DNA from: Planctomycetota bacterium
Lineage (GTDB): Bacteria; Planctomycetota; Planctomycetia; Pirellulales; Lacipirellulaceae
Assembly: GCA_039190745.1 (NCBI GenBank)
Contig: JBCCXZ010000023.1
Location: forward strand, 1-52,081
DNA: 52,081 bases
Direction of reading: 5' to 3'
Made by a program: the position numbers and the translations under genes. The notes under the pieces were generated by a model. That model ran no database searches and had not been told where the DNA came from. It saw only the letters and a program-made list of their open reading frames with translations. Below are positions 1 through 52,081 of the stretch, one piece after another. How positions within the stretch are numbered: the first letter of the stretch is position 1; the number at the start of each line of letters is the position of its first letter.

Positions 1-142
1 CGATCTAGGTATTCGGGTCCAGACCACTTCTCACGCACAGAATGTAGGAAAGGAAAGCGGCCCGGCGTGCTAGCACGCCGGGCCGCTTTCCTTTCCTACA
101 TTCTGTGCGTGAGAAGTGGTCTGGACCCGAATACCTAGATCG
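1..142. repeat. Perfect 142-bp palindrome at window start (probable assembly fold-back around a terminator-like hairpin)
   Basis: 1-71 is the exact reverse complement of 72-142 with no loop (centre ...GGCGTGCT|AGCACGCC...). The core AAAGCGGCCCGGCG...CGCCGGGCCGCTTT resembles an intrinsic terminator stem. Confidence 0.95.
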
Positions 143-240
143 CTATCATCGCCCGGCAAGTAGGCTGAGGCCTGTTCCACCCTCTTGCTAGTCGGTCCGC
201 AACGGATCCGGCCGTGCTGTTTCGGGAAGGATTCCTACCG

Positions 241-1185
241 ATGCGTATTGTGTTGGCGCTCGGCTTGCTCTCTGTAGTGGTCTTCGGGGGCGGTTGTCAG
301 AACAACTCCTCGGTCCCGATTAGCAATCCATTCCTCGGCCCCGACCGTGTGCCGCCCCCAGCGACCCGCGGTCTCACGCCGGGAGCCGCGCAGCCGTACT
401 ACGGTTCTGCGCCGGGTGCTGTTCCACAGGTAGCGCCGGGCTTCTCGCAGCCGCCGCAGACTTTTGGGACCCCTATCCCGGCAGGTCCTCCAACGACCAT
501 CCCGGGTGCCGCTCCGCTGCCGCAATCGGGTTACCAGCCGGGTTACCAGCAGCCCCAAGGCGGAGGAGTTACCCCGGGCTTTGGTTCGACCACAGCACAG
601 CCGCCCGGCGTCATGCAGGCTTCGGCCCTTCAGTCGGCTACCGCTGGGCCGAACGTGTCGGTGCCTGGAGATCAGATGGCGCTCCGCTTTAACGGGGCCG
701 TCCAGTCGCCGATCACACCCACGCCGCAGCAGCCGCCGGTGGGCCTCCAGCAGGGCGTCGCGTTCAATGCAGCACCTATCCCGACCGGGCAGGGGGCTGA
801 GCAATGGCAACAGGCGCTCCGGCCCGCTGCCATCCAGCCGGTTTCCGGCTCCACTGGAGCAGCAGCTGACGGGTTCCGATCGCCAACGGGTGTGAAGCAG
901 TCCGACGACTCGATCCGCTACGCCGCGAGCCCGAGTTACGACCAACTCTCTGGGGTGTTGGAATTCAACGAAGCCTCGGGCCAGTGGCGTATCCGGTTTG
1001 CTCCTGCCGGCTCGGCCGGCGATCCCTACGGCGGCACGCTGCTGGTTTCGAACCCGGCATCGCTGGAGGGCTTTCAGGCTGGCGAGTTCGTCACGGTCTC
1101 CGGGGCCCTGCAGCGGCGACAGCTGGATGCCCAGTCGTTTGTGAATGTCTATCAGGTGGCGTCGGTGGCCGCCCAACGGCGGTAG
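241..1185 (+). CDS. Hypothetical lipoprotein with Pro/Gln-rich linker and small C-terminal domain
   Basis: ATG at 241 gives MRIVLALGLLSVVVFGGGC (lipobox-like Cys); low-complexity P/Q/G middle; compact C-terminal domain (LSGVLEFNEASGQWRIRF...DPYGG). Confidence 0.75.
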   Translation: MRIVLALGLLSVVVFGGGCQNNSSVPISNPFLGPDRVPPPATRGLTPGAAQPYYGSAPGAVPQVAPGFSQPPQTFGTPIPAGPPTTIPGAAPLPQSGYQPGYQQPQGGGVTPGFGSTTAQPPGVMQASALQSATAGPNVSVPGDQMALRFNGAVQSPITPTPQQPPVGLQQGVAFNAAPIPTGQGAEQWQQALRPAAIQPVSGSTGAAADGFRSPTGVKQSDDSIRYAASPSYDQLSGVLEFNEASGQWRIRFAPAGSAGDPYGGTLLVSNPASLEGFQAGEFVTVSGALQRRQLDAQSFVNVYQVASVAAQRR

Positions 1186-1272
1186 GCGGTCGGGCCTGAA
1201 CGAACGGTCCCGATCGGCTAGGATAAAAGTCCATCCCCCGCCCCACCCTCGCGTTTGGCCGCCCATCCGCCG

Positions 1273-3216
1273 ATGTCTCGAATCCCCAGCGGAATCCAGG
1301 GCAAGGCTCGAGCCGCGTTTGGCAACCCGATTGCTCGATTCGCGGCCCGCTTGCCGAGGATTGCCGCTTTCGAGGAAGGCCTGAAGGCGCTTTCCGACCA
1401 CGACCTGCGGAAGACAAGCCTCGGGCTGCGCTACCGCGTTCGAGCGGGCGAGCCGCTCACGAAAATCCTGGACGAGGCGTTCGCCTTGGTCCGCGAGGCC
1501 GGGAGGCGGACGTTGGGGATGCGGCACTTCGAGGTGCAGATGCTGGGCGGGGCGGCGATGCACCACCGCTCGATCGTTGAGATGCAGACCGGCGAAGGCA
1601 AGACGCTCACCGCGACGCTGCCGATGTACCTCGCTTCGCTGGATGGCCGTGGAGCGCACCTCGCCACCGTGAACGACTACCTGGCCGCCCGCGACGCGGA
1701 GTGGATGAAGCCGCTTTACAGCGCCCTGGGCGTCTCGGTCGGGGTGATCCAGTCGCAGCAGCCGCAGCCGGAGCGGCGGAAGGCCTACCGCTGTGACGTG
1801 ACCTACGGCACGGCGAACGAGATGGGGTTTGATTTTCTTCGCGATCGGTTGCTGCGGCGGAGCCAGGGCGAGGGGAACCAGGACCTGTTCGGGGCGATGC
1901 TCGGCCGCAACGGCGACGCGGGCAACGACGAGCCGGTGCAGCGGGGTCTGCACTTCATGCTGGTTGACGAGGCCGACAGCATCCTGATCGACGAGGCCCG
2001 GACGCCGCTGATTATCAGTGCCCTGCCGGGCGAGGACGAGATCATCGCGGCCGAGGCGTACAAGTGGGCGGCGGAGTCGGAGGAGCTGTTCGTCGAGGAC
2101 GAGCACTTCGAGTACGAGCACGACGAGAAGCGGGTCGATCTCTCGCTCGCCGGGCGGCAGTTGGTTCGGCAGCTGCGGAAGCCGAGCGAGATGGATCGGC
2201 TGCCGTTGTCGACGATCTACGAGTACATCCAGCGGGCGATCAAGGTGAAGCGGGAGATGTTTATCGACCGTCAGTACGTGGTGCGGGACGGGGAGATTGT
2301 GATTGTCGACGAGTTCACCGGCCGGTTGGCGGAGGGGCGGAAGTGGCGCGCCGGGATCCATCAGTCGGTGGAGGCCAAGGAAGGCGTGGAGGTGACGTTC
2401 GCGACCAACCAGGCTGCGCGGGTCACGGTGCAGGACTTCTTTCTGCGGTACGAGCGTCTGGCGGGGATGACGGGTACGGCGTCGACCTCGGCGGGTGAGC
2501 TGGCGAAGATCTACAAGGTGCGGGTTTCGGCGATCCCGACCAACCGGCCGCCGATCCGGAAGAAGCTCAAGACCCTGGTGTTCGGCACGGCCGAGCAGCG
2601 GTGGGAGGCGGTGGTGGCCGACGCGGTCGAGCAGCACGCGACGGGGCGTCCGGTGCTGATCGGCACCCGTTCGATCGACAAGAGCGAGCAACTCACGGCG
2701 ATGCTGGCCGAGGTCGGCATCGAGACGACGGTGCTCAACGCCCGGCACGTAGCGCAAGAGGCTGAGATCGTCGAGCGGGCCGGGCAGCAGGGCAAGGTGA
2801 CGGTGGCGACGAACATGGCCGGCCGGGGCACGGACATCAAGCTCGGAGAGGGCGTTCACGAGTTGGGCGGGTTGCACGTGATCTGCACCGAGCTGCACGA
2901 GGCCCAGCGGATCGACCGGCAGTTGATCGGCCGGTGCGGGCGGCAGGGCGACCCCGGGACTTACAGGCAGTTCTTGTCGCTGGACGACGAGATCCTGCTG
3001 ATGGGTCTTGGGCCGAAGCGGTACAAGAAGTTGGTCGAGCGCGGCAAGCGTGCGAAGCGGCCGCTGCCGAGCTACGAGTCGCTGTTCTACAAGGCTCAGC
3101 GTCGGGTAGAGAAGCGGCACTTTCGTGACCGCAAGGTGCTTCTTTACCACGAGAAAGAGCGGCAGAAGGTGCAGCGTCAGATGGGGCAGGATCCGTACTT
3201 GGATACGCCTGGGTAG
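1273..3216 (+). CDS. secA: Short SecA paralog (SecA DEAD-motor ATPase)
   Basis: SecA motifs MQTGEGKT, TVNDYLAARD, VDEADSILIDEARTPLIIS, IVDEFTGR, GMTGTA, ATNMAGRGTDI, RIDRQLIGRCGRQGDPG. Only about 647 aa, ending soon after NBD2. Confidence 0.9.
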   Translation: MSRIPSGIQGKARAAFGNPIARFAARLPRIAAFEEGLKALSDHDLRKTSLGLRYRVRAGEPLTKILDEAFALVREAGRRTLGMRHFEVQMLGGAAMHHRSIVEMQTGEGKTLTATLPMYLASLDGRGAHLATVNDYLAARDAEWMKPLYSALGVSVGVIQSQQPQPERRKAYRCDVTYGTANEMGFDFLRDRLLRRSQGEGNQDLFGAMLGRNGDAGNDEPVQRGLHFMLVDEADSILIDEARTPLIISALPGEDEIIAAEAYKWAAESEELFVEDEHFEYEHDEKRVDLSLAGRQLVRQLRKPSEMDRLPLSTIYEYIQRAIKVKREMFIDRQYVVRDGEIVIVDEFTGRLAEGRKWRAGIHQSVEAKEGVEVTFATNQAARVTVQDFFLRYERLAGMTGTASTSAGELAKIYKVRVSAIPTNRPPIRKKLKTLVFGTAEQRWEAVVADAVEQHATGRPVLIGTRSIDKSEQLTAMLAEVGIETTVLNARHVAQEAEIVERAGQQGKVTVATNMAGRGTDIKLGEGVHELGGLHVICTELHEAQRIDRQLIGRCGRQGDPGTYRQFLSLDDEILLMGLGPKRYKKLVERGKRAKRPLPSYESLFYKAQRRVEKRHFRDRKVLLYHEKERQKVQRQMGQDPYLDTPG

Positions 3217-3238
3217 AGGATGCCGGAAACGGGTAGCG

Positions 3239-3266
3239 GAATAACGAAGTCCGAATGACGAAGTCC
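3239..3266. repeat. Short tandem repeat, 14 bp x2 (7-bp periodicity)
   Basis: GAATAACGAAGTCC GAATGACGAAGTCC just after the secA paralog stop. Confidence 0.7.
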
Positions 3267-3585
3267 GAGGTTGGGGTTTTGTCCTCTGCGTGGGTTTTGG
3301 TCGGGATTCGGGTACACGCGGCGATATGCCAAAAGTGGCTTGGTTTTGTCCGCCCTGTTTCTTGCTTCGCTCGGCGTGGCTAGGCTGCGCGGGCACTGTG
3401 GGCGGTCTTAATGATTGGGTGTTTGCGTTCGTTGTTGGTTTGTTTTTGGTGACGGAAGTCTCTGGCGGGGCTCCGGCCGGGCGTAGCCCGGCGGCTATTG
3501 GAGCGGGTGCTCTCTGGGCTGATTCTTGTGTTTGTATAGCAGGCTAGGTGGCCACTTCCCACAAGAATCTTTGCCGGTTCTTGGT

Positions 3586-3614
3586 TTGGGGATGGCCGGT
3601 TTGTCGCCTACAAT
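3586..3614 (+). promoter_or_regulatory. Putative sigma70 promoter for the glycoside hydrolase gene
   Basis: TTGGGG-17 nt-TACAAT, followed by AGGAGG RBS (3642-3647) and ATG at 3657. Confidence 0.35.
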
Positions 3615-3656
3615 CGAGGCTCTTCGGTGCAGGGTCTTTTCAGGAGGTTGGCCGTC

Positions 3657-5501
3657 ATGCGTACGGTGCGGGCGATCGTTCGTTGGGCTTGTTTCTGCTT
3701 GGCTACTGCGGTGTTGCCCGGGGTTTGTCTCGGGCAGGGCTACCAGGGGATGAGCCTGTTCGGCTTCGGCGGGGCGCTGGGCAACCCCGATCTGCGGGAG
3801 TCGCTGCACAACATGCAGACGCTGGGCGTCGACACGGTTGCGCTCAACGTGTGGTGGAAGCAGGACAACAAGTTCTCCAGTTCTGTGTATGAAGATGTCG
3901 GCGGCATCAGCGCCTCTGTCACGGAAGTCGAAGCGGCGATCGACCTGATCCACGACCTGGGGATGCAGGTTTACCTCAAGCCGCAGATCGACTCGGGCGA
4001 CGGGGTTTGGCGGGCGCTGATTGAGCCGACCGATCCCAACGCATGGCTCTCCAGCTACGGGTCGTTCATCCACACCTACGCCGACATCGCCGAGAGCAAG
4101 AACGTGGCGCTCTTTAGCATCGGTACCGAGATGGAGTCGATGGCGAACAACCCGGCTTACACGCCCCAGTGGACGGGAATCATCAACGGCGTGCGGAGCC
4201 GGTACAGCGGGCCGGTGACGTACGCGGGCAACCACGGCGACGCCAGCGACGGGGTGAACAACTTCGGCAGCTACCAGGACGTGCCGTGGTGGGGCCAGCT
4301 GGACACGATCGGCGTGGACGCCTACTTCCCGCTGACCGGCAAGAACAATCCGACGCCGGCGGAGCTGGAGTCGGCCTGGACGGCGAGGGCGAACGAGATC
4401 GAATCGTGGCGGTCGTCACAGGGCCTGTCGCAGCAGGTGCTGTTCACCGAGGTGGGCTACAGCGCGTACGACGGGACGAACCAGACGCCCTGGGCGGGCG
4501 CGGGCGGGGCGCCCCAGGACGAGCAGGAGCAGGCGGACGCCTACGACGCGCTACTGACGGTGATGAACGGTCGGAGCTGGTGGGACGGTGCGTTCTGGTG
4601 GGCGTGGGAGTCGCTGCCGCACGCGGGGGTGGTTCAGCCGACCGGGTTCACGCCGCAGGACCGGGTGGTGCAGCAGGTGTTGGCCACGGAGTACGGCGGG
4701 GAGGTTCCGCTGCCGGCGCCGCGCGCCCCGGAGCGGCTGGCGGGTTGGGACGGCGATCTGGCGGGCTTCTCGGCTGGCAACGGGGCGGCTTTGGCGAACG
4801 GCTCCGCAGGGGTAACGCAGGGGGATGGTTCGTTGGCGGTGACTTCGCCGGACGACTCTTTCCGGTGGGCGGTGAGCAAGCTGCTGACGGCGAGCAGCGG
4901 GAACACGTACCGTTCTCTGGTCGAAGCGGCGAGCGACCCGAGCGGCTACTTGCTGGAGTTTGACGTGACGTACGACACGGACTCGATCCCGCAAGGACAG
5001 GTCAACTACGTGGATGTGTTCGTGTCGATCAACAGCCCAGCGGGTTGGAGCCAGATCGACAGCGTCGCGACGGCGAGCGGCCAGAGCGACGAGACGATCC
5101 GCGTCTCGATCCCATTGGACCAGTTCACGTTGGCAGAGCTTTCGAGTTGGTACGGCATCAATTTCGCTGTGACGGGCAACTGGGGGGCGTCGCCGGCGAC
5201 GTTCTATTTCGACGATCTGCGGCTGGTGGACCTGGACGCACCGGCGGCGGGCGATTTTAACGGGGATGGCTCGATCGACGGGGCCGACCTGGCCTACTGG
5301 GAAGAGAGTACCGGGTGGAGCGCCCACGGCGACGCGGACGGAGACACGGACAGCGACCTGGCCGACCTGCTAGCGTGGCAGCGTGCGGAGGGTTCCGCGG
5401 CGATAGCGGCGACACCGGAGCCGGCCGGGATAGCGTTGTTGCTGGTCGGTTTGGTCTGCACTGGCTGGCGAGCGGCTTTTGGCGCAAGACAGGGGCATTG
5501 A
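3657..5501 (+). CDS. Exported GH113-like TIM-barrel glycoside hydrolase with beta-sandwich domain, dockerin-like repeats and PEP-CTERM-like tail
   Basis: Signal peptide; GH113-type motifs VYLKPQI, FSIGTEM, VTYAGN, IGVDAYFPL, VLFTEVGY; GDFNGDGSIDGADL and GDADGDTDSDLADLLAWQR; C-terminal TPEP + hydrophobic helix + Arg. Confidence 0.75.
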   Translation: MRTVRAIVRWACFCLATAVLPGVCLGQGYQGMSLFGFGGALGNPDLRESLHNMQTLGVDTVALNVWWKQDNKFSSSVYEDVGGISASVTEVEAAIDLIHDLGMQVYLKPQIDSGDGVWRALIEPTDPNAWLSSYGSFIHTYADIAESKNVALFSIGTEMESMANNPAYTPQWTGIINGVRSRYSGPVTYAGNHGDASDGVNNFGSYQDVPWWGQLDTIGVDAYFPLTGKNNPTPAELESAWTARANEIESWRSSQGLSQQVLFTEVGYSAYDGTNQTPWAGAGGAPQDEQEQADAYDALLTVMNGRSWWDGAFWWAWESLPHAGVVQPTGFTPQDRVVQQVLATEYGGEVPLPAPRAPERLAGWDGDLAGFSAGNGAALANGSAGVTQGDGSLAVTSPDDSFRWAVSKLLTASSGNTYRSLVEAASDPSGYLLEFDVTYDTDSIPQGQVNYVDVFVSINSPAGWSQIDSVATASGQSDETIRVSIPLDQFTLAELSSWYGINFAVTGNWGASPATFYFDDLRLVDLDAPAAGDFNGDGSIDGADLAYWEESTGWSAHGDADGDTDSDLADLLAWQRAEGSAAIAATPEPAGIALLLVGLVCTGWRAAFGARQGH

Positions 5502-5665
5502 GAAGGGTGCAGAGTCTTCGGCTCCTTGCAGGCGGCCTCTTCGTGGGCGTTGCGTCGTCTGTGGGCATACAGCGTGTGCTGAGTCCCAAACTTAAGACCG
5601 GCGTCACGGAAGAGTTGGCGTTACGGTTTGCTTGATCCTCTCGAGCTGGCAGACGGAGGGCATTC

Positions 5666-6616
5666 ATGAAGGTTGCGCTGGCACAAATCGCGCCGAGCTG
5701 GCTAGATCGAGAAGCGACCGTTGCAAAAGTGGTTGACTGGATTGGGCGGGCGGCGAGGCAGGGGTGCGGGTTGGTGTGCTTCGGCGAGGCGCTCGTTCCG
5801 GGGTACCCGTTTTGGGTTGAGCGGACCGACGGGGCGCGGTTTGAGTCGGCGGAGCAGAAGGAGTGGTTTGCTCGGTACGCCGAGCAGGCTGTGGTCGTTG
5901 AGCGGGGAGATCTGGAGCCCATCCAAGCGGCGGCACGCGACGGGGGGCTTGCGGTCTACGTGGGGTGCATCGAACGGGCGCCTGACCGGGGCGGGCACAG
6001 CTTGTATTGCTCGCTGGCGTACATCGACGCGGCCGGAGAGATCGGCTCGGTTCACCGGAAGCTGATGCCAACGTATGAAGAGCGGCTGGTGTGGTCGATC
6101 GGCGACGGGCACGGGCTGCGGACGCACGGGCTGGGCGCGTTCACTGTGGGTGGGCTGAACTGCTGGGAGAACTGGCTGCCGCTGGCGCGGGCGGCGCTGC
6201 ACGGGATGGGCGAAGACCTGCACGTGGCGGTGTGGCCGGGTGGGCAATGGAACACGCGGGACGCGACACGGATGATGGCCCTGGAGAGCCGGTCCTACGT
6301 GCTGTCGGTCTCGGGGCTGATGCGGGCATCGGACGTGCCGAGAGGACTGCCCGGGGGCGAGGAGATTCTCAGGGACGGAGAAGCGTTGCTCGCCGACGGG
6401 GGTTCGTGCATTGCCGGGCCGGACGGCGCCTGGTTGGTGGAGCCAGTAGTGGGGCGGGAGGAGTTGATCGTTGCGGAGCTGGACCACGGTTTGGTGCCAA
6501 GGGAGCGGCAGAATCTGGACGGGTCGGGGCATTATGCGAGGCCGGATGTGCTTCGGCTGGTGGTCGACCGAAGGCGGCAGGGCGTGGTGGAGACGCTCGA
6601 TGAGCCCTCGGATTGA
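5666..6616 (+). CDS. Nitrilase (carbon-nitrogen hydrolase family)
   Basis: Glu-Lys-Cys triad contexts FGEALVPGYPFW, HRKLMPTYEER, LNCWENW; C-terminal GHYARPDV. Confidence 0.9.
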   Translation: MKVALAQIAPSWLDREATVAKVVDWIGRAARQGCGLVCFGEALVPGYPFWVERTDGARFESAEQKEWFARYAEQAVVVERGDLEPIQAAARDGGLAVYVGCIERAPDRGGHSLYCSLAYIDAAGEIGSVHRKLMPTYEERLVWSIGDGHGLRTHGLGAFTVGGLNCWENWLPLARAALHGMGEDLHVAVWPGGQWNTRDATRMMALESRSYVLSVSGLMRASDVPRGLPGGEEILRDGEALLADGGSCIAGPDGAWLVEPVVGREELIVAELDHGLVPRERQNLDGSGHYARPDVLRLVVDRRRQGVVETLDEPSD

Positions 6617-6677
6617 AGGCCTGTAAAGTCGGGGGCATGATGGTCGATATTGCGGGTATGCCCCGACAGGAAAGCTC

Positions 6678-6714
6678 GGGCGGCGTGGACTCACTTCGTC
6701 CCCTTTATTTTATT
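6678..6714 (+). terminator. Candidate intrinsic terminator after the nitrilase gene
   Basis: GGGCGGCGTG-gact-CACTTCGTCC stem (two G-U pairs, one mismatch) followed by CCTTTATTTTATT. Confidence 0.35.
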
Positions 6715-6726
6715 GGCTGGTTGAGT

Positions 6727-7758
6727 ATGTTCCGGATTCTGTCTTTGGCCGGCGGCGGGTTGCGCGGGGCGTTCGCCATTGGACTTCTCGGAGAGCTGGA
6801 GAAGCGGCTGGAGCACCCGCTAGCGCACTATTTCGACCTGATCGCGGGAACATCGACCGGCTCGATCACCGCGGCGTCGTTGTGCTGCGGGATGAAGGCG
6901 CAGGACGTCGAGGACTTCTACGCCAAGTTCTCGGAGAAGATTTTCCATCCGCGTGACCCGTACTCGCCGAAGGGCCTGTGGGGCGCGGTGTACCCAGCGT
7001 TGCGGTGGGCGGGCTCGACCCTGCTGGGACGAAACCTCGACCACTTTTTCCAGTCTCGGTACTGCCCTTTCAGCCTGACGGCTGCGATGGAAGACGCGTT
7101 TGGAAACCGGCCGATGCGGGGGGTTGAGCACTCGCGCCTGTTGATCCCCACGGTGAATCTGACCGACGGGATCACGGCGATTCTGCGCACACCGCACCTG
7201 CCTCGGCATGATCCGGCGTACGACTGGCGGGTGGCGGACGTGATCGTGGCGTCGGCGGCGGCGCCGACGTACTTCCCTCACAAGCGGATGCCCGATGGCA
7301 AAGACTACGCTGACGGCGGGCTGTGGGCTATCGACCCAGGCGTGGCGGCCCTGGCCGAGTCGGTGCGGATTATGGAGGACTGCTCTCGGGAGGAGGATTG
7401 CCGGTTCCAGCTCGACGAGGTGTGGATGCTGTCGATCGGCACGGGGCAGTCGGACTACTCGCTGTCCCCGCCCGACGCGGACGCTGGCATGCTCTACTGG
7501 GGCCAGCACGTGGCGGACGTGATGAGCATCTCGCAGGTGCAGGGGACGCAGCTGCCGCTGCGGATCGTTCTAGACCAGCGGTACCGTCAGGTGGACTTCG
7601 AGCTGGAGGACCCGAGCTGGACGCTGGACAACCTGCGGATCACCGGCGAGCTGTTCGACCGGGGACGGGAGGAGGGGGCGCGGCTTTTCGACGAGTTGCG
7701 GGAAACGTTCCTTAGTACGCCGACGGGTCGTTACACGGCCTACTCCGCTGCGGGTTAA
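6727..7758 (+). CDS. Patatin-like phospholipase (CapV-like motif set)
   Basis: ILSLAGGGLRG oxyanion loop, FDLIAGTSTG nucleophile, ASAAAPTYFP, DGGLW catalytic Asp. Start chosen at ATG 6727. Confidence 0.85.
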   Translation: MFRILSLAGGGLRGAFAIGLLGELEKRLEHPLAHYFDLIAGTSTGSITAASLCCGMKAQDVEDFYAKFSEKIFHPRDPYSPKGLWGAVYPALRWAGSTLLGRNLDHFFQSRYCPFSLTAAMEDAFGNRPMRGVEHSRLLIPTVNLTDGITAILRTPHLPRHDPAYDWRVADVIVASAAAPTYFPHKRMPDGKDYADGGLWAIDPGVAALAESVRIMEDCSREEDCRFQLDEVWMLSIGTGQSDYSLSPPDADAGMLYWGQHVADVMSISQVQGTQLPLRIVLDQRYRQVDFELEDPSWTLDNLRITGELFDRGREEGARLFDELRETFLSTPTGRYTAYSAAG

Positions 7759-7833
7759 CATTCGCTAAGGCGTGTGCTGTTAGTCCGAGTGGTTTTTTTC
7801 TATGGCTTCTCGTGTTTGGCGTGTTGGGCTACA

Positions 7834-7900
7834 TTCCGCACGGAAGCATCCGGATGAAGTCTTGCCTTAAGGCATTGACTTCACGCGTCCTTAACAATGC
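7834..7900. promoter_or_regulatory. Cluster of palindromic operator-like sites upstream of the DUF1559 gene
   Basis: TTCCGcaCGGAA (7834-7845), CATCCGGATG (7847-7856), TGCCTTAAGGCA (7863-7874), GCATTG...CAATGC (7872-7877/7895-7900). Confidence 0.4.
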
Positions 7901-7975
7901 CCCTCGCACCACCCCACCACCAAGCAATGGTCTCCAGCGCTGGCTGACTCTGGGGCTTCTAAGGAATCATCGCCT

Positions 7976-9106
7976 GTGATCGCTCCGAAAACCGTTCGCC
8001 ACGGACCGGCCTCTGACAGGTTTGCTCAGCCACGCCGCACTTTGCCACGGGGTTTCACGCTTGTTGAGCTGTTAGTTGTCATCGCGATCATCGGCGTGCT
8101 TGTGGCCCTGTTGTTGCCGGCTGTGCAGCAGGCGCGTGAGTCCGCCCGGCGGATCCAGTGCGTGAACAACTTGAAGCAGATTGGCCTGGCGGTGGCCAAC
8201 TACGAGGGAGTGCGTGGGTCGCTGCCGCCGGGCATGACCGCTTTTGGCGGCTTCCGCTACGGGCACTCGGTGCATGCCTTGCTGCTGCCCTACATCGAGC
8301 AAACGGCTCTGGCGGACCGCTGGGAATGGGGCGAAGGCTCTGACTTTGCCTCGCTGAACCGCGATGTTTTGAAGAATACCGAGGGCGGGCTGCAGGCGTT
8401 GACCGCGACGCTGATCGGGACTTACCTCTGCCCGTCGGACATCTTCACGGAGAACCCGTTCCAGACGACGTCGAACTATTTTGCCTCGCCTCCGCAGGGC
8501 GTGTGGTACGCGGGGACGAGCTACGGGGCGAATACGGGGACGACCGGTTACTGGCCCCAGTACGGCTACGCCTACGACGGCATGTTCAGCGTTGTTGGCA
8601 GCGGTTTCTATCTGCCTCGGAAGGACTTGGCGGTGAACGGAGAGTTCGATTCGGTGGACGGTTACCGGATCCCGCAGGTCGAAGACGGCATGAGCAACAC
8701 GATCGCCTTTGGTGAGAAGTACCACTTCGACCTCGTGCACGACCAGCTCCACGCCGACGGGTGCAGCCGCGTGCGGGAGCCGGTGTACAAGTTCTCCGCT
8801 TGGGCGTGCACCGGGGGGCACGATTGCATCGGCCACATGATGGGGGCTATGTACTACTCTCCCGTGGTGCGGTCTGGCGCGGTGCCGCCGATCAACTACC
8901 GTGTGACGCCGCGTGACGGTTGCAACTGGGAAACGCACGACAACCGCGTTGCCGGCTGGGGCAGCGGGCATCCCGGAGGGGCGAACTTTGTGTTCGGCGA
9001 CGGGGCCGTCCGATTCCTGGGCGACGACATCGATCGGGCCATCTTCCGTGCGGCCGCATTGCGTGCCGACGGCGAGGTGGTCGACCCCGATTTGCTCGGG
9101 GGTTGA
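7976..9106 (+). CDS. DUF1559 family prepilin-type (PulG-like) planctomycete protein
   Basis: [63 protein letters not shown]-terminal H-X9-DG motif [12 protein letters not shown]. Confidence 0.95.
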
Positions 9107-9108
9107 GC

Positions 9109-9552
9109 ATGAATCGGTTGCGCTGTAGCTCGATCGCTACGCTTGCCGTTGTGCTGGCAGTTGTCGGCTGTGGTCGGGAGCTGCCCGAGACGGCCGCTGT
9201 GACGGGGACGGTGACCGTCGGGGGCCAGCCGCTCGACGAGGTCAGCGTGCTCTTTATCCCGTCGAGCTCGGGTAAGTTCTCGGGGATCACCAGCTCCGAC
9301 ATCACCGACGCGGACGGGCGTTTCGAGCTGGAGTATAAGCTGCCGGATCCAAAAGACCCCAGCAAGCCAACGTTCGGCCCGGGCGCCATGCCGGGGAGCT
9401 ACGCCGTGGTGGTGAGCGACTACCGGATGCTCTCGGAGATGCTCGATCCTCCGGGGCGTGTGCCCGAGCATTACGGCGACGCGGGGACTACGCCGTTGGA
9501 GTGCGTGGTTGGCACGGACGATCTCGTGTTCGACATCGAAGTGGCGCCTTAG
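9109..9552 (+). CDS. Lipoprotein with carboxypeptidase-regulatory-like fold (usual DUF1559 partner)
   Basis: [21 protein letters not shown] lipobox; [34 protein letters not shown] motifs; starts 2 nt after the DUF1559 stop. Confidence 0.85.
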
Positions 9553-9569
9553 GCGCGCTTTGCGGCCGG

Positions 9570-10604
9570 TTAGCCCATCCACTGGAGCCAACGGCCGTGG
9601 GGATCGAACTCGGCAAGGGTGCGCTCGTAGACGAGTTGCGATGCTTCGTATCGATTGAGGATCAGGCCCTCTTCGCTCTCGGCGGAGACGTGCCAGAGCG
9701 GGCGTTCGGCGGATGCTTCGGCCAGGACCGCCTTGAGTTTGTCCCGCTGCGGCGGCGTGAATTGGTAGAGGACCGAGCTGTTGTAGACGCAGAGGGCCGC
9801 GCCAGGCGAGGCGGCTGCGAGCAGCGGCCTGAGTTCGAGGAGCGCATCCCCTCGGACGATTGCGGGCGGGCCTTCTCGCGTCGCGATTTCAATTGCTTTG
9901 TCGAGCCGCTGCTTACGGTAACGCTGATCCGGCCAGAGCAGCGCGTGCAGCCAGGCCCGCTGGTCGCGGTCGGTGATGTCGATCGGGCTGAGGTCTAAGC
10001 CGGTGCGGCTCGCGATCTCTGGGCGTTGCGGCAGGTCCGGCGGCAAGGATGTGCCACGCATCTCCGTCGACAACACGAGTTCGGAGCCGGGATCACCGAG
10101 CACTCCGCCGTCGGGGTAGTCGATCCGGTAGCGGTCCCAGAAAAGGTTGAGGCCGGCGCTGGCTCCGATCTCGACGAGCGCCAGCGGGCGGGCACCAGAC
10201 TCTCGGTAGACGACCGACAGCGCCGGAGCGAGGAAGGTCGAGCGATTGACTTCGTTCGTCTGCACGATGCGCGTGGCGACGAGTTGTTTGATCGCCTCGG
10301 CGTGGCTGCAGCAGAAGTCGGTGAAGGTCTCTGAGAGGCTCTCGTCGACGCCGCTGCCCCGAGTGAGAGCGGCGTAGCGGTCGCTAAGCGGGTGCGTCGA
10401 TCCATTCAGGACGAGGTAGTGGACCGCGGCCAAAAAGACGTTCGGCGCCGGCGGACGGGAGGCGTGCGCGGCGAGGCCGAGCAGCGCGCTGTTTCGGGCC
10501 GTGAGCCTCGATAGCAGACCGTAACAGGGCGAGCCGAGTTCCTCGCAGACATCGCCAAACTCAAGGAAAAGGTCGGCAAGTTCTTGCTGGGTCGGCTTAG
10601 GCAT
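9570..10604 (-). CDS. DUF2332 family protein (methyltransferase-like fold, unknown function)
   Basis: QTNEVNRS, LVEIGASAGLNL, GLDLSPID, WLHALLWPDQ..R..RL motifs; ATG at 10604 lies 44 nt downstream of the displaced dnaA stop. Confidence 0.8.
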   Translation of the reverse strand: MPKPTQQELADLFLEFGDVCEELGSPCYGLLSRLTARNSALLGLAAHASRPPAPNVFLAAVHYLVLNGSTHPLSDRYAALTRGSGVDESLSETFTDFCCSHAEAIKQLVATRIVQTNEVNRSTFLAPALSVVYRESGARPLALVEIGASAGLNLFWDRYRIDYPDGGVLGDPGSELVLSTEMRGTSLPPDLPQRPEIASRTGLDLSPIDITDRDQRAWLHALLWPDQRYRKQRLDKAIEIATREGPPAIVRGDALLELRPLLAAASPGAALCVYNSSVLYQFTPPQRDKLKAVLAEASAERPLWHVSAESEEGLILNRYEASQLVYERTLAEFDPHGRWLQWMG

Positions 10605-10648
10605 GCCCTCAGCATAGCAGGATGTGCGTGGCCCTTGCCGGCAGTCGT

Positions 10649-10738
10649 TCAAGCCGACCGCAGCACCGACTCCACGCGACGCAGGGCCTCTTCCACGTGC
10701 ACCGGCTGGCTGCGCAGCTCGATCGTATCGCCGGCGTT
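10649..10738 (-). pseudogene. dnaA: Displaced duplicate of the dnaA 3' end (29 codons + stop)
   Basis: Translates NAGDTIELRSQPVHVEEALRRVESVLRSA* versus SDGETIELHSQPVHVEEALRRVESVLRSA* at 14114-14203; 80/90 nt identical by manual alignment. Confidence 0.95.
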
Positions 10739-13700
10739 GGTGGTTTTCTCCCACCTCAGCAGCAATCCGTGGGTCTTTTCAGTGGCGTAACGGTTCGCGC
10801 TACGGGCGGTTTGTGGCAATCTATTCCGCGCAGACCCGCAGCCGAGCGGATCGTTCCGGCTACCCTCACTCCACTCTAAGGGGCAATCCATGCAAGACCG
10901 TGTCACGGGCAAGTGGACGCTGGGCACACTGGAGAAACTCGAGAAGCGTCTCAACCTCGACGGCAAACTGCTTAAAGACGGAGCCGCTTTGGTTACTTTT
11001 GCAACGGTTGCAACGGGTACTGGTGACCTTCAATCGGGCATCTTTGCTGGCCTCATTACGAAGACGGCCGGCGCCGCACTGACGGCCGGGACCAATCTGC
11101 TCGAGCGGCTACGGTTGCCGCCGTTTAACGAAGAGACTTCTCTACCGACCCATGAACGGTTTCAGGTGCTGACTTACTGCTTCTGCATGAAGTCGTTCGT
11201 CGCTGCAGTTGACGAGCTGGTGCAAAGCACTGAGTTCGAGGAGGCGTGCGCGCGTTTGGCAAATGAGGTCGCCGTCGAGTCGCCCGGGCTAGAAGCGGTC
11301 AGGCTGGTGGAGAGCAATGCGGATGCGATCCGGCACCGCGCGCAGAACATTGAGGAGGCGGAGCTCTACCTGCAAGCGGGTTCACAGATCGACAAAGGCG
11401 TGGTGCCGCTTCTGGCCGCCTTTTCGGAATGGCTGGCAAACTACCTGGCGGACACAAGGCTTGCGGAGCACGTCGAAGGCCTCGACGAAGAGAGTCTCCG
11501 GTCTCGTTTCGGCAATCGGCTCACGCTGGATCTAGCGAGCGACTCCGACGACGCCAGAGCAATCCGTGATTATCTGGGGATCCAGGCAGACATGGCCACG
11601 ATCGGCTCAGCAGACACGATGGGCGCCGTTCACGATCTCCTGAAAGGTTGGATCGCGGAACAGACTCACGACCCTACCAAGGAGAAATGGGACGCATACC
11701 GAGAACACCTCCGGTCGCTCCCGGACCAGTCGTCTACGATGTTCGCGGAGGATTTCGGGGTAGCCGAAGTCTTTCAAGTGCCGATGCTTGGGCACTACAT
11801 CCAGCAGCCGCCAGCGCACGGCGTGCATGCATCGCAGGGGTCGGCGAGTCAGATTCTCGGGGCGCTCCTCAGCCAGCGCTATTCGTCCCGTAACCTTATG
11901 CTGCTGTGCGGCGGTCCCGGCTCTGGGAAGTCGACGCTCTGCCGGATGCTGGTCAGCGTGCTGGCGGAGAAGCCGAACGTCCACCCCGTATTCATCCGGC
12001 TCCGCCAACTCAAGCAGGCGGCGTCGGTCGACGGCCTGATCATCGATCACTTAACGGAACGAGGGCTGATCACGAGAGTCGATGAGATCGCAGAGCTCAC
12101 GAACCTCTACATCATCCTGGACGGTTTCGACGAGGTGGTGATGGCCGACCGCAACCGTCTGACGACGATCTTTCGGGAACTGCGCGAAGCGTTAGAGGAC
12201 AGCCGTTTTCAGAACGCGCGGGTCCTGATTGCGGGCCGGGACACGCTGTTTCCCAACGGCGACGGCTTGCCGCTGGGGGCCCACATCCTCAAGATCCTGC
12301 CGTTTGACGAGCGACGGGTGACCAACTGGGGGAGGAAGTGGCGAGGGAAGCACCCGACCGGCCCCGGTAAGAGCTTTGCCCCCGAGAACTACCTCGACAA
12401 GAACGCCGGCGAGGACACCAGTGACCTCCACGAGCTTGCCACGTGGCCGTTGACGCTCCACCTGATTGCTCGGGTGCACACGTCGGGGGGCCTCGACGGC
12501 TCTCCGGAGCAGCTCAAGGGCTTGCGCAAGGCCTATCTCTACCGGAGCATCCTCGCAGAGATCGGGCTGAGGCAGCAGGACCAGGTCCCCGGTGAAGATC
12601 GGTTGTCCGGCGATCAGTTGCGGCAGTTGGCTCGGGCTTGCGCCTGGATGCTGTATTGCCGCGGGGCGGAATCGGCGCCGTTCGACGATGTGCGTCCGCT
12701 GATCAGAGAGATGTTTCCCGACCTCCCCGACGAGGCGGGCTCCCGGTTTACCGAGGTGGCGATCTGCAATACGCCGCAGTTCAAACAGGGAGCAGAAGGC
12801 GGCTTCGAGTTCATCCATAAGACGTTTGCCGAGTTCCTCGTCGCGGAGCACATCACCGCGCAAGTCGAACAAGCTTCGCAGAAGGGGCCAAGCTACTCGC
12901 TGTCGGGCAAGGACGAGATTCAGTGGTTGCTCGATGACGAGGCAGCAACGAGTAAGCTCGGGCAGTGCTTCGCCGTGAGGTCGGTGCCGGAAGAGATATT
13001 AATAATGGTCGAACCAATGCTGGGCTGCCTGCGGCCGTTCATAGCCGGCTCATCCGCGCTAGAAGTGGTGCCTCTGGAGCATCGCAGGGAACCTTTGCGG
13101 GACATCCTGGCGCGATTGAACAACCTCTTCGCCCGCGCATTGTTGGAAGACCCCACGCCACTACTGTTGCTCCCGCGAGACGCCGCAGTCGAGAGACCGC
13201 AGGGCACTCTACAGATGCTGGCGAACTATGTGGGCGGTCTTGCAGATCTCGGCGGCTGTGCCGCCAGTGAATGGTCTGGGCGTGCAATGGAATCTAATGG
13301 AGAGGAGCCGGTGTTCAATGCAGAGCCTTTTGAGGGCGCATTCTGGCGATACGTCTGTCTGCGGCATGCCGGAGGAGCTTCGTGGTCACCCGCGTTCTCT
13401 CGATACGGAAGGGCATACTTAATCCCTTCTGAAGATCGCTTGGTGCCGTTTGAATTGCATTCGCTCGCAGAAGCTCAAGACTGGGACGCGACAATCCAGT
13501 CGTTACTCGGCAAACTCGAGGATACCATTGAGCTTGCTAGGCTATTAGCGGAGTTCAGCATGCTCTTTCCAAGAGGAGACCTCATTCAATCAAGACGTAT
13601 TGCCAAAGAGTCCGATGGCCGTGCGTTCGAGACAGTCTTTCGTTGCGCCTTGTCGGAAACACTACATTCTATACTAGGAACAGTAAACTCCTCACTGCAC

Positions 13701-14203
13701 AGACAACTGGGCGGCACCATCACGAAACCCGTTAGCCCAGCCGAACGTGTTTCAAGAGCATATCCGAGACATTACTTGTTGGACGAGGCTACCCTCGAAG
13801 CATCACGACTGGTTCGTGCCTCACTGAACGCAAGAAGCACAGATGAGGTACATCTCGACAGAGTGACTCAGTTATTCATGGATATCGAGAAGCGGTGTTT
13901 CGACGTAGCAAGACAGCTAAGCTCCATTGATGCGACAACTCAGATTGAGAATATAGTCGAAAGACGCTTTCATGAACTGTCTTCACGAATGCATGATATT
14001 AAGCTATGGCAAAGTACACACGATCCAAGAGGTGAAGAGTAGATACCAAAGAAGAGCCTACTGCTGCAGGCAACCGCTAATGATGCCCGAAGTGCATCAC
14101 GCACAAGAAGTTGCTAGGCCGACCGGAGCACTGACTCCACGCGACGCAAGGCCTCTTCCACGTGCACCGGCTGGCTGTGCAGCTCGATCGTTTCGCCGTC
14201 GCT
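10739..14203. mobile_element. 3.47-kb single-gene islet at the dnaA 3' end (no integrase)
   Basis: Bounded by the duplicated dnaA 3' end; visibly AT-richer than the flanks; carries only the NACHT gene. Confidence 0.7.
10890..14042 (+). CDS. NACHT-domain STAND NTPase (bacterial NLR-related protein), 1050 aa
   Basis: Walker A GGPGSGKST, PVFIRLR, Walker B YIILDGFDEV, VLIAGR, HD1 LATWPLTLHLI, winged-helix FEFIHKTFAEFLVAE; AAGGGG RBS before the ATG. Confidence 0.88.
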   Translation: MQDRVTGKWTLGTLEKLEKRLNLDGKLLKDGAALVTFATVATGTGDLQSGIFAGLITKTAGAALTAGTNLLERLRLPPFNEETSLPTHERFQVLTYCFCMKSFVAAVDELVQSTEFEEACARLANEVAVESPGLEAVRLVESNADAIRHRAQNIEEAELYLQAGSQIDKGVVPLLAAFSEWLANYLADTRLAEHVEGLDEESLRSRFGNRLTLDLASDSDDARAIRDYLGIQADMATIGSADTMGAVHDLLKGWIAEQTHDPTKEKWDAYREHLRSLPDQSSTMFAEDFGVAEVFQVPMLGHYIQQPPAHGVHASQGSASQILGALLSQRYSSRNLMLLCGGPGSGKSTLCRMLVSVLAEKPNVHPVFIRLRQLKQAASVDGLIIDHLTERGLITRVDEIAELTNLYIILDGFDEVVMADRNRLTTIFRELREALEDSRFQNARVLIAGRDTLFPNGDGLPLGAHILKILPFDERRVTNWGRKWRGKHPTGPGKSFAPENYLDKNAGEDTSDLHELATWPLTLHLIARVHTSGGLDGSPEQLKGLRKAYLYRSILAEIGLRQQDQVPGEDRLSGDQLRQLARACAWMLYCRGAESAPFDDVRPLIREMFPDLPDEAGSRFTEVAICNTPQFKQGAEGGFEFIHKTFAEFLVAEHITAQVEQASQKGPSYSLSGKDEIQWLLDDEAATSKLGQCFAVRSVPEEILIMVEPMLGCLRPFIAGSSALEVVPLEHRREPLRDILARLNNLFARALLEDPTPLLLLPRDAAVERPQGTLQMLANYVGGLADLGGCAASEWSGRAMESNGEEPVFNAEPFEGAFWRYVCLRHAGGASWSPAFSRYGRAYLIPSEDRLVPFELHSLAEAQDWDATIQSLLGKLEDTIELARLLAEFSMLFPRGDLIQSRRIAKESDGRAFETVFRCALSETLHSILGTVNSSLHRQLGGTITKPVSPAERVSRAYPRHYLLDEATLEASRLVRASLNARSTDEVHLDRVTQLFMDIEKRCFDVARQLSSIDATTQIENIVERRFHELSSRMHDIKLWQSTHDPRGEE

Positions 14204-15553
14204 CACCAGTCGGTCGACCTTCTGCTGGGCGCTGATGACGGTGCTGTGGCTGCGGCGGCCGAAATAGTCGCCGATTTCTGTGAGGGCGCTGCGGGTGTAT
14301 TTGCGAGCGAGCCACATGGCGACCATCCGCGGCTGCGTCGTGACGCGGGCCTTGCTGCCCGACTTGAGGCTGGCCGGTTCGACGCCGAAGACCTCGCAGA
14401 CGGCCCGCTGGATGTCGGCAAGCTTCACGGGCGGTGCGGTCTGCTGGGTGAACTCGGCGACGACCTGCTCGGCGAGCAGCGTGTCGATGGGCCGCTTGTG
14501 GGCCTGGCTGGTGGCGAGCAAGCGATTCATGGCGCCGGCGATCAGGCGGGCGCTGCCGGCGACGCCCGCGGCGATGCGGTCGATCACCTCGTCGCTGAGC
14601 TCGATGCGCATCCGGCCGGCCATGGCGCGGACGATGCCGGCGCGGGTGGCGAAGTCGGGCGGGTCGACCGCGACGGCGAGGCCGCCGGCGATGCGGCTGG
14701 CCAGGTCGGGGCTGATCTCTTTCAGTTCGCCGGGGCCGCGGTCGGCGGTGAGCACGACCTGACGGCCGAGTTGCTGCAGCGTGTCGAGCGTGTGGAGCGC
14801 CTCGTCGAGGGTGGCCTTCTTGCCGGCGAGGAAGTGCACGTCGTCGACGAGCAGGATGCCGAGAGTGCGGAACTTCTGGCGGAAGCTGGGGAGCGTGCGG
14901 CTGTCGAGCGACTGGAGGAACTCGCCGGTGAACTGCTCGGCCGTGACGCGCAGGGTCGTGTGGCTGCCGCGGGCGCGGTCGGCGATCGCACGCAGCAGGT
15001 GCGTTTTGCCGACGCCGTTGGGGCCGTAGATCAAGAGCGGGCAGTAGCGGCCCGGGTGCGTGGCGGCGGTCTGAGCCGACCGCACGGCGAGCGCGTTCGA
15101 CTCGCCCTCGACAAAACGGGCGAAGGTGCAGCGCTCCGGCCGGACCGGCGACGGGGCGGCGTGGCGGAGGGCGGAAGGATAGGCAGCGGGGCGTTCGGTC
15201 GAGTGCGTCGGTGCTGCCGGCTCAGCCGCTGCTGCGTTTTGTTGTTCGCCGCGCTCCGCCTGGGGGGCGGGCTGCCGTTCTGCGTCTTGGGTGTCGACGG
15301 TTGATTCGTCCACGACGTACCGGAGCGTGATGTTGGGTCCCAGTGCCGACTCGAGCGCTTCCTTGAGCGTCCCGTGGAGCCTCCTCCTCAGCCACGCGCA
15401 CTCGAACTCGGAGCCGCAGCGCACCTGGAGCGTTTGCCCTTCTAGCTGGAGCGCGGCCCGCGAGCCGACCCAGAGTTCGGCCCTCTCCGCCCCCAACCGT
15501 CGGACTAATTCGTCGCGAAATCCAGACAGCCTGTCTGTCGCATCCATGGTCAC
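14114..15553 (-). CDS. dnaA: Chromosomal replication initiator DnaA
   Basis: TFARFVEGESNALA, PLLIYGPNGVGKTHLL, LLVDDVHFL, domain IV PRMVAMWLARKYT...LTEIGDYFGRRSHSTVISA. Start GTG 15553 or ATG 15547. Confidence 0.95.
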   Translation of the reverse strand: MTMDATDRLSGFRDELVRRLGAERAELWVGSRAALQLEGQTLQVRCGSEFECAWLRRRLHGTLKEALESALGPNITLRYVVDESTVDTQDAERQPAPQAERGEQQNAAAAEPAAPTHSTERPAAYPSALRHAAPSPVRPERCTFARFVEGESNALAVRSAQTAATHPGRYCPLLIYGPNGVGKTHLLRAIADRARGSHTTLRVTAEQFTGEFLQSLDSRTLPSFRQKFRTLGILLVDDVHFLAGKKATLDEALHTLDTLQQLGRQVVLTADRGPGELKEISPDLASRIAGGLAVAVDPPDFATRAGIVRAMAGRMRIELSDEVIDRIAAGVAGSARLIAGAMNRLLATSQAHKRPIDTLLAEQVVAEFTQQTAPPVKLADIQRAVCEVFGVEPASLKSGSKARVTTQPRMVAMWLARKYTRSALTEIGDYFGRRSHSTVISAQQKVDRLVSDGETIELHSQPVHVEEALRRVESVLRSA

Positions 15554-15622
15554 GTCCTGCCCTCAGCCAGCCCGCGCGGCGCCGGGTTCTCCGCCCGACC
15601 CTCCACGAGAGCGATCCATTCG

Positions 15623-15746
15623 GCAGTCGAGCATTGGGCGACGCTCCCCTTCTTGGGATGCGTTGTCGCTCGTGACGCGACGCGGCGACCGGCTTGGGTC
15701 GCCTGTGGTCTGACGAGTCTGCGACGGGCTGCCCACCCTCGACTGC
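15623..15746 (-). ncRNA. Candidate structured cis-regulatory leader upstream of dnaA
   Basis: Nested complementary segments: 15623-15631/15738-15746 (9 bp), 15635-15639/15731-15735, 15641-15648/15655-15663, 15665-15673/15713-15725, 15684-15690/15697-15703. Confidence 0.3.
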
Positions 15747-15754
15747 GGGGGGCG

Positions 15755-15774
15755 ATTCTAAGAACGCTAGCGTT
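15755..15774 (-). promoter_or_regulatory. Putative dnaA -10 element and palindromic operator
   Basis: TAGAAT on the minus strand (15760-15755); perfect palindrome AACGCTAGCGTT (15763-15774); adjacent A7 tract. No canonical -35 at 17-nt spacing. Confidence 0.4.
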
Positions 15775-15919
15775 TCAAAAAAAGGACTTGACCGACAAGA
15801 AGCAGCACTCAGCTGGCGCCGGGGCGGTTGCGCGGCCGTTTGTAAGGGTTTGGCGAGGGCGACGGGGGCCGGCTCGTGTTGCGGCTTCTGGTGGAAAGCC
15901 TGTCGCGCGGGAGAGCGAC

Positions 15920-16828
15920 TCAGACTGCGTTCGGAATCAGCACGGCATGTACTGACTTGCTCTGGAAGCGCTGAAATCCTGCACGCGTGTACATTCGGAG
16001 TGCGGGTTCGTTCGACGCATCGACCGCCAAGACGAGCCGTTCGGCGTGGTTCTCGCGGCTACGCCATTGGGCAAAACGCACGATGTCGTGCCCCCAACCG
16101 TTGCCGCGAGCGGAAGGGACGACGCCCATGTAGACCAGCTCGATGACCGGCGACGGGTGCCTGGCGAGGATGAGCACGCCGACGTCCTCTCCGTCCGCAG
16201 AGGCGGTAAACCACAAATCGGGGTCGTGCTCGCCCTGGTGTTTGTAGCCTTCCAGCACATCGCCGGTTGACCGCACGCCGCTGAGCTTGGGGCAGTCGAG
16301 GGAATCGATGTAGGTCTCGTCGACCGCGGAGGTCATCCGGTCGCGTGCCTCCTCGCCAACGGTTTGGAACCGTAGCGGCGTGGCAGGCTGTTCTCGGGGG
16401 AACGTGTCGGCGGGGGCACCGAGGTAGTCGAGGTCGACGAGGTGGGGGAAACCGGTCTCGGCGAGGAGTTGCCGGCGCTGGGCGTCTCGCGGGTCGACCA
16501 GGGTTTGGGCCAACGAGAGGCCGGCTTCCCGCGCTTGGCTGCTGGTGGATTCGAGGATCGAGCGAGCGGCGTGTCGATCGGGCCGCGGAGGCCAGAGCAC
16601 CCCGGTTCTGCCGGGCAGCATCTGCAACCAGCCGGCGTTGGCGATGCCGTCGCGGTCGTCACGACCGATCCACAAGCCTCGGAAGTCGGGCGCGGCTTCG
16701 GCGTTGACTGTTTCTAGCGCGGCGACCAGCCCCGGTTGCTGGTCGGGCGGCTGAGCGTCGTAGAGCACCCGCAGCGCCTCGGGGACGGCTTCGGCGGGGC
16801 ATCATTCTGCCTGGCAGGGTGCGTTCAC
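15920..16828 (-). CDS. GNAT family N-acetyltransferase; possible in-frame TGA at codon 9
   Basis: ELVYMGVVPSARGNGWG, LVLAVDASNEPALRMYTRAGF, TYIDSLDCP. The open frame starts at GTG 16768, but the same frame reads MNAPCQAE*CPAEAVPEALR from GTG 16828. Confidence 0.85.
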
Positions 16829-16876
16829 ACGCTCACCATAGCCGACCCCGGCGTTGCGTTGCGAGGTCGACCCGGG

Positions 16877-17767
16877 TCACCGGTAGCGGTGCAGCTTGTC
16901 GAGGTCTTCCACGCGTGGCTGGGGCACGAGTGTGCGGGGGGACTTCCAGGCGTTCTCCGGCTTCAGCGGCGGTTGAGCAACCTCGGCCTCCGGGGCCTCT
17001 TCGGGAGGGGCGGCCTGGGCAGCGGCGGCCTGTTGAGGGGGCTGCTGCGTGGCCTGCGGGCTGTGCGCTGTCTGCGGCGGGTTAGCCGGAAGCTGTGGCA
17101 CAGCGTCCGGAGGCAGGGGGCGTGCCGTCTCTGGACGCTGCAGGTGCATCACGAAGCTGAAGCTCTCGTGCGGCAGGCTGTCCCAGAGGACGCTGGCGGG
17201 CTTGGTGCGGAGCTCGCTGACGACCAACTCGCCCGAACGGAGCTGAAAGAGCTGCTGGGCAGGCAGGGGCGTTGGTTGTCGGGCCATGCCGAAGCGGCGG
17301 GTCGCCAGTGCGACCAGCCGGGAGGTGTCGGCCGTCCGGCCGCGGAGGGTGATCCGATGCACGCGGTTGTCGGCGCCGAAGTAGTAAGTGAGCGACCCGG
17401 CGACGTCGTCCAGGCGGGTGCCGGTGACTAGCGGAACACGGACGCCGTACCAGTCGATCTCGGCGAGGCCGGTCGACTTGCGCGGCCAGTGGTGATAGAC
17501 CCACTCTTTGCTGACATCCAGGTTGAGCGCCTGTTCGAGCGACAAGGCCGCGTGCCCGGCGAGCGGGGTCGAGGAAGGGAAGAGCCTCGCCTCGGGCGGC
17601 GTGGAGAGCGCTTCGACCGACTTGCCGGGGGCGGCCGGGCTGGAATTCGCCGGGCTGGTCACTCCGGAGACGCCGTTCTCGAGCCACTCGGGCGGGTTGT
17701 TGGCCACGTAGGGGACGCCGACCGATGCGGCGACCAGGACAGGCATGGCTAGGGCTCGGGGGAACAC
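16877..17767 (-). CDS. Planctomycete hypothetical protein (DUF6690-like)
   Basis: N-terminal hydrophobic segment ending GVPY; conserved-looking WVYHHWPRKSTGL...RVPLVTGTRLDDVAGSLTYYF; family name from recall. Confidence 0.65.
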   Translation of the reverse strand: MFPRALAMPVLVAASVGVPYVANNPPEWLENGVSGVTSPANSSPAAPGKSVEALSTPPEARLFPSSTPLAGHAALSLEQALNLDVSKEWVYHHWPRKSTGLAEIDWYGVRVPLVTGTRLDDVAGSLTYYFGADNRVHRITLRGRTADTSRLVALATRRFGMARQPTPLPAQQLFQLRSGELVVSELRTKPASVLWDSLPHESFSFVMHLQRPETARPLPPDAVPQLPANPPQTAHSPQATQQPPQQAAAAQAAPPEEAPEAEVAQPPLKPENAWKSPRTLVPQPRVEDLDKLHRYR

Positions 17768-17804
17768 GGCGTGATAATCCAGGGGAGGGTTCTCGTGGCG
17801 ACAA

Positions 17805-17879
17805 CTGTGGGAGGCTTCTCCGAAGCCGATGACGGTTTCTGTAGCGAAGCGTAATCGGGCTCGGAGAGCCCTCCCACAG
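17805..17879. repeat. REP doublet (REPIN-like), copy 1
   Basis: GTGGGAGGCTTCTCCGAAGCCGAT ... ATCGGGCTCGGAGAGCCCTCCCAC inverted pair; 17847-17879 is identical to 48307-48339. Confidence 0.85.
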
Positions 17880-17914
17880 ACGTGCTCACTCTGCTCTGTG
17901 AGCGGGCCTTTTCC

Positions 17915-17920
17915 TATAAT
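17915..17920 (+). promoter_or_regulatory. Putative -10 element for the methyltransferase/ebo-like operon
   Basis: Perfect TATAAT in a GC-rich intergenic region about 130 nt upstream of the TTG start. Confidence 0.4.
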
Positions 17921-18048
17921 CGGCGATCCGGTGCGCCTGCCGGGGCCTCCCGTTCTTGTGTCGCGAGCGTTTGCGTGACGGCTGCGAGCGGCGTGTTGCG
18001 AGCGACCCCGCCAGCTGCTTCAACCCGACCCTTCAACCCGAGGCTTCG

Positions 18049-19245
18049 TTGGCAAAGACGGACGGCTGTGACGATCGTGCGTGGCTCGTCGGCCCCGAGG
18101 GGCGCCGTTGGCTGGCCGAGCTGACGGCGGGCGGCGTCGGCGAGCGGCGGTTGCGGCGGGAGCTGACGGCAGAGCGGTCTCGGCTGGTCGTCGAGCAGGT
18201 CGCGCTGCGGGAGCGGGCGCGGGCCAAGTTCGGCGAGCTGGCGGAGCGGATGTTCTTCACGAGGGTTGGGTTGGAGCAGGCGACCGATTGTTGGGTTGCG
18301 GCTTACAAGGCGCAGCGTTTTGCCGAGGGCCGGTTGGTTCACGACCTGTGCTGCGGCATCGGGGGCGACTTGCTGGCTTTGGCAGAACGCCGGGAGGCGG
18401 TCGGCGTGGACCGAGATGCGGGCGTGGCGGCGTTCGCGGAGGCAAACCTCGTTGCGTCGGGGCAATCGCTGGGTCGCGTGACGGTCGGAGACGTTGAGCA
18501 GTATGCGATCGAGCGCGGTGCGGCGTGGCACCTCGACCCCGATCGTCGGAGCGATCGCGGGCGTTCGACGCGTGTGGAGCTGCACTCGCCGGGGCCTGAA
18601 CTGGTCGGGCGGCTGCGGGAGGGCAACCCGGACGGCGTCGTGAAACTGGCGCCGGCTGCGGAGGCGCCAAGCGAATGGGAGGCGGAAGCGGAACGTGAGT
18701 GGATTACCCGCGGGAGAGAGTGCCGGCAGCAGGCGGTTTGGTTTGGCGGCTTGCCGGCCAAGCCTGGCTGTCGCCGGGCGACGGTGGTGCGAGCAGTGGA
18801 TCATCAGGTTGTGGCGGAAAGTTTTTCGGCGACGCCAGTAGCCGCCGATTCTGCAAGCGAGCCTGCTCAGTTTCTGTACGACCCCGACCCGAGCGTAGTC
18901 GCGGCGGGTTTGGCGGGCGCTTTCGCGACGCAGCACGGTTTGCAGACGCTCGGGCCAAGCGGGGTCTACCTGACTGGGCCGAAGCGTGCTTCGCCTTTGG
19001 CGGCTTGTTTCCGCGTGGGGGACGTGCTGCCGCTGCGGGAAAAGGCGGTGGGCGGCACCCTGAGGGCACAAGGGGTGGGGATTGTGGAGATCAAGCAACG
19101 GGGCGTGGGCGTTGACCCGGAGCGGTTCCGCAAGTCGCTCAAGTTGCAGGGCGACGGGCGGGCGACGTTGGTCCTGACGCGGGTGGGCGAGCGGCGGATT
19201 GCGGTGGTAACAGAGCGCGTTTCGGACCCGACCGAGGGCGGGTAG
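18049..19245 (+). CDS. Class I SAM-dependent methyltransferase with THUMP-like C-terminal domain
   Basis: RARAKF...MFFTRVGLEQAT, DLCCGIGGD SAM motif, LDPDRR, LYDPDPSVV, VEIKQRGV. Start chosen at TTG 18049. Confidence 0.8.
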   Translation: MAKTDGCDDRAWLVGPEGRRWLAELTAGGVGERRLRRELTAERSRLVVEQVALRERARAKFGELAERMFFTRVGLEQATDCWVAAYKAQRFAEGRLVHDLCCGIGGDLLALAERREAVGVDRDAGVAAFAEANLVASGQSLGRVTVGDVEQYAIERGAAWHLDPDRRSDRGRSTRVELHSPGPELVGRLREGNPDGVVKLAPAAEAPSEWEAEAEREWITRGRECRQQAVWFGGLPAKPGCRRATVVRAVDHQVVAESFSATPVAADSASEPAQFLYDPDPSVVAAGLAGAFATQHGLQTLGPSGVYLTGPKRASPLAACFRVGDVLPLREKAVGGTLRAQGVGIVEIKQRGVGVDPERFRKSLKLQGDGRATLVLTRVGERRIAVVTERVSDPTEGG

Positions 19246-19281
19246 GATACGGCCTTAACCTGATCCCTCACGGAAGGAACC

Positions 19282-20151
19282 ATGCAGCTCGCCTTTAGCT
19301 CCAACGCCTACTTGCGGCACTCGATCGAGGAGACGATCGCGCGGATCACTTCGATTGGTTACACGGGCATCGAACTGCTGGCGGACGTGCCGCACGCCTG
19401 GCCGGCGGGGCTTCTGCCGGAGCGGGTGGAGGCGATCGGCCGGTCGCTCGACGACCACGGGCTGACGATCTCGAACATCAACGCTTTTATGATGAACGCG
19501 GTGGCCGACCCGCGGCAGCCGTACTGGCACCCAAGCTTTATCGAGCCCGACCCGCACTACCGGGCGATCCGCCGGGAGCACACGAAGCGTTCGCTGAAGC
19601 TCGCGAGCGATTTGGGCGCGCCGCACATCACCACCGAGCCCGGCGGTCCGCTGGCGGAGGGCCAGTCGTGGGACGAAGCGGCGGCGGTGTTCTACGAGGA
19701 GCTGATGCCCTGCGTCGAAACGGCGGAGGCGCTGGGGGTGGGGCTGCTGATCGAACCGGAGCCGGACCTTTTGATCGAGCGGTTCGACGAGTACCTGCGG
19801 TTCGTGGAACGCATCGATTCGCCGCGGGTGGGGCTGAACTTCGACATCGGCCACGCCTACTGCGTGAACGAGGAGCCACAGGATTGGGTGCCGCGGATGG
19901 CCGAACACACGGTGCACTACCACTTGGAAGATATCGCCGCGACGCGGGTGCATGCGCATCTGGTGCCTGGCCAGGGGGCGATCGACTTCACCGCGACGCT
20001 GCGGGCGATTGCGGAGACCGGCTACGAGGGCTGGCTGACCGTGGAGCTGTACCCCTACGCCGAAGCCCCGGACGCGGCGGCGACCGAGGCGCGGGAGTTT
20101 CTGCTGCGTGAACTGGCGGTCGTCGAGTCGGCCCGGGCGAGCCAACCGTGA
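19282..20151 (+). CDS. Sugar phosphate isomerase/epimerase (xylose isomerase-like TIM barrel)
   Basis: IELLADVPHAWP, LLIEPEP, NFDIGH, HYHLEDI, HLVPGQGAIDF, TVELYP. Confidence 0.88.
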   Translation: MQLAFSSNAYLRHSIEETIARITSIGYTGIELLADVPHAWPAGLLPERVEAIGRSLDDHGLTISNINAFMMNAVADPRQPYWHPSFIEPDPHYRAIRREHTKRSLKLASDLGAPHITTEPGGPLAEGQSWDEAAAVFYEELMPCVETAEALGVGLLIEPEPDLLIERFDEYLRFVERIDSPRVGLNFDIGHAYCVNEEPQDWVPRMAEHTVHYHLEDIAATRVHAHLVPGQGAIDFTATLRAIAETGYEGWLTVELYPYAEAPDAAATEAREFLLRELAVVESARASQP

Positions 20152-21047
20152 GGCTGCCGCCGAAGGTGCTGGCGTGGTGGCGGCTGCTGCGGATCGCGAA
20201 CGTGTTCACGGCGGTGAGCAACGTCGTGGCGGGTTACTTGCTGGCCGGAGGAGATTTCGATGAACCGAGCGGTTTGTTCGGAGTGTGCGCTGCGTCGGCG
20301 TTGATTTATACCGGCGGCATGGTGCTGAACGACGTGCTCGATTACGGGCTGGATTGCGTCGAGCGGCCGGAGCGACCGTTGCCCTCGGGGGCGATCTCGC
20401 TGGGCTTCGCCCGTGGCATCTCCTGCACCCTGCTCCTGGCAGGTGTTGGACTCGCGGCGTTAGCCGGCGAGCCGTCGGCTTCGGTTACAGTTGCCTTGGT
20501 GTTCTGCGTTGTTAGCTACGACGCCAAGCTGAAGTCGACCTCCGGCGGGCCTTTAGGGATGGGCGCGTGCCGGATGGTGAACGTCTGGCTGGGGGCGAGC
20601 GTTGCTGGGCTCTGGCAGGCGGCGCCGCTGTTCTACGGCGGCTTGCTGGGGTTGTACACGGCGGGGCTGACGTGGTTTGCGCGGAGCGAGAACGAGGCGG
20701 GCTGGGGGCCGGATCAGTCGACGGGGCAGGGGGTCATGGCGTTGGCCCTGGGCTCGCTGCCCGCTTTGCCATTCTTGGTGCTGGGGGCCAATTCGATCGC
20801 GGTCCCCCACTTCTTCTGGATGCTCGGATGGGCCGGGCTCACCGCGGGCTTCGGCAAACTGCTGCTACAGGTGCGTTCTGACCCGACGCCCGAAGCGATC
20901 CGCCGGTTTGTTGGTTGGTTGATTCTCGGTTTCCTCGCTATCGACGCCTTGGTTTGCCTGGCCGCAGCGGGGTGGATCGCCGCGGCGGCAGTGCTGTTGC
21001 TGGTCTTTCCTACGCTGTTTCTGGCGCGAGTGGCCCCGATGACTTAA
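20148..21047 (+). CDS. UbiA family prenyltransferase (EboC-like)
   Basis: LLRIANVFTAVSNV, YTGGMVLNDVLDYGLDCVERPERPLPSG, MGACR; multiple TM helices; GTGA overlap with the upstream gene. Confidence 0.88.
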   Translation: MRLPPKVLAWWRLLRIANVFTAVSNVVAGYLLAGGDFDEPSGLFGVCAASALIYTGGMVLNDVLDYGLDCVERPERPLPSGAISLGFARGISCTLLLAGVGLAALAGEPSASVTVALVFCVVSYDAKLKSTSGGPLGMGACRMVNVWLGASVAGLWQAAPLFYGGLLGLYTAGLTWFARSENEAGWGPDQSTGQGVMALALGSLPALPFLVLGANSIAVPHFFWMLGWAGLTAGFGKLLLQVRSDPTPEAIRRFVGWLILGFLAIDALVCLAAAGWIAAAAVLLLVFPTLFLARVAPMT

Positions 21048-21060
21048 CCGAGGGAACCGG

Positions 21061-21894
21061 ATGCGGATTGGCTACAACACAAACGGGTTGGCGCACCACT
21101 CGTTGCACGAAGCGGTAGAGCTGCTCGCGTCGCTGGGCTACGAGAGCGTGGCGATTACGCTCGACCACGCGGCTTTGAACCCGTACGCGCTTGGTTTTGA
21201 GGACGGGCTGAAGGCGATGCGTGCCCAGCTCGAAGAGCACGGCATGCGTTCGGTGGTGGAGACGGGAGCCCGGTACCTGCTCGACCCACGGGCGAAGCAC
21301 TCTCCGACGCTGCTCGCGGACGACCCGGTCGATCGGGCGCGGCGGATGGATTTTCTGATGCACGCGGTCGACGCCGCGGCGGCGCTGGGGAGCGATTGTG
21401 TGTCGCTCTGGTCGGGCACCCCGCCTGAGGGCTGCGAGAGAGAAGCCGCGGAGGACCGGCTCTACGCGGGGCTCCGTGAGGTGCTGGATTACGCGGATGC
21501 GTGCGGCGTGATGCTCGGGTTCGAGCCGGAGCCGGGGATGCTGATCGACACGATGGAGCGGTTCGCGATTTTGCACGAGCGGGTGCATTCGCCGCGGCTG
21601 AGGCTGACGCTCGACGTGGGGCACCTGCACTGCTTGGGCGAGACGCCGATCGCCGAGCACATCCACCGGTGGGGAGACAAGCTGCTGAATGTGCACATCG
21701 AAGACATGCGTGAGGGCGTGCACGAGCACCTGATGTTCGGCGAGGGGGAGATCGACTTTCCGCCGGTCATCGCGGCGCTGCGGGGGGCCGGTTACCATGG
21801 GGGACTGCACGTGGAGCTGAGCCGGCACAGCCATGTTGGGCCGCAGGCGGCTGCGGAATCCTTCAGCTTCTTGGCAGGGCTAGTAAAGGATTAG
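21061..21894 (+). CDS. Sugar phosphate isomerase/epimerase (TIM barrel), second paralog
   Basis: GYNTNGLAHH, VETGARYLLDP, GFEPEPGM, TLDVGH, VHIEDMREGVHEHLMFGEGEIDF, VELSRHSH. Confidence 0.88.
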   Translation: MRIGYNTNGLAHHSLHEAVELLASLGYESVAITLDHAALNPYALGFEDGLKAMRAQLEEHGMRSVVETGARYLLDPRAKHSPTLLADDPVDRARRMDFLMHAVDAAAALGSDCVSLWSGTPPEGCEREAAEDRLYAGLREVLDYADACGVMLGFEPEPGMLIDTMERFAILHERVHSPRLRLTLDVGHLHCLGETPIAEHIHRWGDKLLNVHIEDMREGVHEHLMFGEGEIDFPPVIAALRGAGYHGGLHVELSRHSHVGPQAAAESFSFLAGLVKD

Positions 21895-21924
21895 CCACAG
21901 ATGGACGCAGATGAACACGGATGG
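21895..21924. repeat. 10-bp periodic repeat x3
   Basis: CCACAGATGG ACGCAGATGA ACACGGATGG immediately after the stop codon. Confidence 0.7.
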
Positions 21925-21948
21925 ATTTGAGGAGAGGCGGGTCTTTGC

Positions 21949-23268
21949 ATGTCTGAACATGTGATCTTGGTGTTCGTGCCGGGGCTGCGGGGTCAGGACC
22001 TCGAATCGATGCCACGGCTGGCGGGTCTGGTTGCCGGCGGCGACCGGGCGGAGCTCGGTCCGGGGTGCCCCGCGGTGACGTGCCCCGTTGAAGCGAACAT
22101 GCTGACGGGCATGAACGCCGAACAGCACGGCGTGGTGGCCAACGGATTCTTCTGGCGCGAGAAGAACGAGGTCGAGATGTGGACCTCGCCGAACGACTGT
22201 ATTTTGCAGCCGCAGTTGTGGGATATCCTCCACAAGCACGACCCGTCGCTGACCAGCGCGACGTGGTTCATGCGGCACACGAAGCACTGCGGGGCGGACT
22301 ACGTCTGCACCGAGGCGCCAATCCACAACCCGGACGGGAGCGAGTCGCTGTGGTGCTACACGCGGCCCGAGCCGTTGTACGGCGAGCTGCGGGACGCATT
22401 GGGTCATTTCCCGCTGCAGCACTTCTGGGGGCCGATCGCGAACATCAAGAGCACGGAATGGATCGTGGCGTCGGCCGTGGAGGCGGCGGGGCGGTTCAGG
22501 CCGAACCTGTTTACAGTCTACCTGCCGCACTTGGATTACGCGGCGCAGAAGCACGGTCCTGACAGCGAGGAGGCGGCGCGGTCGCTCGGCGAACTGGACG
22601 AGGAGTTTGGCAAGCTGATCGACGGCATGAACACCGCCTACGGCGACGCGGACCCCATGTGGATGGTGGTGAGCGAGTACGTCATCACGCCGGTCGAGCG
22701 TGTGAGCTACCCGAACCGGGTGCTACGCGAGGCCGGTTTCTTGAAGGTGCGCGACAGTGAACACGGAACGGTGATCGACTTCGCCGAGAGCCGGGCGTGG
22801 GCGATGGTCGATCATCAGGTGTCGCATGTTTACCTTCGGGACCCAAGCGACGCGGATGCGGTAGGGTCGGTGATCCATTCCGACCCATCCATCGCCGAGG
22901 TGCTGGGCGGCGAGGAACTCGCGAAGTACGACCTGCGGCACGAGCGGTCGGGCGAGCTGGTCGCCATTTCTCACCCCGACGCCTGGCAGGCGTACTACTA
23001 CTGGCTAGACGACGCGGAAGCGCCCGCGTTTGCGCGAACGGTCGACATTCACCGCAAGCCGGGGTACGACCCGGTCGAGCTGTTCTTCGACCCGGCGACC
23101 AAGAGCATCCCGCTCGACGCCACGCTAGTGCGGGGCTCGCACGGGGCTCCGGCGGTGGACGCTTCACAGCGGGGCGTGCTGCTGTGCAACCAGCGCGGTG
23201 TGTTCGTCGAGGGCCCCACAGCCGATACCGACGTGGCGGACATCGTGCTGCGACAGTTCGGCATCTGA
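21949..23268 (+). CDS. Alkaline phosphatase superfamily nucleotide pyrophosphatase/phosphodiesterase (EboF-like)
   Basis: PAVTC nucleophile, HGVVANG, LGHFPLQHFWGP, YLPHLDY, VSEY, DHQVSHVY, FARTVDIHRKPGYDPVELF, LVRGSHG. Confidence 0.88.
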   Translation: MSEHVILVFVPGLRGQDLESMPRLAGLVAGGDRAELGPGCPAVTCPVEANMLTGMNAEQHGVVANGFFWREKNEVEMWTSPNDCILQPQLWDILHKHDPSLTSATWFMRHTKHCGADYVCTEAPIHNPDGSESLWCYTRPEPLYGELRDALGHFPLQHFWGPIANIKSTEWIVASAVEAAGRFRPNLFTVYLPHLDYAAQKHGPDSEEAARSLGELDEEFGKLIDGMNTAYGDADPMWMVVSEYVITPVERVSYPNRVLREAGFLKVRDSEHGTVIDFAESRAWAMVDHQVSHVYLRDPSDADAVGSVIHSDPSIAEVLGGEELAKYDLRHERSGELVAISHPDAWQAYYYWLDDAEAPAFARTVDIHRKPGYDPVELFFDPATKSIPLDATLVRGSHGAPAVDASQRGVLLCNQRGVFVEGPTADTDVADIVLRQFGI

Positions 23269-23412
23269 GCGCGCGAAACTCTACCGGTTAGCGAACGGCG
23301 TCCGGTGCGCCTTCTCGTAGCGGAAATGCGGCCGGCGCTCGGTCGATACCAGTGGTGGCGTCTACCGACGCCGCCGATCGAAACCCAAACCGACCTCTGC
23401 CGGAGTCTTCCG

Positions 23413-24501
23413 ATGCGCCGCCGATTCACGCTGTCTGCTCTCGCCGTGACGCTAGCAGTGCTGCCCAGTTCGACTGTGCTGGCTCAACAGGGCCGGGCCG
23501 TGGTCCCCGGGACCGGCACGCTGATCGATTACGCCAGCGACGACTTCGAGCAGGGCGACTGGGGCTTTGTGCACCACCACCCGAAGAGCTCGCGGGAACA
23601 GGACGAGCGGCTCCGCGGTCCCACGGGCAAGTCGACCAACCGCCGCTGGATCGAGGGCCCCGAGCGCGGGCAGCCGGACCTGATCAAGGTGGTGCCGACG
23701 CCGCCGGGCGGTTTGGCCGGTTCCAGCCAAGCGTTGATGCTGCGGACGCTGCACTCGGGCATCCCCGGGTACAACAGCCGCGACGTGCAGCAGGACGACA
23801 TCGTGTTCGACACGATCAAGCGACTGCGGGGAACGATCCCTGTCGGCGAGATGCCGAGCTTCACGGTGCGGGTGTACCTGCCGCCGGCCGACGAGTGGGA
23901 GAACCGCTCCGGGCCGCACTTCGGCATCCGCGGGAGCTGCCAGACGATCACCGACAAAGTGGACTCCGCGGGCCGCGGCTTCTGGGCCCGCGCCACGAGT
24001 TCGAAGGAGGTCGAGCCCTATTGGCCGGGCATGTGGATCCACTTCCGCAGCGAGGGGAGCCGCGGTAACAAGGCCGACTCGGCCTTTCTGACCGTCCGCG
24101 GCGACCGCCGGGGGCGTGACTTCCGTGCCAAGGAGATCCCCGTTGATCAGTTCGGCTGGTGGACCTTCGGCATGTCGTTCACCGGCGACGGCTCGGTGCA
24201 CTACTACGCCAAGCCGGGCACCGACGAGCTGACCGCCGCCGACCACATTACCTCGCAATACCCTTACGGCTTCAACGCCCTGCGGTTCCGCACGTACTTC
24301 TTTAACGTGTGCAACAACAACAATGGCAAGAGCTGGTCGACCCCGTTCGTGATCGACGACCCGAAGCTGTACGTGAAGAACTCCTCACGCGTGGAGCGGA
24401 TTGTGCAGCAGCAGGAGGCCCGCGACGCACGGATGGCGAAGGCCCAGGAGCAACGCGAGCAGCGTGCGGCCCAGAAGCGTCAGATGAAAAAGCGCGGTTA
24501 A
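23413..24501 (+). CDS. Secreted hypothetical protein
   Basis: GGAG RBS, ATG 23413, signal peptide [24 protein letters not shown]; aromatic-rich beta-type body; strong GC3 bias. Confidence 0.75.
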
Positions 24502-25310
24502 GAACGTTCGTTGAACACAAACCCGCGGCTCTGGCTGAAGAACTGGCGGGGGTTGTCGTAGACGACGCGGCGGATAAGGCTCTCGGGATGGCCGCGGCGG
24601 CGCATCTCGAGGATGAAGTCGGGCACCGCGGTCGGCTTGGAGGGGCCCCAGTCGCCGGCGGAATTCACCAGCAGACGCTCGGGGCCGTGCATCTCGACGA
24701 TGTCGGCCGCGCGGGCCGGGGTGCACTTGGTGACCGGGTAGAGCGTCATGCCGGCCCAGAAGCCGGCTTCGAGCACCGGGCGGACGGTGTGTTCCTCGAC
24801 GTGGTCGACCAGCACGCGGCTGCGGTCGATGCGGGCGTCGCCGGTGAGCATGTCGAGGATCATCCGCGTGCCCTGGTGCTTGTCTTCCAGGTGCGGCGTG
24901 TGGATGAGGATCTGCTCGTTCGTCTTCATCGCCAGGTCGAGGTGCTCCAGAAAGACGATCGCCTCGTTGCGGGTGTTCTTGTTGAGGCCGATCTCGCCGA
25001 TGCCGAGCACGCCGGGGCGGTCGAGGAACTCGGGGATCATCGCGATCACTTCGCGGGAGAGCTCGACGTTTTCGGCCTCCTTGGCGTTGATGCAGAGCCA
25101 CGTGTAGTGCTGGATGCCGTACTGGGCGGCGCGGGTCGGCTCGAAGGCGGTGAGCTGCTCGAAGTAGTCGCGGAAGCCGTCGACCGTGCCGCGGTCGAAA
25201 CCGGCCCAGAAGGCGGGCTCGCTCATGGCGACGCAGCCCATCTTGGCAAGCGTCTCGTAGTCGTCGGTGGTGCGCGACACCATGTGGATGTGCGGGTCGA
25301 AGTAGTCCAT
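24498..25310 (-). CDS. TatD family hydrolase (EboB-like)
   Basis: [54 protein letters not shown]. Confidence 0.9.
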
Positions 25311-25343
25311 GGCTTCGCGGTGGAACGGGGCAGGGCGGGGCTA

Positions 25344-25616
25344 TCAGCGGCCGGCGACGACTTCCAGTTGCTGGCGCCAAGCCGGGTCGTACTGGCGGCT
25401 GAAGATCAACTGGACCCGCTCGGCTCGGTTGGGGGCGTCTTCGAGCAGCACCGCAAGGGCTTGGCGGAGCTGCTGGAGCTGATCGTCCACCGATTGGCCA
25501 TCCGCCCGGTCGAGGCGGTCCAGCCCGGCGGCGATCTCCAGGGCCTTTGCGCGCAGCGGCAGCAGCTCGGTTTGGAGGACTTCAGCGCGGGTGCGTGGCG
25601 GGGTGTTGTCTGCCAT
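25344..25616 (-). CDS. Small hypothetical helical protein
   Basis: LRAKALEIAAGLDRLDRA...RAERVQLIFSRQYDPAW; co-oriented 33 nt upstream of the TatD gene. Confidence 0.75.
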   Translation of the reverse strand: MADNTPPRTRAEVLQTELLPLRAKALEIAAGLDRLDRADGQSVDDQLQQLRQALAVLLEDAPNRAERVQLIFSRQYDPAWRQQLEVVAGR

Positions 25617-25842
25617 AGCGGGCGGCCTTGCGTTGGGTTCGTGCGGCTTGTATCAGTCTCGCGGGCACGGGCGGTGCTGGCAACAGCAGGCCGCTGAGAG
25701 ACTGCAGCTGCGCAGCGGCGCAATGCGGCGGTTTCGGCCTAGGTTTTATTGCCTAAAGCAGCGTCGCCACGCCGCTCCCCGGCGTCTGGGGAGCTCGGCC
25801 GAGGGGACGCGTGTATGCCCTTGGAAAGGAAGCATCCGACCG

Positions 25843-27438
25843 GTGCCCGAGAAGCTCGAACTAACGCTGAGCACGCTGAAAGCCTCGCGCAACGAGGCCT
25901 CGGTACACGTCCTGCTCTCCGGTTTGGAACGGAAGGTCGGCACGGTCTTCGAGGGGGCGCTCCGGACGCTTCTGGCCCGGCGGAGCAAGAACGGACACCT
26001 CGCCGCTTTGCGCGTCTTGCACCAGCTTCAGCCCGAGCAATTTGATCTGCTGGAGACAGGCAGGGGGCGTCTTACTGCGGCGCTCCGCGATGCCTTGCTG
26101 CACGACGACGAACAGCTGTTCGAGAACGCCTGCACGTTCCTTTCGGAGTTCAACGAGTACGACTCGCTGCCGACGCTGCTGGTGCTTTGCGAGGAGGTCG
26201 AGTCGCCCCGCCAGCCCAGGGCGCTCGCCCTGACCAAGGAACTGGCCGACCGTCTTGGCAAGCTGGTGTACGGCCCGCGTGACGAGCAGACGCGGCGCGA
26301 CCCGGAGATGCTCCGGCACGGGCTGCTCGAGCAGTTCGAGGCGAGCGTCGGGCGGTACCGGGCGCACCAGCAGGACGGCATCGTGGAAGCCTACGTGATG
26401 CTGGCGGTGCCGACGTCGTCGGAGCTGCGGGCGATCCTGGGGGCGCCGCACCACGCCTGCTACCGGCCGGTGATCCAAACGCTCACGCACAGTGAGTGCG
26501 TCGGCGTGCTGAAGCTGCTGTTCGGCTTCCTGGCGTCTGCCGACGCGCCGAGCGCCGCCTTGAAAGTGATCGGCCACCGCGACGACCCCCTGTTCACCCA
26601 CCGGCTTGCGGCGTTCGTCCGCGAGGGCCTGCGTCCGAACGCCCAACGGAACCTGAAGCGTATTGCCTCGTTCTCGTGGCTCGAGGCCGCGATCGACGAG
26701 CCGGCTTCGCTGACGGAGCAGCAGCAGGTCGACTACGTGGAGTTGGTCCCGCATTCGGGGGCGCCGCTAGAGAAACAGTTTGCCCTGTTCCGGGCGATCC
26801 TTGAGGCGGGCGGGCTCGCGTCGCGCGTTGCGGCTTGCAAGGCTGTGGCGGGGTTCGAGTCCGACGAATCGAACCGCATCCTGGCGCAGGCGCTCGACGA
26901 CAACCAGCCCGAGGTGCAATCGATTGCCGCCGCGCATGCCCGGCAACGCCGGCTGCCTGGGACGCTGCCGAAGCTCTTGCGGATGCTCGACAGCCCCCAC
27001 GCTGAGGTGCGCGACACCGTGCGGAAGTCGCTCTCGGAGTTTAATTTCCAGAGCTTCGCGGCCCGGTTCGAGTCGATGAACGAGGACCTTGTCGAGAGCA
27101 CCGCGAAGCTGGTCCGGAAAGTGGACCCCAACATCACAACGAGCCTGGTGACCGAGCTGCAGTCCTCGCTTCGGTCGGCCCGGCTGCGTGCGATCTCGAT
27201 GGCGGTGCTGCTCAGCTCCGCCGACGAGGTGGCCGAGGCGATGATCGAGTTGCTTCAGGACCCCGAACACGTGGTCCGCGTGGCGGCGGCCGACGGCCTG
27301 CAGCACTACGACACGCCGAGCGTACGGGGGGCTTTGCGCTTGGCGTTGCGGGACAAGAGCCGCTCGGTGCAGGCCACGGCCGAGAGCAGCCTCGCTGCGC
27401 TGGGCGAACCTGCGGAACCCCTGGGAGACCTGCTGTGA
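25843..27438 (+). CDS. HEAT repeat domain protein
   Basis: Repeated LxDxxxxVRxxA units (LDDNQPEVQSIA, LDSPHAEVRDTV, LQDPEHVVRVAA, LRDKSRSVQATA); AAAGGA RBS before GTG 25843. Confidence 0.8.
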   Translation: MPEKLELTLSTLKASRNEASVHVLLSGLERKVGTVFEGALRTLLARRSKNGHLAALRVLHQLQPEQFDLLETGRGRLTAALRDALLHDDEQLFENACTFLSEFNEYDSLPTLLVLCEEVESPRQPRALALTKELADRLGKLVYGPRDEQTRRDPEMLRHGLLEQFEASVGRYRAHQQDGIVEAYVMLAVPTSSELRAILGAPHHACYRPVIQTLTHSECVGVLKLLFGFLASADAPSAALKVIGHRDDPLFTHRLAAFVREGLRPNAQRNLKRIASFSWLEAAIDEPASLTEQQQVDYVELVPHSGAPLEKQFALFRAILEAGGLASRVAACKAVAGFESDESNRILAQALDDNQPEVQSIAAAHARQRRLPGTLPKLLRMLDSPHAEVRDTVRKSLSEFNFQSFAARFESMNEDLVESTAKLVRKVDPNITTSLVTELQSSLRSARLRAISMAVLLSSADEVAEAMIELLQDPEHVVRVAAADGLQHYDTPSVRGALRLALRDKSRSVQATAESSLAALGEPAEPLGDLL

Positions 27439-27839
27439 ACGGCGCCTACTACGCACTGCTCGGGCAGGTCACGAACTGGCAACGCCTGGGGGACGGGCTG
27501 CACAAGCCGGGCGGGCGCGCCGGCCTGGGCGAGATGCTGGGCGTCCTGGCGGGCGTCGTGGCGTTGGCGGGCCTGGTGTTTGCGATCGAGCACCTGCGGC
27601 GCCGGTTCGACTTCACGCTCACCTGCAACGACAGCACCAAGCTGTTCCGCGAGTTGTGCAACGCCCACGAGCTGGATTATCCGTCGAGACGGCTGCTGCG
27701 GCGGGTCTCGGCGGCGGCGGGCTTCGACGAGCCGGCGGCCGTGTTCCTCTCGCCGGAGTGGTTCGACCCCGAGCGTTTGCCCAAACGCTTGGCGGCCGAG
27801 GAGCGGCGGTTGCAGGAGCTGCGAGAACGGTTGTTCTAG
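27435..27839 (+). CDS. Hypothetical membrane-anchored protein
   Basis: One TM helix then LFRELCNAHEL...PAAVFLSPEWF; GTGA overlap with the HEAT gene. Confidence 0.7.
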   Translation: MNGAYYALLGQVTNWQRLGDGLHKPGGRAGLGEMLGVLAGVVALAGLVFAIEHLRRRFDFTLTCNDSTKLFRELCNAHELDYPSRRLLRRVSAAAGFDEPAAVFLSPEWFDPERLPKRLAAEERRLQELRERLF

Positions 27840-27850
27840 CGCAACGCGTG

Positions 27851-30800
27851 CTAGGCTTCGGCCGGCTGGGGCTTCTGCGCCCTGAGGAAGCCGAAGCACT
27901 TCTGCGGGAGCAGGCCAACGGCAATCACGAGCAGCTGGCTGGCCACGAAGGCCCAGAGCGTGTTGACCACGCCGCTCTTGAATCCGTAGCTGTGCAGGCC
28001 GACGCCCATGTTGTTCACCCCGAACCAGCTCCAGGCGGTGACGATTCCGCCGAAGACCGAAAGCAGGGCGATGCCGCGTCCGCGGACCATGCCGCCCCAG
28101 CGTGCATGGAGGATGAGGGCGTTCCAGATGACGATCATGAGGGCGCCGTTTTCTTTGGGGTCCCAGCCCCAGAAGCGGCCCCAGGAGTCGTCCGCCCAGA
28201 GCCCGCCCAGGACGGTGCCGACGAAGCTGAAGAAGATCGAGAAGCAGATCACGCCGTAGGTCATGCGGGTGAGCTGCTCGGTCTGCTTCTTGTCGAGCCG
28301 GTCGAGGACGTGGTGCATCACGACGTAGAGGATGCCGAGCGCGGCAGCCAGGAACGTGGTGGAGTAGCCGAGCGTGATGCACACGACGTGCGTGGCAAGC
28401 CAGAACTGGGTGTCGAGCACGGCCTGGAGGACCTTGAAGGTGTCGCCGTCGCCGGCGAGGTTCTGCGCAATCAGCAGCGTCGGGTAGCCGATGGCGGCGG
28501 CGAGCACGTTGCCGACGCCCATGCGGTAGACGCGTTCGAATACCAGGGCGAACAGCACGGCGGCCCAGCCGATGAAGACGGCGGACGAGTAGAGGTTGGT
28601 CACCGGAGGTCGGCCGGAGATGTAGATGCGGGCGATGAGCGCGAAGGTGTGGAGCGCGACCGTAAACCACAGCAGCCAGTTGGCCGACCGGGCGAACACC
28701 GGCGTCCAGCCCACCCAGGCGGCGACGCCCAGTATGAAGGCGATCAGGTAGAGCGCCATCGCGAGCAGGAACGGGTCGAAGTGGTTGAAGAACGACTCGA
28801 ACTCCAGCCGGGAGGGGATCAGTCGGTCGGTGATCTTGCGGTCGGAAACGCCCTCGGTGGCGACGATCTCGCGTTCGAGCTGGGCGTCTGCGGCGGCGCG
28901 ATCTGCGATGAGGGCTTGGTAGTCGCGGAGGGCCTTGTTGAACTCGACGGCGTCCCCGGACTCGTGGGCCGCAAGTATCTCTCGAAACTCTTCGGCTGCA
29001 GGGTCGGACCTACCTTGCTGAATGCGTGCTTTGAGGTTGCCCCACTCGCTTTCCAGCAGTGTCCGCCAGGTGCCGGCGGCCTCGGCAGGCGGGACCGGGA
29101 GCGGCGCACGACCGTCGAGGCTCCGGATCTTCCCCTCGAGCCGGGCGACGCTCTGCTGGAGCTTCTCCTGCGACCCGATGTCGAGGTCCGGAGCGGCAAA
29201 GGCGCCGCGGACGAGGTTGATGAGGCCCAGCTTCTTGTCGAGCTCAAGGAACTTCTTCTGCATGAGCGACAGGCCGTTGGGCGTGTCGGACGACGCCTTG
29301 CTGGCGAGGCGTATTTGCTCGTTGAGTACGCCCTCGTCTTTGTAGACTTCGGCGATGCTGTAGCGGTAGCGGGTAGCGCTTCGGGGCTTGAGACCGAGGG
29401 TCTGTAGCACGTCGAGGTTTTCGATGCGGATGACGTTGTGCTTGATGGTGGCTTCAGAGCCCGAGGCCAGGTCGAGCAGCCAGCGGACGGCGGGCTGCTT
29501 TTCTTCGAAGCGGGTGTCGGCGTAGTTGGGCTTGCTGGAGACGACTCGGAGCACGTTGCGGGCTAGGGTGTCCATGGGCTGCACCCGGCCCTCAAACGCG
29601 ACGGGCAGCTGGCCGAACTCGGTAAGGTTGGCCTCGGTCGGGCCCGCTTCGGGCACGCGGGCACGGCTGGCAACCCAAGAGGCAAGGATCGCGACCAGCA
29701 GGGCGGGGACAAACACCGCGGGGGATCGCCAGTCGAGCCGCTCGGGGATGGACTCGTCGGCGATGGCGGCGACGGTGTTCTTGCGCTGCGAGAACTTGAC
29801 GATGGCCCGGCCGAAGTGGAAGAGCATGCCGACGGCCACGAGCATGCAAGCCACGTAGGGGATCATCCAGCTCTGATTCGTGACGACTTGCAAGTCGGTG
29901 TACTTGGGGTTCCGGGGGTCCCAGCTCGATTGGTAGAGCGTGTCGCCCGCGTACCGCAGAGGGTTGTTCATCCACACCGGCACGGTGCGGTCGACGTTGC
30001 GCTCTTCGTCGCGGACCTGCACGACGGAGCGGAAACTCTTGGGCGTTTCGGTGCCGACGTAGGTGGTGCGCTCGAAGTCGATCAGCTTGATGCTGTAATC
30101 CTTGTGGACCCGCTTGAAGCGGAGGTCGACGGAGTAGTCTTTGCCGTCGACGGCGATCTCCTGCGGATTGCCGCCCAGCAGCGGGGAAAGCAGGTACGTG
30201 CCAAGCGACTGTTGCGACTCGCGGTCGAGCATCTCGACGTAAGCGGCGGGGAGGTCGACGCGCTGCTCGACGTCGACGCCGGTGGACTCGGGCATCGGCT
30301 CGGCGATCCGCAGGATGCCCTGCCCGGCTGTGGCGGGCGAAGATTCGTTGGGCTGGCTGATGCGCGTGACGGCGTTGGGCAGGTACTGCACCACTCGGAC
30401 ATCGACCGGCAGGCCCGCGTCGCTGATCGTCTGACCGTCGAGCGCCGCCTGGAGGATCCCGCCGGGGACAACGGTCTCGATGCTCTCACCGCCCTCCTGG
30501 CGGACGAAGGCGAGTTCGATCGCGCGGGTGTCTTCGGCGTAGTTGAGCGTCTCGCCCTCCACGAGCCGCATGTGGGCTTCTTCGGCGTTCAGCCCGGTGA
30601 GCAGCTCGCCGAGCATCATCAGGCCAATGCCGCCGTGGAGGAGCACGATGCCGGCCCGGCCGGCGAAGACGAGCTGGCAGCCGAGCAGCAACACCAGCCC
30701 GGCGCCGGTGGCTTTGATGAGCTGCCACAGAATGCGGAGGCCGGAGGGGTCGAGCTTTGCCTCGGGGTTGAGGAACAGCCAGAGCGTGATGGCGCCGAGC

Positions 30801-31423
30801 ACGGCGGCCGAAACGACGCCGAGCCACCAGAGCCAGGCCCCGTTGCCGGAGCGCATCACCGGGGCCCGGAGGGCCAGGTAGTAGCCCAAAGACAGTGCGC
30901 ACGCCCCGAGGCTGGCCCGTAAGGCGTGCCAGAGGCGGTTGCAGAACTCGGGGGAGAGTTCGCTCTCGATGGCGTCGTCCATGCCGCTCTTGATCACTAG
31001 GAACGTGACCGCCGTGCCGAGCGCAATCAGCACCCAGCCGGCGAGCATCTTCCGGCCCGCCGTCGCGACGCGGAACCGGACGAGGTGGGCCGCGAAGAGG
31101 TTCGCCGTCATCACCGCGCCGATGAGCCAGCCGCCGGGGAACCAGAACGCGCCGGGCACGCCCCAGTCGCGGGGGAAGAACACCTGGAGCGGGATGCGGG
31201 CGAACCAGCAGCGGAAGTAGCTGTGGATGACCTCCCAGATATCGTCGTCGATCTGAGCAAGGGTGCCGGCGAAGACGAGCACGAGCGAGAGCACGAACAG
31301 GAAGACGGTCAGCCTCAACGAGGCGAGCGCCATCAGCGCCGTTTTGACCGCGGCGACCGGTTCGAGCCGATTGCCAATCGAGACGCTGGTGCGTGGGAGT
31401 CCTTGGATATCGGTGGTTGCCAT
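27851..31423 (-). CDS. ccsA: System II cytochrome c biogenesis protein, ResB/CcsB-CcsA fusion
   Basis: N-terminal ASLRLTV, LLHGG, MNNPLRYAGDTLYQSS (ResB-like); C-terminal PPVTNLY, WLATHV, WADDSWGRFWGWDPKE (WWD), GLHSYG. Confidence 0.92.
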   Translation of the reverse strand: MATTDIQGLPRTSVSIGNRLEPVAAVKTALMALASLRLTVFLFVLSLVLVFAGTLAQIDDDIWEVIHSYFRCWFARIPLQVFFPRDWGVPGAFWFPGGWLIGAVMTANLFAAHLVRFRVATAGRKMLAGWVLIALGTAVTFLVIKSGMDDAIESELSPEFCNRLWHALRASLGACALSLGYYLALRAPVMRSGNGAWLWWLGVVSAAVLGAITLWLFLNPEAKLDPSGLRILWQLIKATGAGLVLLLGCQLVFAGRAGIVLLHGGIGLMMLGELLTGLNAEEAHMRLVEGETLNYAEDTRAIELAFVRQEGGESIETVVPGGILQAALDGQTISDAGLPVDVRVVQYLPNAVTRISQPNESSPATAGQGILRIAEPMPESTGVDVEQRVDLPAAYVEMLDRESQQSLGTYLLSPLLGGNPQEIAVDGKDYSVDLRFKRVHKDYSIKLIDFERTTYVGTETPKSFRSVVQVRDEERNVDRTVPVWMNNPLRYAGDTLYQSSWDPRNPKYTDLQVVTNQSWMIPYVACMLVAVGMLFHFGRAIVKFSQRKNTVAAIADESIPERLDWRSPAVFVPALLVAILASWVASRARVPEAGPTEANLTEFGQLPVAFEGRVQPMDTLARNVLRVVSSKPNYADTRFEEKQPAVRWLLDLASGSEATIKHNVIRIENLDVLQTLGLKPRSATRYRYSIAEVYKDEGVLNEQIRLASKASSDTPNGLSLMQKKFLELDKKLGLINLVRGAFAAPDLDIGSQEKLQQSVARLEGKIRSLDGRAPLPVPPAEAAGTWRTLLESEWGNLKARIQQGRSDPAAEEFREILAAHESGDAVEFNKALRDYQALIADRAAADAQLEREIVATEGVSDRKITDRLIPSRLEFESFFNHFDPFLLAMALYLIAFILGVAAWVGWTPVFARSANWLLWFTVALHTFALIARIYISGRPPVTNLYSSAVFIGWAAVLFALVFERVYRMGVGNVLAAAIGYPTLLIAQNLAGDGDTFKVLQAVLDTQFWLATHVVCITLGYSTTFLAAALGILYVVMHHVLDRLDKKQTEQLTRMTYGVICFSIFFSFVGTVLGGLWADDSWGRFWGWDPKENGALMIVIWNALILHARWGGMVRGRGIALLSVFGGIVTAWSWFGVNNMGVGLHSYGFKSGVVNTLWAFVASQLLVIAVGLLPQKCFGFLRAQKPQPAEA

Positions 31424-31550
31424 GGGCGCCGCCGGACCTGCTGGCTGGGGAGGGAAGACTGGGGTGGGTTGCCTGTCCTAACAGGATACCGCATCGGACC
31501 TTACGCCGTAACGGCGCGCTGGCCCTGCGCGGCGATTGCCTCCGGAGCCG

Positions 31551-32720
31551 CTAGAGCTGGATCGAATCGAGGAACGCCTGGAAGTTTGCTTCTTCGGCGG
31601 CCACCAGGCTGCGCGTTCCGGCGAGTTTGATGAACCACACACGGCCCGCGACGGGCACCATCGCCACCCGCATCGAGCGGGCGTCGGGCTGTTCCGCTGG
31701 GCCGATCAGCTCCACAATTTTCGCTTCGTTCCCGGAGACCGTGCCGCTGGTCACCCGCGGCTCGACGCTCTGGGCCGCGTCGCCCAGCTGGCCTCGCCAG
31801 CGTGCGACGTTGCCCTCCACGTCGGCCATGGGGCTGCCGGGCGCCGCGGGGAAGACCGTGACGGTCACTTCGCCGTCGCCATTGCTGCCGGAGACGTCGC
31901 CGGGGATGCGGAAGGCGGCCTTGCGCGCCGGCGACATGCGGCCCGGCTGCCAGGAATCAGGTTTTGAGTACTGGATGTCAGCACGTGCTGAGGGCGGGGC
32001 TTCACGGGCCTCGCCGCTGGGCGTGGCCGGCCGACCGGCGGTCTGCCCGGGAGGCTGCTGCGGCAACGCCGCTTGCTGCAGCACGCCTCGCAGTTCGATG
32101 AGGCTGCCGCCAGAGCCCGGTATCGGCTGGGCGAAGCCCAGCATGGTCTTGCGGGGCGGCGGGGGCGTGAACTCGCTGGTCAGGCCGAGCTGACGCATCC
32201 AGCGGACGATGTTGCTCTCTAGGTAGTCTTCCCAGTCGCCGGACTTGGGAAGAACGGTCACAGTACATTCGAGTGTGCCGCTGAAGGAACCTGTGTCGTA
32301 CGGAATGCCGATCGTCGCTAAACGGAGCCCGCTGGCCTTGGACTCGCTCCAGCCTCCCGGCAGTTCCCACGACGGGCCGGCCGGATCGACCGAGGCGATG
32401 AACTCTCCAAACTGCTGACGGACCTCATCGACAACGGGCGCCTTGCCGGTGAGCTTGAAGAACAGCGCGTCGCTTTCCCGAGGGAACACGGCGACGAGCA
32501 TGTGGTCGAGCCGCTGGACGAAAGCCTCGGGCGATTCCCGGCGGGGCGGGGCGGCGGTAACGCGCTCCACGCGGTAGGTGGTAATCGCGTCCTCGCCGTT
32601 GCAGGCGACGCAGCACGCGATCGCCGCCAAGACCGAGGCGAGGCGCTTGCTCCGATGCTGCGACCGGGGGACGGACCGGACCTGCCTGCCAACGGCGGGC
32701 ATCCTGCGGGGGGTAGGCAT
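31551..32720 (-). CDS. Hypothetical lipoprotein with two internal repeats
   Basis: Lipobox-like CCVAC; duplicated units FFKLTG...LPGGW...NIVRWMRQLG and KPDSW...NVARWRGQLG...WFIKLAG. Confidence 0.75.
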   Translation of the reverse strand: MPTPRRMPAVGRQVRSVPRSQHRSKRLASVLAAIACCVACNGEDAITTYRVERVTAAPPRRESPEAFVQRLDHMLVAVFPRESDALFFKLTGKAPVVDEVRQQFGEFIASVDPAGPSWELPGGWSESKASGLRLATIGIPYDTGSFSGTLECTVTVLPKSGDWEDYLESNIVRWMRQLGLTSEFTPPPPRKTMLGFAQPIPGSGGSLIELRGVLQQAALPQQPPGQTAGRPATPSGEAREAPPSARADIQYSKPDSWQPGRMSPARKAAFRIPGDVSGSNGDGEVTVTVFPAAPGSPMADVEGNVARWRGQLGDAAQSVEPRVTSGTVSGNEAKIVELIGPAEQPDARSMRVAMVPVAGRVWFIKLAGTRSLVAAEEANFQAFLDSIQL

Positions 32721-32784
32721 AGTGTGCTTGTTCGTTTGCTGCGGGGAAAGGGCTCGACCGCTTGCCGGAACCCTGTCTCCGCGG

Positions 32785-34347
32785 CTAACCGAGCTTGAAC
32801 AGCCCGAGCAACGCGTCGATCAGCGAGCTGTTGAGTGCGTAAGGCTCGCCCCAACTCCAGATGTTGCGGACCATATCTAGCATCATGATTCCGCAGAACG
32901 AGAGCAAGAGGGCGACCGATCCGAGCGCCAGCACGCTTGCGGTGGAGAACTCCGATTCCGGCGGCGCGGCGACGGCCGCGGGAGCGGCGCCGGCGAAGGC
33001 GTCGTCGCCCATCATGCCGTCGTCTTCTCCGCCGTAGTCCTCGGCGAGGACGACCCCGTCGCCCTCTTCTTCGAGGAAGGCGCTTTCTTCGAGCACGCCA
33101 GCCTCTTCTCCGCCGCCGAGGTCGGCGACCTCCGCGTCGAGGGCGATCACCTGCGAGCTGCTGTCGTCGTCGCCGGTGTCGCTCATCGGGGTGAGGTCGA
33201 AGTCTTCCGCTCCTTGCAGGCCGCTGGCGGCGCCGGCCTCGGAGGGGGCGTCGCCACCGATGAGCGAGAGCTCGGGGTCGGAGCCGATGTCGCCGCCGAG
33301 CGAGAGCGAGCTGAGTATGGCGGAGCTGCCCGCGTCGAGCGGGATGTCGTCGAGCGCGAGGCCGCTGTCGGAGGGCGAGCCGAGGCTGATGCCGCTCTCG
33401 GAGGGGTCGAGCGTGATATCGCTGCCGCTGCCGTCGCTAAGCACGAGGTCGTCGTCGGTTGCGAGTTCGATCTCGCTCTCGGCCGCATCCGGTTCATCCT
33501 TCGCGACGCCGGCCGACTCGAGTTCGATGGCGGAGACGTCGGTCGAGCCCATGTTGTCGCCTTCGAGCTCGAGGTCGTCGTCGAGTGCGAGGTCTTCGTT
33601 AGAAGCGGCGGCTGCTTCTGCGTCTTTGGCGGCTTGGGCCGCGAGATCGGCCTTGGCTTTCTCGGTGTCTTCGGGCGAGAGGATGCGGCTCGACTCGGCG
33701 GCGAGGTCGATCTCCAGCTCTTCGAGGTCCTCGAAGGCGCTGAGGCTGGCCGACTCGCTCTCGAGATCGTCGAGGACTCCGGAACCGGCGATGCCGGAGG
33801 AGAGGACGTTGGAGGCGTCGGACTCGAGGCGGACGTCGCTCTGGTGGGCTCCGGATTCCGGCTCGTCTTCGGTGACCAGCTCCAGGTCGGCGTCTTCTTC
33901 GAGCGTGTCTTTGCCGATGATCGTGCTGGCCGGGCCTGTGACCGACTCGCCGAGTTCTTCTTCGCTGAGGAGGATCGATTCGGGGCCGTCGTCGGCGTCT
34001 TCGGCGGCGAGTTCCAGCTCGGTGCCCGCGGAGACGGGGTCGGTGTCTTCCAGCCCCGTGGCGTCGCCCTCGGGAGCGAGGAGCAGTTCGTCGTCGTCAT
34101 CTTCGATGGGCGCTAACGGCTCGGCGTCCACCAAGTCGTCGAGGTCGGCCATGCCGATATCGCTGGGGGGCGGGGGCTCGGGGAGTCCTTCGTCGACGAG
34201 CTTGTCGATTTCGTCGCGGCGAAACTTCCAGCTCTTGCCGTCGCGGTAGGCGCGCAGCTGGCCGGATTCGCGGAGGTCGTTGAGCCGGTCGGACGAGACG
34301 CCGAGCTTTTCCACCGCCTCGTCGAAGCTGACAAACTTCTGTTCCAT
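32785..34347 (-). CDS. Excisionase-like HTH protein with long acidic linker and C-terminal TM helix
   Basis: FVSFDEAVEKLGVS...LRAYRDGKSWKFRRDEID (HTH_17-like); about 400 aa D/E/S/L-rich; hydrophobic helix before DMVRNIW. Confidence 0.8.
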   Translation of the reverse strand: MEQKFVSFDEAVEKLGVSSDRLNDLRESGQLRAYRDGKSWKFRRDEIDKLVDEGLPEPPPPSDIGMADLDDLVDAEPLAPIEDDDDELLLAPEGDATGLEDTDPVSAGTELELAAEDADDGPESILLSEEELGESVTGPASTIIGKDTLEEDADLELVTEDEPESGAHQSDVRLESDASNVLSSGIAGSGVLDDLESESASLSAFEDLEELEIDLAAESSRILSPEDTEKAKADLAAQAAKDAEAAAASNEDLALDDDLELEGDNMGSTDVSAIELESAGVAKDEPDAAESEIELATDDDLVLSDGSGSDITLDPSESGISLGSPSDSGLALDDIPLDAGSSAILSSLSLGGDIGSDPELSLIGGDAPSEAGAASGLQGAEDFDLTPMSDTGDDDSSSQVIALDAEVADLGGGEEAGVLEESAFLEEEGDGVVLAEDYGGEDDGMMGDDAFAGAAPAAVAAPPESEFSTASVLALGSVALLLSFCGIMMLDMVRNIWSWGEPYALNSSLIDALLGLFKLG

Positions 34348-34384
34348 CGCACCCTCGTAAGGTCGCCGCGCCCTGGGGACACGG

Positions 34385-34756
34385 TCAGTTGCCGTTCTGA
34401 AGTCTCTTCTGGATGTTGCCCGGCGCCAGGTCGGGGCTGTTGAACTCTTGCATCTGCAGGTCTGCTTGGAGGCTGCGGATGCTCTTTAGCTTGATCTCTC
34501 CGGTATCTCGCGACACGTGGTAGACGCCGAGCACCTGCCTGACCGGTTCGACGACCACGACGGTGAGCGGTCTGCCCTCGACATCATGGACGTGGGTAAT
34601 GAGCCCGGTGGCGCCGCTGCTGGCGCTGGCTCCGTCTCCGACGCTGCCCTGCTGCGCAAACGAACTCCACGCGGTCCACCCAACCATCACCAACGCCGCA
34701 GCCGTGAACGCAGTTGTTGTCTGTACGCTGCCTCTCCGTAGGTTTGCCTTCCGCAT
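34385..34756 (-). CDS. Hypothetical exported/membrane protein
   Basis: N-terminal hydrophobic segment; VVVVEP...LGVYHV...GEIKLKSIR...DL...FN...P motif pattern. Confidence 0.7.
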   Translation of the reverse strand: MRKANLRRGSVQTTTAFTAAALVMVGWTAWSSFAQQGSVGDGASASSGATGLITHVHDVEGRPLTVVVVEPVRQVLGVYHVSRDTGEIKLKSIRSLQADLQMQEFNSPDLAPGNIQKRLQNGN

Positions 34757-35029
34757 TGTCGCCGCTCCTTCCTTGAGTTCGCCCGACGGGGTCTTCCACC
34801 ACGGTTTCTAGCAACCTTTATTCTAAGTGGACGGCTTGACCATTCAACAAAAAACCGACTGTATCTCTTTGCCTGTCCTACAGTTAATTGAACCCGGAGG
34901 ACCGTCACAGGGGGCCTCGGGCGGGGGCCGCTTCGGGCCGGATCGACCACATTTGCGGGTCCCGGCGGGGCGTTGGCCGCCGTCGGGCGGACCGTTCCGC
35001 GAGCGGCGCGGGTCTGCTAACCTCCTCGA

Positions 35030-35845
35030 ATGATGGCAGACACACCCGCACCCGACGTCGAGGCACGCCTCCAGCTGGCGGTCGATATCGCCCGCGAGGC
35101 TGGACTCTCGACCCTCGAATTGTTCCGCAGCGACCGCCTTGGCCTTGAGCACAAAGGAGACGGTTCGCCGGTCACCCTTGCCGACAAGCAAGCGGAAGAA
35201 CTGCTGCGTGAGCAGATCACCGGGGCCTTCCCCGATGACGCGATCCTGGGCGAGGAATTCGGCTCTTCTGACGGCAAGACAGGTTTTCAGTGGGTGCTCG
35301 ACCCCATCGACGGGACAAAGTCGTTCATCACGGGCGTGCCGCTCTACACAACGCTGGTCGGCGTGCTGCGGGAAGGTGAGCCGGTCGCCGGTGTGATCTA
35401 CTCGCCAGGGACTGACGAAATAGCCTGGGCGGGCGTCGGCGGGGGCTGTTGGTACCGTATCGGCGACGCTAAGGCGACCCGGACGATGGTGAGCGGCACG
35501 GCGGAACTGGCCGAGGCAACCTGCCTGACCAGCGAGGTGAAGTCGTTCACCAAATACCGCGGGCCGGTCGCCCGGGAAGCCTATGACCAACTGGAAGCAG
35601 CCTGCCGGCTCACTCGCACCTGGGGCGACGGGTTCGGTTACCTGCTGGTGGCGACCGGGCGGGCCGATATCTGTTTCGACCCAATCGTAAACCTCTGGGA
35701 TATTGCGGCCTGCATGCCGGTGATCACCGAGGCGGGGGGCGTTTTTACCGACTGGGAAGGTACACCAACCGTGCACAGCCCGCACTCGGTGGCGACCAAC
35801 CCGCAGCTCGCCCCGGCGGTGCTGGAGATCTTGCGGGGCGGCTGA
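35030..35845 (+). CDS. hisN: Histidinol-phosphatase (inositol monophosphatase family)
   Basis: KGDGSPVTLAD, ILGEE, WVLDPIDGTKSF..GVP, RTWGDGFGY, WDIAA. Confidence 0.8.
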   Translation: MMADTPAPDVEARLQLAVDIAREAGLSTLELFRSDRLGLEHKGDGSPVTLADKQAEELLREQITGAFPDDAILGEEFGSSDGKTGFQWVLDPIDGTKSFITGVPLYTTLVGVLREGEPVAGVIYSPGTDEIAWAGVGGGCWYRIGDAKATRTMVSGTAELAEATCLTSEVKSFTKYRGPVAREAYDQLEAACRLTRTWGDGFGYLLVATGRADICFDPIVNLWDIAACMPVITEAGGVFTDWEGTPTVHSPHSVATNPQLAPAVLEILRGG

Positions 35846-35976
35846 GCGGCCCTGGTTGCAGGCGACCGCAAAACGATTATAGTTGCGGGTTTACGACGAA
35901 TTAGCGTCGAGCGTGGGAAGTCCCGAGCCCGTTCCGGCGGCATTTTTTGGTAACGAAGTAGCCCCGGTTTAGTGGA

Positions 35977-36291
35977 GTGCCCTCTGTGCCCGCCGATCGA
36001 CCACCGCTCACGCGAGACGATGTCGAAAAGGTCTCGCTGCTCGCACGGCTGATCCTCACCGACGCGGAACTCGATCGGATGACGACCGAGCTGCAGTCGA
36101 TTGTGGGCTACGTCGATCAGCTCGCGGAGGTCGACACCGAGGGCGTCGAACCAATGGCCCACGCGGTGGAGGTGACCAACGTGCTCGCCGCGGACGAAGC
36201 CCGGCCGGGCCTGCCCCGCGAGGCCGCCTTGAAGAACGCCCCGAACCACAACGGCCGGGGGTATCTGGTGCCGGCGGTGCTCGGCGAGTAG
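35977..36291 (+). CDS. gatC: Asp/Glu-tRNA amidotransferase subunit C
   Basis: LTRDDVEKVSLLARL, YVDQLAEVDTEGVEP, ALKNAP, YLVPAVL; directly upstream of gatA. Exact start uncertain. Confidence 0.93.
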   Translation: MPSVPADRPPLTRDDVEKVSLLARLILTDAELDRMTTELQSIVGYVDQLAEVDTEGVEPMAHAVEVTNVLAADEARPGLPREAALKNAPNHNGRGYLVPAVLGE

Positions 36292-36339
36292 CCGCCCGAC
36301 CTCAGTCTACGCTCCACAAACTCTACGCCACGGCCTCCG

Positions 36340-37902
36340 ATGTCGCTTGTTGACCTGCCCGCGACTGAACTGCTGCGGCTCATGGAAGGGGGCGAGGCGA
36401 CCAGCCAGGAAATTACCCGCGAGTACCTCGACGAGATCGAGCGGCTCGACGGGGATGCCGGGGGCGACGGCGGCGTCGGCGCGTTCCTGCACTGCGACGC
36501 AGACGCGGCCATGGAACGGGCGGCCCAGATCGACCACCTCCGCGACGCGGGCGAGCGTGTCGGGCCGCTGGGCGGGCTGCCTGTGGCGGTCAAAGACGTG
36601 CTCTGCGACCGCGACTCCCCGACGACGTGCGCCTCGCGGATGCTTGAGCAGTTCCGCCCGCCGTACGACGCGACGGTGGTCGAGCGGCTGAAGAACGCCG
36701 GGGCGGTGCTGATCGGCCGCACGAACATGGACGAGTTCGCCATGGGCGGCTCTACCGAGAACTCGGCCTTCAAGCAGACCAAGAACCCGTGGGACGCGGA
36801 GCGGACTCCGGGCGGCTCGAGCGGCGGCTCGGCGGCGTGCGTCGCGGCGGGGATGGCGCCGATGGCGATCGGCACCGACACGGGCGGCTCGATCCGCCAG
36901 CCCGCGAGCCTCTGCGGCGTGGTGGGCATGAAGCCGACCTACGGGCGGGTGAGCCGGTACGGGCTGGTGGCGTTTGCGAGCAGCCTGGACCAGGTCGGCC
37001 CGATGGCCCGGACGACGGGCGACGCGGCGCTGCTGCTGACGGCCATCGCGGGGCACGACCGGAACGACTCGACTTCGATCAACGCGTTGGTGCCCGACTA
37101 CACCGAGCGGCTCGAGAAGCCGCTGGCGGGCCTGAAGATTGGGATCGTCCGCGAGCACTTCGGCGAGGGCCTCGACCCCGAGGTGGAGCGAGCGGTGCGC
37201 GACGCGATCGGCGTTTACGAATCGCTGGGCGGCTCAGTGAAAGAAGTCTCGCTCCCCCACAGCAAGTACGCCGTCGCGGTGTACTACGTGATCGCGCCGA
37301 GCGAGGCTTCGAGCAACCTGGCACGCTACGACGGCGTGCACTATGGCTACCGGACGGATGTTGCTGCCGTCGCGGAAGAGCTCGCCGCCGAGCGGAAGCG
37401 GTTCCAGGAGGCCGGCGACCAGCGTGCCGTAGACCGCATGGATTCGTCGCTGGTGCGGATGTACCGGCGGACGCGGACCGAGGGTTTTGGCCCCGAAGTG
37501 AAGCGGCGGGTGATGCTCGGCGCCTACGCTCTGAGCGCCGGCTATTACGACGCCTACTACCTGAAGGCGCTGAAGGTACGGCGGCTGATCCGGCAGGACT
37601 TTGACAAGGCGTTCGAAGAAGTGGACGTCATTGCCGGCCCGGTGACCGCAGCTCCGGCGTTCAAGCTCGGCGAGATGGTTGACGACCCGCTCTCGATGTA
37701 CCTGGTCGACCTCTACACGGTGAGCGCCAACCTGGCCGGCATCCCGGGGATCAGCATCCCCTGCGGGATGAGCTCGTCGGGTCTCCCGATCGGGCTGCAG
37801 CTGCAGGGCCCGGCGCTTGAGGAAGAGCGGCTGCTGCGGGCGGCACGGATGTACGAGAAAGAGACCGATTGGCACACCCGGCGGCCGGAGATGGAGGACT
37901 GA
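36340..37902 (+). CDS. gatA: Asp/Glu-tRNA amidotransferase subunit A
   Basis: [59 protein letters not shown]. Confidence 0.97.
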
Positions 37903-37927
37903 CGCAGCCGTGACACGGTCCTACGCT

Positions 37928-39400
37928 ATGCAGCAACCCTACACCATCGTGATCGGCCTCGAAGTCCACGTGCAGCTTGCCACAGAAAGCAAGCTGTTTT
38001 GCCGGTGTGCGACCACATTCGGGGCTGGGCCGAACACGCTGACGTGCCCCGTGTGCATCGGCATGCCCGGTTCGCTTCCGGTGATGAACCGGCGGGCGTA
38101 CGAGCTGGGTCTCGTGGCGGCGATCGCGCTGAACTGCGAGATCCCCGGGTTCACCAAGTGGGATCGCAAGCAGTACTACTATCCCGACCTGCCGAAGGCG
38201 TACCAGATCAGCCAGTATGACCTGCCGATGTCGGCGAACGGCTACTTGGAGATCAGCGATTCCAAAGACCGCTTCGAGCCCAAGAGAGTCGGTATCACGC
38301 GGGCGCACCTCGAAGAAGACGCGGGCAAGAGCGTCCACGACGAGGCCACCGGCAAGGGCGACAGCGAGATCGACCTCAACCGCACGGGGACGCCGCTCTT
38401 GGAGATTGTCTCCGAGCCGGATATGCGGAGCTCCGCCGAGGCGAAGGCGTACCTGCAGGAACTGAAGCTGCTGCTGACGTACCTGGCCGTCTCCGACTGC
38501 AACATGCAGGAGGGCAGCCTGCGGGTCGACGCGAACGTGAACCTGCACATCGACGAGGGCGGCGAGCGGGTCGCGACGCCGATCGTCGAGATCAAGAATA
38601 TGAACAGCTTCCGCGCGGTTGAGCGGGCGCTCGACTACGAGGCCGAGCGTCAGTGGCGCGTGTGGCAGGAAACGGGCCAGAAGCTGGGCGACGCGCCGAA
38701 GCAGACCCGCGGCTGGGACGACGCAGCGGGCGTCACGCGGGGGCAACGCAGCAAGGAAGAGTCGAGCGACTACCGCTACTTCCCCGACCCCGACCTGATG
38801 CCCGTCACCATCACGCCGGAGCGCGTGGCCGAGGTGCGGGAGGGTTTGGTCGAACTGCCTGCCGCCTTGCGGGCTCGGCTGGGCGCCGATTTCAAGCTGA
38901 GCGAGTACGACGCCGACGTGCTGGTGAACCTGGGCCGGGCGGCGGTGGATTACTTCTTCACGGCGACCGAGGCGTGCGGCGAGCCGAAGGCGGTCTGCAA
39001 CTGGGTGACGCAGGACGTGCAGCGGGTGCTGAAGGATCGGGAACAGCCGATCGACGAGTTCGGCGTCTCCGCCGAGGCGTTGGGCGGGCTCGTGGCCGCG
39101 ATTAAGTCGGGTGCAGTCCCGGGGCCACGCTCGAAGGAGGTCTTCGAGTTGATGCTCGCCAAAGCCCTCTCGGCCGACGAGGCGGCGGCCGAACTCGGCA
39201 TCGAGGCGGTGGACGATTCGGACCTGGAACAGCTCTGCCGGGAACTGTTGGAAGCGAACCCCCGCGTCGTCGAAGACGTCCGCGGCGGGAAGCAGCAGGC
39301 GGTCGGCGCCTTGATCGGTCAGGCGAAGAAGAAGAACCCGAACGTCGACCCCGGCAAGATCCGACAGCTGTGCCTGGACCTGATCGAATCGGGGGCTTAG
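37928..39400 (+). CDS. gatB: Asp/Glu-tRNA amidotransferase subunit B
   Basis: IGLEVHVQL, DRKQYYYPDLPK, HLEEDAGK, DLNRTGTPLLEIVSEPD, DYRYFPDPDL. Confidence 0.97.
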   Translation: MQQPYTIVIGLEVHVQLATESKLFCRCATTFGAGPNTLTCPVCIGMPGSLPVMNRRAYELGLVAAIALNCEIPGFTKWDRKQYYYPDLPKAYQISQYDLPMSANGYLEISDSKDRFEPKRVGITRAHLEEDAGKSVHDEATGKGDSEIDLNRTGTPLLEIVSEPDMRSSAEAKAYLQELKLLLTYLAVSDCNMQEGSLRVDANVNLHIDEGGERVATPIVEIKNMNSFRAVERALDYEAERQWRVWQETGQKLGDAPKQTRGWDDAAGVTRGQRSKEESSDYRYFPDPDLMPVTITPERVAEVREGLVELPAALRARLGADFKLSEYDADVLVNLGRAAVDYFFTATEACGEPKAVCNWVTQDVQRVLKDREQPIDEFGVSAEALGGLVAAIKSGAVPGPRSKEVFELMLAKALSADEAAAELGIEAVDDSDLEQLCRELLEANPRVVEDVRGGKQQAVGALIGQAKKKNPNVDPGKIRQLCLDLIESGA

Positions 39401-39413
39401 CGCCCGCGAACCG

Positions 39414-40205
39414 ATGGCCGACCCCGCGATCATCACACTGACGACCGATTTCGGGGTAGGGAGCCCGTATGTGGGGGCGATGAAGGCCTCGGTGTTGGCG
39501 GTCAACCCTGGGGCGACAGTTGTCGACGTCTGCCACACCGTGCCGCCGCAAGACGTAGCCGCGGGCGCCCGCGTGCTTGAGTCGGTCACGCCCGGATTTC
39601 CTGCCGGCTCGATCCATGTGGCGGTGGTCGACCCGGGCGTGGGAACCACCCGGGCGATCGTGTACGCGGAAATCGGCGGCCAGCGGTACGTTTGTCCCGA
39701 CAACGGGCTGCTGTCGTGGTTGGCTGAGCGGGCGGGGGCCACTAGGATAACTCGCGTTGCAGAGGAGAGGTTTTTCCGCCACCCCGTGTCCGCGACCTTC
39801 CACGGCCGCGACATCATGGCGCCGGTGGCGGGTCATCTGAGTCTGGGCGTGCCGCCGGAACAACTGGGCCCGCCTCATGGAGCGCTCGTTACGATCGAGC
39901 GGCCGCGAGCTGTCAGGATGGGCAATCGGATCACAGGTCGGGTGACGCACGTCGATTCGTTCGGCAACCTGATCACCGATATCACCGCCGAGCAGCTTGA
40001 GGGCATACCGCGCGACGAGTCGTTGACCGTGCATTGCGACGGGCACGAGACCCAAGGCATCTTCACAACCTATGGCGAGCAACCGCCGATGACGCTCGTC
40101 GCGCTCTTGGGGTCGGACGCGCTGCTCGAACTAGCGATCGTCGACGACAGCGCGGCGATTATGCTGGGGGTCACCGCCGGGGCGGCGGTTGAGGTATCCT
40201 GGTAA
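39414..40205 (+). CDS. SAM hydroxide adenosyltransferase / chlorinase-fluorinase family (DUF62)
   Basis: ITLTTDFG, VVDPGVGT, PDNGLL, SATFHGRDI, VDSFGNLIT, LELAI. Confidence 0.9.
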   Translation: MADPAIITLTTDFGVGSPYVGAMKASVLAVNPGATVVDVCHTVPPQDVAAGARVLESVTPGFPAGSIHVAVVDPGVGTTRAIVYAEIGGQRYVCPDNGLLSWLAERAGATRITRVAEERFFRHPVSATFHGRDIMAPVAGHLSLGVPPEQLGPPHGALVTIERPRAVRMGNRITGRVTHVDSFGNLITDITAEQLEGIPRDESLTVHCDGHETQGIFTTYGEQPPMTLVALLGSDALLELAIVDDSAAIMLGVTAGAAVEVSW

Positions 40206-40252
40206 GTGCGGGGCTAGTAGCCCCCGCCGGGAACCCCGGGGCGGTGATTGCG

Positions 40253-41638
40253 ATGGTCGATCGGGAACAACTCGAAGCGTGGGACTCGGGCCACGTCTGG
40301 CATGCGTTCACGCAGGACGCGGAGCACGATCCGCTAATCATCGACCGCGCCGAGGGCTGCTGGTTGGTCGATCAACGCGGCAGGCGGCTCTTGGACGGCG
40401 TGAGCAGTCTTTGGTGCAACCTGCACGGGCACCGAAACGCCCATATCGACGGGGCGGTCCGCGAGCAACTCGATCGCCTCTCCCACGCGACGACCTTGGG
40501 GATGTCGAGCACGCCGACGGTCGAGTTGGCTCGGCGTCTGGCCGAGATTACGCCGGGCGACTTGCAGCACGTGTTCTTTGCGAGCGACGGGGCGTCTGCC
40601 GTCGAGGCCGCTCTGAAGATAGCCTTCCAGTACTGGAGGCAGTGCGAGCAGCCACGGCCGGAGAAGACGACGTACCTGGCGCTGGGCGACGCCTACCACG
40701 GCGACACGCTGGGGTCGACGAGCGTGGGCGGGATCGATCTTTTCCATGAACGGTTCGGGCCGCTGTTGTTCGACGTGGTACGCGTGCCGACGCCCGACCC
40801 GCGGCGGCTGGGTCTCGGGACCGACCCGGCCGAAGCGACGCAGCTGTTCCTGTCGGAGATGGACGCCGCCTTAGCCGAGCACCACGAGCGGATCGCGGCG
40901 GTAGTGATCGAACCGCTGGTGCAGGGTGCGGCGGGGATGATTCTGCACCCCGAGGGCTACCTGCAGGGCGTGCGGGAGCTGACCCAAAAGTACGGCGTGC
41001 TGATGATCGCCGATGAGATCGTAACTGGGTTCGGTCGAACGGGGCGGTTGTTCGGCTGCGACCACGAGGATGTCACTCCAGACGTGATGTGCTTGGGGAA
41101 GAGCCTCACGGGCGGGTACCTGCCGCTATCGGCGGCGGTCGCTGGGCCGAAAGTGTATGAGGCGTTCCTGGGCACGCACGCCCAGCGGCGGACGTTTTTC
41201 CATGGGCACACCTACGGCGGCAATCCGCTGGCTTGTGCGGCTGCGCTGGCGGCTTTGAAACTGACCACGGCGCCCGAGTTTTCGGAATCAGTGGAGCGTG
41301 TGAGCCGACGGATCGCCGAGATGCTTGGCCGGTTGTCGGGGCTGGAGATTGTTGCGGACACTCGGCAGTTGGGCACGCTCGCAGGGGTGGAACTCGCGGA
41401 GGGCGGGGACCTCGGCACGCCGTTCGACCCCAACGAGCGCGTCGGCTACCGAGTGTGCCGGGAGTGCATCGAGCGGGGCGTTTGGCTGCGGCCGCTCGGG
41501 GATGTTGTGGTGGTCTTGCCGCCGCCTGTCATCTCGGACGCGGAACTGACCACTCTGGAGGCCGCGTTGACTGAGTCGCTTGCCGCCGTGTCGAAGGAGC
41601 TTGCCCGGCCCGTCGCTGCGGCGGGGGGCGGTCGTTGA
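40253..41638 (+). CDS. bioA: Adenosylmethionine-8-amino-7-oxononanoate aminotransferase
   Basis: WHAFTQ, SSLWCNLHGH, AVEAALKIA, YHGDT, EPLVQGAAGM, DEIVTGFGRTG, GKSLTGG, HGHTYGGNP, LRPLG. Confidence 0.9.
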   Translation: MVDREQLEAWDSGHVWHAFTQDAEHDPLIIDRAEGCWLVDQRGRRLLDGVSSLWCNLHGHRNAHIDGAVREQLDRLSHATTLGMSSTPTVELARRLAEITPGDLQHVFFASDGASAVEAALKIAFQYWRQCEQPRPEKTTYLALGDAYHGDTLGSTSVGGIDLFHERFGPLLFDVVRVPTPDPRRLGLGTDPAEATQLFLSEMDAALAEHHERIAAVVIEPLVQGAAGMILHPEGYLQGVRELTQKYGVLMIADEIVTGFGRTGRLFGCDHEDVTPDVMCLGKSLTGGYLPLSAAVAGPKVYEAFLGTHAQRRTFFHGHTYGGNPLACAAALAALKLTTAPEFSESVERVSRRIAEMLGRLSGLEIVADTRQLGTLAGVELAEGGDLGTPFDPNERVGYRVCRECIERGVWLRPLGDVVVVLPPPVISDAELTTLEAALTESLAAVSKELARPVAAAGGGR

Positions 41639-42363
41639 GCGAGCTGAGTTTCCTGCTGCTGCAGATCCGCGACGCGGACGACCCGATCCTCGAGCAGGAA
41701 GTGGGCTGCTTCGCGCGGGCGCTTGGTTGCGACGAAGCCGCGATCAAGCCGTTCGACCTGCTCGCGGGAACCCCGAGTGACGCCCAGTTGCAGGCGGCCG
41801 GCGGTGTTCTGATCGGCGGGAGCGGGGATTACTCCGCGGCGGGGGAGGGCGAGTGGCTCGAGCAAACACTGGAAGGGCTGAGGCGGCTGGTTGCGTCGGG
41901 CGCGCCGACGTTCGCCTCGTGCTGGGGGTTCCAGGCGATTGCACGGGCCTGCGGCGGGCGCTGCATCCACGACCCGCCGAACGCCGAGCTGGGCTCGATT
42001 AAGCTGCGGCTGACCGACCTAGGGAGCAGCGACCCGCTGTTTGGCGGGTTGCCGACCGAGTTCTTCGGCCAAGCCGGTCACGAAGACCACGTGGTGGAGC
42101 TGCCGGAGGACGCGGTGCTGCTCGCTTCGTCTGAACGGGTACGCCATCAAGCGTTCCGGCTAGCCGGCAAGCCGGTATACTGCACACAGTTCCACCCGGA
42201 ACTCGACCTGCACACGCTCGTCGAGCGGCTCCGGCGTTACCCGGGTTACGTGCAGCGGATCGCGGGGCTGGATGTTGAAACGTTTGCGCACCAGTGCCGT
42301 GAAACGCCCGAGGCGAACGGCCTTCTCCGGAGGTTTAAGAAGCTTGTTCAGCAGCACGCTTAG
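41635..42363 (+). CDS. Type 1 glutamine amidotransferase domain protein
   Basis: IGGSG, SCWGFQ nucleophile elbow, QFHPE. Confidence 0.88.
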   Translation: MSELSFLLLQIRDADDPILEQEVGCFARALGCDEAAIKPFDLLAGTPSDAQLQAAGGVLIGGSGDYSAAGEGEWLEQTLEGLRRLVASGAPTFASCWGFQAIARACGGRCIHDPPNAELGSIKLRLTDLGSSDPLFGGLPTEFFGQAGHEDHVVELPEDAVLLASSERVRHQAFRLAGKPVYCTQFHPELDLHTLVERLRRYPGYVQRIAGLDVETFAHQCRETPEANGLLRRFKKLVQQHA

Positions 42364-42367
42364 TCGG

Positions 42368-43561
42368 ATGGTTGTTTTCTTTGCTCTCGCGGCCGGCGTT
42401 GCTCCGTGGGCCGCGGCCGAGTCGTTTGATAACGAGGCATTACAAAAAGGGCCGCTGGAAGGCGTTGGCGTCGAACCGGCTTTCGGGGGCGCAACGTTCG
42501 ACCGGCCCGTGCTGGTCACAAACTCGGGCGACGGCACGGGGCGCACGTTTGTGCTCGGCCAACGCGGGACGATCCACTGCGTGCCCGGCGGCGGCGAGTC
42601 TTTTCTGTACGCCGACATCCGCGACCGTGTGCGGTTCACAGAATCTGAGAACGAGGAAGGCCTGTTGGGGCTGGCTTTCCACCCCCGCTTTGCAGCGAAC
42701 GGTCAGCTGTACGTGTATTACATCGCCGACGACCCCAAGCGGTCGGTCGTCTCTCGTTTCACGGTGACCGACGAACCGGCGGGGCAACGACTCGACCCGG
42801 CGAGCGAGGAGGTCGTCCTCACAATCCCTCAGCCATACTGGAATCACAACGGCGGCACGCTGCTGTTCGATCCGGCGGGGATGCTCATGATCGCGGTGGG
42901 CGACGGAGGCTATGCGCACGACCCGCACGGGCACGGCCAGGACCCAAACACGCTCTACGGATCGGTGCTGCGGATAGATGTCGACCAGGCCGACGGGGGG
43001 ACGGCCTACGGTATTCCGGCGGACAACCCGTTCGTCGGGAGGCCGGGTGAGGGTCGGCCGGAAGTGTGGGCCTACGGGCTGCGGAACGTTTGGCGGATGG
43101 CCTTCGACCACGAAACGGGTCTGCTCTGGGCCGCCGACGTGGGCCAGGACGCTTGGGAAGAGGTGAATCTCCTGCGGGCGGGCGGCAACTACGGCTGGAA
43201 TGAGAGGGAAGGGCATCACCGCTTCCCCGGCCCGAAGCACGACGCGCCTGACGGTCCCGCGCCAGATGGCCTGATCGAGCCGGTGTGGGAGTACTCGCAC
43301 GAGGTGGGCAAGAGCATCACCGGCGGGGCCGTCTACCGCGGGACGCGCGTCCCGGCGCTGGCGGGCAAGTACGTCTACGCCGACTACGTCGCGGGGAAGG
43401 TGTGGGCCTTAGACTACGACGCGGAGCGGGGCACCGTTACCGGCAACTACACGATCGTGCCGTCGGGCCTGCCTGTCACGTCGTTTGGCGAAGACGCCGA
43501 CGGGGAACTCGTCTACACGAACACCGCGGGCGAGGTCTTGCGCTTCGTCGAGAACGAGTGA
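42368..43561 (+). CDS. PQQ-dependent sugar dehydrogenase family (glucose/sorbosone dehydrogenase) protein
   Basis: EEGLLGLAFHP, NHNGG, GDGG, GSVLRIDV, IPADNPF, AYGLRN, DVGQDAWEE, GGNYGW, SITGG, SFGED. Start uncertain. Confidence 0.88.
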   Translation: MVVFFALAAGVAPWAAAESFDNEALQKGPLEGVGVEPAFGGATFDRPVLVTNSGDGTGRTFVLGQRGTIHCVPGGGESFLYADIRDRVRFTESENEEGLLGLAFHPRFAANGQLYVYYIADDPKRSVVSRFTVTDEPAGQRLDPASEEVVLTIPQPYWNHNGGTLLFDPAGMLMIAVGDGGYAHDPHGHGQDPNTLYGSVLRIDVDQADGGTAYGIPADNPFVGRPGEGRPEVWAYGLRNVWRMAFDHETGLLWAADVGQDAWEEVNLLRAGGNYGWNEREGHHRFPGPKHDAPDGPAPDGLIEPVWEYSHEVGKSITGGAVYRGTRVPALAGKYVYADYVAGKVWALDYDAERGTVTGNYTIVPSGLPVTSFGEDADGELVYTNTAGEVLRFVENE

Positions 43562-43591
43562 GCGAGCGGCCAACGCGGTGGGGCTTACCTG

Positions 43592-44983
43592 CTAGAACCG
43601 CGGCGGCGGGATGCGGCGGCGGAAGAATTCGCGGTCAGTAGAAAGTCTCGACCTTTGGCCGCCTTTGTCTGGCCCAAGCTTTAACTCGCCCGGGCGGGCG
43701 CTGGCGCCGATTCCGGTGGCGCCCTTGCGGGGCTGCCAGCCCATCAGTTCGAGGAAGCTTTCGACCTGGATGACCTCGATGCCGAGTGCTGCGGCGTCAT
43801 CTGAGTTGCTCCTCCAGTGCTGGAGGTAGTCCTCTTTGCCTTCCGCGGAGGGGTCGTCACCGGCAATCAGGAAACGCGTCTTCACGTTGAGTTCGCCGCC
43901 GGTGTCTGGGGCGGTTACGATCGTGCCGCCGTTGGCGGTGACGATCCGCTTGAGCGTGTCGAGGTCTTCAGCGCCGTCGCCGTCGAGGTCGACCACGCCG
44001 ATGATACCAAAGCCGACCTCTCGGCCGGGGGACCAGACCTGGCTGTAGATTTGGTCGCCGCCCATCAGGGGGCGTGTGACCTCGTCGGAGGTGATGCGTG
44101 CTTCGGCGAGCCGGTCGTTGAGGACTCGGGTGACCTCGATGCTGCCCTTCTTCCGGGCGCTGAGGGCGTCGTTCTCGTCGGCACCGTAGACGCTAAACGT
44201 GACCTGCGGCCGGATGCCGTCGTCGGAGCCGAGGTTGATCCAGACGGTCCGCTGGCCTTGATTTACCCAGGCGATCTTTCCGTCAGCCGGCTGCGAGAAC
44301 GGGTCTTCTTCCACCTGAGTCGCTTGCAAGACTTCATTCTTCGTGCGGAAGTTTTCGACCTGCTTGGCGAGTTCCTGGACCTTGGCGTCGCTTTCGTCGC
44401 GGAGGTTGTCGAGCATTCCACGGCTGTCGGAGAGTTTGCTGGCGAGTTCGTTCTTCTGCTCGACCACCTCGGCGTACTTACGGTCCAGTTTGTTTTTTTC
44501 CGAAGCGGCGTCTTGCTGGATCTGGTCGAGCGAACGCTTGTAGTTGGCTTGCTGGTCTTGCATCTCTTTCTTGAGAGCGAGCAGCTGCTCCTTCAGGTCT
44601 TTGGCGTTCTGCTTGGCGGTCGCCTCGTTGAGGGCGGCGGTTTGGTTCTCTTTGTAGAGGCTTTCGAGGATCGTGCGGTAGGCCCGGTTCTGTTCCTCGA
44701 ACGTGCTGCCCCACTGGGTCATGTCTTCCTGGAACGACTCTTGAAGCGTCTGGAAGTTGTCGGCCTCGCCGAAGCCCATCCACTGCTTGAAGCTGTTGGC
44801 CTCGCTCTGGGCTGAGCTGGCGGCGTTGCGGGCTTCGGTCTTGTCCTTCTCGGCTTTCTCGGCACGCGCGACCGAAGTCTTGCGGGCGTTGTTCACCAAG
44901 ACCAAGCCCACGGTCATGAGGATGAGGAAGATGAAGAGGCCGATCACCAGCGCCTGGAGGCCTTGATTCTGTTTCGTTGCCAT
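43592..44983 (-). CDS. Membrane-anchored coiled-coil protein with C-terminal BRCT-like domain
   Basis: N-terminal TM helix, long heptad-rich region, VWINLG..DG, KGSIEV, DLDGDG, NGG.I, TRFLIAG, FLELMG. Confidence 0.75.
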   Translation of the reverse strand: MATKQNQGLQALVIGLFIFLILMTVGLVLVNNARKTSVARAEKAEKDKTEARNAASSAQSEANSFKQWMGFGEADNFQTLQESFQEDMTQWGSTFEEQNRAYRTILESLYKENQTAALNEATAKQNAKDLKEQLLALKKEMQDQQANYKRSLDQIQQDAASEKNKLDRKYAEVVEQKNELASKLSDSRGMLDNLRDESDAKVQELAKQVENFRTKNEVLQATQVEEDPFSQPADGKIAWVNQGQRTVWINLGSDDGIRPQVTFSVYGADENDALSARKKGSIEVTRVLNDRLAEARITSDEVTRPLMGGDQIYSQVWSPGREVGFGIIGVVDLDGDGAEDLDTLKRIVTANGGTIVTAPDTGGELNVKTRFLIAGDDPSAEGKEDYLQHWRSNSDDAAALGIEVIQVESFLELMGWQPRKGATGIGASARPGELKLGPDKGGQRSRLSTDREFFRRRIPPPRF

Positions 44984-45396
44984 AGCCTGTTCCGAGGTGG
45001 CGGCGTGCGGACGAGGGACGCCCGAGACCGTTCAATCCGTCGGTTGACGGGGTTGCGGTGTTTCCTGGATTGCCCAGCTTAGCGACGATCTCGATCGGCG
45101 GCCAAACGACGGTGCAAAAAAACAACCGCCGCGGATCGGATTTCCGCTTGTCATGCGTCCTGTGCGTCAGCCGCGGCAAGCGTCTTGTCGCTGCATTGGT
45201 TGACATAAGTCGAGGTTAGTTAGCCTATTAGGGAGTGTCAAACAACTGCCGAGCGGGGCTGTCGACGGTTGACACACGGCGAAAGCGAGGCGTAGATTCG
45301 GCCCGAAAGGGTCGGTTCTCGCGTCTGCCCGCCGATGGGTCGCTGCGGCCCCTCCAGCCGAAGGGGTGTGTCGACGCCCCGCACCTGAGACTTTTC

Positions 45397-48234
45397 ATGC
45401 CGGACGGGCCACAACAACAGTCTTTGCCGGGGCTGGAAGATCGATCGCCCACAGCGTTGGAGTCTGAGGGCCCGGACGCTGCGGGCCCGGGTTCGATCCG
45501 GGGCTGGAAGGTCTTGGCGGTGGACTCCCACTCGCTGATATTTCAGGTTTTCCACGCCCTGCCGGAGATGACGGGGCCCCGAGGAGAACCGGTCGGGGCG
45601 ATCTACGGCTTCGTCCGCGATATCGTCCAGCTGATAGAAACCGAGAAGCCCGATGCGCTGCTGTGCGCGTTCGACCTCTCGGGGCCGACGTTCCGCCACG
45701 AGCTCTACAGCGACTACAAGCTCGACCGTGGTGAGATGCCCGCGGACCTGGCGCTGCAGATCCCGCGGATCGAGGAGTTGATGGGGGCGATGGGGATCCC
45801 CGTGATCTCGAGGGAAGGGTTTGAGGCGGACGACGTTCTGGCGACTGTGGCCCGGCTGGCGGACGAGGCTGGAGCCCGGTGCTTGATTGTGACCGGCGAC
45901 AAGGATTGCCGGCAGCTCATCACCGAGCACGTCGCCGTCTACAACATTCGGAAGCAGGAGGTTTACGACGCGAAGGCGTTGGCCGCCGACTGGGGCGTGC
46001 GGCCGGACCAGGTGGTAGACTTCCAAGCGCTTGTGGGCGACAAGATCGACAACGTGCCGGGCGTGCCGCTCATCGGCCCGAAGCTCGCCCGCGAGCTGCT
46101 GGAGAAGTACGAGACGCTAGACCGAGTGCTGGACCACGCCGAGGAGGTTGCCGGGGCCAAGCGTCGGCAGAACCTCATCGAGTACCGCGATCAGGCACTC
46201 TTGTCGCGGCAGCTTGTGCGTCTGGACACCCGCGTCCCGATCGAGCCCGACTGGGAAGCCTGCCGACTGGGCGGCTTCGACGACGAGCTGCTGGCGTCGC
46301 TGATGCAGGAATTCGGCTTCCGGTCGCTGGCGGACAAGGTGCTCTCGATGAACCCGAGCGGCGCCCGGTTTCGGCCCGAGGCTGTGGAATCGACGTACAC
46401 GCTGGTCGACACACCCGAGAAGTTTGCGGCGTTCCTAGAGGAGTTGCGGCAGCAGGACTTGATCGCGATCGACACCGAGACGACCGACATCGAGCCGCGG
46501 CGGGCAGAGATCGTTGGGTACGCCATCTCTTGGGAGGAAGCGACGGGGTACTACCTGCCGGTCCGCGGGCCGGAGGGCGACGCGGTGCTCGACGAGACGG
46601 CGACCGCGGACGCCCTGCGGCCGATCTTGGAAGACCCAGCCGTCGCGAAGGTCGGCCAGAACCTGAAGTACGACATTGTGGTGCTCCGGGGCGCGGGCAT
46701 CGAGCTGCAAGGGGTCGAGTTCGACACGATGGTGGCCAGCTATTTGCTCGACGCGGGCGAGCGGAGCCACAACCTCGACGTGCTGTCCAGGAAGTACCTC
46801 GGTCACGAGACGATCAAGATCGACGAGCTGATCGGCAAGGGCAAGAACCAGAAGCGGATGGACGAGGTGCCCGTCGCGGCGGTGGCACCTTACGCCGGGG
46901 AGGACGCGGACCTGACGCTGCGGCTGCGGGCTCCCCTGCTGGAGCGGCTGGAAGAGGAGGGGCTGGAGCAACTCAACAGCGAGCTGGAGGCCCCGCTCGT
47001 TCCCGTTCTGGCGGACCTGGAATGGACGGGCATCTCGGTCGATACCGACCGGCTGGCCGAGCTGAGCCGGGACTTCACCGGCAAGCTGGAAGCATTGGCC
47101 GCCGAGATCGAAGAGCTGGCCGGGCACCCCCTGAACATCGGCTCGCCGAAGCAGCTCGCGCGGGTGTTGTTCGAAGAACTGGGCCTCCCGGTGGTGAAGC
47201 GCACCAAGACCGGCCCGAGCACCGACGCCGCGGTGCTGGAAGAGTTGGCCCCCATGCACCCGCTGCCGGAAAAAATCGTCGAGTACCGCCAGTACTCGAA
47301 GCTGCTGAGCACCTACGTGGATGCGCTGCCGACAATGCTCCACCCAGGCACGGGCCGGATCCATGCGTCGTTCAACCAAGTGGTGGCGGCGACCGGCCGG
47401 CTCAGCTCTAGCGGCCCGAACCTGCAGAACATCCCCGTCCGGACCGCCGAGGGCAGGCAGATCCGCTCCGCTTTCCGGGCGGCCCCCGAGGGCTGGAAGC
47501 TGCTGGCGGCGGACTATTCGCAGATTGAACTGCGGGTGCTCGCGCACTTCTCAGGCGACGAGACCCTGCGTGAGGCGTTCCAGAACGGCGAGGATATCCA
47601 CACCACCGTGGCCGCCAAAGTGGCGGGCGTCGACCCCAGCGAGGTCACCGCCGACATGCGACGCAACGCCAAGGCGGTGAACTTCGGCATCATCTACGGT
47701 CAGAGCCCGTTCGGGCTGTCGAAGGCTTTGGGCATCTCGCAGGACGAGGCCGCTTTGTTCATCGAGAGCTATTTCGCGAACTACCCCGGCGTCGTCGAGT
47801 TCCTCACGCGCACGCTCGACGAGTGCCGACAGGTCGGTCGGGTGGAGACGCTGCTCGGCCGGCGGCGGGCGATCTCGGGCGTCCGTCCGGTTGAGGCCGG
47901 GATGCGTGACCCGAAGACCGGCGGCTTGCGGCAGATGAACCTGCCCGAGCGGACGGCGGTGAACACCGTGATTCAGGGATCCGCGGCGGACTTGATCAAG
48001 GTGGCGATGCTTCGGCTGAGCCGACGGTTGAAAGAAGAACGGTTCGAATCACGGATGCTGCTGCAGATCCACGACGAGCTAGTGTTCGAGGCGCCGGCGG
48101 ATTCTATCGGCGGCCTGGCAGCGGTGGTGGTCGCCGAGATGGAATCTGCGGCCGAACTCGACGTGCCGCTGCAGGTGGACGTGAAGACCGGCGATACTTG
48201 GGACGATTGCGAGCCCTGGACCGAAGGCGGCTAG
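45397..48234 (+). CDS. polA: DNA polymerase I
   Basis: 5'-3' exonuclease (GFEADD, TGDKD, GDKIDNVPGV), 3'-5' exonuclease (IDTETT, GQNLKYD), polymerase motifs TGRLSS, DYSQIELR, AKAVNFGIIYG, LQIHDEL. Confidence 0.97.
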   Translation: MPDGPQQQSLPGLEDRSPTALESEGPDAAGPGSIRGWKVLAVDSHSLIFQVFHALPEMTGPRGEPVGAIYGFVRDIVQLIETEKPDALLCAFDLSGPTFRHELYSDYKLDRGEMPADLALQIPRIEELMGAMGIPVISREGFEADDVLATVARLADEAGARCLIVTGDKDCRQLITEHVAVYNIRKQEVYDAKALAADWGVRPDQVVDFQALVGDKIDNVPGVPLIGPKLARELLEKYETLDRVLDHAEEVAGAKRRQNLIEYRDQALLSRQLVRLDTRVPIEPDWEACRLGGFDDELLASLMQEFGFRSLADKVLSMNPSGARFRPEAVESTYTLVDTPEKFAAFLEELRQQDLIAIDTETTDIEPRRAEIVGYAISWEEATGYYLPVRGPEGDAVLDETATADALRPILEDPAVAKVGQNLKYDIVVLRGAGIELQGVEFDTMVASYLLDAGERSHNLDVLSRKYLGHETIKIDELIGKGKNQKRMDEVPVAAVAPYAGEDADLTLRLRAPLLERLEEEGLEQLNSELEAPLVPVLADLEWTGISVDTDRLAELSRDFTGKLEALAAEIEELAGHPLNIGSPKQLARVLFEELGLPVVKRTKTGPSTDAAVLEELAPMHPLPEKIVEYRQYSKLLSTYVDALPTMLHPGTGRIHASFNQVVAATGRLSSSGPNLQNIPVRTAEGRQIRSAFRAAPEGWKLLAADYSQIELRVLAHFSGDETLREAFQNGEDIHTTVAAKVAGVDPSEVTADMRRNAKAVNFGIIYGQSPFGLSKALGISQDEAALFIESYFANYPGVVEFLTRTLDECRQVGRVETLLGRRRAISGVRPVEAGMRDPKTGGLRQMNLPERTAVNTVIQGSAADLIKVAMLRLSRRLKEERFESRMLLQIHDELVFEAPADSIGGLAAVVVAEMESAAELDVPLQVDVKTGDTWDDCEPWTEGG

Positions 48235-48264
48235 GGAAGCGGAGTTCTACAGCAGTTGCTCAGA

Positions 48265-48339
48265 TGTGGCAGGCCTCTCCGAGGCCGATGGCGTTATCCT
48301 TTGGTAAAGCGTAATCGGGCTCGGAGAGCCCTCCCACAG
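48265..48339. repeat. REP doublet (REPIN-like), copy 2
   Basis: GTGGCAGGCCTCTCCGAGGCCGAT ... ATCGGGCTCGGAGAGCCCTCCCAC; same 75-bp length as copy 1, 33 nt identical. Confidence 0.85.
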
Positions 48340-48367
48340 TAGCCACTGGATAGCAGGCGGACGGGGC

Positions 48368-48979
48368 ATGACAGTTGTTATCGGGCTCGTCGGCGGGATC
48401 GCCAGCGGGAAGTCGCTGGTCGCCGAAGAACTTGGACGGTTAGGCGCCGTGGTGCTGGACGCCGATCGAGCCGCGCACGCCGCGCTGGCTGAACCGGCAA
48501 TCGCGGGGCAGCTCGTCGCACGCTGGGGGGACGAGATCGTCGATGCAGGGGGCGTCGTGGATCGGTCAGCCATTGCCGCCCGCGTTTTTCGGCAGTCGCC
48601 CGAGGGACGCGCCGACCTGGAGTTCCTCGAGGGCTTGCTGCACCCCAAGATCCGAGCCGACTTTGTACGCAGCCTCGATGGGCATCGGCGTGAGGGCGCC
48701 GCGGCTGTGGTTATCGACGCGCCTCTGCTGCTAGAGGCGGGCTGGGGATCGCTGTGTGACGAGATCGTGTTCGTTGACTCCGCTCGGGAAGATCGGCTGC
48801 TTCGTGCCCTGGCCCGAGGCTGGACGGAGGCCGATTTCGATGGCCGCGAGGCTTCGCAATTGCCGATAACCGAAAAGAAGCAAGCAGCCACATGCGTGCT
48901 GCCCAACCGAGGCGGCACGGACGCGCTCCGGCAAGAAACGGCGCGTTTTTGGGCAGAGCGCATTGCTCCCGGGGCCTGA
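48368..48979 (+). CDS. coaE: Dephospho-CoA kinase
   Basis: IGLVGGIASGKS, LDAD, LEGLLHP, IDAPLLLE, REASQ; follows polA. Confidence 0.93.
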   Translation: MTVVIGLVGGIASGKSLVAEELGRLGAVVLDADRAAHAALAEPAIAGQLVARWGDEIVDAGGVVDRSAIAARVFRQSPEGRADLEFLEGLLHPKIRADFVRSLDGHRREGAAAVVIDAPLLLEAGWGSLCDEIVFVDSAREDRLLRALARGWTEADFDGREASQLPITEKKQAATCVLPNRGGTDALRQETARFWAERIAPGA

Positions 48980-48982
48980 TTC

Positions 48983-49004
48983 CTAGCCCTCGGGCTGGTT
49001 TTTT
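48983..49004 (+). terminator. Intrinsic terminator after coaE
   Basis: CTAGCC-ctcg-GGCTGG stem followed by T6. Confidence 0.55.
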
Positions 49005-49230
49005 GGCTTCAATTCAGCTTCCCATAGCGGGCCCGGCCTGCGATACTCAATGTGCTATCCGGCCCGGTCGGACTCCGGTTAGCACCTAGTTAGCTTCCCA
49101 CCACCCGCCAGTTCCTGGCACCCATTTAGACCATTGATGTCGTGCAGCGGGCCCTGCCTGCTGCGGACTACCCCGCCGTTGACGCCGTCCGTGTGTCGAC
49201 GCCTGCGCCTATTCTGGAGCGATTTGACAG

Positions 49231-50709
49231 ATGGCCGATACCGGCAGCCGCGGCCCACGGCAGGGCCGCCCCCCGCACTACCGACGACGGAGCCATTCCA
49301 CGGCCAACGGCGTGCAGGCGATCGACGGCGAACGCCTCGCCGAGCTCGATCGCGAAGAGCCGCTCTCGATTGCCGAGGAGCTGGACAAGGCGGCTGAGCG
49401 CGTACGGCGCGTCGGCAAGTCGATCGAGCGGACCGACAAGCCCGACTCGAATATCCACATCGCCGAGCTGCAGTCGATGAGCGTCCCCGAGCTGATCGAG
49501 GTCGCCAACGCGGAGGAGATCGAAGAGGTCACGGGCCTGCGGAAGCAGGAACTGATCTTCCGCATCCTCAAGCAGCGGGTGAAGCTCAACGGCATGATGT
49601 TCGGCGAAGGGTCGCTGGAGATCCTGCCGGACGGGTTCGGCTTCTTGCGGAGCCCCGACTACCACTACCTTTCGTGCCCGGACGACATCTACGTGTCGCC
49701 GAGCCAGATCCGCCGTTTCGGCCTGCGGACCGGCGCAACGGTCGCGGGGACCATCCGGCCGCCCAAAGAGAACGAGCGGTACTTCGCCCTGCTGCGGGTC
49801 GAGGCGATCAACGGTCAAGACCCGAACATGCTGTCGAAGAAGGTGTTCTTCGACAACCTGACGCCGATCCACCCGGACGAGCGCATCCGCATGGAGACCA
49901 CCTCTGAGGAGGTCGCGATGCGGGTGGTCGACATGATCGTGCCGATCGGCTTCGGGCAACGCGGCCTGATCGTCAGCCCGCCCCGGGCGGGCAAGACCGT
50001 GCTGCTGCAGAAGATGGCCCAGAGCGTACTGGTCAACTACCCGGACGCCCACGTCGTGATGCTGCTGATCGACGAGCGCCCGGAAGAGGTGACCGACATG
50101 GAGCGGCAGATCAAAGGCCAGAACTGCGAGGTGATCAGCTCCACTTTCGACGAACCCTCCTCCCGGCACATCCAGGTGGCGGAGATGGTAATCGAGAAGG
50201 CCAAGCGGATGGTCGAGTACGGCCGCGACGTGGTGATCTTCCTCGACTCGATCACGCGGCTGGCGCGGGCGTGGAACTCCGAGTGCCCGTCGTCCGGTAA
50301 GATCCTTTCCGGCGGCATCGACGCCAACGCGATGCAGCGGCCCAAGCGGTTCTTTGGCTCGGCCCGCCGGGTTGAGGACGGCGGTTCGCTGACGATTATC
50401 GCCACGGCGTTGATCGACACCGGCAGCCGGATGGACGAGGTGATCTTCTAGGAGTTCAAGGGCACCGGCAACCAGGAGATCGTGCTCGACCGGCGGATGG
50501 TCGACAAGCGTATCTACCCGGCGATCGACATCGGCCGCAGCGGCACGCGACGCGAAGAAATGCTGATGGACCCCGAGGAGTACAAGCGCGTGTGCATGCT
50601 CCGCCGGGTGATCAACGACATGGACTCGCCCGACGCGATGGACCTGCTGACCACGCGGCTGCGGAAGACGGGCTCGAACGCCGAGTTCCTGATGAGCATC
50701 AAGGAATAG
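49231..50709 (+). CDS. rho: Transcription termination factor Rho, interrupted by an in-frame TAG at 50449-50451
   Basis: [80 protein letters not shown]. The two ORFs in the track are one frame (492 codons). Confidence 0.93.
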
Positions 50710-50715
50710 ATGGTC

Positions 50716-50738
50716 GGTAGACGGGCGACCGTCCTACC
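50716..50738 (-). repeat. GTAG-type REP-like hairpin between rho and ribH
   Basis: Minus strand reads GGTAG-GACGG-tcgc-CCGTC-TACC. Confidence 0.45.
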
Positions 50739-50762
50739 CCACCCGCGCAGAGATTGAGTGCC

Positions 50763-51236
50763 GTGGCCCGCGAGATCCCTATCCAGCCGCGCTCGAAAAA
50801 CGACCGCTACGGGATTGTTGTGGCCCAGTGGAACCGGTCGATCACGGGCAAGCTGCTCGACGGGGCCATTGAGAAGCTCGCCGAACTGGGCGTCGCAGAC
50901 GAGGCCGTCGACGTGGCGTGGGTACCAGGCGCCTGGGAGATCCCGATCGTGGCCCAGCGGATGGCGGCGAGCGGCGAGTATGCGGCGGTGATCTGCCTGG
51001 GGGCGGTCATCCGCGGCGAGACGTCGCACGACCAGCACATTAACCGGGGCGTGAGCCTGGCGATGAACCAGATCGCGCTCGAGCAGGACTTGCCGGTGCT
51101 CTTCGGCGTGTTGACCGTCGAGACGATGGAGCAGGCGATCCACCGGGCCGGCGGGAACGTAGGAAACAAAGGCAGCGAGTGCGCTGAGGCGGCGGTCCAC
51201 ATGGTCGGGCTGCTGAAGAGCCTGCCGCTTGATTGA
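50763..51236 (+). CDS. ribH: 6,7-dimethyl-8-ribityllumazine synthase
   Basis: IVVAQWN, VPGAWEIP, CLGAVIRGETSH, PVLFGVLT, NKGSECA. Start GTG 50763 or TTG 50754. Confidence 0.95.
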   Translation: MAREIPIQPRSKNDRYGIVVAQWNRSITGKLLDGAIEKLAELGVADEAVDVAWVPGAWEIPIVAQRMAASGEYAAVICLGAVIRGETSHDQHINRGVSLAMNQIALEQDLPVLFGVLTVETMEQAIHRAGGNVGNKGSECAEAAVHMVGLLKSLPLD

Positions 51237-51295
51237 CCGCGGTCGACAGAAGTTGCACCTCCCCCCACTGACAACGCAAGAACGGTAAGCCCGTT

Positions 51296-51739
51296 ATGGC
51301 ACGCCGCAGCCGAGCACGCGAAGTGGCCCTCCAGGCGTTGTTCCAAGAGGACGTGAACCCGCACGCGAGCGTGCGGGCCTTGAACGACTTCCTCTCGGGC
51401 CGGATCGCCGACACCGAGCTGCAGGAGTTCGCCCGCTCGCTGGTGCTCGGTGTGAAGCGGAACCAGGAGGAGCTGGATCAGCTGCTGGAGTCGGTGGCCC
51501 AGAACTGGGCGCTCTCCCGGATGGCGAACACCGACCGGAACATCCTGCGGATCGGCGCCTTCGAGGTGCGGTACTCCGAGACGCCCCCCAAGGTCGCGAT
51601 CAATGAAGCGGTGGAGCTGGCGAAGCGGTTCGGCGCAGCGCAGTCTTCGCAGTTCGTCAACGGGATCCTCGATAAGCTCGCCCAGCAACAGGACGCCCCC
51701 CGCCAGGAAGCCCCGTACCAGGAAGGAGAGGACGAGTAA
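51296..51739 (+). CDS. nusB: Transcription antitermination factor NusB
   Basis: RRSRAREVALQALF, NWALSRM..TDRNILR, VAINEAVELAKRF, FVNGILD. Confidence 0.95.
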   Translation: MARRSRAREVALQALFQEDVNPHASVRALNDFLSGRIADTELQEFARSLVLGVKRNQEELDQLLESVAQNWALSRMANTDRNILRIGAFEVRYSETPPKVAINEAVELAKRFGAAQSSQFVNGILDKLAQQQDAPRQEAPYQEGEDE

Positions 51740-51787
51740 CCTGACGCGGCTGAGGCCGTTTTGTCGTGAGGTGCACTCCGGATATCG

Positions 51788-52081
51788 ATGGGATTATTCG
51801 ACAAGTTCAAGAAGGGTCTGAACAAGACCGCCAACCTGCTCAAGACCGACATCCGCGACCTCTTCAAGAGCGAGGGGCGGCTGATCGACGAGGACTTCTT
51901 GGAGGAAATCCGCGGCATCCTGTTCCGCACCGACATGGGGTACGACTCGACTGAGGCGCTCGTTGAGGAGATCGGCGCCAAGCTCCGTGGCCGCGTGGTG
52001 CAGCTCGAGGAGGTCGTCGAGGTCCTCAAGGCGAACTCGATCGGCGCGGCCGGCTGGTGCATCAGCTCTTTGAGCTTCGCC
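51788..52081 (+). CDS. ftsY: Signal recognition particle receptor FtsY (5' part, runs off the window)
   Basis: Not in the ORF track. MGLFDKFKKGLNKT...LIDEDFLEEIRGILFRTDMG is an FtsY N-domain signature; follows nusB. Confidence 0.85.
   Translation, partial: MGLFDKFKKGLNKTANLLKTDIRDLFKSEGRLIDEDFLEEIRGILFRTDMGYDSTEALVEEIGAKLRGRVVQLEEVVEVLKANSIGAAGWCISSLSFA

Follow-up and report, generated by a model that had tools for sequence, protein, structure and literature searches.

Displaced end of an orphan dnaA gene beside a NACHT gene islet in a planctomycete genome

In a 3.9-Mb planctomycete genome (G000), the end of a dnaA gene is present twice in direct orientation, and the copies enclose an islet that carries a NACHT gene. 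This arrangement raises the question of how a foreign gene came to lie behind dnaA together with a second gene end when no integrase accompanies it. The window analysed here is a stretch of 52,081 nucleotides on contig C23 of this genome, which was compared with a congener (G001, a 4-contig assembly) and with genomes of the same family and order.

The duplicated dnaA end and its cargo

The features of the locus are listed in Table 1. The two copies of the dnaA end are offset by 3465 bp and are identical at 80 of 90 nt, and they differ at 4 synonymous codons, at 4 amino-acid-changing codons and by a TGA/TAG stop swap. Recomparison of both copies confirms the original prediction in these respects. 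When the dnaA end is searched against the whole genome by BLASTN, the far copy is matched with E=7e-30 and the next match has E=0.01. The repeat is longer than 30 bp, the insert is shorter than 20 kb and mobile genes are absent, as in the long target duplications that accompany restriction-modification (R-M) genes.

Table 1. Features of the orphan dnaA locus in the window
Feature	Position	Strand	Basis or remark
dnaA, 479 aa, orphan copy, not beside dnaN	14114..15553	-	PF00308 E=1e-41, PF08299 E=1.6e-22
Attached (incoming) dnaA tail, last 29 codons + TAG	14114..14203	-	followed by DNA absent from G001
Inserted islet, 3375 bp, without recombinase	10739..14113	.	GC 0.585 vs 0.649 for the genome
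NACHT/STAND NTPase, 1050 aa	10890..14042	+	PF05729, aa 336-484
Terminator-like hairpin, 43 nt past the new dnaA stop, weak	14056..14071	-	3 found vs 3.2 expected by chance
Displaced resident dnaA tail, ~codons 451-479 + TGA	10649..10738	-	copy comparison and G001 alignment
DUF2332 gene, older cargo at the same dnaA site	9570..10604	-	PF10094
DUF1559 gene and small ORF, G000-specific segment	8042..9552	+	G001 has a long dnaA remnant and another gene there
Patatin-like gene, conserved in G000 and G001, far boundary of the variable slot	6622..7758	+	PF01734; 84.5% to G001

The differences between the copies are unevenly distributed. All 4 amino-acid changes are private to the displaced copy, both copies in the congener being equal to the attached copy in amino acid, and 3 of the 4 sit at its left edge; these changes therefore mark the junction or later decay rather than coding divergence, which corrects the earlier proposal on this point. 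Every synonymous change, and the stop swap as well, falls within the last 12 codons, and codons -26 to -13 contain no synonymous difference. Counted along the tail, 16 codons with 0 synonymous differences precede the last 12 with 5 (post hoc Fisher test, p=0.008).

A fusion of two strains at the repeat during assembly is very improbable. The genome is a metagenome assembly and the stretch occurs in one run only (runs X2 and X3 do not contain this organism), but one Logan contig of run X1 covers positions 6403-17875 gap-free at a depth of 9.1 and passes through both junctions with even depth, which contradicts a strain-chimera misassembly at either of them. X1 is probably the source sample, so its contig is not independent support. 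The copies share identical runs of at most 28 nt, which are too short to collapse a 31-mer graph; additionally, the displaced copy bears private decay changes, and the congener has a like structure. Neither an empty-site joint nor a circle joint is present among the contigs of X1-X3, which drop rare forms.

As predicted, the NACHT gene is the only long gene between the copies and is convergent on dnaA. Its GC3 of 0.685 lies in the lowest 2% of genes. The protein has a helical N-terminal region and a low-GC, variable C-terminal third; PF05729 scores above the cut-off, and the Walker columns are invariant. The structure model (pLDDT 74) has NLRC4, NOD2 and NLRP3 as its top folds (Foldseek E~1e-9 for NLRC4 and NOD2). 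This combination of a NACHT module with an NLR-like fold is that of the bacterial NACHT (NLR-related) proteins, and the product is probably an NLR-related protein with a putative function in defence. PADLOC returns weak P-loop matches and no convincing model, no search supports a nuclease, and restriction and modification genes are absent from the insert. The 129 homologs are scattered over phyla, the best at 37-40% identity, and the gene is present in 1 of the 120 family genomes (none of the 119 others). Upon inspection, three close NACHT loci have neither flanking repeats nor a dnaA-like ORF.

The second dnaA of G000 precedes dnaN-gyrB on contig C50, and the islet leaves the dnaA-dnaN-gyrB region untouched. 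The neighbouring DUF2332 family exceeds the cut-off in 5 of 120 family genomes; its location on the same contig as dnaA is confined to this genus.

Two events at one dnaA gene

The congener lacks the NACHT gene, and its dnaA is joined directly to the DUF2332 gene, so the far copy in G000 is the resident end. The joint in G001 matches the displaced copy and its downstream DNA at 83% over 1.15 kb, in agreement with the predicted identity of the attached end as the incoming one. The insertion specific to G000 measures 3372 bp, and in G001 the corresponding overlap is 94 nt long. G001 bears its own displaced dnaA end behind DUF2332, which begins near codon 305 and covers ~525 nt of dnaA. There are thus two independent events with two cargos and two junctions, and the insertion is not a one-off. 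The left edges of the displaced tails (~codon 451 in G000 and ~305 in G001) are ~145 codons apart, and the junction is thus not at the same codon in the two genomes. The interval from the orphan dnaA to the patatin-like gene would be a variable slot in this genus. Across 155 adjacent block pairs of the two genomes, 55 replacements and 33 one-sided insertions are found, and a long overlap is present at dnaA only; most of the accessory differences are replacements between conserved genes.

A profile of the dnaA tail matches 116 of 120 family genomes and 378 of 401 order genomes, 6 of the latter with two matches. Among these 378, a nearby displaced tail is found only in G000 and G001, and in neither is a recombinase linked to it. 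Elsewhere in the family, the second match is weak in 12 cases, each on another contig or >1 Mb away, and stems from a duplicated contig in G100. Of the 6 order genomes with two matches, 4 lie outside the genus: the second matches of G247 and G251 are contig-end overlaps (98%), that of G301 is without DNA similarity, and that of G228 is a candidate only. Self-comparison of the DNA past dnaA covered 12 further family genomes (17-18 kb in 11 of them and 2 kb in the other) and 77 distant metagenome loci, of which 35 offer at least 4 kb; it detects no remnant, and remnants that are short, much diverged or split by contig breaks may escape these searches. A metagenome scan yields no dnaA above 54% identity. 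Because the genus comprises just two genomes in the collection, neither a donor with the attached allele and NACHT cargo nor a conspecific empty site is seen. In the literature, the phrases 'end of dnaA' and 'integrated into dnaA' are absent among the matches listed, and supplementary target tables of island surveys may name dnaA; the gene is absent from the available main text of a review of IMEs (PMC5704250), and two preprints that mention it often use it as a coordinate origin only.

Gene-end scars and the mode of insertion

The same scar is present at other genes. In G000, single displaced ends lie behind the genes for glutamine synthetase III and a KefC-like antiporter and behind a C6 gene; in G001, two (157 and 172 nt, with left edges that differ by 15 nt) lie behind one deaminase gene. 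The cargos at these genes include a LysR gene paired with one for a Rieske oxygenase, and proteins that match no Pfam family; the islets overall measure 0.7-3.4 kb, and no recombinase remnants are called in them. At dnaA and in most other cases, the duplication stops exactly at the stop codon. These displaced fragments of varying length, stacked downstream and free of integrases, resemble the tail displacement of rhs genes. In a polarity scan of 2901 + 1172 genes, 17 short, diverged same-strand fragments are found; the 3' end of the gene is included in 8 of the 9 downstream fragments (1 of these 8, C75, is a dispersed repeat to be dropped), and the 5' end in 4 of the 8 upstream fragments. The density of displaced tails is ~1.5-2 per Mb. 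The C13 and C75 repeats of G000 are dispersed palindromic repeats and were rejected as gene-end scars.

The islet probably arose by homology-anchored addition of a gene end plus its cargo from a relative, through a single crossover of a circle or through HFIR. DNA of a presumed related donor, already carrying the NACHT gene behind dnaA, would have reached the cell, and the host machinery, presumably with RecA, rather than a site-specific integrase would have recombined it with the homologous dnaA. Because homology exists on one side only, the piece would be added and not swapped. The fragment of dnaA end and NACHT gene may have closed to a circle and crossed over once; alternatively, in a route of the HFIR type, a linear fragment may have crossed over in dnaA and been rejoined illegitimately back inside dnaA. 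By either route, dnaA would be rebuilt with the donor end, and the resident end and its downstream gene would be moved 3.4 kb off. The crowding of divergence into the last 12 codons is as expected for gene ends that hitchhike with cargo. As to a possible entry route, comEC and dprA are present in both congeners, which is weak evidence because these genes are widespread, and the PF04860 and PF03237 profiles of a gene-transfer-agent vehicle have no match in G000.

Several observations fit this homology-anchored addition less well. For RecA, a homologous stretch of 90 nt with 89% identity is short, and the close match of the two copies over codons -26 to -13 could reflect a true target duplication. 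An insertion at a break or stalled fork, at which the tail of the host's dnaA was copied as for R-M genes and its last 12 codons were later replaced or mutated, would account for the absence of synonymous differences in these codons. According to the available text of PMC2853133, the insertion of R-M genes produces long duplications of variable size and involves no other mobile element; moreover, the closest NACHT relatives belong to other phyla and the rest of the family lacks the gene. However, none of the five changes in the last 12 codons alters an amino acid or removes the stop, a pattern that needs a coding donor, the repeat ends right at the stop codon, and the cargo is no nuclease by every search, which makes a copied host tail quite improbable.

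A further difficulty is that two events at one dnaA, with none nearby in the other genomes searched, show more site fidelity than random insertion. The anatomy is also that of attL/attR with 3'-end restoration (icd/icdC, PMC13626634; CIMEs and tandem accretion, PMC5704250; both in their available text), and the same gene is used repeatedly in both congeners. A site-specific tyrosine-integrase element with a replacement dnaA end, as e14 in icd, may have lost its integrase to become a CIME, a later element being accreted in tandem, and a helper integrase could still mobilise it in trans. Contig C23 has no tyrosine recombinase, which upholds the prediction of an integrase-free islet, but 10 matches elsewhere in G000 and 7 in G001 (the nearest ~250 kb from dnaA) would be available in trans. 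On contig C45 of G000, the 3'-end duplicate of a menaquinone gene adjoins a tyrosine integrase, and integrase elements of such anatomy therefore do occur in this genome. No large serine recombinase is found in the search of G000 and G001.

Nevertheless, decay of such elements is unlikely at dnaA. The displaced piece in G001 spans ~525 nt of the gene, and the left edges vary at both dnaA and the deaminase gene, although later deletions that took out an integrase and part of the displaced copy could have produced this variation. The junctions have no end motif in common, and no intact element is found at this dnaA in the order genomes with a tail match. Decay would require the loss of a separate integrase at each of at least 5 target genes, and the small islets have no recombinase remnants called. 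Three candidate signals were rejected: a 13-14-nt word beside two junctions, picked post hoc, has 4 matches in the 119 other genomes against 5 for its reversed control; a 7-mer common to 4 of 8 windows has its like in 16% of random intergenic draws; and the junction hairpins have z-scores of -0.2 to -1.1 and +0.8.

With differing junctions, no common motif, no linked recombinase and no such tail in the other order genomes searched, the predicted minimal element with dnaA as a fixed attB is not supported. Of the alternative, a homology-anchored cassette exchange at dnaA, the homology-anchored part fits best; a landing pad specific to defence genes is not supported, as the other cargo at dnaA is DUF2332 and a LysR and Rieske pair is found elsewhere. 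More speculatively, and with rather low probability, the genus may run an integrase-free, integron-like capture in which circles of a tail and one cargo excise between the tail repeats, travel between relatives and re-enter by single crossover, dnaA and other gene ends serving as reusable stacking slots for defence or niche genes.

Comparison with known systems

The islet is not evidence of a new mobile element; rather, a replication-initiator gene joins the known anchors for additive gene capture, here with two natural events at a single site and the empty allele in a congener. The cargo belongs to a putative NLR-related defence family with relatives across phyla. Like the bacterial NLR-related NACHT proteins of Kibby et al. 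(bioRxiv 10.1101/2022.07.19.500537), it has a central NACHT module, an NLR-like fold, a helical N-terminal region (PF22735 is precomputed on several homologs) and a patchy distribution; unlike these, it lacks a named effector or repeat sensor domain, and its anti-phage role is putative.

In rhs C-terminal displacement (Jackson et al. 2009, PMC2935791) and T6SS effector-immunity arrays (Kirchberger et al. 2017, PMC5361080), an intact gene is likewise followed by cargo and displaced ends of variable length, the newest insert lies nearest the intact gene, and integrase-free single crossover of a circle or HFIR has been proposed. At dnaA, in contrast, a housekeeping gene with a nearly unchanged protein end serves as the anchor, and a gene of its own rather than a toxin tip forms the cargo. 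One-sided homology also produced variable partial end duplications flanking new DNA in E. coli conjugation (Amarir-Bouhram et al. 2011, PMC3240628): the lacZ end was duplicated in 56 of 60 recombinants (109-950 bp in the 14 sequenced), which was explained by circularisation and single crossover, the model also put forward for rhs tips (PMC2935791). That system was a laboratory E. coli with an engineered plasmid, whereas the mechanism at dnaA is a proposed one, and classical HFIR (PMC3240628) gives a deletion, whereas the islet has a duplication.

As in e14 with icdC (PMC13626634) and in CIMEs (PMC5704250), an incoming 3' end restores the target, the old end is displaced and stacking occurs in tandem; those elements rely, or once relied, on a site-specific integrase and cross over at a fixed point, whereas the dnaA junctions differ and lack a linked integrase. 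R-M insertions (Furuta et al. 2010, PMC2853133), which occur mostly in naturally competent species, similarly place a small defence cargo between long direct repeats without mobile genes, but the cargo here is not R-M and the repeats differ silently and end at the stop codon.

Finally, integrase-less hotspots of horizontal transfer that recombine through flanking core genes (Oliveira et al. 2017, PMC5635113) resemble the variable slot between conserved genes and the 55 replacement loci of the two congeners. Double crossover leaves no duplicate, however, and the displaced tail represents a rarer additive event. If the homology-anchored reading holds, displaced tails would be a countable scar of the first entry of a gene into integrase-free hotspots, which double-crossover models do not address.

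The duplicated end of dnaA

The last 30 codons of dnaA in the window recur at an offset of 3465 bp (Table), and the two copies agree at 80 of 90 bases, with four synonymous codons, four amino-acid changes and a TAG/TGA stop swap, the same counts as in the original prediction. The 3.9-Mb source genome (G000) contains no third tail-like sequence, the next match having E=0.01. The single long gene between the copies encodes a 1050-aa NACHT protein and is convergent on dnaA, and the islet's GC content is 58.5%, versus 64.9% for the genome. A single Logan contig of run X1, a run that is probably of the source sample, covers positions 6403-17875 without a gap at a depth of 9.1, and the longest identical stretch shared by the copies is only 28 nt, which makes a misassembly at the repeat unlikely; the displaced tail structure is real. 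No joint of an empty site or a circle is seen in the assembled contigs, where rare forms would drop out. Elsewhere in the window, a perfect fold-back of 71 nt at the start of the contig is probably an artefact of assembly or library preparation, and two sites belong to a family of dispersed palindromic repeats with 122 BLAST hits genome-wide.

The dnaA of the window is a different gene from the one on contig C50 that precedes dnaN and gyrB. The latter is shorter and has a weaker ATPase-domain match (E=5e-12 vs 1e-41), and the orphan copy in the window is the better conserved.

Resident and incoming ends

In G001, the sole congener for comparison, dnaA is followed by 46 bp and then by a DUF2332 gene, and this junction aligns to the displaced tail of G000 together with its following gene at 83% over 1.15 kb. 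In a synteny comparison, the islet is an insertion of 3372 bp found only in G000, with an overlap of 94 nt. Both results bear out the earlier suggestion that the attached end is the incoming one and indicate that the displaced tail is the resident dnaA end, the attached tail having come in together with the NACHT gene.

The claim that the copies diverged as coding sequence is too simple, since the differences are not evenly spread. Every synonymous change and the exchange of stop codons fall within the final 12 codons, and the 16 codons before these have none (Fisher p=0.008, post hoc); the amino-acid changes all belong to the displaced copy alone, three of the four at its left edge. In their outermost codons the copies look as far apart as those of different species, and the preceding part looks conspecific or homogenised. 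Target duplication proper, as for R-M systems (PMC2853133), would account for the identical middle of the repeat but leaves the silent tail without explanation, and we consider it very unlikely.

A second displaced dnaA end lies behind DUF2332 in G001; it starts near codon 305, and its last 316 nt are 93.7% identical. DUF2332 is accessory (above the cut-off in 5 of 120 family genomes) and is on the dnaA contig solely in this genus, and past the variable region G000 and G001 again share a gene, patatin. Two cargos are stacked at dnaA, DUF2332 having arrived first and NACHT afterwards, closer to dnaA; the two junctions do not fall at the same codon but about 145 codons apart.

A profile of the last 40 dnaA residues, matched in 116 of 120 family and 378 of 401 order genomes, finds a second tail near dnaA in G000 and G001 only, with limited sensitivity to remnants that are short, old or divided between contigs. 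Self-comparison reveals no displaced tail in 12 more family genomes or at 77 distant metagenome loci. Four further order genomes have two tail matches: two are contig-end overlaps, one lacks DNA similarity, and in G228 a 363-nt dnaA end lies on a different contig from the full dnaA, a possible third case in another family. Since neighbouring tail pairs occur only in G000 and G001 among the genomes searched, dnaA is a hot slot in this genus and, across those genomes, no general attachment site, which lends no support to the proposed attB-type target.

Coordinates of the features in the window and in loci (L) cut from G000, G001 and G228
Feature	Position	Remarks
dnaA, last 30 codons	window 14114-14203 (-)	attached copy
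Second copy	window 10649-10738	displaced copy
NACHT gene, C-terminal third	window 12990-14042	
Fold-back	window 1-142	1-71 / 72-142
Palindromic repeats	window 17804-17879, 48306-48340	
dnaN/gyrB-linked dnaA	L120:6743-12248 (G000 C50)	
Second displaced dnaA end	L031:12918-13344 = G001:C1:310917-311343	internal deletion of ~100 nt; stop lost
Stand-alone dnaA 3' fragment	L275:4608-4982 (G228:C34)	124 codons; 79% identical to full dnaA
Deaminase with two displaced ends	L159:347-3139 = G001:C2:200347-203139	ends of 157 and 172 nt; low-GC single-gene cargos between
Menaquinone gene 3' end and downstream DNA	L121:3015-3884, L122:6730-8874 (G000 C45)	two copies, 24 kb apart, inverted
Duplicated 5' ends	G000 C20:2153-2894, C76:2456-3085	0.5-0.6 kb upstream of the gene

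Cargo and similar scars at other genes

The NACHT protein belongs to a group of ~1000-aa proteins with a best identity of 37-40% and at least 129 matches among 8000 candidates scored; the named homologues are from actinobacteria, myxobacteria, alphaproteobacteria and Desulfobacteraceae, and the group is absent from 119 other genomes of the bacterial family. Its structure model (pLDDT 74) matches NLRC4, NOD2 and NLRP3. The C-terminal 160 residues are low-confidence in the model, unconserved and low in GC, and the C-terminal third of the gene, which is unconserved among homologues and has a GC3 of 0.52 vs 0.77 in the remainder of the gene, may be a swapped sensor domain. By analogy with published bacterial NACHT proteins (10.1101/2022.07.19.500537), a role in defence may be supposed.

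A scan of one genus, covering all of G000 and 1.63 of 4.9 Mb of G001 (2901 and 1172 genes from our own gene caller), reveals the same scar elsewhere. Displaced 3' ends lie in G000 behind glutamine synthetase III (C54, L115), with LysR and a Rieske oxygenase as cargo, behind a KefC-like antiporter (C56, L116) and behind a gene without assigned identity (C6, L118), and G001 holds the empty allele at the latter two. The attached C6 copy has gained non-homologous last 20 codons, and the displaced copy retains the end present in G001. A deaminase in G001 has two displaced ends; its slot in G000 holds two small ORFs without assigned identity. Among 17 short diverged same-strand fragments, the 3' end is included in eight of nine downstream (7/8 without the C75 repeat) and the 5' end in four of eight upstream. 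In two mirror cases a gene's 5' end is duplicated; at C20 a pair of small ORFs resembling a toxin-antitoxin system occupies the gap, and the C76 gene looks like clpB. Cargo GC is mostly low (0.54-0.60; DUF2332, 0.66), and some cargo proteins, tentatively PEP-CTERM-like by a motif, match no Pfam family. Displaced-tail scars are a minority of the differences between the two genomes: 155 adjacent block pairs include 55 replacements and 33 one-sided insertions, with a long overlap at dnaA only.

Routes of insertion and known systems

Tyrosine recombinase matches number ten in G000, none on the window's contig, and seven in G001, the nearest ~250 kb from dnaA; the search finds no large serine recombinase, and the islets have no end motif in common. 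On C45, a tyrosine integrase adjoins the duplicated end of a menaquinone-biosynthesis gene, apparently a rearranged integrase element at a protein-coding gene, so that elements of such anatomy exist in G000. The main rival, a decayed integrase element (PMC13626634 and PMC5704250), is in keeping with the double use of dnaA, which would reflect site specificity, and loss of the integrase and shortening of the displaced copy could both be due to deletions; the differing dnaA junctions, the length of the displaced piece in G001 and the variety of target genes speak against it, and it seems rather unlikely.

We favour, as fairly probable, an additive event in which host recombination used dnaA as its anchor. 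A relative with NACHT already behind its dnaA would donate a fragment, which would circularise and cross over once, or be linked back into dnaA by illegitimate joining. When DNA entering by E. coli conjugation had homology on one side, 56 of 60 clones carried a partial lacZ-end duplication, ascribed to circularisation and a single crossover (PMC3240628); the tips of rhs genes (PMC2935791) and the immunity arrays of Vibrio (PMC5361080) have been explained along the same lines, and integrase-free hotspots are described as common (PMC5635113; PMC2884548). Both comEC and dprA are present, likewise in most control genomes.

The main texts of the papers searched give no instance of dnaA named as a target of this kind. 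The architecture itself is already known, and the dnaA site of G000 and G001 has it in common with rhs, T6SS arrays, R-M insertions and CIMEs; what is notable here is dnaA as the target, with two stacked events and an empty allele.
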